This document shows positions 1 to 64,000 of a stretch of 64,000 bases of DNA, piece by piece. Numbering within the stretch: the first letter of the stretch is position 1; each line of letters begins with the position of its first letter. The position numbers and the translations under genes were made by a program. This stretch comes from Octopus vulgaris (lineage: Eukaryota), in the NCBI GenBank assembly GCA_951406725.2, contig OX597818.1:124930001-124994000 (forward strand), given 5' to 3'. The notes under the pieces are model-generated. The model had not been told where the DNA came from, searched no databases, and saw nothing but the letters and a program-made list of their open reading frames with translations.

Positions 1-235
1 TTTAATCACTGGACTACAGCCATGCTGGGGCACCACCTTTAAGGGTTTAAGCGAACAACTCAATCCCAGTACTTAGACAGGCTTCTTTCAGTTTCTGCCT
101 AGCAAATTCACTTGCAGGGCATTGGTCAGCCCAGTGCTATAGCAGATGTACCCAGGGTGCTACATGGTTAGGATTGAACCCAAAACAATGAGGTTGCAAA
201 GTAAACTTCTGAGCCACACAGCCATGCCAGCACCT
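1..235 (-). mobile_element. Degenerate CORE-type tRNA-derived SINE (family A)
   Basis: Reverse complement of the family A head and tail (ggcatggctgtg...; ccagcatggctgtagtc) with an internal deletion. Confidence 0.6.
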
Positions 236-1904
236 ATGATGAGACAAATTTCCTCCTGGATAGAAAACTAGTCTACTGCAAGTTACTTTCCTTGCAGGAG
301 AAACTGAAATCAGCTAATAAAGCACCACTATATTACCCTGCAATAATTACTTCCAACTCAAGCCACAAAAGGAACCTCTACATGGCTGTTCAAAAGGCTA
401 GAAATAGCAGCCTAATCTTCAAATTACAACCGCCCATCTTAAAGAAAGAAAAACAAAAGAATATGGACTATATGGCCCTATATACTTCAAAATAAGACAG
501 GATAGTCAAAGCTGGACTGCCAGTAATCATGGGGCTACTCATTCAGAGTTGGCCTGGAGTTTAACATGAGCCAACAAGAAAATTTGTGTTTGTCTTTGGA
601 TGCATCATAAGGTTATAATTGAATACAAACTATTAGGTTTTTGGCCTCTGACTACTTCCCTTGTTGCCTCCCTCTTACACACACACACACACAATGTGAC
701 CTGCTAGTAAAAGCAGCCAAATCCTCCTCAAACCACACCTTATCTTTAAAAAAGGTTATATTATATAATGTGGTCTAGAATACATTATCTGAAAGTAAGA
801 GATGGCCATAGCTTGATTGTTTCAATTACAGGTGTCTACTCAATCAGAGTCAACAACAAAAGCCTACTTCCAACTAAGCAGACTTGGTTATTATTGGTCA
901 AATGTCTTGCTCATGGACACAAAAATAGAGTGGAAAAGGAATTGACCACTGATCTCCTCTATTGGAAGGTAACCATAAGAAAAGAAAGCCAAAGAAGATA
1001 TAGAATGCCTGTAATTGTATATCTGTTTTAGTAGAGCTGGTCAGGAGCTAAACACCATCTTCATCATTTTAATGTCTGTGTTTCTATGGTTACATGGGTT
1101 GAACAGAATTTTCAGTGGTAGATTTTCTCCAGCCAGATACCCTTCATGTCTTCAACTCTCACCTCTTTCCAAGTAAGGTAACATTTCCCCCCATCGCTAG
1201 ACATGTTTTCATGGAAGAGTGCTAAGGACATCCCTTGTAACTATCAAGCAATATCAAAGCAAAGAGACAGTAAAACAAACAAACAAACACACACACACAC
1301 ACACACAGAGCAGGCTTCTTTTCAGTATACTGAATTCAATCACAGGGCTTTGCTTGACTCAGAGCAACAGTATAACGACACTTGTTTAGGGTTCTATTCC
1401 ATCAGCCCCAGAAAGATAACTAACAACATTAACTTACCAAAGAGGTTATTAAGTATCTAAGTCAAACTTCCTATAGCATCAATCATATCCATTATCCTTG
1501 AGAGCATATTGCATAATCTGGCTTTGAAAGATTAAAATGCCAACCATAGGTAAGACTAGGTTTATTAGTCCTACCTGTGTGAGTATAAGAGGTGTACAAC
1601 TAAGTATGTCATTAGAGTATTAACTTACAGACTAAACAGCTATAAGTATGTATCCTGCCGTGTGCACTGCTCTGCTTTTATTGCAAAGAAAATATCAATA
1701 GCACACTTTACCTGCATTTGGGTATGCACACATGCATGTATACACTCTACATAGATATATGACTCAAGGGTCAAGTGTTTTGTATATGGCAGTTATTAAG
1801 CTCAATGTTGCAAGTTCCAATTTTACCAGGAGTGATAAGTGCCATGCATGAAACTTTTCACTTTTGTAACTTTCTGTTCATCAAAAAAAAAGTGTGTGTG
1901 TGTT

Positions 1905-2118
1905 TAGGGGCTGCTGAAGAGTTCCTGGCCTTAAGGTTATCGCAAAAGGCCTGATTGGAGGCCCAGCTTTCTGAGTTCTTTTACTGGGATTAGAAAAACT
2001 GAAGGACCACTGCAATAAGTATGTGAATCTGAGAAGGGAATATGTTCTATAAAATCATAATTAACTGACTCTCTTGTATTTTCTTTTACTCAAAGCCAGG
2101 AACTTTTCAGCACTCACA
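1905..2118 (+). mobile_element. Mariner-derived MITE retaining the transposase C-terminal remnant
   Basis: TIRs gctgaagagttcctggc / gccaggaacttttcagc. The interior translates to GLEKLKDHCNKYVNLRREYV, resembling the mariner transposase C-terminus. Confidence 0.7.
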
Positions 2119-2139
2119 TGTATATCTACCTATCTGTTC

Positions 2140-2218
<79 letters not shown>

Positions 2219-2435
2219 AAGAGAGAGAGAATACCCAGTATGGACCCGAGAAAACCAAATAAGGCTCAAACTTGTAGACATACCAGCAACAGAAACGTCT
2301 GCATATATCACCTTCTTAATCAGAACTATTTCTATGACACACTCTTGAAAATGTCACCATTAATGAATGGCAGCAACTTTTACTGTAACTGATGACTTTT
2401 AAGGGACATTTTGGGTAACATTTTGATGTTTACTC

Positions 2436-2850
2436 ATAGGCGCAGGAGTGGCTGTGTGGTAAGTAGCTTGCTAAACAACCACATGGTTCCGGGTTCAGTC
2501 CCACTGCGTGGCATCTTGGGCAAGTGTCTTCTGCTATAGCCCTGGGCTGACCAATGCCTTGTGAGTGGATTTGGTAGACGGAAACTGAAGGAAGCCTGTC
2601 GTATATATGTATATATATGTATGTGTGTATGTGTGTGTGTTTGTGTGTCTGTGTTTGTCCCTCTAGCATTGCTTGACAACCGATGCTGGTGTGCTTACGT
2701 CCCCGTCACTTAGCAGTTCGGCAAAAGAGACCGATAGAATAAGTACTGGGCTTACAAAGAATAAGTCCCGTGGTCGATTTGCTCGACTAAAGGTGGTGCT
2801 CCAGCATGGCCGCAGTCAAATGACTGAAACAAGTAAAAGAGTAAAAGAGT
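2436..2850 (+). mobile_element. Full-length CORE-type tRNA-derived SINE (family A)
   Basis: A/B-box-like head (tggctgtgtgg...ggttcagtccc), CORE-like cttgggcaagtg, internal (TA)/(TG) tract and (gtaaaaga)n tail. More than 15 related copies occur in the window. Confidence 0.85.
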
Positions 2851-3310
2851 ATCTTCCTACTTCAGAACCAGAAAATACTTTGACCTCCAGTAACCCTCTA
2901 CAAAGCTCAAGTGAAACCGCAATGGAATACTGTACAGCTGCTATTCACAGACACTCTAAACCATGTCATAAGAAAGATCACTCACCAATAACACACATCC
3001 AACTTCAACAAACCAAAACGTCTCCTCTCTTTCACTTTTCAACTGTTACTACTACCATGGCTTCTGCTCTTGCAGCTGGTTGCTCTCCTGTCTCCTTCAC
3101 TCAGGCACACTTGGCTGTTCACTCATTTCACTTCCTCCTGTCACCCATAATGCATTCACACATACACACACTGCCATGCAGAGTCAATCCCACTGCGTGG
3201 CAACTAGGGCCTTTTACTACGGGTCACAGGTCAACCAAAGCTTGGATAGTGGATTTGGTAGAGACACACTGAAAGAAAATCATTGTGTGTGTATATATGT
3301 GAATATATAT

Positions 3311-3710
3311 ATCATCATCATCATCATTTAGCGTCTGCTTTCCATGCTAGCATGGGTTGGACGGTTCAACTGGGGTCTGGGAAGCCAGAAGGCTGCACCA
3401 GGCCCAGTCTGATCTGGCAATGTTTCTACGGCTGGATGCCTTTCCTAACGCCAACCACTCCGTGAGTGTAGTGGGTGCTTTTTATGTGCCACCGGCACAG
3501 GTGCCAGACAAGGCTGGTAAACGGCCACGATCGGATGGTGCTTTTTACGTGCCACTGGCACGGGACCAGGCAAGGCTGGTAACAGCCACGATTGGATGGT
3601 GCTTTTTACGTGCCACCGGCACGAGGCCAGTTGGGGCGGCGCTGACAACGGCCACGTTCGGATGGTCCTCTTACGTACCACCGGCACTGGTATCACAGTT
3701 GCAATTTCCA
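3311..3710 (-). mobile_element. RTE LINE 3' UTR with (GAT)n tail
   Basis: Same 3' end as the RT-bearing copies at 25880-27832 and 39133-40325. Contains tandem ggtgctttttacgtgccaccggcac subrepeats. Confidence 0.8.
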
Positions 3711-3994
3711 GTGAGATTATCTTTTACTTGTTTCAGTCATTAGATTGTGGTTATACTAGTCAAAAGAATCGACCCCAGTACTTATATTTTTAAGCCAGGT
3801 ACTTACTTATTCTATCGGGCTCGTTGCTGAACTAAGTTATGGGGACATAAAAATACTAACACCAGTTGTCAAGCAGTGGTGTAGGACAAATTCAAAACAC
3901 ACACAAGCATTCTTTCAGTCTGTCTACCAAATCCACTCACAAGGCCAGAGGCTATAGAAGACACTTGCCAGGAGCTGGGAAACTGTCTATGCAC

Positions 3995-4044
<50 letters not shown>

Positions 4045-4496
4045 CTGTCTGTGTGGTAAGTAGCTTGCTTATGAGCCACATGGTTCCAGGTTCAGTCCCA
4101 CTGCGTGACACCTTGGGCAAGTGTCTTCTTTTGTAGCCTCGAGCCAACCAATGCCTTGTGAGTGGATTTGGTAGATGGGGGGTCTCCTCCTCACATATTC
4201 ATACAATAGTATATATATCCAATACATCACATATTATATTTACAGATAAATTCCTCTACATAATATCGAGGTCTCTTTCATTCTTTTGTCTTACAATTTC
4301 TATCATCATCATCATCATCATCGTTTAGCGTCCGTTTTCCATGCTAGCATAAATATATATTGGTTGTACATATTCATGCGATAGCATATACACCCTATAT
4401 ATATATATGTATAGGTTGTATATATACATACAATCACATATACATCCAGTATATTTATATAGGTTGTACATATTCATACAATAGCATAAACACCCA

Positions 4497-4569
<73 letters not shown>

Positions 4570-4733
4570 TTCTACATATTCATACAATAGTATACACATC
4601 CACTATATATGTGTATATATGTATATATTTCTATATACATCCAATTTATGTCTACATATACAGACATATTACAATTTGTAATCTGTACATATATAATATA
4701 TACTACACAAAATAGATACAATCAATCAATCAA

Positions 4734-4782
<49 letters not shown>

Positions 4783-5009
4783 GTACATACATACAAACAA
4801 TCATTTAATGACCAATCAGCATCACCGTAAAAGGAGAAGCACACGCTATCATCAAAATCAATTCCCTATAGCCACCACCATCACCACAAGTTATTTCAGC
4901 ATCAGCAAGCAACCAAAGCAAAGCACAAGCTAGTGGTTGTGAGAAATGTGTGTGTAACGGCCATCTGCTTCAATCCTATCATTTATATATATATATATAT
5001 ATATATATA

Positions 5010-5169
5010 TGAGGGAAGACCATCCACTAATTTTCTTTTTTTTCTTTTACTTTTTAGATGAATGATATCAGATGCAAGAAATGAAATGGATGGTGGGAGA
5101 CTGAAAATCATTATATATATTTCATCATATACATAAATATTAGATGAATGATATGTGTATGTGTGTGTG

Positions 5170-5218
<49 letters not shown>

Positions 5219-5334
5219 CTGAATGATATCATCATCGTTTAACGTCTGTTTTCCACGCTAGCACGGGTTGTAAATATATATATATAGCTGAATGATATGT
5301 AAATATATATATATATATATATAGATGAATGATA

Positions 5335-5374
<40 letters not shown>

Positions 5375-5415
5375 TGATATGTACAAATATATATAGATAG
5401 ATAGATATAGATGAA

Positions 5416-5452
<37 letters not shown>

Positions 5453-5502
5453 TATTCATCTAAAAAGTAGAAAAAAAGAAAATTAGCATATGGTCTTCCC
5501 TT
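5010..5502. repeat. TA-flanked element with ~50-bp imperfect inverted ends and internal gatgaatgatat+(TA)n units
   Basis: agggaagaccat...tttttagatgaat (5012-5063) is inverted at 5454-5501. Confidence 0.55.
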
Positions 5503-5531
5503 TATATATATATATATATATATGTATATAA

Positions 5532-5826
5532 AACGGAGATGTACTTGCATAGCAAGTGACCTCATCTGAGACTGTGTGCTGGAACGAAAACAATTGCAGC
5601 TTGGAAGGTGTTTGTAAATTATTTAAAAAAACACACAGAAACCATTAGATTCAATTCAACATTTAGATTTAATTTGCAACACGGAATTTTGTCAGTGAAC
5701 AGGTTGCGGTCCCAAAGCAACAAAAAAATATTTTGGCAAATCAAATTTAAATGTTGAAGTGAATCTGAACGGTTTTTACGTGTTTCTTAAATGGCTTATA
5801 AACACCTTCCACACTGCAATTGTTTG
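5532..5826 (+). mobile_element. Fold-back Penelope-like terminal element, family H1, with a decayed G3:C8 hammerhead at 5688-5740
   Basis: Inverted arms ~5588-5677 and ~5735-5825, flanked by (TA)n. Homologous to 9877-10074 and 35787-36020. Confidence 0.65.
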
Positions 5827-5859
5827 TATATATATATATATATATATACATATTTATGT

Positions 5860-6040
5860 GAAGGCGTGTGACCTAGTGGCTAGGCTGTTGCACTCATGAT
5901 CACTAGAGCGTGGGTTTGATTCCTTGACTGGGCAGCGTGTTGTGTTCTTGAGCAAAACACTTCATTTCACATTGCTCCAGTCCCCCTTTCAATTGGGAAG
6001 AATGTTGGTCTGCTGGCCTAGTCAGAGGGGTGGTGTCAAT
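5860..6040 (+). mobile_element. tRNA-derived SINE family C (V/CORE-like domain)
   Basis: tRNA-like head followed by gtgttgtgttcttgagcaaaacact. Related copies at 33193, 34900-35200 and 63645-63975. Confidence 0.65.
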
Positions 6041-6069
6041 CGATAGCTAAATATATATAAATATATATA

Positions 6070-6471
6070 CAGGAGTGGCTGTGTGGTAAGTAGCTTGCTA
6101 ACCAACCACATTGTTCCGGGTTCAGTCCCACTGCGTGGCACCTTGGGCAAGTGTCTTCTACTATAGCCTCGGGCCGACCAAAGCCTTGTGAGTGGATTTG
6201 GTAGACAGAAACTAAAAAGAAGCCCGTCATATATTTGTATATATATATATGCGTGTGTGTGTTTGTGTGTCTGTGTTTGTCCCCCTAGCATTGCTTGACA
6301 ACCGATGCTGGTGTGTTTATGTCCCTGTTACTTAGCGGTTCGGCAAAAGAGACCGATAGAATAAGTACTGGGCTTACAAAAAGAATAAATCCCAGGGTCG
6401 AGTTGCTCGATTAAAGGCGGTGCTCCAGCATGGCTGCAGTCAAATGACCGAAACAAGTAAAAGAGTAAAGA

Positions 6472-6473
<2 letters not shown>
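6070..6473 (+). mobile_element. CORE-type SINE (family A)
   Basis: Close match to 2436-2850. Confidence 0.85.
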
Positions 6474-6516
<43 letters not shown>

Positions 6517-6519
<3 letters not shown>

Positions 6520-6814
6520 ACAATTGAGGGTAAAATTAATTAGCTATTAATCAATTTCACCAAGTATTCAGTATGTAAAAGGACCATTTAAGGCGAATTC
6601 AAAATATTACATTATATAATTAGGGCTTAGTAAAATAAATTACTTTGCCACATACTGAACTTGCTAGAAATAGCAGCAAAAAAATTTCTACTTAAAGAAA
6701 ATTTCTCTGAGAGAAATTTTCTTTAAGTAGTGGAAATGGCAAAAAAACTTTTTTTTTTTGCTGCTATTTCTAGCAAGTTCAGTATGTGGCAAAGTAATTT
6801 ATTTTACTAAGCCC

Positions 6815-6825
<11 letters not shown>
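6517..6825. mobile_element. TA-flanked fold-back element
   Basis: ~70-bp inverted arms (6613-6684 / 6750-6822) enclose a second palindrome at 6688-6730. (TA)n on both sides. Confidence 0.65.
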
Positions 6826-6846
<21 letters not shown>

Positions 6847-7589
6847 CAACAGGTTTCTTTCAGTTTCTGTCTACCAAATCCACTTACAAGACTATGGTCA
6901 GCCCAAGGCTATAAGAGAAGACACTTGCCTTTGGTGCCACAAAGTGGAGCTGAACCCAGAACCATATGGTTAGGAAGTAAGCTTTTTACACAGCCACACT
7001 TGTACCATATATATCATCATCATCATCGTTTAACGTCCATTTTCCATGCTAGCATTGAGTTGGATGGTTCGACCAGGGTCTGGGACGCCAGGAGGCTGCA
7101 CCAGGCTCCAGTCTGATCTGGCAGTGTTTCTACAGCTGGATGCCCTTCCTAATGCCAACCACTCCATGAGTATAGTGGGTGCATTTTATGTGCCACCAGC
7201 AATGGAGAGAACAACTTTTCTGTTAGTCATGAATTGAAAACAACTACTTTTAGTCCCTACTCACCTTTTTAATTAAGACTTCGCTATACTTCATTTGAGT
7301 TCCTAACATTTTGTTTAGAATACATGCGCACATATACACACATCAATACGCGTACACAGATACACAAGCACACACATACCTATATGTGCTCACACACAGG
7401 CATGTTTTTGCGAAAATCAGCTTTTCTTTCAAACACATTACACTGGAAATGTGACAGTTTGAAATTTTTAAGTTTGGAAGAATAGATAATAATCTATGAA
7501 AGAAAACTGAGGTGCTCTTGAATATGGATAGATGCTTTTAGAGTGCCCAACATACACAAATCTATTTGCACACATATGTATAAACAACC

Positions 7590-8095
7590 TGACCTGTGCC
7601 AATGATATGCAAAAGGTGCACATGCCGATGACAGGCAAAAAAAGCCCTGTGCTTGTGACATGCGAAAGGCACCCGTACCAGTGATACACGAAAGGTGCCT
7701 GTGCCGGTGACACATGAAAGGCAACCATGCCACTGACACACAAAATGCACCAGTCCTGGTGACACATAAAAGGCACTCGTGTTAGGGATATGCAAGACAC
7801 CTATGCCAGTGACACGCGAAAGGTGCCTGTACCATAACACATGAAAGGCACTCATGCCGGTGACACGCGAAAGGCACCCATGTCGGTGCCCATGCCAGTG
7901 TCATGCAAAAGGCATCCATGCCAGTGACACATAAATGGCACCCAGTACACTCAATGGAAAGGTTGTCATTATGAAGGGCATCCAGCTATAGTAACCAAGC
8001 TGAAACGAGCCTGGTGCAACTCTTCAGCTTACCAGTCCAGTCAAACTAACTCATGCCAGCAAGGAAAACAGACGTTAAGTCATAGTGATGATGAC
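7590..8095 (+). mobile_element. Diverged RTE 3' UTR with tandem ~30-bp subrepeats
   Basis: Repeated gccagtgacacatgaaaggcac units, then gaagggcatccagc and a gatgatgac tail. Confidence 0.6.
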
Positions 8096-8179
8096 GACCT
8101 GCTACAAAGAACAGTCAAAAATCCCTTGAAGCACATCCTACAATATTAAAAAAAAGAAGATACATTAAAAAATAAGATA

Positions 8180-8935
8180 TCTGCATCTACAAAAGGGTCA
8201 CCCATCTGATTAGCATAAAGTCACTTATAGTTACACATGAAGGCTCTGGCCACCAAATGCACTGTTTCCACTCTGTCTTTTCCACTGCTTCTATTATCAT
8301 GGCCTCTGCTATCTATGCTCGTGCCACTTTGACTCAAGACATTCCCATCCTACTTGTCTCTCCTTTTCTCATCATCCTTGTTGTGTCCCACCCACTCCAA
8401 GTTCCTAATCCTTCCTGGAACATCAGCCTCTAAAATTCTATCCTTGCTCATATCTTTACTGCAGGTATTGACAAAGAAAATGTTCAGGAGGAAAATCAAC
8501 AGCAAAAGTTTCGCTGGTGTAAAAGAGCTCGTAAGATCATGAGCAAAACCCTTTCCTTCAGATCCATCCACCCATCTTCATCTACTATTTTGGGAGGGTC
8601 GTGTGGGTAGAGTCATCAGAAACCTCCTTTACAGGGTCCTTCAGAAGCAACTGTCATTACACTTTCCAGTGGATTCCCAAGCATGGCCAACAAAGATTAT
8701 GGATATTATCCAACCATTTCATTCTTTGTCTATGCCTTAGACTCCTGCCAGTTGGTTTGGCATGAAAAATCTGTTTGGCAATTCTTTTAAGCGACATTCT
8801 AATCGTATGTCTGTTGTAATAGAGCCATAACCTCTCAGTGCAGAAAAGTAGCAGATCATCCAGGGGAGATTCTCTGATCTCCAAGTTATGCACCCTGTCA
8901 AGTAACGTTAGTCCAGAGATCTCGTAGATCCTTCA
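8180..8935 (-). mobile_element. RTE-clade LINE C-terminal remnant and 3' UTR (second family)
   Basis: Minus ORF 8657-8893 contains KRIAKQIFHAKPTGRSLRHRQRMKWLDNI, an RTE C-terminal motif. Confidence 0.55.
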
Positions 8936-9482
8936 TGTAAAAAGACAAATAAAATTTCACTCTTATAGAAAAAAGTCAGGATGGTCATAGTCAAAAGGCC
9001 GTTGATCATAAGAATGCTGGATCGGAACTAACACGGAGTTACACATCAACTGATAACTGTATACTTTTGAAACCATTCTACTAGATTGATTTTGATTTGT
9101 GCAGAAGCAGATGTCAGAATAAACAAGGTAAACAGATCTATATCACTTCTGAGAATGAGTATTCCAGTTGTTCGATCAACCTAATTGTCTATTCATTCAA
9201 TTAACAGCATCAGTAGTTGGATATTTAGCGAGCATGTATCCTTAACGTAATCTGACAGCTGATTTCGTGAGAGACAATGTGCAACAAGGATGGTTTTATT
9301 TTGAATTACAATCCTTTGACAAAACTTTCACAGAGTTTCCGTCAACCCATTTTCACTCCGAAAGCATTAAGTCCACCTGAAGCTACAGGTTTGACGAAAA
9401 CACTACGTAGTGGAAATGAACTCTTAAGGACCCTGTGAATGTGAAGCGAAATATTTAACCACTCGGTCGTTCCTACATCCAC

Positions 9483-9748
9483 CTCTTTCTTTACTACCCA
9501 CAAGGGGCTACACACAGAGGGGACAAACAAGGACAGACATAAGTATTAAGTCAATAACATCGACCCCAGTGCGTAACTGATACTTATTTAATCGACCCCG
9601 AAAGGATGAAAGGCAAAGTCGACCTCGACGGAATTTGAATTTTCATCCTTTCGGGGTCGATTAAATAAGTATCAGTTACGCACTGGGGTCCTTGTAATCG
9701 ACTTAATACCTATGTCTGTCCTTGTTTGTCCCCTCTGTGTGTAGCCCC
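9483..9748. mobile_element. Meta-domain-like tRNA SINE (family B) with internal inversion
   Basis: 9483-9640 is family B on the minus strand. 9641-9748 repeats the same segment on the plus strand, forming a ~105-bp hairpin. Confidence 0.75.
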
Positions 9749-9876
9749 AAGCTGAGACTGTCTGATTACGGCAAGTATACAAGTGTCAGTCACTTAGCCA
9801 ATTCAGTTGATTGAACTAGGATACTCATTGCCGAAACTGACGTAGTCATTTGTCGGAATTAAAATATATATATATT

Positions 9877-10070
9877 ACGGAGATGTACTTGCATAGCAAG
9901 TGACCTGATCTGAGATCGTGTGCTGGAACGAAAACAATTGCAGCGTGGAAGGTGTTTATAAGCCATTTAAGAAACACACAAAAACCGTTAGATTCACTTC
10001 AACATTTAAATTTAATTTGCCAAAACATTTTCGTCGCTTTAAGACAGCGACTTGTTCACTGACAAAATTC

Positions 10071-10074
<4 letters not shown>
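9877..10074 (-). mobile_element. Family H1 element with G3:C8 hammerhead motif (10016-10066, -)
   Basis: Minus strand reads tttgtca GTGAACA a gtcgc..gcgac GAA aatgtt t tggcaaa. Embedded in (TA)n. Confidence 0.7.
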
Positions 10075-10124
<50 letters not shown>

Positions 10125-10358
10125 ATGTATGTGTACAGTTAAACGAACCACGAGAGGACCTCTGACGGTCCGGCCACCAAATTTGGGCCCTTGACATCGA
10201 CCCTCAACCATAACTGCTCGATTCTTCGCTTTCTCTGTTTATATACAGTGAAATATTCTGCAGTAATTTTGTTGTCGAAATAAATTGATTGAATTGACAA
10301 AAAAAAAACAAAACAAAATAAAAAACAAAGAATCAAATTAAAATAAATACACACAGGG

Positions 10359-10383
10359 GCACGTGCTCACGTGATGTCATGAC
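10359..10383. promoter_or_regulatory. Cluster of E-box/CLEAR-like palindromes
   Basis: GCACGTGC-TCACGTGA-t-GTCATGAC, adjacent, in unique CpG-retaining sequence. Confidence 0.45.
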
Positions 10384-11022
10384 GCTAAATTTTTGCACAC
10401 AATTCCTTTACATACACCACCTCTTTCTCTCTACCCACCCTCATCACTTCTTTCTCTCTACCCACCCTCATCACCTTCTTACACACACACACAATTTAAT
10501 AAAATGTTTGTTTATCGCAATTTGCCGCTGGTTATTATGTAAATAAAACTGTCATGTGACCTCATTCACACACCGAACTGACGCAATGAAAACATATTTA
10601 TTAATATCAAAACCAAATTGTATGCATGTGCGCACACACACATACACACTCGTATATATACAACACACACACGCATTGTTGTCCAGTCTTGTTTCACAAT
10701 TAACGCATCCACCAGTGCTTGTCAGTGTCCGATTAGCAAACGGCAAGATGTATATGCACTTAATAAGGAAATTCAAAAGTAGTAAAGCACGGTTTGTCGC
10801 TGAGTCCAACTGAGTCCAACAGGAAACGTCGGGGTTCCTGTGATTGCAGAATCTGTCGTATCCTTTCGAACCAACTACCACCACCACCACCACCATCGTC
10901 TTATTAACCATTTCTTTGCTTTTATAGCAGATGAGAGGCACCAAGTAGTAAGAAGGAAGGCTTCAAGTGAGAAACGATTGATACGAAAGTTGAAAATAGA
11001 CGCTCAGTTATAAATAGTAGCA

Positions 11023-11060
<38 letters not shown>

Positions 11061-11063
<3 letters not shown>

Positions 11064-11191
11064 GGTGTCCCAAAAAAATGTATACACACCTTAAATAATT
11101 GTAAATTTGTTATTCTTTGTAAGCCTAGTACTTATTCTATCGTTCTCTTTTGCCGAACCACTATGTGTATACATTTTTTGGGGACACCCTG
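11061..11191. mobile_element. Tc1/mariner MITE containing a captured SINE fragment
   Basis: TIR cagggtgtcccaaaaaaatgtatacaca at both ends with TA flanks. 11110-11160 matches the family A SINE body. Confidence 0.75.
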
Positions 11192-11199
11192 TATATATG

Positions 11200-11245
<46 letters not shown>

Positions 11246-12190
11246 CATACACAGTTTGTTTATGTTTATTCGTATAAAAGCACAAGTGCTTTGATACACG
11301 TCTTGTAAAGGATCTGTGTGTATATATATATGTATATATATGAGTGTGTGTAATTAGTGTCTTCTGATATATAGAGAAAATGCATGAATTAAATGTAACA
11401 GGATGCATATCCAAGAATGTCACACAAGCACGCAGAATCTGAAATAGTAATACACATACACACACACACACGTGTGTGTGTGTATGTGTGTAATTATAGT
11501 CCATTGATATGTATAATTATACTCCATGGACTAAAAATATATATATATCTGTGTATGTATATATGTACGTATATATTCATGTATATATGTGTGTGTGTGT
11601 GTATGTATATCTATATAAATATATATGTATATAAATACGTGTTAGAATGCAAGGATTTAATGTGCTAGTGTGCAAGATGTCAAGTATGCCACACACACAC
11701 ACCATAGATATAGCTAGTGTAAACAATGTTGAGTACAATTCTTCATCTGAACCAAAAAAAATTCTTCAAGTGAAAGTGTGAAGCCTCATCAGAATCAGCG
11801 TCCATCAACGTTTCAAAGGAAATTTGCTGACAAGGGTTCCACAATACCCAAACCCCAGCTTCATTTACAAACACTCGTCTTAGAGAAGAAACCCCATATA
11901 CATGGTTATATTAATCGATGTAGAGACAACGTTTTATACATAGGTATATGTGTGTGTATACTTTACATATATGCATGATTGATTGATTGATTGAAAGATA
12001 GATAGACGGATAGATGGATGGATGGATGGATGAGAAAGAGATCACGTTTGAAGGATCACAGGTTGTGAGATGGCGGGAATCGGCCAACAGATTGATGAGT
12101 AATATTTCTCCCTATAGTACATCAATAACTGTATGTATGCATGTACTTATGTATTCATACAAAAAAAAACACGCACATAGAGACGTGTGA

Positions 12191-12271
<81 letters not shown>

Positions 12272-13101
12272 CATGCATGTATGTGTGTGTGTGTGAACGT
12301 AGGTAGTATGTGCAGGACGAAACATCGAAGTAAAAAACGGATCGACAGGTAAAGAGTTAATGCTGATTAGGTAAGGGATTCAAACGAAAATGTGAACCGA
12401 ATAAATATTTACTACATAATGTTCTCTCTCTCTCTCTCGAATATAACGTAAATGAGACCACACGACCAAAGAAGAACGAAAGAAGACAGAAGCAAAGAAG
12501 TCAGGATAGGGGATTAAAAAAATAAATATAAATAATAATATTTCACAGTGCTATTCGAGCATTACTAAACAGGCGGAAGGAATAGGCAGTGAGGAAAGAA
12601 TACACGAACGAAAGAAGAAGCGAAAATTCAAAGCAAAACATTATAGCGTGTCCATTTGTCATTTGAAAAAAAAAAAAATTAGAATGAATGAAAGTAAATA
12701 GCACAGGGAAAAAAAACAACCATACACACAAGAATATATATATATAATCATGACAGGTGTTTAAGGAGTTGCATTAACGGATATAATAATTTGCTGCATG
12801 ACAATTGAAATGAAAAACTGATATTTATTATATCAGCTACAAACAAAATAGAACGGAACGTGTGTGTGTGTGTGTAAGCGTGCATATACAGATGTATATG
12901 TTCTTTATTTTTCCGTGTTGTTGTTTTAACATATTTATCATCATATAGGCTAATGTCGCAGCAGCTTAATTATCCCGACTTATCGCATCGTTAACTATTT
13001 ATCGAGCACTTTGTGGTATTTATTGTGGTACTACCTCGGTTTATTATTTGATCGGTCAGAATGTGTTGCATTCAAAGTGTGTCACTTGCTGTGTGTGTGT
13101 G

Positions 13102-13146
<45 letters not shown>

Positions 13147-13347
13147 ACACAAATACATATACACAAACACATGTATGTTGAAAACTCGACCATCGTCTGG
13201 TCTTATGTTCATTGCCTTGTGTGTGTGTGTGTGAAAAAAGAATATGTACAAAATAAAACTGACAGAGAAATAAAGCCTAGGATTTGAAGTTTTTATATAT
13301 ACATAAAATACGTGTGCAATATGTTAGTTTATAAAAATATATGCGCG

Positions 13348-13388
<41 letters not shown>

Positions 13389-13439
13389 CTTTCTATTTGC
13401 CAGAGGCTGTTTCAATTACCACCAACATTGTCATCATCA

Positions 13440-13695
13440 TCACACACGCATGCATTCTACATACATATACACACACACACACACATATACATATACATAC
13501 ACACACACATATACATACACACACACACATACATACACACACACACACACACATACATACACACACATATACATACACACACATATACATACACACACAC
13601 ATATACATACACACACACATATACATACACGCACGCACACACACACACACATACATACACGCACGCACACACACACACACACATATACATACACG

Positions 13696-13752
<57 letters not shown>
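13440..13752. repeat. Compound (CA)/(TA)/(CACG) microsatellite
   Basis: Directly visible. It generates the spurious HT/CV-rich ORFs. Confidence 0.9.
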
Positions 13753-14199
13753 GTCTACGATCCGAACGGAAAAGATGAAATAACTACATGAGGCAAAATT
13801 AAATAAACAAGGTCAATAAACATAACAATGAATGGAATCAAAATGTGATGCTGAAATAATAATAACAAAGAAATATTTGAAATAAACAGGTAAACATGGA
13901 ATTGGAGAAACAGACACAAAGGCTTTGTGTCATATACAAAGATTGTACAGGCTGGTATATTGGTATACTTATTACATATAGTCACATATACATATATTAC
14001 ACGAAGCCTTTGTGTGACAGACCTATTCTTATATATATATATATACACACACACATTTATGTATATATTTTATGTACACACACACATTCATGTATATATT
14101 TATATACAGAAACATACATATATGCATCCATATATATGTATATACTAAGTCATATATTACAAAACCTTTGTAAAAATTACACTTTTATTGCAATTATAT

Positions 14200-14256
<57 letters not shown>

Positions 14257-14342
14257 CATAAAGCAATATTTGTATATTTTGCTGTAACGACCAGGTTATT
14301 CATTTTGGTGCAAGGAAGCAACAAAGACAAATACTGCCATAC

Positions 14343-14375
<33 letters not shown>

Positions 14376-14767
14376 CACACAAATATACTAATATTTACAT
14401 ACAAATACACAGGTGTGTGTATATTAATTTGTAAAACAAGGGCACTTTCTCATTAAGGGAGAGGAAAATCGTAGTCAATTATATTGTCCCCTCAGTATTC
14501 AGCTGGTACTTAACCATTTGCAAAATTTGAATTGTGTATGTTTGAGGGTATATATAGAGTCTATGTTAGTATGTTACGTAAAAATATAAGTAATAAATAT
14601 TCACGTACAGATATACATGTTTAGATACATTGTTGACGTTAATAAATAGTGTGTAAACATTTAATATACTAATACATATACAGAACCATGCACGTGTGTA
14701 CACATATATGCAATATACTAACATTGTATGTACGTGTGTGTAATTGCATGTATATTTCTTATACACA

Positions 14768-15005
14768 CATAATACACTAATAGTCACTTACAAATATTGA
14801 ATATATATATACATATATACACACACAATATACTAATAGTCATTTACAAATATTGAATATATATATACATATATACATACACAATATACTAATAGTCACA
14901 AATATTGAATATATATATACATATATACATACACAATATACTAATAGTCACAAATATTGAATATATATATACATATATACACACAATATACTAATAGTCA
15001 CAAAT

Positions 15006-15051
<46 letters not shown>

Positions 15052-15378
15052 TACACACAATATACTAATAGTCATTTACAAATATTGAATATATATATAC
15101 ATATATACACACACAATATACCAATATATATCTATAAATATTCGATATTTATATATATATATACATATATACACACACAATATACCAATATCTATCTATA
15201 AATATTCGATATATATATATATGTAGATATATATACACTAATATATATATATATGTAGATATATATACACTAATATATATATATATGTAGATATATATAC
15301 ACTAATATATATATGTATGTAGATATATATACACTAATATATATATGTAGATATATATACACTAATATATATATATGT

Positions 15379-15440
<62 letters not shown>

Positions 15441-15450
15441 TAATATTTAT
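14768..15450. repeat. AT-rich minisatellites (~55-bp units, then ~32-bp units)
   Basis: Repeated acaatatactaatagtca...caaatattgaatat, then gtagatatatatacactaat units. Confidence 0.85.
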
Positions 15451-15624
15451 ATACAAATATTCAATTTATATGTACATATATACAAACACCACACAGATAT
15501 AGCACAAAGGGTATTCGTAAAAAAAACATTTAATTGAATAATAAAAGTGAACTAGTTGTCAGAATCCACTCACCCAAAATATAACGTTGAAACCAAATAC
15601 CAAGTATTTTATGCAACAGCTCAC

Positions 15625-15666
15625 TTCAGACCTGTCCCTCCGTGGCCGAGGTTTCCTTGGCATCAT
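15625..15666 (-). CDS. Possible first coding exon of an unidentified minus-strand gene (MMPRKPRPRRDRSE)
   Basis: caATGATG start, 14 GC-rich codons, then a GTGAGC donor-like site, in unique TE-poor sequence. No homology recognised. Confidence 0.25.
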
Positions 15667-15949
15667 TGCTGAAAATATGCCGATAACATCTACACCTGTT
15701 TCGCGTATATCCACCGGGAAGAAACATGTATCTTACAATCATCGCACCATTTTCTTCCCAACCTTCATACAAAGCAAAAGACAACACACACAAGAACTCA
15801 AAAAGCTCTCTCTCTCTCTCTCGGTAAAAAAAGCTACACAGCAACAACAACGGCAGCCAGTAACAATAACAGAACCGATAACAAGCAACGTTGGACTCAA
15901 TGTGCCACTGAAGTTTGACTTCCCTTACTTTCCACCTCCTCCTCCTTTG

Positions 15950-16885
15950 TTTCACTTTCTCTCACTCTCTCTCTCTCTAGCAATTCCCTTCTCTTGCCTT
16001 CACCTCCTCCTTTCTCTCACTCTATATATCTTTGTGTCTTTCTATCTCTCTATCACTTTTGCTTTCTATCTCACTTTCTCTCTCTCTCTCTAGCAATTCC
16101 TTTCTCTTGCTTTCACCTCCTCCTTTCTCTCACTCTATCTATCTTTGTGTCTTTCTATCTCTCTATCACTTTTGCTTTCTATCTCACTTTCTCTCTCTCT
16201 CTCTCTCTAGCAATTCCTTTCTCTTGCCTTCACCTCCTCCTTTGTCTCACTCTATCTATCTTTGTGTCTTTCTATCTCTCTATCACTTTTGCTTTCTATC
16301 TCACTTTCTCTCTCTCTCTCTCTCTCTCTAGCAATTCCTTTCTCTTACCTCCACCTCCTCCTTTGTCTCACTCTATCTATCTTTGTGTCTTTCTATCTCT
16401 CTATCACTTTTGCTTTCTATCTCACTTTCTCTCTCTCTCTCTAGCAATTCCTTTCTCTTACCTCCACCTCCTCCTTTGTCTCACTCTATCTATCTTTGTG
16501 TCTTTCTATCTCTCTATCACTTTTGCTTTCTATCTCACTTTCTCTCTCTCTCTCTAGCAATTCCTTTCTCTTGCTTTCACCTCCTCCTTTCTCTCACTCT
16601 ATCTATCTTTGTGTCTTTCTATCTCTCTATCACTTTTGCTTTCTATCTCACTTTCTCTCTCTCTCTCTCTCTAGCAATTCCTTTCTCTTACCTTCACCTC
16701 CTCCTTTCTCTCACTCTATCTATCTTTGTGTCTTTCTATCTCTCTATCACTTTTGCTTTCTATCTCACTTTTTCTCTCTCTCTCTCTCTCTCTCTAGCAA
16801 TTCCTTTCTCTCACTCTATCTATCTTTGTGTCTTTCTATCTCTCTATCACTTTTGCTTTCTATCTCATTTTTCTCTCTCTCTCTC
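15950..16885. repeat. Polypyrimidine minisatellite, ~8 units of ~115 bp with variable (CT)n
   Basis: Repeated ctagcaattcctttctc...tcacttttgctttctatctcactttctctc. Confidence 0.9.
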
Positions 16886-18735
16886 CCTACTACATTTTCT
16901 TACTCTTTCACTCATTTTCCTTTGTCTTTGTCTTCTCTGTTTCTATCACTCTTCTCTCTCACTGTTTTTATTTCTCTGATACTCCTTGTTGCTTTTTTTC
17001 TTCTTCTCTTTTCATCATTTACCCTTTCTCTTTCTCTTGCTTTTTGTTACTCTTTGACACTTCCCTCTGTTGTTTTCATATTGGTGAAATCGATTTTTTT
17101 TTTATCTAAAATATATTATTTCTTTTTTTCTTTTAATTCTATATAAAAAAAAATATTTCTATTTCAAAATGAAATAAATCAAAATTGAATTAGTAAACCC
17201 GAAGCGAATTTTAAACAATATTAAACAAAGGATTAGAAACTGGTGTTAATCATCAAAACATAAGAACGAGAGTATATTGAAATTTTCAGTTCATTGTCCT
17301 CTTTCTTTGTCTCACTCACACTTTCTCTCCTACTCACTCTCTTTTTCATTTACAGTTTCTCTTCTCACTCTCTTTCATTTATGCTTTCTCTTCTCACTCT
17401 CTCTTTCATTTACGCTTTCTCTTCTCTTCTCACTCTCTCTTTCATTTACGCTTTCTCTTCTCACTCTCTCTTTCATGTATGCTTTCTCCCCCAAGATACT
17501 CATAATCTCTATATCCCTTGCATCCTGTATAAGTGTCGTCAATAAATGTTAACATCTATAAAGTTTATATTATTTGTTTATGCTGCATTCATTTAAATTG
17601 ATGAAATAGCAGTTGATGTCGTGTTTAAAATGCTATCTATCAACAAGTCTTTGTCGAATACATCTTCTTCGTGCATCTGTTGCTGCTGAAGAACGTGGCT
17701 GACAAATGGGGGGGAAAAAACGCCATATTGAAACGAGAAGCTGTTAAAACAGGCTGACTGCGCGAATATCCTTGTTTATATTAAAGTTATAAATGAAACT
17801 GGAGATATTTTAAAGTTATTTTTCGGTTAGAGTACTTCGCAAAACATTTCTGTATAATATAAAGCTTGTAACATTCATTCTTTTTCAATGGTAACGAGAT
17901 TATATCAGACAAATGTAAACAACACCACGTGCACAGATGATACTCTTGACAACAAAGAAGGAAGAAATTTTATTGTTGATACTAATTTAAAATTCTTTCT
18001 TCATCTTAATATTTTGATACCATCCTATAAAAACTAATGTTAATTTCTACGATTCTTATTCAACACAATAAGCTTCGTCGTTTTCTTTTCAAAATATCGT
18101 CTGCCTTCATGTAATAGACAAAGCAAGTATTCATTTTTCTCGTTTTCTCTAAAATTTAGCAGCTGTCAATCTAAAATACAAAATCTCTCACATAAAAATT
18201 AAATTAATTTCCTTCGAAACAACATATGAAGTTTGAAAGATTTTTGAATTTGTGCAGAACAACATTTAGTTTGAAATAAAGGCTACTTCGAGAGTAGCAG
18301 TTGATGTCATTTTCGAAATTTACATTGAATGACGATTCCATTCTAAGGGAGATAATTTTTACAAAACTATGGAAAAACATTTTTAACGTCTTTTTTACGG
18401 GTGATTTAATTGGGAACCGTTGAACTAATATCTCCGCAATTCAATCCATATTAATATAGGTATTAAGAAAAAAAAACGGGATCTTTTCCTTTTGAACGGC
18501 ACATGTCAACACAATTTCTAGTTAACTAAACACTTTTAAACTTCGTATACTGGTAGAATGTGTCAAAATAAAACATTTTTTTTTTCTCTTGGCTTTCTTG
18601 AGAAAATTGTAATTCGTTTGTTTAACGTAGTGTAGTTAAAAATGATCTTTATGCATTTGTGTACATTTAAACTAATTAAATATTATTTTACAGAATAATA
18701 GAATTAAAATTTCTTTGATTAAAACCCTTTCTAAC

Positions 18736-19826
18736 ATGGAAGTATCCAAAGAGCATTTTAAGCATATAATGCTTTATGAATACAAAAAAGGAAACTCTGC
18801 AGTCAAAGCGACTCGAAACACACTCAGTTTATGGGAAAGAATGCTTGAATGACAGAACTTGCAGAAGATGGTTTGCAAAATTCAGAAGTGGAGATTTCAG
18901 ACTTGAAGATGAAGATCAAACAGGACATCCATTTGAGTTTGATGATAAACTCCTTGAGGCATTACTTGAAGAAAACCCTTCATTATCAATTGAAGTATTG
19001 GCAATAAAGCTTAGTTCAAACCATACAACTGTTCATCGTCATCTCAACAACTTGGAAAGGTTCCTAAACTTGGAAAATGGGTGCCTCATGAATTGTCCAA
19101 AAGCTAGCACAAATCCCGAGTTGACATCTGCTCTTCTCTCCATTCTTGCGAACTCATTTCACCCTTTTTGGATAGACTTGTGACTGGTGACGAAAAATGG
19201 ATCTTCTATCAAAATGTTAAACGTCGTAAACAGTGGCTTGGTAAAAGGGAAAAAGCTCAACCACAACCGAGAAGGGAACTTCATGGAAAAAAGGTTCTTT
19301 TCTCTATCTGGTGGGATTGCCAAAGAGTAATTCACTTTGAATTGTTACCACCTAATGCTCAAGTCTACTGTCAGCAATTAGAGCATTTGAACGAAGCTTT
19401 GAAGAAAAAAAGACCCGCTTTAGTGAATTGAAAAGGAATGATGTTTCATCAGGACAATGTGTGACCCTACACTGCAAAGATCACATCACAGGAGATCGAA
19501 GAGCTTGGTTGGGAAAAGATTTCTTCATCCACCTTATTCTCCCAACCTTGCTTCTTCAGAGTACCATTTGTTTCATAGTTTACAGAATCATTTGGGGGAC
19601 ATAACTTTCGCAAGCCAGGAGGAGGTAGAAACTGATATTTCAAAGTTCTTCACTTTGAAACCAAAAGAGTTTTACATTGATAGGATTAAAAAGCTTGTAA
19701 ATAGATGGAAGGAAGTCATAAATAATCAGGGAAAGTACATTGATGATTAAATTTCAATTAAATATAACATTTGATCACTTGTTTTCTTTATTCAAAATTC
19801 GGACAGAACTTATGGGATGACCTGAT
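18736..19826 (+). pseudogene. Mariner (DD34D) transposase pseudogene with right TIR
   Basis: Frameshifted pieces carry WVPHEL, TGDEKW, HQDN and HPPYSPNLASSEYHLF. TIR-like cggacagaacttatgggatgacctg+ta at ~19800-19827. Left TIR not seen. Confidence 0.9.
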
Positions 19827-20139
19827 ACTTGGTCAAAATTAAAGAAAATATTGTTTTGTAGAATAAATTGAGGGTCTTCAATAATAAATTGTCTTTGCAT
19901 GTGAATTATGTTAGTTTAGTAGGGACTGTCTTATTGAAAAAGTGTGTAGGAATTAACACAGTTGATATAGTGAGCTACTTCAAGTTTCATGCTTGAATAG
20001 TGCAGTAATCATGTTAGCATGCTCCACTTGATGTGCAACACTAATGTGCAAGTGCAAATTAGGCATAAGAGAAATCAGATGTAACACACAAGAGAAAAGA
20101 GTACACTGGTTTGGTGATATGATGTGGATGGAACTTGTG

Positions 20140-20400
20140 TGGAGGCACATGGCCTAGTAGTTAGAGAAGTGGACTTGCAGTCGAAGGATCGCGGGTTCGA
20201 ATCTCAGACCAGGCGATGTGTGTGTTTATGAGCGAAACACCTAAACTCCATGCGGCTTCAGCAGAAGGTAATGGCGAGCTTCTGCTGACTCTTTCTCCAC
20301 AACTTTCTCTCACCTGCGATGGACCAGCGTCCCATCCAGGTGGGGATTTTTATGCCAAGGAAACCGGCCCTTATGAGCCAGGCATCGGTCAAGAAGAAAC
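20140..20400 (+). mobile_element. tRNA-derived SINE
   Basis: Head ggcctagtagttag...gggttcgaatc (A/B boxes). A related head fragment is at 28640-28705 (-). Confidence 0.6.
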
Positions 20401-21689
20401 AGGATGGAACTTGTGGAAGTGGGAGAATCAGGAAGACATGAGAATGAAGTAGTGAAGGTTGGTCTCAAGATGCCAAGCCTCATGAAGGAGATGACAGAGG
20501 ACCAAAGTGATTAGTGATTCACTGTGCTTGAGGAGACAGGTTTTGGCATAAAAGCATTTTGTTTATCTCTGTACATGCTGGGTCCTGCCTCTGTAAGTAT
20601 TCTACCCTGTCAAACATTCTCAACATCACATCCTTCTAACATCCATCCCACACTTACTCTTCTAACTATGGCACGTCTTCCCTGCTGTAATCTCTTGAGA
20701 TCAGAATCGACACATTTTCACCCCACTCTTTTTTAACTACTATTTCCTCCTTCCTCACAGAACTCCTTCTTAACATCTGTCCCTCATTCACATCATCATT
20801 CTTTCCCACATGATTTTTCACTGATCACCCCTTTTCTTTGCTTTCAGTTATCTCTCCCACTTCTCTGGCCTACATATTAGGCCTATCATACCTTGTCCTT
20901 AACATCTCTTGTATTTGTTCTCATATCTGCCAGAGGTGTCCCCTCCCAACATTATCATCCCATTCACAACAGCCACCTTATGAACCTCTGAACTCTGTGT
21001 CTCTGTTATTGTACATCACCTTATACATCATCCCTTTACTTTATCATCTATCTTCTTTCCTGAACCATTTCTAACTCTCTCACCACACCTTACCCCCAAC
21101 TCCATACTGATCTTCCCCTCAACCACACCTCCATCCTAGTTCATTACTAACTACATTCACCTCTATTCCCATCTCTAACCAGTTGTTGCCCTTCTCTGGT
21201 ACTCCTATTAAGTAACCTCACTTCACCACCAATCCACTGTTTGTATTCTCTCTTATACACCTTTTTGTATCTGGAGATGCTCTGGCATCTTGTCTAGCTT
21301 TCCAGCTGCTCTCACCCACCATCATAAAGTTAAACTTCCAACCATTGCCAGCCTCCCCTGGCACCTGTGCTGGTGGCACGTAAAAAGTACCCACTACACT
21401 GATGGAGTGGTTGGCGTTAGGAAGGGCATCCAGCTGTAGAAACACTGCCAGATCAGACTGGATCTGGCAGCCTCCTGGTGCAGCCTCCTGGCTTCCCAGA
21501 CCCCGGTCGAACCGTCCAACCCGTGCTAGCACGGAAAACAGACGTTAAACGATGATGATGATGATGTTATATTATATGGAATATACATATGGCTTATGGC
21601 AATATCACTTTGGAAGCAGCAGTTCTCATCTGATCAAAGTTAAACAATACCAAGCCTTGTTAATTTTTTGGCTCAAAAAGCAAAAAGCA

Positions 21690-22122
21690 AGGCCATGTAG
21701 GGGGACATGGAGTTATGTACAGGGAGGGTGTTCATGCAAAGAGTTCAGGCCATTTCTGGTCAAGAGAGGCTTTGAACCGAGCGGTTGTCGGCATCTTCAC
21801 TATCTCGTCCGGCAGCTTATTCCACGGATCCGCAACCCGGACAGAGAAAGCCACTCTCCTTCGATTGGGATGAAATCGTCGCAGATAGAGCTTTTCGGAG
21901 TGACCCCGCAGCCTACGCTCTGGGGCGGGAGTGAAGAACAGCTCTTTCGAGAGGTTACACTTTCTGCTTATGATGTTGTGAGCAAGAATGAGATCACCAC
22001 GGCGGCAGCGTTTTTCCAGAGAATAAAGGTCGAGCGCCTTCAGCCTTTCTTCATAAGACAAATGCTTAAGACCAAGAACCATGCGGGTAGCCAGCTTCTG
22101 GACACTTTCGGGGTAGCCATGT
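21690..22122 (-). mobile_element. CR1-clade LINE 3' end
   Basis: ESVQKLATRMVLGLKHLSYEERLKALDLYSLEKRCRRGDLI...RGHSEKL...FSVRVADPWNKLP, the typical CR1 ORF2 C-terminus. Confidence 0.85.
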
Positions 22123-22499
22123 ATTGCCTCAATAACAAGATGTTTATACATATTCCTCTGTTGTACTTAAGCCTCTCATCACCTTGTCCCTCTTTCTCAA
22201 ATACCTCACTCAATTGAATGGGCTTTTTCCTTCTCTTGTCCTGCAAGTTACTTGGTGACCTCACTAGTGCTATTGGTACAAAAAGAGCATCCACTACACA
22301 CTGTAAAGACTTTGGTGTTAGGAAGGGCAACCAGTGGTTGAAACCATGTTAAAGCTGACAAAAAAGTTTGACATAGTCCTGCAGCTTGTTGGATTCTTTC
22401 AAACTCTCCTACCCATACCAGCATGGAAACTGGACATTAAATGATGAGTATGGTAGTGATGATGACAATAACGATGATGATGATGATATATATTGCCGG

Positions 22500-22893
22500 T
22501 GGCACATGACCTGCTGTGCATGAGGAGACCTATTGAGTCAAGTACATCCACATTAAAATTGTAGTTGTGATACCTGTGCCGGTGGCACATAAAAAGCACC
22601 ATCCGAATGTGGCTGATGCAAGCGCCACCTTGATTGGCTTCTGTGCCCGTGGCACGTAAAAAGTACCAACCGATCGTGGCCATTGCCAGCCTCCGCTGGC
22701 ACCTGTGCTGGTGGCATGTAAAAAGCACCCACTACACTCATGGAGTGGTTGGCGTTAGGAAGGGCATCCAGCTGTAGAAACACTGCCAGATCAGACTGGA
22801 GCCTGGTGCAGCCTCCTGGCTTCCCAGACCCCGGTCGAACTGTCCAACCCGTGCTAGCACGGAAAACGGATGTTAAACGATGATGATGATGAT
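22500..22893 (+). mobile_element. RTE LINE 3' UTR with (GAT)n tail
   Basis: Same family as 3311-3710. Its 3' part plus flank is duplicated at 21340-21664. Confidence 0.8.
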
Positions 22894-22919
22894 GTTATAT
22901 TATATGGAATATACATTTG

Positions 22920-23036
22920 GCTTATGGCCATATCACCTTGGAAGCAGCAGTTCTCATCTGATCAAAGTTAAACAATACCAAGCCTTGTTAATACTTAAAT
23001 GCATGACTGCTTGGGAAACTTAGGTGCTGTAAACAT
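22920..23036 (+). pseudogene. 5S rRNA pseudogene (near full length)
   Basis: gcttatggccatatcaccttggaagcagcagttctcatctgatc-aaagttaaac...gttaatactt...gactgcttgggaa...ggtgctgtaaacat aligns colinearly with animal 5S rRNA, with many CpG-type transitions. A truncated duplicate is at 21592-21664. Confidence 0.8.
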
Positions 23037-23314
23037 CTAACTTTTAGACACAGGCATGGCTGTGTGGTAAGAAGTTTGTTCCCCAACCACATGGGTCTGG
23101 GTTCAGTCCCACTGCATGGCACTTTGGGCAAGTGTCTTTTATTTTACCCCAGTTTGATCGAAGCCTTGTGAGTGGATTTAGGTGACAGAAATTGAAAGGA
23201 GCCCATCATATGTGTGTGTGTGTGTGTGTATTTATATATGAGTAGGTGGACAAATAATATATATATAATAATCAATGAATGAAGTGAAAGATGGATTTGG
23301 CATTAGTCTTTATT

Positions 23315-23420
23315 CAGTGCGACGATTGTTTTGACCCCTCCTGTGACTGTCCATGGGTGGGATATTGTGCATCCATCTCTGTGGAATTGATCAGTGTAGT
23401 CTGGGTCTCATTAGGTGCAT
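23315..23420 (-). ncRNA. Decayed minimal type I hammerhead ribozyme
   Basis: Minus strand: CTaATGA gaccc-(long loop)-gggtc aAAA caatcg TC. Two core substitutions; stem I is poor. Confidence 0.45.
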
Positions 23421-23835
23421 GCATACTTAATGTGGTGTCCTGCTAAATATGTTGAGTTCACACTCCAAGGCAGTGCCCCAGCATGGTCACAATCTAATAA
23501 TTATACAAAAAAATGACACATCTCATAAATTACAGCTGTTTCCGCTTTATTAATAAAACACTGGAGCAACATTGTTATTGATATAGGTAATATAAACCAG
23601 TAAAAATACCAACCACTCCAAGAGTGTAATAGATACTTTTTATGAGCCACTGGCACAGGTGAAATTTACATGACACTGAAAACCGCCATGACTACAGTTT
23701 CATTTGGTTTGACAAGTTTTCTTGAGCACAGCATATTACCAAGGTCTTGGTCACTAGTCATCACCTCCGTGAGACCCACCATTCAAAGATCATGCTACCG
23801 GCAACAACCACAATTATGATTTCATGGGTGCCTTA

Positions 23836-23951
<116 letters not shown>

Positions 23952-23954
23952 ATA

Positions 23955-24065
23955 TAAAATTAAAATTAAAATGAGGGTGAAAAATTGGATATTAATTTGA
24001 TAACATCAATTTAACACCAGTGGTCTAGCATATTAAAAAACTGTAGGTTCAGTAAATTGTATTAT

Positions 24066-24096
<31 letters not shown>

Positions 24097-24362
24097 AAAT
24101 TAAAATTAAAATGAGGGTGAAAAATTGGATATTAATTTGATAACATCAATTTAACACCAGTGGTCTAGCATATTAAAAAACTGAAGGTTCAGTAAATTGT
24201 ATTATATACATATGAGAGGGATGACCACTATGTGGACAACCCTAATGCTGGTGTTTGCTAAATTTTCTAGAGAACATTTCTTAGTGGTAAGACCATAGCG
24301 GATCTACTTCTAGCATTAGGGTTGTCTACATAGTGGTCATCCCTCTCATATGTATGTAATAT
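23955..24362. mobile_element. TA-flanked fold-back element with tandemly duplicated end
   Basis: 23955-24070 is repeated at 24094-24210. Inverted arms 24200-24250 / 24310-24360. Homologous to 62232-62392. Confidence 0.65.
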
Positions 24363-24699
24363 ATATATATATCATTTGTAGAAATACATAAATCCAGAGG
24401 AAAAGCACACTCAGTTAATGTTATAGTGGGGTATAAGGCTGAAGGGAGACAATCATTTACCTTTGTGGTGCTTTGGTGACTGCAAGATGGCAGTGCAGCC
24501 GAAGATCAATGGACAGTGGTAAAGGGAGATAATCACCCAGCGCTTTACCCTTAAAAACAAGGCTATTCCTCCATATTTTAAAGCGGTCTCAGGCTAGCAG
24601 TGTTTGGGGTCTGGAGATATGTTGGAAAGCTAAACCCCTTATGAATAAGAAATACCCAGGATAACCCCATAAACCAGCCTACCCTACGATAAACTATAT

Positions 24700-25093
24700 A
24701 TAGGCGCAGGAGTGGCTGTGTGGTAAGTAGCTTGCTAACCAACCACATGGTTGCTGGTTCAGTCCCACTGTGTGGCATCTTGGGCAAGTGTCCTCAGCTA
24801 TAGCCCCGGGCCGACCAATGCTTTGTGAGTGGATTTGGTAGACGGAAACTGAAAGAAGCCTGTCGTATATATGTATATATATATATATATATGTGTGTGT
24901 CTGTGTTTGTCTCCCTAGCATTGCTTGGCAACCGATTCTGGTGTGTTCACGTCCCCGTCACTTAGCGGTTCGGCAAAAGAGACCGATAGAATAAGTACTG
25001 GGCTTCCAAAGAATAAGTCCCGGGGTCGATTTGCTCGACTAAAGGCGGTGCTCCAGCTTGGCCGCAGTCAAATGACTGAAACAAGTAAAAGAG
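24700..25093 (+). mobile_element. CORE-type SINE (family A)
   Basis: Full-length match to 2436-2850. Confidence 0.85.
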
Positions 25094-25773
25094 TATATAT
25101 ATATCTATTTATGCATCATCATCATTGTCATCCATATTCCATGCTACCATGGAGTGAATGGTTCAACAGGATCTGACAAGCTAGAAGACTATGGTTGAGC
25201 TCTAATGACTGCTTTAGTATTGTTTCTATGGCTGCATGCCCTTCATTGTCATTATTTCACTGATCATTCTCTCTCTCTCTTTCTAAGTGTGAGTAGTTAT
25301 GCAGTTCCCTTACAAGAACCTGTTCTTTCCTCATGCTCTTTCTCTCATACTCCAATCCCCTCATCCCCTTGCGCAAAGCCAGTACCTTGTCTCATTGCAA
25401 GCTGCATGGTGACCGCAGTAGGGTAGTACCTGTGGCACGAAAACAAAGTACTCAGTACATGCTGTATCGTGTTTGGCATTAGGAAGGGTATTCAGTCACA
25501 GAAACCATGCCAAAGCAGACATTGGAGCACATTGTAGTCCCTGAGCCCACTGGATCCGACCAAACTATTTAACCCATGCCAGTATGGAACAGGGACAGTA
25601 AATGATGATGACGATGATGATATACGATGAGATTCTTTCCTCTCACAAGGCTTTGGTCCGTCCAGAGCTATTGTAGAAGATGCTTGCATAATGTGCTCTG
25701 TAGTGAGACTGAACTTGAAACCATATGGTTGGAAGTTTAACTTCTTAACCACACAACCATGCCTGTATGTGTG

Positions 25774-25833
<60 letters not shown>

Positions 25834-25879
25834 TGTGTAAACAGAGATGTGTTTATGTATGTTGCATACAAGAGGTAAT

Positions 25880-27832
25880 GTGGAGAGGAGCTGCTAGAGT
25901 CCTACCATGTATAGCTACAATTATCTCTGCCTACATCCCACAAGCAAGCCTACTAAATGAACAGAAGGATCATTTTTATGATATTCTTCTGCAGGCTACC
26001 TCAAAGACAAGTGACAATGATCTCATCTTTGTGGCTGGAGATTTTAATGGGCATGTCGGACAGCAATCTGGTATCTTCCATGGTGTACATGGGGGCCATG
26101 GAGTTGTACCAGAAATAAAGAGGGAGCTAGGCTTCTGGAGTTCTGTGATGCAAATAACATATTGATCTGCAACACCAACTTCAGGAAGCCAGCCACCCAC
26201 CTGATAACCTAACAATCAGGTGACTCTGCTAGCCAGATTGATTTCATTCTCACCAGACAGTGGGATGCATGGTTGCTCTTAAATACAAAGATCCTCTCAG
26301 AGATTTAAGGATATCCTTACAAAGAAGTTTGATGAGAAGAAGGAGGAGCTACATTCCTGTGACATAGAAGCCAGCTTGGAATTCAAGACAGGCTGACCCT
26401 GGGAGCTCCTCTATGTTGATGACCTTGCTCTAATAACTGAGTCACTGCCAGAATTAGAGATGAAGTATAGGGTGTAGAAGCAAGGTTTAGAATCGAAGTG
26501 CCTTCGGGTTAACCTAGCAAAAACCAAAGTCTTAGTAAGTAGGAAGGCTGAAAAACCACAAACCCTTTCAGGTAGATGGCCCTGCTCGATCTGTAGAAAA
26601 GGTGTGGGTAGAAACTCCAAACAATGTACCTGGTGTAAGCTTTGGACACATAAAAGGTGCAGCAATATCAAAGGAAGGTTAACCAGGAAGATAGTTTTTG
26701 TGTGTGGCAGATGCACAGGGGCAATAAACACTGAAGATGCACAGAAAACAGATTCCATCACATGCCAAGGGGAAAAAACTAGAAGTAGTTGATTGCTTCC
26801 ACTACCTAGGTAACCAAGTCTATAGTGGGGGAGAATGCTCTGAGAGTATAGTGGCTAGAATAAGAATAGCCTGGGCAAAGTTCAGGGAGCTCCTACCTCT
26901 GCTGGCAAATAAGGGCCTCTTGTTCAGGATGAAAGGTAGACTGTATGTTGCATGTGTACGAACCATGCTACATGGCTGTGAAACATGGGCCATGACTGCT
27001 GAAGACATGTGTAGGCTTGAAAGAAATGAAGTTAGTATGATCCACTGGATGTGTAATGTCAGAGTGCATACACGACAGATTGTGATCAGTCTGAGAGGAA
27101 AGTTGGACATAAGAAGCATCAAATGTGGTGTGCAAGAGAGACAACTGCATGGTATGGTCATGTATTACATATGGATGAGGACAGCTGTGTGAGGAAGTGC
27201 CACACCCTAACTGTGGAAGGAACCTGTGGTAGAAGTAGACTCAGGAAGACATGGGATGAGGTGGTGAAGCATGACCTCTGAACGTTGTGCCTCTCAGAGG
27301 CAATGACTGGAGACCAAGATCTTTGGAGATATGCTGTGATTGAGAAGACCCGACAACTAAAGTGAGATTGCAGCCATGGTCGATGCTAGTGTTGCATGTC
27401 TGGCCCATTTAAGAGTACTCTTGATGCGTTGGGTGATATGATATGCTTGAGAAGACCTGTTGAGTCAAGTAAAACCAAAATCGTAGCTGTGGCCAGTGCC
27501 CCTGACTGGCTCCCATTCCAGTGACAGGTAAAATGCATCATCTGAACGTGGTCAAAGACAGTGCCCCTAATTGGCTCCTTTTCTAGTGGCACATAAAAAG
27601 CACCATCTGAACGTGGTTGATGCCAGGTCTGCCTGACTGGCTCCCATGCTGATGGCGTGTAAAAAGCACCCACTACACTCTCAGAGTGGTTGGCATTAGG
27701 AAGGGCATCCAGCTGTAGAAACTCTTCCAGATCAGATTGGAGCCTGGTGCAGCTGCTGGCTCTCCAGACCTCAGTCAAACCGTCCAACCCATGCCAACAT
27801 GGAAAACAGATATTAAGTGATGATGATAATGA
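25880..27832 (+). mobile_element. RTE LINE, internally deleted (APE endonuclease, RT and 3' UTR)
   Basis: SAYIPQ and VAGDFNGHVG (APE), ELLYVDDL, FHYLG, HGCETW, 3' UTR and (GAT)n tail. Contains stops and frameshifts. Confidence 0.9.
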
Positions 27833-27904
27833 TATATGAGTGTATATACATATGTGTGTGTGTATATATATATATATATATACATATGTGTATGTATGTG
27901 TAAC

Positions 27905-29664
27905 CACTGATGCTATATTTGTGGTAACACAGCTGCAGGAGAAATACCTACCCAAAGATAAACCTCTGTACTAGGCTTTCGTTTATGTGGAGAAAGCCTT
28001 TGACAGGGTCCCCTGATCCCTTATCTAGTGGTCAATAAAAGAAACTAGGGATGGATGAATGGTTAATGAGAGCTGTGCAAGCCATGTACAGGGATGCTGT
28101 CAGTAAGGTGAGGGTTAGCAATGAGTACAGTGAAGAATGGGTCCACCAAGGATCACTCCTCAGCCCCCTCTTATTCATTATTGCCCTTGAGGCAATAACA
28201 GAGGAATTCAAGACAGGATGCCCCTGGGAGCTCCTCTATGCTGACGATCTTGCTCTAATTGCTGAGTCACTATCAGAACTAGAGACGTTTCAGGTGTGGA
28301 AGCAAGGATTAGAATCAAAGGGCCTTAGAGTCAACCTAGCTAAAACCAAAGTCATAATAAGTAGGAAGGTAGACAAACCACAATTCCCTTCAGGTAGATG
28401 GCCCTGCTCAATCTGTAGAAAAGGCGTAGGTAGAAACTCCATAAGATGTACCTAGTGTAAGCTATGGACACATAAGAGATGCAGCAATATCAAAGGAAAG
28501 CTTACTGGGAAGTTTTTGTATGTGGCAATTGTGTCAGGAGCAATAAACACTGAAAATGTGCAGAGAACAGCTTCTGTCACATTCCAGGGAGAAAAACTAT
28601 AAGTAGTTGATAGCTTCTTTTACCTAGGTGACCAAGTCAGAATCGAAACTGCAATCCTATGACCGCGAGTCCGCTGCCCTAACCGCTGGGCCACTGCGCC
28701 TCCACAAAAGGTAGACTATGATGCATGTGTATGAACAGCCATACTACATAGCAGTGAAACATAGGCTTTGACTGCTGAGGACATGCATCAGTTTGCAAGG
28801 AATGAAGCCAGTATGTCCGCTGGATGTGTAATGTCAGTGTACATACATGAGAGAGTGTAAGTGCCCTGAGAGAGAAGTTGAACTTAAGAAGCACCAAATG
28901 TAGTGTGCAAGAGAGACAGCTGCACTTGTATGGTCATGTGTTACAAATGGATGAGGACAGCTGTGTGAAAAAGTGTCACATCCTAGCAGACCCACACGAC
29001 CTTCAAACATTGGACCTCACCAATACAATGACTAGTGATCAAGACCTTTACAGATATTCTGTGCTTGAGAAGACCCGATAAGCCAAGTCAGACCATAACC
29101 CATGGCCTATGCCAGTGGTGTTTAACCAGCCCACTTATGAGTACCCTTCATTCATTGGACAATAAACTCTGCTTGCTTGTGAAGACCTGTTGAGGCAAGT
29201 GAAATCAAAATCGCTGATGTGGCCGATGACAGTACTGCCTGATTGGCACTCGTGCCAGTGGAACATTAAAGGCACCATCCGAGCATGATCATTGCCAGGG
29301 CCGCTGACTGTAGCATGTAAAAAGCACCATTCAATTGTGATCGTTGCCAGCATCACCTTACTGACACATGAAAAGCAACATTCGAGCATGGTTGTTGCCA
29401 GTGCTGTCGGACTGGCTCTTATGCAAGTGGCACGTAAAAAACACCTTTTGAGCATGGGCATTGGCAGTACCACTTGACTGGCCCTCATGCCGGTGGCATG
29501 TAAAAGCACCCACTACACTCTTGAAGTGGTTGGTATAATGAAGGGCATCCAACTGTAGAAACTTTGCTAGATTGGAGCCCGGTGCAGCCTTCTGGCTCGC
29601 CGGTCCTCAGTCAAACCATCCAACCCATGCCAGCATAGAAAGCGTACATTAAACGATGATGATG

Positions 29665-29665
<1 letters not shown>
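27905..29665 (+). mobile_element. RTE LINE, 5'-truncated
   Basis: EKAFDRV, HQGSLLSPLLF, ELLYADDL and GLRVNLAKTKV motifs, then 3' UTR and tail. Confidence 0.9.
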
Positions 29666-29700
<35 letters not shown>

Positions 29701-30799
29701 CCAAGAACACTTGCCCACCACAAAAGAATTGAGATCTTAAAACCAAGGAATCACAAAAAAACCTGGTACCATGTAAAAAGCACCCAGTACACACAGTAAA
29801 ATGGTTGGTGTCAGGAAGGTCATCAAACTGTAGAAACCAAACCAAAATGGATTATAGAACCTGGTGTGGCATCTGGCCTTGTCAGTACCTGTCAAGCTAA
29901 TGTAAAAAGAAATGGAATGGTGAAACTATTTTTTCATTTTATGAAAAAGCAATGTCTTGGACTTATGACACTTTCGCATAATAGCAATGATATATATCTA
30001 TGTGTGTGTGTCTGTGTTTGTCCCTGCCCATCACCACTTGACAACCGGTGTTGGTATGTTTACGTCCCTGTAACTAGCAAAAGAGACAGATAGAATGAGT
30101 ACCATGCTTAAAAAATAAGTACTAGGATCAATTCATTTGACTAAAAGATCAAGTTGGTGCCCCAGTGTAGCCACAGTCTAATGACTGAAACCAGTAAAAG
30201 ATAAAAGATAAAAGTTCTTAGCTGCTTTCTTGTATATGAGCAAAGCCATTGCTAGAAAGAATTACTGAAATGAATCATTGTTGATGCAATGTGAAGACCT
30301 TGTGCAAAAGATTTGCACAATCTATTACATAATGCACAGCTGTGCTGACTAGCAGAAGGAACAAGTACCACAGTATGAACTCTTTTGATATGCCTTTACA
30401 ATCCTCCAACTGAGAGGCATACCTTTCCACAGGTTGCACATGTTCTTGTTCCCGCTATTTTTCCTTTCTACAACTATGTAAGGAAATGTGAGGCACCCAA
30501 CAAGTGTCAACCTCACATCCTACAAATGCTTAAAAACTAGTTTTAGTGAAGCTTCTTTCAAAATTTGTATTTTGTTTTTCACACATTATTTTGTGTCAGT
30601 TGAACTAGGTAAATATCAGAGAAAGAAACAAAGCTGTCTGTTTCTTGCAATACACACCAATACATACATCTAAGGCAAATTTTTTTCAGGGGCCCTTACA
30701 ATACTATTGTGGATCCTTGATTTATTATTTTGTTGCGTAGACCCCTAAAAATCTTATGTGGACCCTCAAGGGCCATATGGATCCTAGTTGAGAACCACT

Positions 30800-31400
30800 G
30801 CTCTATCTGGTAACTACTTCTGTGCATCTACCACCACCACCAAGATCTTTATCAACTCTCAGCCTACATTTGATTCCATGCACCCACAGATCACATTCGG
30901 TACACTATATATTACTTTTACCAACTCCTTTTCTGTACACTAAACAAAGCCTTTTCTCTGATGGCACTACAATCCTGTTTTCTTGCTTACTAAAACTTTA
31001 GCATTTGCTAAGTTTACTCTGAAGCCTTGTGATACTAGTTTACATTTCGACATCAGAAACATCTCTAAATTCTCAACAATCTCTACAATAAGGACTAGGC
31101 TATCAGCACATAGGAGTTCCCAATGACAACCAGTTTTAAACTTCTCAGTTATAGCTTGGAGAACTATAATAGGAGGGAGTAGAAAACCAATCTTTGGAGG
31201 AGACATACTTGTTCCCTCTGTGAATTCATCGCCAATCCTCTCTTTGCTGACTGTATCTCTATACATGACTTACACTACTCACTAATGCCATTCATACACT
31301 AGTTTTATTAGTGACTTATAAACTTTAGATTGTTGTATTTTGTCAAAAATAGACCTTTTACAGATAGAAAATGCTAGGTAGGAAAGCTTTCTCTAGCATA
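30800..31400 (-). mobile_element. Old RTE RT fragment
   Basis: QAITEKFKTGCHWELLCADSL...GFRVNLANAKV, homologous to ORF 28051-28455. Confidence 0.7.
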
Positions 31401-31859
31401 GCAAACCTCTTGCAATTGTTTTGCTATGAAAAGAGTATCCCCTATGCTGTAGTAACCCATCTAATTTAAATGGATTCTATTCTTAATTGTGTTAAGACTT
31501 TCTATTACTTTCATATGTGTATGTATATTTATAAATTTATAGGAGAAACGTACACACGAACACATATATATGTGTGTGTACATGTTTTTTAATGTACTCC
31601 GTATCAATTTACTTTCCTAATATGGCTGCCGAATTATTTTTCTTTTAACATTTCACCTCGTTTTCTATCTGATCTACATCTATGTATATATCCAAAGAAA
31701 TAAACAAACGAGAATTCACTTTCATTTCTCATTTGATTGAAATTTAATTTTTACCTTTTTTTTTTTCATTTTGATAACATTTCCTTTAATTATTCATATT
31801 TTTATACGCTCTCGTACCAAGACTTTCTGCGTTTAACCAATTACCAAATAAAAAATAAC

Positions 31860-31954
31860 AGAATGTCACAGGCCCGAACCGTTTACATTGTTGTGTTGTC
31901 GAGTCACAATATTGACGATTTTTTTTTTCAAACTTTACCGAATTTTAGGTAAGT
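31860..31954 (+). promoter_or_regulatory. Candidate promoter and non-coding first exon of POLB
   Basis: Unique CpG-retaining segment 31600-32200 with YY1-like aatatggctgcc (~31619-31630) and a consensus donor AG|GTAAGT at 31949. The link to POLB is inference. Confidence 0.4.
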
Positions 31955-32343
31955 AAAAAAAATACTTTTACGCATATTATTATTATCGATTAATTACACA
32001 ACAATCGCAAATAATTAAAGACCGATTTCTCTATGCACACATAGTCGTGGTGAAATTTTTTTTTACATTTGAATTAATTGCAGCCCTTCCACGCACGGAT
32101 TCTACTGCAATTAGAGCAAGGTAAGGGAGCAAAACATAAACACTGCCCACCGATCGAACCTTTCTACTGTAGTCCTACTCGTATTAAGCACGTTTTTATT
32201 TTTCTTCTGGTTGCACATCTAAATGTTTAATATATCAAAAAATGCCAATATAATGATCCTAAATGTATAATTATTTTTATAGATTCGTTTTAGCCGGTTT
32301 TATTAATTGGTTTCGCATCGAAGTGGGTCTTCCCTTTTTTTTG

Positions 32344-32383
<40 letters not shown>

Positions 32384-32483
32384 GTTTGATAAGTATAAAA
32401 GAAAAGAAAATTCAAAATGTGACTATAGGTGTATATATTTTATTTAATCGGCAGAAGTTATAAAATAACTGAAGGGGCGAAAT

Positions 32484-32547
<64 letters not shown>

Positions 32548-32629
32548 ACAGACAGACAGACATAATACATACATACACAGACACACACACACACACATAC
32601 ATACATACATACATGTATGCATGCATGCA

Positions 32630-32663
<34 letters not shown>

Positions 32664-33192
32664 CATATACTTATTTTACAATACTATTAATATTATGGTG
32701 TGTATGTGTGTGTCTTGAAGGTGGCGAGTTGGCAGAATCAATAGCACGCCGGTCAAGATGCTTACCGGCATTTTGTTCACCTTTACGTCCTGAGTTCAAA
32801 TCCCTCCTCGGTCGACTTTGTCTTTCATCCTTTCGAGGTCGATAAAGTAAGTTCCAGTTGAGCACTGGGGTCGATATAATCGACTTATCCACTCTGAACA
32901 TGCTAGTTTTGTGCTAAAATTTAAAAGCGATATTATGGTGTGTGTGTGTGTGATGCAAAGTAAGCAACAGATTCCTTTTGAATGCAAAAAATGTGCACTT
33001 TTAAGAGTTTCGAGGAATCCAAGTCCTCGGAGGGTAGGGAGAACACTAAACATTTTTTTATACCAAAAAAAAAAAAAAAAAAAAGTCGAATAATCATGGT
33101 TGAAACATTTTTAAAAAGGATGAGAATTTAAGGTACAGTCATGACTGAAACAAGTAAAAGATAAAAGATGACATATTAACCCTAACCCTAAC

Positions 33193-33960
33193 TAGCATGG
33201 CTCAGTGGTTAGAGTGTTGGGCTCACAATCTTGAGGTAGTGAGTTCGATTCCTGAATTGGGCTGTGTGTTGTGTTCTTGAGCAAGACACTTTATTTCACA
33301 TTGCTTCAGTTCACTCAGCTGTAGAAATGATTTGCAATGTCACTGGTGCTAAGTTGTATCAGCCATTGCCTTGCCTTTCCCTTGGGTAATATCAGTAGCA
33401 TGGAGAGGGGAGGGGCTGGTATGCATGGGCAGCTGCTGGTCTTCCATAAACAACCTATTTCTTTATTACCCACAAGGGGCTAAACACAGAGAGGACAAAC
33501 AAGGACAGACAAACGGATTAAGTCGATTGTATCGACCCCAGTGCTTAACTGGTACTTATTTAATCGACCCCGAAAGGATGAAAGGCAAAGTCGACCTCGG
33601 CGGAATTTGAACTCAGAACGTAGCGGAAGACGAAATACCGCTAAGCATTTCGCCCGGTGTGCTAACGTTTCTGCCATGAAAGGCAAAGTTGACCTTGGCG
33701 GAATTTGAACTCAGAACATAGCAGCAGACGAAATACCGCTAAGCATTTCGCCCGGTGTGCTGACGTTTCTGCCATGAAAGGCAAAGTTGACCTTGGCGGA
33801 ATTTGAACTCAGAACGTAGTGGCAGACGAAATACCGCTAAGCATTTCGCCCGGTGTGCTAACGTTTCTGCCAGCTCACCGCATAAACAACCCTGCCCGGA
33901 CTTGTGCCTCGGAGGAGAACTTTCTGGGTGCAATCCGGTTCATGACTGAAGAGGGTTGTT
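33193..33960 (+). mobile_element. Family C SINE interrupted by a family B SINE with triplicated internal segment
   Basis: Insert ~33456-33880 is flanked by TSD cataaacaacc and has three ~101-bp tandem units. The left junction is duplicated at 34455-34780. Confidence 0.8.
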
Positions 33961-34821
33961 ACCGACCCTACCCTGCTTAAACCTTAGATTTAAACTTAAT
34001 CCCTAATTTTAACCCCCTAACTCTTACTCCAAAACTAACCCCAACTTTTTTAATAATGCATATTTTGGCATGTCCAAAGTAATCAACCCACATAATTTTC
34101 ATTTTGAAAATGATCCTTTTTGGACCTTAAACTCCCGTATAAGCAACGTAAGCCAGTCATGTGTGTTTAAGAAGTTTGCTTTCCAGCCACATGATTACAG
34201 GTTCAGTCCCTATGCTTTGTGCATGTGCTGACAGCTATAGTCCCTGGTTCATCAAGGCATAGTAAGTGGACCTGGAAAACAAAATCTGAAAGAAACCCTC
34301 AACGTCATGTGATGGTTGGAAATGACTGTTGCCATTGTACAGGCAAAAGTACCTTCTTCAAAGTCATATCCGATTATATTGCAACCACATGATTATGGGT
34401 TCAGTCCTATTGTGCATTTTTCTTCTATAATCCTGGGCCAACCAACCAACCACTGCCTGGTTCAGTTCACTCAGCTGTAGAAATGATTTGCATGTCACTG
34501 GTGCTAAGTTGTATCAGCCATTGCCTTGCCTTTCCCTTGGGTAATATCAGTAGCATGGGGAGGGGAGGCTGGTATGCATGGGCAGCTGCTGGTCTCCCAT
34601 AAACAACCTATTTGTTTATTACCCACAAGGGGCTAAACACAGAGAGGACAAACAAGGACAGACAAACGGATTAAGTCGATTGTATCGACCCCAGTGCATA
34701 ACTGGTACTTATTTAATCGACCCCGAAAAGATGAAATGCAAAGTTGACCTTGGCGGAATTTGAACTCAGAATGTAGCGGTGAAATTTTGTGGACGTTTGT
34801 TTCTCTCTCCCTCTTTCCCTT

Positions 34822-34878
<57 letters not shown>

Positions 34879-35786
34879 GTATGTGTGTGTATGTAGAGGG
34901 ATTGCATCTAAAAAGTTCCCTTCTGAGTCATAAGTCCAGGCAAGATTGTTTATGGAAGACCAGCACTCTCCCATGCATACCAGCCTCTCCTCTCCACACC
35001 ACCAATATTATCCAAGAAGAAAGGCAAGGGCTGATACAGCTTGGCACCGGTGATGCTACAACTCATTTCTACAGCTGAGTGAACTGGAGCAATGTGAAAT
35101 GAAGTGTCTTGCTCAAGAGCACAACACACAGCCTAGTCTGGGAATCGAACTCACTAGCTCGTGATTGTGAGCCCAACACCCTAACCACTGAGCCATGTGC
35201 TTTCGCACACACACATGAGCGTGTACACACACACACACACACATGCACACATATATCTGTGTGTTTATCCTCCACCACTGCTTGAAAACTGGTTTCAGTT
35301 TGTTTATGTCCACATAAGTTAATTGTTTGACAAAAGAGACCAATAGAATAAGAATTAGACGCTATATATATATCATCATCATCATCATCATCATCATCAT
35401 TTAACGTCTGTTGTCCATGCTGGCATAGGTTGGACGGTTTGATTGGGCTGGCACACTGAAAGGTTGCACCAGGCTCCAGTCTGATTTGGCATGGTTTTCT
35501 ATGGCTGGTTGCCCTTCCTAACACCAACCACTCCGAGAGTGTAATGGGTGTTTTTATGTGCCACCAGCATGGATGCTATTTGCATGACACCGATATCTGC
35601 CACGACTACAATTTTGCTTGGCTTGATGGGTCTTCTTCTATCAGTCCATATATATATATTTGGTCTGATAGAAAACAATAAAAGTACTGGGGTTGATTTC
35701 TTTGGCTAAAATCTCTCAAGGTGGTGCCCCAGCATGGCCACAGTCTAATGACTCACAAGTAAAAGAAAAAGAAAACATATATATGG

Positions 35787-36020
35787 CGTCAATTTCTTTG
35801 GCTAAAACTGTTCCATGCAGCGCGGATTTTTGTCAGTGAACAGGTCGCGGTCTTATAGCGACGAAAATATTTTGACAAATTAAACTTAAATGTTGAAGTG
35901 AATCGAACGGCTTTTGTGTGTTTCTTAAATGGCTTACAAACACCTTCCACGCTGCAATTGTTTTCATTCCAGCACACGATCTCAGATCAAATCACTTGCT
36001 ATGCAAGTACATCTCTGTTA
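35787..36020 (+). mobile_element. Family H1 Penelope-like terminal element
   Basis: Homologous to 5532-5826 and 9877-10074. Begins after a TA tract. Confidence 0.7.
35829..35879 (+). ncRNA. Minimal type I hammerhead ribozyme, G3:C8 core variant
   Basis: Stem I tttgtca/tgacaaa, core GTGAACA+g, stem II gtcgc/gcgac, GAA, palindromic stem III AATATT, H17=U (35872). Confidence 0.7.
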
Positions 36021-36651
36021 TTCCACGCTGATGCCCAAGAATTACTAAAACAAGTAAAAAAAAATATTAAAAAATAAAAAGATATCTTTTATCTTTTACA
36101 TGTTTCAGTCATTAGCCTGTGGCCATGCTGGGGCACTGCCTTGACGAATTTTTGGTTGAATGAATCATCCCAGTACTTATTTTTTGTTAAGCTTGGTGCT
36201 TATTCTCCTAGACTCTTTGTTGAACTGTTATGGAGACATAAACCCACCAACACTAGTTGTCAATCATTGGTGGGGGACAAACAGACATAAAGACATACAC
36301 AACCACACACACACACACACACACATATGACAGGCTTCTTTCAGTTTCTGTCTACCAAATCCACTCAACAGGCTTTAGTCAGCCCAAGGCTGTAGTAGAA
36401 TACAATTACCCAAGGTGCACCATGAAGTAGGACTGAATCCTGAACCATTTGGTTGGGAAAGAAGCTTCTTCTCACACTGTCACAACTGAACACCTATACA
36501 ATTAAGTACTTTTCAGTTGTTTAAATCTTTCAATGGTTCCATTGTTTTTTCTTGGGCAAGTGTCTTCAACTACAGCCTTGGGCTGACCAAAACCTTGTGA
36601 GTGAATTTGGTAGACAGAAACTGAAAGAAGCCCATCGTATATATATTCCAA

Positions 36652-36680
<29 letters not shown>

Positions 36681-36682
<2 letters not shown>

Positions 36683-37520
36683 CATCATCATCATCATCGT
36701 TTAACGTCCGCTTTCCATGCTAGCATGGGTTGGACGGTTCAACTGGGGTCTGGGAAGCCAGAAGGCTGCACCAGGCCCAGTCTGATCTGGCAATGTTTCT
36801 ACAGCTGGATGCCCTTCCTAACGCCAACCACTCCGTGAGTGTAGTGGGTGCTTTTTATGTGCCACCGGCACAGGTGTAAGACGAGGCTGGCAAACGGCCA
36901 AGATCGGATGGTGCTTTATACGTGCCACCAGCACGGAGGCCAGACGAAGCTGGCAACGGCCACGATTGGATGGCGCTTTTTACGTACCACCGGCACAGGT
37001 GCAAGACGAGGCTGGCAAACGGCCAAGATCGGATGGTGCTTTTTACGTGCCACCAGCACGGAGACCAGACGAAGCTGGCAACGGCCACGATCGGATGGTG
37101 CTTTTTACGTGCCACCGGCATGGAGGCCAGTTAGGGCGGCGCTACATCCCAGGTAGAGGCCATGGGATTATGGCCTCACTTGTCCTATCAGGTCTTCTCA
37201 CACACAGCATACTTCCAAAGGTCTCGGCCTCTAGTCATTTCCTCGGTGTGACCTAAAGTTCAAAGGTCGTGCTTCACCACCTCGTCCCAGGTTTTCATGG
37301 GTCTACCTCTTCCACTGGTTCCCTCAACCGCTAGGGTGTGGCACTTTTTCACACAACTATCTTCATCCATTCTCGCCACATGACCATACCAGCGCAAACG
37401 TCTCTCTTGCACACCACAACTGATGCTTCTTAGGTCCAACTTTTCTCTCAAAGTACTTACACTCTGTCGGGTATGAACACTGACATTACACATCCATCGG
37501 AGCATACTGGCTTCATTTCT
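36681..37520 (-). mobile_element. RTE LINE 3' fragment
   Basis: ORF 37260-37505 RRLRWYGHVARM...GRGRPMKTW, 3' UTR with tandem repeats, (GAT)n tail. Confidence 0.85.
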
Positions 37521-37579
37521 TATATATATAAAATATATATATATTTATATATATATCTCATTACGCAAAAAATTCTTAT

Positions 37580-37631
<52 letters not shown>

Positions 37632-37654
<23 letters not shown>

Positions 37655-37914
37655 ATAATAAATATTAGGGAATAAATCCAAATTTACAGGGAAAAATCAG
37701 ATTTAGGATTGAATCCAATTTTATAGTAAAATATAATATAATATTAATTAGAGACAAAACCACTATTATGCAAATCAAACAAAGAAAGACTTAATCCAAT
37801 ACATAAAAAATTTTATATAAATTAAATATAATTATATTTAATTTATATAAAATTTTTATGTATTGGATTAAGTCTTTCTTTGTTTGATTTGCATAATAGT
37901 GGTTTTGTCTCTAA

Positions 37915-37926
<12 letters not shown>
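37632..37926. repeat. Near-perfect ~190-bp loopless palindrome between (TA)n tracts
   Basis: Arms ~37735-37831 / 37832-37926. One indel seen. Confidence 0.85.
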
Positions 37927-37985
<59 letters not shown>

Positions 37986-39132
37986 ATATATGTGTGTGTG
38001 TGTATGTATTGGTGTGTCTGTGCTTGTCTTCCTGCCATCACTTGACCCCCAATGCTGGTGTACTTATGTCCCTGTAACTTATGTTACTTATGTTCGGTAA
38101 AAGAGCGCGATAGGTTAAGTACTGGGCTTACAAAAAAATATGTCCCGGGGGTCAATTTCTTCGACTAAAACTCTTTAAGGCAGTGCTCCATCATGGCCAC
38201 AGTCAAATGCCTGAAAGAAATAAAAGAACGTATGTATTTGAAACGCTAGTACGAGTGTATGATCACAAGATACTTAATCATATGCACACACACACACACA
38301 CACACACATGCACGCTCACACATATTTTTTTATATATTTATATGCTTTTTCTGATTGAAAGCCAAAGCTAAACCGAAGAACAACATATAAGACCACTCCC
38401 ATTTTTATAGTAAAATACCATAATATTACTATTATTAGTAGTAGTAGACATTGTATCATTTCCAAATATGGGACATATTATGTTCTCTCAAGCACTTCTT
38501 TCCATTGTCTATTGTATCCTTCAGAGAAATAAAGTGTGTTTTCCCTGTAATATTCATTTATTCTGTGGCCATGCTGGGGCACCACCTTGAAAATTTTAAG
38601 TTGAACAAATCAACAGTTGGGAAATTATTACCTCACTTGGAAACAGGTGGGGATTGGCAACAGGAAGGGCATCTGGCCATAGAAAATACTGCTTCAATAT
38701 ACTCTCATCTGATCCATGCAGGCATGGAAAAGTAGGCATTAAAATGATGATGATGATAATAACAGTGACAGAAATGATGATGATGATATTGTTTTTTATG
38801 GAAAGAAAGGAAGGTAACTGTCTATCTCAAGCTTGTAGGCTCATGAGGCCAGAGCTTATTTAGATTTTTCAAGATATATAGGCTGAGGATACAAGATTCT
38901 CAATTGAACAGAACACCAGTCCATTGCAGAGTTAGCTCCAGATTCCACTACTACTCATTTTCAGTTGAGAATACCGGAGCAGGGTGAAATGAAGGGCCTT
39001 GTTCTAGGACACAATACATCACCTTGTCCAAGAATTGAACCCATCATCTAATGATCTTCAGTTCAACACTCTAACCAATAGGCCATGTGTCTTCAACATA
39101 GTTTTATATATTGTTGAAAACTGAGAGGCTAT

Positions 39133-40325
39133 TCATCATCATCATCATCGTCGTTTAGCGTCCATTTTCCATGCTAGCATGGGTTGGACGGTTCTACTGG
39201 GGTCTGTGAAGCCAGAAGGCTTCATCAGGCCCAGTCAAATCTGGCAGTGTTTCTACGGCTGGATGCCCTTCCTAACGCCAACCACTCCGTGAGTGTAGTA
39301 GGTGCTTTTTACGTGCCACCCGCACAGGTGCCAGACAGAGCTGGCAAACGGCCACGAACGGATGGTGCTTTTTATGTGCCACCGGCACAAGGGCCAGGCG
39401 AGGCTGGCAACGGACACGATACGGGGCGGTGCTGGCAACGGTCGCGAAACGGAAGGTTATCTTACATGCCACCGGCACTGGTAACACATCTGCAATTTCC
39501 ATTGATCGATTTCCATTCTGATCCTCACTTGCCTCAACGGGTCTTCACAAGTAGAGTTTCGACATGCCACCGGCACTGGTAACACATCTGCAATTTCCTT
39601 TGATCGATTTCCATTTCTGATCCTCACTTGCCTCAACGGGTCTTCACAAGTAGAGTATCGACATGCCACCGGCACTGGTAACACATCTGCAATTTCCATT
39701 GATCGATTTCGATTCTGATCCTCACTTGCCTCAACAGGTCTTCACAAGTAGAGTTTTGTGTCCCAAGAAGGGAAGGTATGCATACGTAGGCTGGCTCCAT
39801 CCCAAGTAGAAGGCCACGGGTTATGGACTCACTTGTCCTGCTGGGTCTTCTCGCGCACAGCACACTTCCAGAGGACTCGGTCTCTAGTCATTTCCTCAGT
39901 GAGACCTAAAGTTCGAAGGTCGTGCTTCACCACCTCGTCCCAGGTTTTCCTGGGTCTGCCTCTTCCACAGGTTCCCTCAACCGCTAGGGTGTGGCACTTT
40001 TTCACACAACTATCTTCATCCATTCTCGCCACATGACCATACCAGCGCAATCGTCTCTCTTGCACACCACAACTGATGCTTCTTAGGTCCAGCTTTTCTC
40101 TCAAGGTACTTACACATCCATCGGAGCATACTGGCTTCATTTCTTGCGAGCTTACGCATATCCTCAGCAGTCACGGCCCATGTTTCACTGCCATGTAGCA
40201 TGGCTGTTCGTACACACGCATCATACAGTCTGCCTTTCACTCTGTGCGAGAGGCCTTTTGTCACCAGCAGAGGTAAGAGCTCTCTGAACTTTGCCCAAGC
40301 TATTCTTACTCTAGCAGTTACACTA
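39133..40325 (-). mobile_element. RTE LINE 3' fragment
   Basis: HGSETW and RRLRWYGHVARM...GRPRKTW motifs. The 3' UTR holds three ~94-bp tandem units (39465-39750). Confidence 0.9.
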
Positions 40326-40464
40326 TTAGTTATATATATTCCTTTATTCTTTTACTTGTTTTAGTCATTTGACTGCGACCATGCTGGAGCACTGCCTTAA
40401 AGGGTTTTAGTCAAACAAATCAACTCTGGGACTTATTCTTTGTAAACCTAATACTTATTCTATT

Positions 40465-40790
40465 CATGCGGGGACAGGATGCCAAATGCACTTTTGCCGA
40501 AGTACAAGAAATTGAGCCAAGAAGCTGAACAGACACAATGCTGAACGGACATAAACTGAATGGACATACAGCCAAACAGACACAATAATAAAAAAAAAAC
40601 ATTCCTACCTATATAGTTTAATGACCATTTTAGCCTGTCAAATGGTCATATTGTAAGAATAAAATGATTATTATATATTTTAATTTTCATATGTCTTTTT
40701 GGCATCTTGTCCGTTCGGCTTTATGTCTGTTCAGCTTCCTGGCTTTAGCTTCTTGTCTTTCAGCAAAACTGCATCCTGTCTGTGTATCAT
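40465..40790. mobile_element. MITE with subterminal repeats, nested in a family A SINE (40345-41060, -)
   Basis: gacaggatgc...gaagctgaacagaca is inverted as tgtctgttcagcttc...gcatcctgtc. The SINE continues on both sides and attctat is duplicated. Confidence 0.6.
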
Positions 40791-41282
40791 TCTATCAGTC
40801 TCTTTTGCCAAACCGCTTAGTTATGAGGACATAAACATACCAACATTAGTTGTCAAGCAATGGTGGGGGGGGGGGACAAAGACTCAAAGACACACACACA
40901 CAGGTATATACGATCTTCTTTCAGTTTCTGTCTACCAAATCTACTCATGACGCTTTGGTCAGCCCAAAGTTGAACTAGAAGACACTTGCCCCAAGGTGCC
41001 ATGTAGTAGGATTGAACCTGGAACCATGTGGTTGGGAAACAAGCTTCTTATCACACAGCCACACTTGAAACAATGAACAAAAGTATTGTCTGAAAGACAT
41101 TGACAAAACAGGTTACCGTTTCCATACATACAATGAAGATGACCACTGCACAAATAGAGTTAGATAATGCCCTAACTTGCATGTGAATGTATAATCATGC
41201 CTACATGAGGTTTATTTAATGTTACTGTATTGTTGTGGTAGAAAAGGGCATTCAAAAATTGTTATAAAAGAAAAGGGGTAAT

Positions 41283-41690
41283 ACTCTTTACTCTTTTACT
41301 TGTTTCAGTCATTTTGACTGCGGCCATGCTGGAGCACCGCCTTTTAGTCAAGCAAATCGACCCCGGGACTTATTCTTTGTAAGCCCAGTACTTATTCTAT
41401 CGGTCTCTTTCGACGAACCGCTAAGTGACGGGGACATAAACACACCAGCATCGGTTGTCAAGCAATGCTAGGGGGACAAACACAGACACACAAACACATA
41501 CACACACACATATATATATATACATATATACGACGGGCTTCTTTCAGTTTCCGTCTATCAAATCCACTCACAAGGCATTGGTCGGCCCGGGGCTATAGCA
41601 GAAGACACTTGCCCAAGATGCCACGCAGTGGTACTGAACCCGGAACCATGTGGTTGGTTAGCAAGCTACTTACCACACAGCCACTCCTGT
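41283..41690 (-). mobile_element. CORE-type SINE (family A)
   Basis: Full-length reverse copy. Confidence 0.85.
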
Positions 41691-41863
41691 AGTTTAAAAA
41701 GTTTGAGAAGCACTGAGTCTGTTGAACAACTTCATGCATTTGTAACCTTTATTTGAAAAGTATGAGTAAAATCTAACTATTATTATTATTAATTATTATT
41801 AATTATTATTATTAATAATATTTGATATTAATTTTTTTTTTTTTTTTCAGATATTGAGTCACA

Positions 41864-42874
41864 ATGAGCAAACGTAAAAATCCTAATACCGAGAATCTGA
41901 ATTCAGATTTCTGTGACTTTCTGATGGAGCTTGCCAATTATGAGAAGAATGTTACACGTGCCCTGCACAAGTACAATGTCTATCGAAAAGCTGCTGGTCT
42001 TCTTGCTAAACATCCTACGAGGATTAAGAGTGGAGAAGAAGCAAAGAGACTGAATGGTATTGGAGATAAAATTGCTAAAAAAATTGATGAATTCATTCGT
42101 ACGGGGCAACTTGAGAAGTTGAATAAAATCAGAGCTGATGACACCAGCATGGCAATCAATGAGTTGACCAAAGTATCTGGAATAGGTCCAGCTGCAGCAG
42201 CAAACTTTGCCAAAGATGGCATAAAAGATATCGAAGACCTCAGGAAGATCACTGATAAACTGAACCATCATCAGAAAATTGGTGTGAAACATTTTGAAGA
42301 CTTTGAACTGAGAATTCCTCGTGAAGAAATAACCAGTTTACGAGACGTAATATTGGCAGGGATCCAAAAAGTCGACTCCAAATACACAGCTAAAGTTTGT
42401 GGAAGTTACAGAAGAGGGGCCACTTCTTCTGGAGATATTGACGTTTTGTTAACACATCCAGATTACGTCGCTACAGATAAGAAGAAACCCGAGTTGCTGA
42501 AGGCAGTGGTAAAACATCTCACTGATAAAGGTTTGGTAACCGACACTATCTCTATGGGGGACTCGAAGTTTATGGGGGTATGTCGGCTTCCAGAGGACGA
42601 CAAAGCAATCAAGCGACGTTACCGAAGATTTGATCTCCGTTTGATCCCCCACGACCAGTATTATTGTGCGCTACTTTATTTCACCGGCAGTGATATGTTT
42701 AATAAAGACATGCGAGGTCGTGCTTTGGAAAATGGGTTTACACTTAATGAATACTGCATTCGGCCAATGGGGAGTACAGGGATTCCAGGTGAATCTCTGC
42801 CTGTGACTTCCGAAGAAGATATCTTTGATTATATTGGAATGAGATTTAAGAAACCATCAGAACGTAATTTATAA
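41864..42874 (+). CDS. POLB: DNA polymerase beta (X family), single coding exon
   Basis: 336 aa. N-terminus MSKRK, lyase Hh[31 protein letters not shown] (D190/D192 equivalents), RRFDLR (D256), YFTGS, FNKDMR and TLNEY. Acceptor poly-T-CAG ends at 41850; AATAAA at 43087. Confidence 0.97.
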
Positions 42875-43854
42875 GTCATTGTAAGGATTTATTTTGTACA
42901 CGATCATTTCATTAATTACTGATTTCTATTAATGAAGCTAGTTATTACAATCAGTTATTTTATCAGTTATTATGAATTGTTATCAATCCACCAATAACTG
43001 ATCGTGTGACTCGAATACATAATCAATGAAATTTTCATTCTATTTATTTAATTATTTATTAATTAATCGATTGATTGATTTCATCTAATAAAATCATTTA
43101 TCATCATTGTGCTATCTTGTGTCTGTTTTCTTTGTCAGTAACTACCTGGTTTCTTGTCTCCTTGAGAGAACAACATGACACTGTGGCATATGAGCCCCAA
43201 AGGACTTACTAGAAATAACAGCCAAATCTTGGTCTTATCACACTGTACCGTCTCAGGAAAGAGAGGAATCTGAAAAAAAAAGGGAAAAAGGAAAGGATAG
43301 ACATGCCTTCTGACCATAAGCCTACTTGATCAGAGCTGAACTGAGGGTAAACAGCAACACAATGACATTGCTAGACAAATCGTTAGAACTAGTAGAATGT
43401 TGGTATTTGATTAGCTCCTTCAACATTTTTTAGTTTCAAATTCTACGGGGAATGAATTTGTTTTTCTTCTGACGTTTTATTTTAATAAAAAAAAAAAAAA
43501 AACTTATTTGATATTAAAGATGAAATGTCAGCTTTTATGACTTTTCTTTTCAAGCTGGTGTGGTGATGAGAAAATGTTCTCAATAAAAACTCTGAATAAA
43601 CCTGATAGTGGTGTTAAACAAGATGATGGGTTAAGTCTGCCCCCAAACTGGATTGGTCCGTTTAATGAGTTGATGAAATAAAACACGCATGCATGTATGC
43701 ATGCACAGACACACACATTCTAGATTGCTTGCAACAGAAGGCCATTAGACTGATTAGCAATGGTTCACTCAACAACATACTCTTATTTCATCTAGCATCA
43801 CTACAACTATCTCTATTCCTCAGAACAAGGCTGAGAATGCAAGGTACCCCATAG

Positions 43855-44280
43855 ATGCAGGCATGGCTGTGTGGTAAGAAGCTTGCTTCCCAACCATATG
43901 GTTCTGGGTTCAGTCCCACCGCATGGTGCCTTGGACAAGTGTCTCCTAATATAGCCTAACCTTGGGCCAACCAAAGGCTTGTGAATGGATTTGGTAGATG
44001 GAAACTGAAAGAAGCCTATGCTATATATATATATATATATGTAAATAACAAAGTAGGGATTTATGTGTGAGGGTGTCTGTGTTTGTCCCCCTGCCATTTC
44101 TTGACAACTGATGCTGATGTGTTTATGTCCCGGTAACTCAGCAGTTTGGTAAAAGAGACCGATAGAATGAGTACTAGGCTTACAAAGAATAAGTACTGGG
44201 GTCAATTTCTTTGAGTAAAACCCTTTAAGGTGATGCCCCAGCACGGCTCTACAGTCAAATGGCTGAAACAAATAAAAAGG
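43855..44280 (+). mobile_element. CORE-type SINE (family A, older subfamily)
   Basis: Colinear with 2436-2850. Confidence 0.8.
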
Positions 44281-45091
44281 AAAAAAAAGAAACAGAATTG
44301 AACAGAACACCAGTCTATTGCAGGGTTAACTCTAGATGTCACTGCTGCTAATTTTCAGTTGAGAATACCGGAGCAATGTTAATACCTCCCTCATCCAACC
44401 CCACCCATTAGCCTTTTTCATGTTATTGCTGTTGAACCTTATATCCCAGACCTTGCACTGCATCAAGCACCTTTTTCCTAAAACTACTACCCACTAGAAT
44501 TATCTACCTGTTCAAACATTGACTTACAAGTGTTCAAATGACTGTGCTGGTTATGCATGGATGAGGATAGCTGTGTGAAGAAGTGCCACTCCCTAACAGT
44601 GGAAGGAACCTGTGGAAGAGATAGACCCAGGAAGGCATGGGATGAGATGGTAAAGCATGACCTTCAAACACTGGGCCTCACAGAGGCAATGACAGGAGAC
44701 CGAGACCTTTGGAGATATGCTGTGATTGAGAAAACCCGGCAACTAAAGGGCATGACTGTATGGATAGGTGTAAGCACGGCTGTTTGGTTTAGAAGTTCAT
44801 TTCTGAACAATATGGTTTGTGGTTCAGTCCCACCACATGGCACATCGTCATCATCATCATCATTTAACGTCTGTTTTCCATGCTGGCATGGGTTGGACGA
44901 TTTGACTGAGGTCTGGAGAGCCAGCGGCTGCACCAGGCTCCAGTCTGATCTGGCATTGTTTCTACAGCTGGATGCCCTTCCTAATGCCATCCATATCCAG
45001 CCTGTCACACCTTTCCTACAGTGTTATTCTAAACATTAACAATCATGTCATCGAAATCTCAAGGTTATGAGATAATACATGATTAATTTAA

Positions 45092-45305
45092 CCCTTTAGT
45101 GTTCAGATTATTCTCTCAAATGTGATGTTTGTTTATTTATATTGTTTTGAATTAATCATGCATTATCTTGTAGTTTAGAGATTTCAGTGATGTGGTTTTT
45201 TTTTTAGTTTTAGAATGACATGGTAGGGCTGAGGTAAGAGGCAATCTCTGGTCAGTTTCAATATAAAACAGGTTAAATATTCTGGCTGGTTTGAATGCTA
45301 AAGGG
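45092..45305. mobile_element. piggyBac-type MITE
   Basis: TTAA|ccctttag...ctaaaggg|TTAA. The same family occurs at 61162-61380. Confidence 0.8.
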
Positions 45306-46368
45306 TTAAAACAATATGAATAAATAAAAATAAGATTTAACAAAGTAATCTGAATGGTAAAGAGTTTAAAGCAATGTTGTTCATTTCTAATCTATGGAAA
45401 CATGTCTGGACATGGGGAAATATGCTACTTGGAAATAGGTGAGGATTGATGACAGAAAGGGCATCTATCATCATCATCATCATCATCATCATTGTCATTT
45501 AACGTCTGTTAGATGGTTTGACCGGAGCTGGTAAGCCAGAGAGCTGTACCAGGTGCCAGTCTGTTTTGTCTTGGTTTCACTAACACCAACTGCTCTACAG
45601 AGTGTCCTGGGTGTCTTTTACATGCTAACTAGCATAGGTGTCTTTTATGTGCTACCAGCACTGCTCACAGCCATCATTTCATTTAGTTTAACACAGCAAA
45701 TCGCCAGAAGTTTCTGTCACTTGTTATTGCCTCTGTGAGACTCAACAACTCAGGCTAAAGACAGAGGGGACAAACAAGGACAGACAAAGGGCTTAAGTCG
45801 GTTACATCGACCCCAGTGCGTAACTGGTACTTAATTTATCGACCCCAAAAGGATGAAAGGCAAAGTCGACTTCGGCGGAATTTGAACTCAGAACGTAACG
45901 GCAGCCGAAATACCTATTTCTTTACTACCCACAAGGGACTAAACACAGAGGGGACAAACAAGGACAGACAAAGGGCTTAAGTCGGTTACATCGACCTCAC
46001 CCCACGTCTTCCTGGGTCTACCTTTTCTACAGGTTCTGTCCACAATTAGAGATCACCACTTCCTTATGCAGCTGTCCTCACCCATATGCATCACATGACC
46101 ATACCAGTGCAGCCTTTTCTCTCTTGCACACTACATCTGATGCATAGAAAATCTGTTTCACCAAATTCCACCGATCATCTAAGCATGGTAAAGTGGACAG
46201 TAAAATAATGATGATGTTTAAACTTTGCCCCACAGATAATCAAACTGGACAACAACCACATTAATATTACCAGTTTGAGGAAGTTGGTAAAGTTTTTGGG
46301 TTTTGTCCCTCCTCTAACTAGCTTATAAAAAAAATAACTAAAAAATACATGGCAGCAGCTGCATTATT

Positions 46369-47150
46369 TATTTCTTTATTGCCCACAGGGGGCTAAACAC
46401 AGAGGGGACAAACAAGGATAGACAAAGGGCTTAAGTCGGTTACATCGACCCCAGTGTGTAACTGGTACTTAATTTATCGACCCCAAAAGGACGAAAGGCA
46501 AAGTCGACCTTGGCGGAATTTGAACTCAGAACGTAACGGCAGCCGAAATACCTATTTCTTTACTACTCACAAGGGGCTAAACACAGAGGGGACAAACAAG
46601 AACAGACAAAGGGCTTAAGTCGGTTACATTGACCCCAATGCGTAACTGGTACTTAATTTAACGACCCCAAAAGGACGAAAGGCAAAGTCGACCTCGGCAG
46701 AATTTGAACTCAGAATGTAACGACAGACGAAATACCTATTTCTTTACTACCCACAAGGGACTAAACACAGAGGGGACAAACAAGAACAGACAAAGGGCTT
46801 AAGTCGGTTACATTGACCCCAATGCGTAACTGGTACTTAATTTAACGACCCCAAAAGAACGAAAGGCAAAGTTGACCTCGGCGGAATTTGAACTCAGAAC
46901 GTAACGGCAGCCGAAATACCTATTTCTTTACTACCCACAAGGGACTAAATACAGAGGGGACAAACAAGGACAGACAAAGGGCTTAAGTCGGTTACATCGA
47001 CCCCAGTGCGTAACATACTTAATTTATCGACCCCAAAAGGATGAAAGGCAAAGTTGACCTTGGCGGAATTTGAACTCAGAACGTAACGACAGACGAAATA
47101 CTGCTAAGCATTTCCCCCGACTTGCTAATGATTCTGCCAGCTCGCCACCC
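46369..47150 (-). mobile_element. Tetrameric family B SINE (four ~183-bp units, one head)
   Basis: Units repeat every ~183 bp. The whole array is flanked by TSD ggcagcagctgc(a/t)ttatt (46351-46368, 47154-47171). Confidence 0.85.
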
Positions 47151-48876
47151 TCAGGCAGCAGCTGCTTTATTATAACAAGGTGGGTTTCACTCTTGTTCAA
47201 TAAGCCAAGAGACCATCCATACAGCTTGACTGAACAAAATTTCAGTACTCCAATGTAGATCTCATGTCACCTTTTGCAGAGGATTGGCAAAGGATTTAAC
47301 CCTTTTGTTACCAACCTGGCTGAAACCGGCTCTGGTTCTGTAGTAGAAATGTCTTGTTTTTAAAAGTTCTGAATTAAAATCTTCCACCAAACCTTAGTCA
47401 CAATTTATGTTCCTAACACTAGCTTTAATTATAACGAAGTTATTTTACTAAATACTTTGTTATACTTAAAAATAATTCAAAGAAACACAGAGCATCTCAA
47501 AATAAATATGATAATGAAAGAGTCAAGTTTTGGAGAGGTAAGTGGGAAGTTAAAAGAGAGAGGAAATTTTTGCAGTGTGAAGTTGAACTCTTTCTTTAGT
47601 TATAGTTTGGAGAGGGTTAGCTGAGCTAGCCTGACATGCCTAAAGACAGTTTCAATAACATCCATCATCACCATCATTTAGCATCCATTTTCCATGCTGG
47701 CATGGGTTAAATGGTTTGACTGGGACTGATAAGCCAGAGAACTGTACCAGGCTCCAGTCTGTTTTGGCTTGTTTTCTATGGCTGGATGCTTTTCCTAATG
47801 CCAACCTCTCTAAGAGTGTAGTGGGTACCCTTTATGTGTCACTGGCACTGGTCCCAACTATGATTTCACTTGGCTTAAAATGTCTTCTCAAGCGCAGCAA
47901 TCACCAAGTCTCAATCACTTGTCATTTTATCCAGAAGATTCAACTTGCAGAGATCATATTTCACCACCTCATCCCATGTCTTTCTGGGCCTACTTCTTCT
48001 ACAGGTTCCCTCTACAGTTAGAAATAGGCACTCTTTTATGCAGCTGTCCTCATCCATAATTGATTATGGGACTCACAGATTTTCACTGTAAACCAGATAT
48101 AATTCCTGATACTTAAGCTACAGTGTGCAATACCAAGTGGTTGAGCCCCTATGTGATCATTTGCGATGCTAAAAATAGCAGTTCAATTTTCATCAAATCT
48201 TGCAAAACAAGAAGGATAATGTAGACATTCATATATACAAAACGACTGGATGATTATGGCAGGAATTCTTTTGACCATGTGCCTACATGATGTGGTCGAC
48301 CTAGTCTAAACAACAGCAATAATGATCTCGGTAGATAAGAGTGAGAATTAAGTGTCTTGGTTATAGACAGAGCAATTTTGATTGGTTGTATAGCATGCTA
48401 TCAACTCTGCTATTTACAACTCTCCAATATGTATATCCTGTTTCATATGTTGATTGTGTCATTCACTGAAAGAATGAAGTTATTGATTACAGAGAATAGT
48501 GGTAAATACATTAGGATTTATATCATTCTGGCTTTTCCAGGCTGCACTAGCTACAACAGGATGTAGACTATGGTTGTAGGTTCAGTATCTTGCACTCACT
48601 ATTTTGTATCATAGCAGGAAATTGGCAAAGTCTGTAGGATGTCAGTTGAATGTTATTCAGTACGTTTTCAACTCCTTGTGTTTTGAGTTCAAATTTTGTT
48701 GAGATCAGTTTTGCTTTTTATTCTTTCTGAGTCAATAAAATACAAAAATCCAGGACTGTTGAGTGGTGAAACTGCTAGAATGTAGTACGAGATGGCTTGC
48801 AGTATTTAATACAGCTCTTTGTGTTCTGATGGCTGTACTTACAATGACACTGGTGCCAAGCTGTATCACTGCTTAC

Positions 48877-49110
48877 CTATTTCTTTACTACCCACAAGGG
48901 GCTAAACACAGAGGGGACAAACAAGGACAGACAGATGGATTAAGTCGATTATATCGACCCCAGTGCGTAACTGGTGCTTAATTTATCGACCCCGAAAGGA
49001 TGAAAGGCAAAGTTGACCTCGGCGGAATTTGAACTCAGAATGTAACAGCAGACGAAATACCGCTAAGCATTTCGCCTGGCGTGCTAACGATTCTGCCAGC
49101 TCACCGCCTT
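48877..49110 (-). mobile_element. Full-length family B SINE
   Basis: tRNA head, ctttcatcctttcggggtcgataaattaag domain and TSD actgcttacc. Confidence 0.85.
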
Positions 49111-49485
49111 ACTGCTTACCTGTCCATTGGACCTTTCTTCATGGTGTCACAAGAGAAGACATGTATGCATGAGCAATGACTGGACTTAGAAAAACACCTT
49201 GTTGAATTTGCATCTTTGAGAGGAACTCCCATTTTAAGATATTCATTATTTGTCATAGCCAAAGGAGGCCCTAGATTTTGTACCATTGTGTTTTTGAAAT
49301 AATACCATGCAACCTTTCAGAATGTTGGTAGCTTGCTAACCAACCACATGGTTCTGGGTTCAGTTTCACTGCGTGGCATCTTGAGCAAGTGTCTTCTGCT
49401 ATAGCCCCAGGCCGACCAATGCCTTGTGAGTGGATTTGGTAGACGGAAACTGAAAGAAGCCTGTCGTATATATGTATATATATAT

Positions 49486-50286
49486 GTATGTTTAGGAAGC
49501 TGCTAGGGGGAAATATATAGCAGCTATTAATGGTCAAGCAGCTGAAGAAAAGCCTGTGTCTGTGTGTTCGTCTGTGACCAGTTTATAGAGAGATGGCTTG
49601 TCAACAATGGGAGTATACATCCCTGATAGTATTTCTAAATAAGTAGCAGTTCATACGGTAAAAGGGGAGTAATTTCCCCTTACAAATTTAATTCAAAATT
49701 TTTTACAAAATTTTTTTCCTTTTCTTAGGACACACAGACGAACACACAGACACAGGCTTTTCTTCAGCTGCTTGACCATTAATAGCTGCTATATATTTCC
49801 CCCTAGCAGCTTCCTAAACATACTGCCACACATACATAGGCGTACACACACATACATGTAGGCAATTTCTCACACCCAAACATGATAGCCCTCATTCTTA
49901 AAACAATTTGAATATTAACACTAGTCATACAGAATATATTCACACTCTTTGGTTTTCTGTAATTCTTCCCCTCCCCTATGTTAACCGGATTTTGACCTCG
50001 AATTATCTCAACGGACTTTTTCGTTGACTTTCACCCAGCCCGACGTCAACGCATTTTGAGAGACAGTTTTGTGCCATTCATACCATGGGCTCCTAGAGAG
50101 CGTTTGTCGAAAAGCTTGCTGTGCATTTTGTTGGAGATTTAAGTTCCTGGATTTTTCTGAAGAGAAAGCTGCAAAATGGTCTCCTGATTCAATCCGAATT
50201 AGGGACTTTGCAGCCTTTGAAACATATGTAGAAAATAATAAAAAGGAATTTTGTAAAATCGTCGTTCAGCTCCATTCTTCCCTCAC

Positions 50287-50290
<4 letters not shown>
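49486..50290 (+). mobile_element. Penelope-like terminal element with 5' inversion, inserted in the (TA)n of a family A SINE
   Basis: ~90-bp inverted arms 49486-49577 / 49733-49822 and a hammerhead near the 3' end. SINE halves at 49328-49480 and 50367-50583. Confidence 0.7.
50151..50236 (+). ncRNA. Type I hammerhead ribozyme with extended stem II
   Basis: attttt CTGAAGA gaaagctgcaaa...tttgcagccttt GAA ACATATGT A gaaaat. Cleavage triplet GUA ending at 50230. Confidence 0.8.
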
Positions 50291-50383
<93 letters not shown>

Positions 50384-50719
50384 CTGTGTTTGTCCCCCTA
50401 GCATTGCTTGACAACCGATGCTAGTTTGTTTACGTCCCCGTCACTTAGCGGTTCGGCAAAAGAGACTGATAGAATAAGTACTGGGCTTACAAAGAATAAG
50501 TCCCGGGGTCGATTTGCTTGACTAAAGGCGGTGCTCCAGCATGGCCGCAGTCAAATGACTGAAACAAGTAAAAGAGTAAAGAGTATGACTATAATTATTG
50601 AAGGATGGATATATTGGCATGAAACTGGCAAAATCATTGCAGTGTCAGACAAAAGTACTTTACAGTGTTTGTACTTATGTTCTGAGTACAGTGTTTGTAT
50701 TTATGTTCTATGTTCTAAG

Positions 50720-52290
50720 GCAGTGTCTGCCAAACTTTTTTACCTTATGACTCACTGGGCAAGGAGAATTTATTTTGCAGTACACCAAATAAAAATTCCA
50801 ACAAAATTGAATACACTCTATTAGTATGAATAGAAATGAATAAATTCTTATTATAGTAACAATAAAATAACATTGTTTTAGGAACATATAATATATATAT
50901 ATATATATATATAGTCAAAGTAAGCAACAAGAATATCTTCGGTAATTTGGTATGATCGTTTCACACTACATCATTATATTAAACATTTTAAGTATTACAT
51001 CAGTTTTAGAATGTTGAGCAAAACTGATGTAATACTTACAATGTTTAATAAAATGATGTACTATAAAACGATTGTTCCAAATTACCGAAGATATTCTTGT
51101 TGCTTACTTTGATTATAATCACCTCATGGATTTATATGGATAACACCGTACAAAATTCTGGTGCATCTGTCTTAAGTACCATATTCATTTGAATCTAAAT
51201 TTTGCTGAACTTATATATATATATATATATAGGTAATATAATACAATAATGTTTTTAGTGAGAGGAGTGCAATTGATTTTGAGAAAGAATTTTGTCAAAA
51301 CATGGCTCTAAATTAGATAAACAAATATGTAACTCCTCATCTACCATCTGTAATCGTTTCTGTTTTTTTGACTTCATTACCATATGCATAGTGATACCAA
51401 TTTTGCAAAGATAGGATGATCTAAAGAGCAACAGAGATTTAATGACTGTAATAGCTTATCGAGGATATTAGCTCCAAAGTGAAATCCAAAATTCTGACCC
51501 CAGGGCAGCGAGCTGGCAGAAACGTTAGCACGCCGGGCGAAATGCATAACCGTATTTCGTCTGCCGTTACGTTCCGAGTTCAAATTCAGCCGAGGTCGAC
51601 TTTGCCTTTCATCCTTTCGGGGTCGATAAATAAAGTACCATCTTCGCACTGGGGTCGATGTAATCGACTTAATCCCTTTGTCTGTCCTTGTTTGTCCGCT
51701 CTATGTTTAGCCCCTTGCGGGCAGTAAAGAAATAAATTCTAGCACAGAAAATGATGCTTTGTGCACAGGATCGTTTTTCAAGACTATTAGATTTTCTTCT
51801 TCTGTTAATGTTAATGTCAGGTGTGTACTGTTGTATCTTGTGAAAGGATTGATGACCCACTAGTACATTTCATAATCAAGTGATGAAAAATACTTAGAAA
51901 ATGATGCAGAGGTTTTCTACTGTTTTCTGCAATTCTGACAACATTTTAAATTTGTTTGGAAAAGCCTCTATGCCTGAGAAGCAATCAAGCTGTGAGTTTT
52001 TAACTTTCCTTATCCACAGTCCTAACTTGGTGAAAGACTTTAATTTGCCTGTAATTGTAATAATAATTTTGTTCGCTCCTTGCAGGCTCAAATTTAAAAC
52101 GTTCAACTTCTCAAAAGCATTGTTGAGTAATGCCTCTTCCAGCCACCAATTATCATCATTAAGAAATTCAAATCCAGAATTTTCAGCTTCGATAAAACAT
52201 ATTATTTCAGTTTGCAAAGAGATAAATTGAGAGGGCACTTTTCCTCTTGAGAGCCATCGCACTTTTGTATGAAGCAGTTAACACTTAAAA
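50720..52290 (-). pseudogene. hAT (Buster/Charlie-like) transposase remnant with nested insertions
   Basis: LLHTKVRWLSRGKV, EKLNVLNLSLQG, dimerisation-like LLFRSSYLC, C-terminal LHSSH*, and a cagtg terminus at 50720. Interrupted by a family B SINE (51503-51733) and a fold-back element. Confidence 0.8.
50911..51211 (+). mobile_element. TA-flanked fold-back element (family H2)
   Basis: Arms 50911-51006 / 51020-51116. Homologous to 61735-62005 (attcttgttgct, ctggtgcatct, taagtacc). Confidence 0.7.
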
Positions 52291-52329
52291 TCAATAGTGA
52301 AGTACCCAAAAGGCTAATACATAAATGCT

Positions 52330-52600
52330 TACAATTGCAATGCAATTAGTTCATTTATTGTATTAGATGGGCGAAGGTAAAATGTTTTACCTCAAAATCA
52401 TAATACAAAATAAGAAAATGGAGGAATAGATTCCTTTCAATCATCAACTTACAGATAATACCAATTCATATAATTATTGATGTATATTGTTTTATTCTGT
52501 TGGATTTGGATGTTCCTATTTAATTAGTTAATAAATTATATGAATTTGTATTATCTGTAAGTTGATGATTAAAAGGAATCTGTTCCTCCATTTTCTTATT

Positions 52601-52602
<2 letters not shown>
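52330..52602. mobile_element. TA-flanked fold-back element
   Basis: Arms 52408-52475 / 52533-52600, adjacent to (TA)n. Confidence 0.6.
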
Positions 52603-52641
<39 letters not shown>

Positions 52642-52667
52642 GTAATATGTGACAATCATTCTGCAGC

Positions 52668-52736
52668 CATGACAGGACTCTGAGTTTCAGATGTCGGGGT
52701 GGAAATCCACGCCGCCATCTCCTCAGTCATCTGGCC
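52668..52736 (-). ncRNA. Hammerhead-like motif with bulged stem I
   Basis: Minus strand: atga CTGAGGA gatg...catc t GAA ACTCAGAGT C ctg tcat. Next to (TA)n. Confidence 0.5.
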
Positions 52737-53598
52737 ATTAGAAACAATGCTATTCTTCAAGTGGCTGATTATACCATGAGCTTCTATACCTTTATTGTAA
52801 ACCTGAGCAACATCAGCATGAGGATGTGTGCGACATGGCCAGACCTTTGCATTAGAAGTAATCCATCAGACAGGCTTCTGCACAGTTTCCAAGGACTCAT
52901 GATTGGTAAGTGGACTTGGTAGACACACATGTTGTCATAGTTTAGTCTCAGAAAAAATCCAAGTAGACCTATGAAATTTAAGGTATTTCAGACACAATTA
53001 TCATTTCTGTAATGGAGTATCTAGAATTACATTATATAGTGTACCCTTGTCCATCCTTTTTTTTTACGACAGTAGGACATAGTTGGAGGGAAATTTGACT
53101 GCTATTTCTAGCGTCTCGTTACATTTGGATTTGAAACAGTTCCAATATCTCACTCCCTTTCCTCACTGCAGCCATTTAATAATAAATATATTCAATATCC
53201 ACTAATTCAGGGAATTTGAAATTCACACATATATTTATATATGTGTGAATATATGTGTGTGAACGTATATGTATATGTGTGTATGTATGTAAAGAGAGAC
53301 AGAAGAAATTGTTTATTATAAGCGCATTATTATCCTACGGTTATTGTTATCGAAATTAGTGGGTGGATCCCAATCAAGCTTAGGGTTTGGTTATATCCTC
53401 CACTTCACGGTGGTGCTTCAGCATGGCCGCAGGCGCATGGCTGAAAGAAATAAAAGAATAATGTTATCAGTCAGTTATTTTTACCTGAAGGACCGTCCCC
53501 AAAATGATCACAATAAGCGGCTTCCACTGTGTGTGTGCGTGTGTGTGTGTGCGTGTGTGTGTGTGCGTATAGCTAGCTAGCTAAACAGACAGACAGAC

Positions 53599-54172
<574 letters not shown>

Positions 54173-55106
54173 AGATGAACAAGTTGTTGACAATTATGAA
54201 AGTATGTTTATAAATTATCTCCCTTGTTAACAAGTGCTTTTTATTTTCCGATCTAATTAGTTTTAATTTGTTTTTGTTTCTCAGAAAAACCAACCACTTC
54301 ATTGTCAGTATATGTTAGCACAGATCTGTCTTTATATCACGCTCTCATACTTGTTCCTTACTTCTGGGGCTATCTACACATCAGTGAATCAATCACCGTG
54401 GGTATGTTTAATTCGTGCTAAACGATTTTTTTTTTCATTATATTTTATTTTCCGCTTATCATTTTAGTTTTCTACGTTTTCTCTCGGATGTTTATTGGCA
54501 GTTGTTTTAAAGTTTATTTTGCGCTTTGTTACTTTTTTTTCGTCCTTCCGAGAGCAATAAAATACATATTACAGTTGTTACCAGTGACCTATTACTGTTG
54601 TTTCTTTTCTTTTTTGCTAATCGGCTTTTTGCCTAACTTTATGACAATCTGTCGTGACTACAGTTCTGAATTCAAATCTCTTTGTTTTCTATCACCCCGA
54701 GTGCGATAAAATAAAGTTCCAGTCATATTAAGAAAGCGATCCAGTCGATTGTCCAACTCTAAGAATTTAGTCACTTGGCGCCGAGTTTAAAAACCAACAC
54801 TAGTTTTATATCTCTTATCTATTAAGGACCTTTCTCTTCACAACTCGCAATGTGTTTATATATTTTTCAGTTTTAATTCATGTTTGAACGATGCTAAGTA
54901 TTTCGACAAAATGTGGATCCCGACTCCTACAACACATTAAAAAAATAAAATAACAGAAAAAAGGGGTACAATAAAGTACTGGCATTCTTTCGATATATAT
55001 ATACCTGATGAGTTCCTGGTGAGAAACAATACTGCAGTGGACAACATATATGCCTAATAATTGCGACTGGCGTTTTGAGTTCAAGTCACGTTAGAATCAA
55101 ATTTAT

Positions 55107-55756
55107 GATAACTACAGATTCCTGACCTACCCCGAATTTGGATGATCATAACTTTCAGAAAAATGAATATTTTTTTATGGAATTTTCTACGAATATGTTA
55201 TGTCATGTAGATTCCGAATATACAAAACTTTTTGGGGAAAAGTGTTTTAGGAGGGGGTGGGGTGAGGTGGGGAATTTCGGAAAATTCACCGGCGTCCACT
55301 TCAATTCGTCTTAACTTTCAAGAAAATAAATATTTTTTAATGAAATTTTCTACAAATATACCTCGGACTATGTAGATTCCGAGAACATAGGAATTTTGGG
55401 GGAAAGCAATTGAGGGTTACTTTTCAGGACCGTTCCCCACTCGGGTGTGTTTCGGAACAAGTCGTCCATATTTGTTTCATTTTCTCCGTTTTCTGCGTTT
55501 TCTGGTCCTCATACACATACTCTTTACTCTTTTACTCTTTTACTTGTTTCAGTCTTTTGATTGCGGCCATGCTGGAGCACCGCCTTTAGTCGAGCAAATC
55601 GACCCCGGGACTTATTCTTTGTAAGCCCAGTACTTATTCTATCGGTCTCTTTTGCCGAACCGCTAAGTGATGGGGACGTAAACACACCAGCATCGGTTGT
55701 CAAGCAATGCTAGGGGGACAAACACAGACACACAAACACACACACACAGATACATG

Positions 55757-55810
<54 letters not shown>

Positions 55811-56496
55811 TACGACAGGCTTCTTTCAGTTTCCGTCTACCAAATCCACTCACAAGGCATTGGTCGGCCGGGGGCTATAGCAGAAGACACTTGCCCAAGA
55901 TGCCACGCAGTGGGACTGAACCCGGAACCATGTGGTTAGTTAGCAAGCTACTTACCACACAGCCATATATATGTAATTAAAAAAGTTCAAACGGGGAATT
56001 ATTCTATTCAATGTCTTTCTGTTAGAAATGTTTAGATCTTTAGCTGGTATTTTTAGCATAACGAGTTTTCTGGTGACAGCTTCATTGCCTGCTGCTTCAG
56101 TAGAAATCTACGGTCGCACAAACGCACAAAACTGGGAAAATGAAACAAATAAGGACGACTTGTTCCGAAACACACCCGAGTGGGGAACGGTCTTCAAAAG
56201 TAACCCTCAATTGCTTTCCCCCAAAATTCCTATGTTGTCGGAATCTATATAGTCCGAGGTATATTTGTAGAAAATTTCATTAAAAAATATCTATTTTCTT
56301 GAAAGTTAAGACGAATTGAATTGGACGCCGGTGAATTCCCCACCTCACCCCTCCTAAAACACTTTTCCTCAAGGGTTTTGTATATTCGGAATCTACATGA
56401 TATAACACATTTTCGTAGAAAATTTCATTAAAAAATATCCATGTTTCTGAAAGTTATGATCATCCAAAATCGGTGTGGGGCAAGAATCTGTAGTTA
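55107..56496. mobile_element. Long-TIR fold-back DNA element (~390-bp arms) with nested family A SINE (55518-55965)
   Basis: ataactacagattc...cgttttctgcgttt (55107-55500) is inverted at ~56120-56496. The arms contain a duplicated ~130-170-bp submodule. Confidence 0.8.
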
Positions 56497-58064
56497 TGCC
56501 TCGAATTTGTTACTTTTTCTCATTTAGGTCTGGTAGGGAATTTCAATAAGGTAAGGCATACGTATACAATTGTGCCTCGACCCTCGACTTTGTTTCCTCA
56601 TAACCTCCAGAAAAAAAATGGATTTGTTTTGACGCAACTTTTTTTTACAAATGCTTTAGGTGGTGCAGATTCTGATTATGCAGGAATATGTTGTAAAAAA
56701 ATTTTCCAAGGTCGAGAGCAGGACCAGATTCAAACCCTGGGGGGCTTAGGCACTTCAGTTTCGGTGGGCCCTTATACACGAGAATTAAAATCACGGAAAA
56801 TTACCCAACTTAAATCTCAAAATACATCTATTTCATGTAATTGAATTTGATGAAAGTTTAAATAAATGACTGAAAATGTCGCTTTATAGAAACACTTTTC
56901 AAAATTCAAATTTTCCTTTCCACACATCCACTTGTGGTTTTGACTTTTCCTTTCTTGTGAAAAGTATAATGAAGGAGGGAAGAAAGGTTAAGATTTTTTT
57001 CTTATAATGAAAGTTACAAATGTTTCAGAATGTGGATTATGATAAAGTGTAAGAAAATTACGAAAAAGAAAAAAAAAACATTTTAGTGGTTGTTGCTGTT
57101 CCAGAGGCATGTGTGTGTGTGTCTTAGGGGGAAGAGGTGGTAGTGGTATAGATGCTAACATTTAAAAGACATGCATTTTAAATATTCTTCTTTTAAAATG
57201 GCTTTCATTTATTGTTTTGCAATACATGTAAAATAAGAAAAAAAATGGGAAAAATCCCAACAAAATCAGGGAAATTCAAACAGCTATTCTGAAAATCTGC
57301 TTTTCCAGTAGGGGTAGGTTGGGCACAATGAGTAATATTTACTGCATTTTTAACTTTGAAGAAAATGTATTTTTTACAAATGCTCACTACATTGCCAAAA
57401 CTATATCAGCTAAGCAAAGTCCTTCTCTAAATGCAGTAAAAACTATAACATATTCAGAACACTATTTCAGAAAATTATTACTGTTCTCTTTGAGCATATA
57501 AAAGACAGGGTAAAATAAGTATGACAAGATAAGGTAAATTTGCCTCTTCAATTCTCCAGAATTAAATTTGAAAAAAGACTCATACATATAAGCATCTGTT
57601 TTTAGACATCAGAGGGATTAGAAATGCAACAAAAATATCTTAGTCAAATGAAAGGAGATCATGCAAAAACAGCACAAACGAAACTCGACTAAATCTAAAA
57701 ACTCAACACAATATTCTCTATAGCTTTTTCATGAACTCCTGGGGTGGCTCGCTTCCTGATATATTTATGCACCATGCAGTTAAAGAGAAGTAATTATTAA
57801 AATTAATCATTGCTCATTTTGTGCCAATTTAGACATTAGAAATTAGTGTGGGAAAAATTGGATGTAGAATCCATCAGAGAAAAGAATATTGATGGTTAAA
57901 CACCAAAATACATCCAGATATTTTATTAGCTATCCCAATTACAGTTGGGTCAAAGTTGACGAAAAATTTCTTGAAAAAAGAAGTACTTGTTACGTCACCT
58001 ATGTTTCAAACTTTCTCAACTTCCACAATGACTACATGAACCATGTGGCTGGGAAGCAAATTTA

Positions 58065-58100
<36 letters not shown>

Positions 58101-58446
58101 TGTGTGTATTGAAAAGTTGCTATTTTGAATGAGATAGTATAAAAGTTAACCAAAGCCTAGAGGTCTGTGTAAATTTATGAATATCCAAATTCCAAGTAGG
58201 TATTGAACTTGATTTTTTTACCTCTTATTTTCTTTTGATATTTTATACATCTGAATAATTTACAGTGTATATGTGGGAGAAGAATAAAGCAGGAGATTTA
58301 GTTTGTCTTTTTATTATATCATCATAAATTATATAATCTTTACAGCTGTTTTACAAGTGAATACTTGTACATTTTGTGGTAATCATTATGGAGACATTTG
58401 CACAGTCATACTGAAATATTGAAATATCAGATCTTTATGTATATAT

Positions 58447-59006
58447 AGGAGGTTGGCCAAAAGTCCCCTGACAGTAAATCAAAACTATCTAATTCCAAGA
58501 TTTATCTATGCTTAACAATTGAATGAATTTAATAAAAGCATCTAAGTATGAGTGGTTGTATACTGTCAACTTAACGTGACAGTCCTGTAAGGGAATTACA
58601 CCACTGCTGTTTAGCCCTAGGAAGCATCAACGCTTCCTGTTGGCCTTGACACATTTCCTCTGTCCTTATATATTTACGAAGGGGAGACAAACACTCCCAA
58701 CAGCTAGGCCTGCATCTAGAGACATGCATGTTTCTGGGTCTTGCCCATCATCAGTCTAGAGTAGCAGAGGCCTGCTAGCTGAAGATATCTGTCTAGACTT
58801 CGTAAATATATCGCTCCACCACTGTACATATCTCTGTGAGATATTTAGAAATTTAATATTTCTGATCTAAATATGAAACATCATGAAAATAGTTCAAACT
58901 GAAGTCCTTCTTGAGCGACACATTTTTCCATTTGAGCCAATACTGAATTACAGATAGCATTTATGGAGTTTTGATTTACTGTCGGGTGACTTTTGGCCAA
59001 CCCTTG
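58447..59006. mobile_element. Tc1/mariner-type MITE
   Basis: ~40-bp TIRs ggttggccaaaagtc(c/a)cc(t/c)gacagtaaatcaaaact at 58447-58486 and 58967-59006, with TA-rich flanks. Confidence 0.8.
58715..58760 (-). ncRNA. Canonical minimal type I hammerhead ribozyme
   Basis: Minus strand: tctaga CTGATGA tggg-caaga-ccca GAA ACATGCATGT C tctaga. GUC cleavage site between 58721 and 58720. Stem I extends imperfectly to 58668/58811. Confidence 0.88.
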
Positions 59007-59635
59007 ATATATATCATCATCATCATCATCATCATCGTTTAATGTCCATACTAGTATGAGTTGGAAGGTTTAACAGGATCTGGCCAGGTAGGAGCCTGCA
59101 CCATACTTTGGTGTCTGTTTTTGGCATGGTTTTTACGGCTGGATGCCCTTCCTCTCACCAACCACCCCGCAGTACATGTTTCAGTAATTTGATTGCGGCC
59201 ATACTGGAGCACCACCTTGAAAGGTTTTAGTGAAACAAATCGACCCCAAGACTTATTTTTTTTAAAGCCCAGTACTTATTCTGTCAGTTTCTTTTGCCCA
59301 ACCGCTAAGCTATGGGAACATAAACACACCAAAACCAGTTGTCAAGTGGTGATGGGAGGACAAACACAGGCTCATAGATATATACACACACACATATATA
59401 CATATATGTATAAAATAAAATACAGAAGGGTATTGAAATACCACTTACTATAAACAGAGCTATCACTCTAAACCACAATTTACTCACTATAAAAATAGTT
59501 CTGTTCATAACAAGTGGTATTTCAATACCCTTTTGTATTTTATTTATGTTTTACCTATAAATGTTTAAAATTGCTATTATTAACTCTATTATTAACATTA
59601 TTATTAATAATGTTAGTGATATTTATTTAAATTTA

Positions 59636-59693
<58 letters not shown>

Positions 59694-59904
59694 TGACAGG
59701 CTTCTTTCAGTTTCTGTCTACCAAATCCACTCACAAGGCTTTGGTGGGTCTGAGGGTATAGTAAAAGACACTTGCCCAAGGTGCCACACAGTGGGACTGA
59801 AGCTGACACCATTTAGCTGCGTAACAAGTTTCTTATCACACAGCCGTGTCTGCACCTATATGTGTATGTTTGTGTGTGTGTATGTGTGTGTGTGTGTGCC
59901 ATTA

Positions 59905-60950
59905 TTCAGTTTTTTTTCAAGATTTCTTTCCAATAGAGAAAGAGCTGGTTTCTCACCTAGATCCAAGGCTCCTTCATTGGAATTTCAACAACATCAACAG
60001 GGTATTTTTGTATGTATGTATATGTGCAGAATTGTATATTTTGTATTATGTATGTATTCTCATGCATATGGTTGCACATCCAGACATGCTCATATATACT
60101 TAAATGATAAACTTCTGGAAAGTTTTACAGATTTTTACAGTTCCAGTGATGGCTTTGATCTGTAGTCTCTGAATCAGCTTTCTCCTTTCTGGTTTTGGGA
60201 AGCTAATTTCTCAAGATTGGTATTTAGGCAGTGTATTACATATCCCAGTGCCCCAATAATTACAAATATAAACCTGAACATGTAATCTGGATAGAGTTAC
60301 TGTAGATTTCTCAATAGTTCAGTGTAGGTATTTTCTTTTTCACTGATCTTCAGCTTTATGTTAACATCCACTGGGCAGCTAATTTCCACAACAGTACACA
60401 GTTTCTCTTCTCTATCCCAAATCATTATATCAGGTCTGTTGTGCTTACATTTTATTGAGGTTTCCATAGGACATTCAACCAGTACTCCTTTTTATTATGT
60501 ATGGCTATGGCTTCTACCATACTGTGCGTTCTTATTTCTTTGCCCTTGGAGTTATCCTGATAGATCTCATTATGCAGTATCCGAGCTATAACATCATGTC
60601 TCATTGGTAGATAATACTGTGATGATATTTTTGGACAGCTGCTTAAGATGTGGGTGATAACTTCGGTGTTAACTCTACAAAGTCTGCATCAGTTATCACA
60701 TTTTGTTGCTTTACCTGTGTCTCTATTCCTTTTGTGCATCGGGTATTTAGTTGACATTTCTTGTTCCTGGATTGCAAATGCAATACCCTTCAAAGTGGGA
60801 GTTAGTAATCCGGTTGTTGGTCCATGATAGACTGCTTTGATGATCAATGTTATTATCATCCCAGAACTTTTTACGAACATATCCATGCACAATCTTCTGC
60901 TGATGTATGCTCATCTTTCCATCTGATGATACATTGCAGTAGAGTCATGC
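59905..60950 (-). mobile_element. RLE-type non-LTR retrotransposon (R4/Dong-like) C-terminal remnant
   Basis: Minus-strand translation: AIQEQE...CRLCRVNTEVITHILSSCP...MRHDVIA...NRPDIMIWDREEKLCTVVEISCP...IIGALG, i.e. a CCHC knuckle plus PD-(D/E) nuclease. Confidence 0.85.
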
Positions 60951-61161
60951 AACCCCTTTGAGCAGGTACATACATAAGTAGGTAATTTCTGCAGAAATAA
61001 CCTTATCAAAATAAGTAGGTAATATATTGTGGATAGATATCCCACATTGATTTTATTTGAAATGCATATAAAAATTGTAATTCAAAATTTAAATGGCTGT
61101 TCTGTTTTCTGATCTTTCAGAGGTTAACTTTGCCTTTCCTTTCTCTTGGAGAGAAGTTTAA

Positions 61162-61380
61162 CCCTTTAGTATTTAAACCGGCCATATCCGGCCAAAATAT
61201 TTAATCTGTTTTATACTCAAACTGACCAGATCCAGGCTCTCACACTTACCCTACAATGTTATTCTACATTAAGTAATTACACCATCAACATCTTGAAGAT
61301 ATGAGATAATGCATGATTAATTCAAATCAATGTGTATCAATAAGCATTATGTTTGATAGAATAATCTGAACGCTAAAGGG
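61162..61380. mobile_element. piggyBac-type MITE
   Basis: TTAA|ccctttag...ctaaaggg|TTAA. Confidence 0.8.
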
Positions 61381-61504
61381 TTAAGGTATCAGTCTAGTAC
61401 CATGCTGATGTAATGGACTAACTCTTTTCCATTCCTTGTTGACTTTGTACTTAAATTGGAAACATTATTAGTATTTTGCAAGAGGCAGATAGAGATCGAT
61501 ATAT

Positions 61505-61697
61505 ATTGTGTACCGTTGGCGATTTTTTTTCCTCTGTCTTCCCTTCTCTGGATCTTTCCTTCTCCTATGTTTTCGACGAAGAGCTCCGCTCGAAACGTTA
61601 AACCCTCGTTCTTTCCTTCTTTCCTGAGCGTCCAATAATACTATATTTGTTCCACGTCCTCGCGTTGTGTTTTTTTTGTGCTATCTTGTTTGGATTA

Positions 61698-61702
<5 letters not shown>
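61505..61702 (+). mobile_element. TA-flanked element (family H3) with ultra-minimal hammerhead variant at 61569-61603
   Basis: gttt TCGACGA a gagc-tcc-gctc GAA ACGT T aaac. Confidence 0.6.
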
Positions 61703-61733
<31 letters not shown>

Positions 61734-61734
61734 C

Positions 61735-62000
61735 AATAAAAGCAATTAAGATTCAAGTCAATTCTAATGAATTTACTTGAATGCGGTACTTAACTTAGAT
61801 GCACCAGAAAACTATATGGTGTTAACCATACAGTAATGTGGGGTGATTATAAACGAGAAAGAAGCAACAAGAATGGATTAGTTTTTAGTACAATTGTTTC
61901 ATACAAAGACAGGCTTTCATACAATATTTGCAACTTTTAATAAAGCCTGTCTTTGTATGAAACAATTGTACTAAAAACTAATCCATTCTTGTTGCTTCTT

Positions 62001-62005
<5 letters not shown>
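61735..62005. mobile_element. Fold-back element (family H2) with hammerhead 3' half
   Basis: Arms 61856-61917 / 61942-62004. GAAACAATTGTA at 61959-61970. Confidence 0.65.
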
Positions 62006-62058
<53 letters not shown>

Positions 62059-62409
62059 ATATATATACTTGCAAATGTGGAAATATATATATATAATATG
62101 TGCAAATCTTTGGCTGGGCTCAAGGAGTCATACAAGAGCCTCACATTACATCAACAACGACGCATTTCAGTGATTCTTTCTAGCAGTGACTTTGCACATA
62201 TATGAGAAAGCAGCTAAGATATATATATATATGCGGATCTATATCTAGCGTAAGAGCGTCAACATAGTGGATTCTCTCTCCTAGTTGTGTATTAATAATA
62301 TTTACTGAATCTCAGTCTTTTTGCGCTAGGCCACTGGTGTTTAAATTGATGTTATTAAATTAATATCCAATTTTTTCACCCTCATTTTGACTATATATAT
62401 ATATATATA

Positions 62410-62705
62410 GGGAGAGTTTACGAAAAAACAAAAGACGAAGACAGGTGGTGTACAAAACAAACAGATGTATTAGTATAACGCTCAGGAATAGAAAAAGTTT
62501 TTTACGTTTTGAGCCTACGCTCTTCTACAGAAAGAGACACAGAAAAAAACAATGAGAGAAAAAAAATGTGTGTAGTGGCTAACAATCTATATATATATAT
62601 ATATATATAGATTGTTAGCCACTACACACATTTTTTCTCTCCTTGTTTCTCTCCTTGTTTTTTTCTGTAGAAGAGCGTAGGCTCAAAACGTAAAGACTTT
62701 CTCTT
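62410..62705. mobile_element. Inverted pair of family H3 termini around a (TA)n, each with a mutated hammerhead
   Basis: CTGTAGA a gagc-gtag-gctc aAA ACGT A at 62665-62692 (+) and ~62503-62530 (-). Confidence 0.65.
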
Positions 62706-63644
62706 TTATATATATATATATATAAAGAGAGAAAGAGAGAGAGGCAATTATGTGGATAAATAAATTAGATGCTTCATATATATTAGATATGATAAATTTA
62801 AAATATGTATATATGTATAAATGCAAAACGAGAGAAAGCAAAAGGTGGAGACTTTCAGACGATGAATATCTAAGTACAAATATATAGATATTTATATTAA
62901 TAAGTCCAACTTACACAGAGTTCAAATGACAGAGAAAATTAAAGAGAGAGAGAGAGAAGGAAGAGAAAGAGAGAGAGAGAGAGAAAGTAGATTGTTTGTT
63001 ATATTTGTCGTGTGTTTTATTTTATTATTGAATTTTCCAATATGTTTCCTTCTTTATTTTTTTATGACATTTTATTCAGTGACAGGTCTACCCTGAAATG
63101 TTACTCTTATCTATGAAAGTTATATTCTTTTTTTTTTATCCCTTTTTATTTATTTATATTTTTTTGGGACATTTTGTTGTGATTTGTTTCCCTTAATCCA
63201 ACTTCTTGATAAGAAGTATATTAGAAGGGAGCGATAAGAGATAAGAACAAGAGGTCATCCTAACAGTTTGTAATTATACAAAATTGATTAGATATGGTAT
63301 CTACTGTAAAAGAGTATATAATTTCCTGATGAATCTACTCAACTGTCATATCACCTCCAACTTGTCATATCACTTATACACCATTTAAAAAATTTTTCTG
63401 CAGTCATTTATATAGAAGAACCAGTGTAGCACCCAACAGAATGCCTTGTAGTGCTTAGTTATGTTTCTTTTCACATTTTGAAGGTAAACCCTTGCACTTT
63501 TTTTTATTTTTAATTTCTTGAAAATAAAAACAAACATAAGAATTCAGAGCTGACATATCTCTGAATGAACCTTGAATTGGATATACCCCTATTATATAAG
63601 CCTACGAGTGAGCCTCTTTGCAGTCATTTTACATGTTAGAAATC

Positions 63645-63975
63645 TGAGACCCCCTTCGGTTACGACACAGACCATGGGATTGCACCTAGAAGGTTACCCT
63701 CCCAGGCACAAGTCCAGGCAAGGTTGTTTATGGAAGACCAGCAGTCGCCCATGCATACCGACCTCCCCTCTCCATACCACTGATGTTATCCAAGAGAAAG
63801 GCAAAGGCTGATACAGCTTGGCACCTGTGATGTCGCAACTCATTTCTACAGCTGAGTGAACTGGAGCAACGTGAAATAAAGTGTCTTGCTCAAGAACACA
63901 ACACACAGCCTGGTCCGGGATTCGAGCTCACAACCTCACAATTGTAAACTCGACACTCTAACCACTGAGCGCCTT
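63645..63975 (-). mobile_element. Family C SINE
   Basis: Reverse copy of the host SINE at 33193-33960. Confidence 0.8.
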
Positions 63976-64000
63976 CATGTGTTAGAAATACAAGGGCATA

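What the first reader, a model, noticed from the sequence alone, without database searches (positions are those of the whole stretch)
58668..58811. Intact canonical hammerhead at the tip of a ~145-nt rod inside a Tc1/mariner MITE
Seen: on the minus strand every core nucleotide is canonical (CUGAUGA, GAAA, GUC). Stem III is the palindrome ACAUGCAUGU. Stem I continues through ggcct, cagctag and atatatttacgaag/cttcgtaaatatat pairings. The unit lies between 40-bp DNA-transposon TIRs (58447-59006). Established: animal minimal HHRs are usually linked to PLEs and retrozymes rather than cut-and-paste DNA elements. Inference: this is either a nested PLE/retrozyme remnant or a ribozyme-carrying MITE family.
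Basis: partly seen in the sequence, partly recalled or inferred. Interest (0 to 1): 0.78.

Follow-up and report, generated by a model that had tools for sequence, protein, structure and literature searches.

The report
Retrozyme copy nested inside a MITE
The hammerhead ribozyme motif is real, but it belongs to a separate family of roughly 350-base mobile repeats (hundreds of copies), one of which landed inside an ordinary miniature DNA transposon, and whose copy ends suggest they are likely pasted in by Penelope-type retrotransposon enzymes from a likely circular RNA.

Summary
The type I hammerhead, the 144-nt rod and the TIRs are all there. The 'ribozyme-carrying MITE' reading fails. 0 of 38 other MITE loci (33 places) hold the segment, and the 313-nt insert (58552-58864) sits between a 12-bp target duplication present once in empty MITEs. 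The insert is a dispersed, non-coding, circularly permuted 345-366-nt family (291 hammerhead matches, 784 matches to a 3' motif), in at least four subfamilies with compensatory changes in stem I and the rod: a non-LTR retrozyme. Its copies carry a Penelope-type footprint. 105 of 127 segments end at two fixed sites 57-58 nt apart. 23 of 35 inverted two-armed insertions use one site per arm, as does this copy. 48 segments read through the cleavage site and 17 exceed one unit, so the template was circular or an uncleaved multimer. Cleavage and expression were not shown; stem III predicts dimer-dependent cleavage. No partner element was matched. The scan earlier noted similar inverted hammerhead insertions in other genomes. 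Verdict: new member of a known kind, nested by chance, with useful mechanistic evidence.

The parts
58448..58551 (.). Left part of a ~233-bp TA-flanked Tc1/mariner-type MITE (TIR from 58448), ending in the first copy of the target duplication
58540..58551 (+). Target-site duplication, left copy, ATCTAAGTATGA (11 of 12 identical to the right copy; single in empty MITEs)
58552..58811 (-). Retrozyme arm 1: hammerhead rod plus downstream hairpins, 5'-truncated in the TA-rich segment, 3' end at family end site A (2-nt overlap with the target, 58550-58551); 94-97% identical to the closest copies
58668..58811 (-). 144-nt rod (extended stem I), conserved by compensatory change in four subfamilies
58715..58760 (-). 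Canonical-type type I hammerhead: 6-bp stem I, core CUGAUGA/GAAA/GUC, stem II with 5-nt loop, palindromic stem III; predicted cut 58721/58720
58809..58864 (+). Retrozyme arm 2 (inverted): the 'tail' between end sites A and B, 3' end at site B (2-nt overlap with the target, 58865-58866); joined to arm 1 through a 3-nt overlap at 58809-58811
58865..58876 (+). Target-site duplication, right copy, ATCTAAATATGA
58865..59005 (.). Right part of the MITE with right TIR

Best explanation
This is a single copy of a dispersed, non-coding 345-366-nt hammerhead repeat family (a non-LTR retrozyme) inserted with a 12-bp target duplication into an unrelated MITE, likely by the enzymes of a Penelope-like element copying a likely circular RNA. 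Shown: nesting, family, circular permutation, conserved fold, two fixed 3' end sites, one site per arm, read-through of the cut site and of more than one unit. Inferred steps: a tandem source locus is transcribed; two hammerheads pair through their palindromic stem III and cut out unit-length RNA, which is ligated to a circle; a PLE protein binds the hairpin-rich head, nicks both strands of AT-rich DNA about 7-14 nt apart, and primes reverse transcription on one strand at site A and on the other at site B; the two cDNAs are joined head to head by microhomology. This copy has one hammerhead and only part of the unit, so it is likely a dead end.
For: Nesting: 0 of 38 other MITE loci (33 places) match the unit; TSD 11/12 and single in empty copies; MITE parts match other copies at about 82-93%, the insert matches its family at 94-97%. 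Family: 133 and 291 hammerhead matches, 784 for a 3' motif, reversed controls 0. Circular permutation: units of 333-366 nt cut from copies longer than one unit; L165 and L184 are direct dimers with two hammerhead motifs. Selection on fold: four stem I versions UCUAGA/UCUAGA, CCUGGA/UUCAGG, CCUGAA/UUCAGG, CCUGGG/CUCAGG; stem I 95% of cells paired, 41 double changes, 0/500 shuffles (related sequences, so not a probability); 14 of 42 rod pairs with double changes in 17 copies; circular units fold alike, z -6.7 to -11.7 against 30 shuffles. PLE footprint: of 127 segments at 77 places, 61 end at A, 44 at B, 22 elsewhere, where the two windows cover about 8% of the unit; of 35 adjacent inverted pairs 23 are A+B, 1 B+B, 0 A+A, 11 with one arm unclassified. 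TSDs: 10 of 26 non-simple-repeat matches against 36 of 650 mismatched controls. This matches the two adjacent internal RT start sites, both-strand priming and AT-rich nicking shown for a PLE protein (PMC11167929). Intact RT+GIY-YIG ORFs exist in the genome: 16 of 150 scored hits have a 781-aa frame.
Against: No partner matched: the unit shows no real similarity to 29 Poseidon-like RT loci or 30 GIY-YIG loci. The tail here is 57-58 nt, longer than the 30-40 bp described (PMC8557442, PMC11167929). No long tandem array was seen, only dimers and inverted pairs. 5' ends do not pile up at the cut site (3 of 127 within 6 nt), so there is no genomic trace of cleaved linear templates; that fits a circle but equally an uncleaved multimer. 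In vitro only 1 of 9 predicted Xenopus retrozyme dimers cleaved (bioRxiv 10.64898/2026.07.22.740005). Cleavage, ligation and expression were not tested here. One more insertion into the same MITE family was found (L066), a little more than chance suggests.
Confidence: 0.82

Rival explanations
1. Same family and same PLE-type copying, but the template is an uncleaved linear multimeric transcript, and the hammerhead is kept for another step or cuts rarely. This rival concerns only the template step.
For: Read-through of the cut site (48 of 127 segments) and copies over one unit (17 of 127) need only a tandem RNA. For the anole PLE, ribozyme-dead RNA inserted equally well and no RNA-seq reads began or ended at the cut site (PMC11167929). 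Monomer stem III is unstable.
Against: The largest direct arrays seen are about two units (L184 741 nt, L165), yet copies begin in every register; the unit folds as a closed circle-like structure conserved across four subfamilies; related mollusc, coral and axolotl retrozymes accumulate as circles (PMC7229834).
Confidence: 0.35
2. The insert is the truncated terminal repeat (pLTR plus tail) of an autonomous Penelope-like element that I did not find, not a free-standing retrozyme.
For: Inverted arms, tail, AT-rich targets and TSDs are PLE features (PMC8557442). An earlier scan note (e1-7908855) resolved a similar insert this way in another genome. PLE families here are many and only top hits were scored.
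Against: The roughly 22 segments that run far enough upstream all continue into the unit's own tail and body, none into coding sequence. No collinear upstream flank is shared among 35 single-arm places. No PLE ORF was found beside a hammerhead in the loci scanned, except L029, where the unit interrupts a PLE remnant with its own 7-bp duplication. The PLE families found carry different, short-stem-III motifs. The motif is of the canonical retrozyme type, not the minimal PLE type (PMC4209133).
Confidence: 0.1
3. A Tc1/mariner MITE family carries the ribozyme as regular cargo.
For: The motif lies between intact TIRs. A second MITE copy also holds this repeat family (L066).
Against: 0 of 38 other MITE loci hold it. 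Only 1 place among 176 family loci scanned has TIRs, and there the insert is at a different site of the MITE, in the opposite orientation and with one arm: an independent insertion. The insert has its own TSD.
Confidence: 0.02

Closest known systems
Metazoan non-LTR retrozymes (Cervera and de la Pena 2020, PMC7229834), especially the 350-390-bp mussel repeats and axolotl Rtz_353
   Same: Non-coding unit of 345-366 nt, canonical type I hammerhead, low GC, long TSDs, self-paired circular fold, co-existence with PLEs; a weak base of stem II as in HHR_Amex2.
   Different: Here mostly dispersed, truncated, inverted two-armed copies and at most dimers seen; no circRNA shown; fixed PLE-type end sites are not described in the parts of that paper I read.
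EN+ Penelope-like element insertions with inverted pLTR and tail (PMC8557442; mechanism PMC11167929)
   Same: Two adjacent 3' end sites, site A in an AC-rich stretch, inverted 5'-truncated arm, AT-rich and (TA)n targets, read-through of the hammerhead site.
   Different: No ORF; upstream sequence loops back into the unit; tail 57-58 nt rather than 30-40; canonical rather than minimal hammerhead.
Vertebrate non-LTR retrozymes as PLE derivatives (bioRxiv 10.64898/2026.07.22.740005)
   Same: Same proposed parent and mobiliser; dimers with two motifs meet their definition.
   Different: Their support is co-occurrence and pLTR similarity; here no pLTR match was found, but the insertion footprint points to PLE enzymes.
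Tc1/mariner MITEs
   Same: Host element of about 233 bp, CAG...CTG termini, TA on both sides in 17 of 26 complete copies.
   Different: Matching transposase not found (0 of 30 Tc1 loci carry this TIR); has no part in the ribozyme.

Membership tests
Type I hammerhead ribozyme | Core C3-U-G-A-N-G-A9, G12-A-A, A15.1-U16.1, H17 with three helices, stem I open | tested here: met
   stem I covariation
Type I hammerhead ribozyme | G10.1-C11.1 directly closing the core | tested here: inconclusive
   An extra U/A (U.U or C.A in other copies) lies between core and the G-C pair; extra bases at this place are described (PMC4209133, PMC7229834 passages)
Type I hammerhead ribozyme | Rfam hammerhead model match | tested here: not met
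   the descriptor scan does find it
Type I hammerhead ribozyme | Self-cleavage | not testable with these tools
   needs in vitro assay, monomer and dimer
Non-LTR retrozyme | Non-coding repeat unit of about 150-450 nt with one canonical type I HHR | tested here: met
   units 333-366 nt
Non-LTR retrozyme | Direct tandem copies with two or more motifs | tested here: met
   L165, L184; not at this locus; no long arrays seen
Non-LTR retrozyme | TSD longer than 4 bp, no LTR | tested here: met
   12 bp here; 10 of 26 vs 36 of 650 controls
Non-LTR retrozyme | Expressed as linear and circular RNA | not testable with these tools
   no run on record as RNA, contigs only
Penelope-like element (autonomous) | RT plus GIY-YIG ORF linked to the repeat | tested here: not met
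Penelope-like element (mobilised by) | Two adjacent RT start sites (tail), inverted arm, AT-rich target | tested here: met
Penelope-like element (mobilised by) | Sequence shared with a partner's pLTR or tail | tested here: inconclusive
   none in 59 PLE loci, top hits of two searches only
Tc1/mariner MITE (host) | TIRs, TA duplication, short non-coding multi-copy | tested here: met
Tc1/mariner MITE (host) | Transposase element with the same TIR | tested here: inconclusive
   0 of 30 loci; a similar but different TIR start occurs 4 times
Ribozyme-carrying MITE family | Most MITE copies hold the hammerhead segment | tested here: not met
   0 of 38 loci

The most novel reading that the evidence does not exclude
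The family is a viroid-sized circular RNA that has kept only a hammerhead rod and a two-site Penelope priming signal, and its insertions record a PLE reverse transcriptase starting at two fixed points on the circle, one for each DNA strand, and rolling on past the ribozyme site for up to two turns: a direct genomic footprint that retrozyme circles are copied by PLE enzymes.
Probability: 0.5. Interest if true: 0.6.

Novelty: new member of a known kind. Interest (0 to 1): 0.37.

Why it matters
The nesting itself is ordinary. The family is useful because what mobilises animal retrozymes is still a suggestion in the papers I read (PLEs as 'strong candidate', PMC7229834 discussion; co-occurrence and pLTR similarity, bioRxiv 10.64898/2026.07.22.740005). 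Here a retrozyme shows the tail signature that was traced biochemically to PLE reverse transcription (PMC11167929), with strict pairing of the two sites across the two arms, and the same genome holds intact PLE reading frames. That gives a small defined RNA, two predicted start sites and candidate enzymes for a direct test of whether a circle serves as template.

Tried and rejected
Rfam at gathering and at E<=10: no hammerhead family. Expression: no RNA holder listed; the runs laid were contigs of unrecorded type, gave no start or end sites, and are no evidence either way. Whether the orthologous site is empty in other samples: contigs over the unique flank stop inside the TIR at 58479, so undecided. 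Partner search: 29 Poseidon-like loci and 30 GIY-YIG loci, no match beyond TA repeats and one 27-nt hammerhead-like stretch. A PLE-specific Pfam accession that I recalled is not in the library. Hammerhead pairs 4-6 kb apart (L091, L092) are not PLE bodies; the DNA between holds simple repeats or LINE-like frames. Pile-up of 5' ends at the cut site: not seen (3 of 127). Single-molecule twin priming as a general rule: in this copy arm 2 stops exactly at site A, but in most two-armed copies the arms overlap widely; partner arms are closer than other copies (median 94.8% vs 90.8%) but are the closest in only 6 of 32, so one versus two templates is undecided. Transposase for the MITE: not found. 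Alignment A1 misaligns stems II and III of one subfamily, so only stem I was counted on it. Chance match: rejected.

Full report
Observation. The minus strand carries a type I hammerhead: stem I UCUAGA (58760-58755), CUGAUGA, stem II UGGG-CAAGA-CCCA, GAAA, the palindrome ACAUGCAUGU, C17 at 58721 and UCUAGA (58720-58715). It caps a long rod (z -4.27). It is the only descriptor hit in the window, and 100 shuffles gave none at that stringency. Rfam does not detect it. The shape is the canonical metazoan one: helix I 6 bp, helix II about 4 bp, short helix III with a palindromic loop that needs a second copy (PMC4209133, passages). Folding agrees: monomer stem III has probability 0.01, while the palindrome forms a -13.3 kcal/mol duplex between two copies. 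The TIRs are real.

The MITE is empty elsewhere. The window lies at G000:C5:124930001-124994000 in a 2.8-Gb genome; its size and repeats suggest a cephalopod, which is my inference and untested. The TIR pattern has 383 matches. In the 29 other loci from that search, similarity stops at or before 58551 and resumes at or after 58865. With 9 more loci, 0 of 38 loci (33 distinct places) match the insert's family. Of 26 complete copies, 23 are 212-239 bp, the others being the window copy and two with other inserts, and 17 have TA on both sides. The 12-mer that occurs once in empty copies occurs twice in the window (58540-58551 and 58865-58876, 11 of 12 identical). So 58552-58864 is a later insertion with a target duplication.

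The insert is a family of its own. A search with 58447-59006 scored 40 of 5389 candidates; apart from the window, the matches cover only the insert, none a TIR. Pattern counts are 133 (window core, at most 1 mismatch), 291 (two positions free) and 784 (a 3' motif), with reversed controls at 0; these are lower bounds. Copies longer than one unit give monomers of 333-366 nt in which the segment after the tail leads back into the rod; L165 and L184 are direct dimers with two motifs. At least four subfamilies differ in stem I (UCUAGA/UCUAGA, CCUGGA/UUCAGG, CCUGAA/UUCAGG, CCUGGG/CUCAGG), and one also in stem II (GAG/CUC) and in the palindrome (ACAUAUGU). On 53 of the 79 motif rows (I dropped near-identical rows, two chimeric rows, one truncated row and one false hit) stem I is 95% paired with 41 double changes, above all 500 shuffles and all slid controls; the sequences are related, so this reflects a few events. 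In 17 rods, 14 of 42 predicted pairs show a double change. Units folded as circles give the same plan, a rod with the hammerhead at one tip and a head of hairpins at the other (65-67% paired, z -6.7 to -11.7 against 30 shuffles). This matches the non-LTR retrozymes of PMC7229834 (parts 2 and 3, the discussion and passages read), whose mussel member is 350-390 bp.

How copies land. I mapped 77 places taken from the first 100 listed matches of the 3' motif (zero mismatches, contigs C1-C5; four places already held, the window among them, were left out). Of 127 segments, 61 end at site A, 44 at site B 57-58 nt further on, and 22 elsewhere (several of these by false extension into TA repeats); the two windows cover about 8% of the unit. 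36 places are two arms head to head with 3' ends outward. Of the 35 adjacent pairs, 23 are A+B, 1 B+B, 0 A+A and 11 have one unclassified arm. 48 segments cross the cleavage site, 17 exceed 370 nt (longest 741), and only 3 begin within 6 nt of the cut. Of 26 two-armed insertions with both ends located (9 were not), 10 have a non-simple-repeat duplication (one is TA-rich), 10 sit in simple repeats and 6 show none; mismatched flanks match in 36 of 650. The window copy is of this kind: arm 1 on the minus strand ends at A, arm 2 on the plus strand is the tail and ends at B, each overlaps the target by 2 nt, and they join through 3 shared bases. Loose ends at 58550 in three other runs agree with site A.

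Mechanism. A purified PLE protein nicks AT-rich DNA on both strands and starts reverse transcription at two adjacent internal sites of its RNA; the sequence between them is the genomic tail; ribozyme cleavage is not needed (PMC11167929, parts 1 and 2 of 4 read). Inverted arms, tails and (TA)n bias are PLE traits (PMC8557442, passages). The family's footprint fits this, so PLE enzymes are the likely mobiliser. Since upstream sequence loops back into the unit, the template was a circle or an uncut multimer; I favour a circle at about 0.55-0.6, from the conserved closed fold, the lack of long arrays among the loci seen and the behaviour of relatives. The genome has candidates: 16 of 150 scored GIY-YIG hits lie in a 781-aa frame with RT and GIY-YIG domains, a C-x4-C-x2-C linker and TA-repeat 3' flanks, i.e. 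Neptune-like, and there is a decayed Poseidon-like family with its own hammerhead. Neither shares sequence with the unit, so the partner is open.

Against and unexplained. Cleavage and expression are unshown; no RNA holder was listed. Only 1 of 9 predicted frog retrozyme dimers cleaved in vitro (bioRxiv 10.64898/2026.07.22.740005, parts 1-3 of 5 read; its supplements are closed and may list relevant species). The tail is longer than published ones. One other family copy sits in the same MITE family (L066), at another site, in the other orientation and single-armed; by my rough estimate one such hit in about 150 places is somewhat more than chance, perhaps through shared preference for AT-rich DNA.

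Novelty. Searches for hammerhead with MITE, retrozyme with octopus, Penelope-like with hammerhead and cephalopod, Penelope with hammerhead and twin priming (0 papers) and retrozyme with tail, Penelope and target site duplication listed no description of this family or of a two-site PLE footprint on a retrozyme; I saw those as listings, the library lacks most subscription papers, and repeat databases were not available. The scan has no note on this sequence but two notes on inverted hammerhead insertions in other genomes. Verdict: a new member of a known kind, nested in a MITE by chance; interest 0.37, carried by the insertion footprint and not by the nesting.

Noticed in passing
L066:1281-1776 (G000:C2, near 196184422): A second, independent insertion of the same retrozyme subfamily into another copy of the same MITE family, different site and orientation.
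   Followed up: partly
L279:1245-3587 (G000:C16) and 15 more hits: Young, intact Neptune-like Penelope family: 781-aa RT+GIY-YIG frame, ends at TA repeats, with a degenerate hammerhead-like motif (UUGAUAA in place of CUGAUGA) near its 3' end.
   Followed up: partly
L097-L125: Decayed Poseidon-like PLE family; 9 motif hits in 7 of 29 loci share a different hammerhead with a long stem II and minimal stem III.
   Followed up: partly
L029:1496-1767: A retrozyme copy interrupts a PLE RT remnant with a 7-bp duplication; nesting, not linkage.
   Followed up: yes
window 41858-42874 (+): Uninterrupted 338-aa frame with all DNA polymerase beta domains; an intronless pol beta gene or retrocopy.
   Followed up: partly
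window 22920-23035 (+): Diverged 5S rRNA-like sequence, 49 bits, probably a pseudogene or SINE head.
   Followed up: no
window 59413-59545: Another small element with 51-nt inverted arms (90%) and a 31-nt spacer, likely a different MITE.
   Followed up: no
window 56205-56459: Two 107-nt direct repeats 148 nt apart, 71% identical.
   Followed up: no
L147:1483-1548: One family copy stops at the hammerhead cleavage triplet and runs into TA-rich flank; a single case, could be priming at a cleaved 3' end.
   Followed up: no
L164, L167, L179: Three segments end just before the hammerhead core (unit positions 312-323), a possible minor third end site.
   Followed up: no
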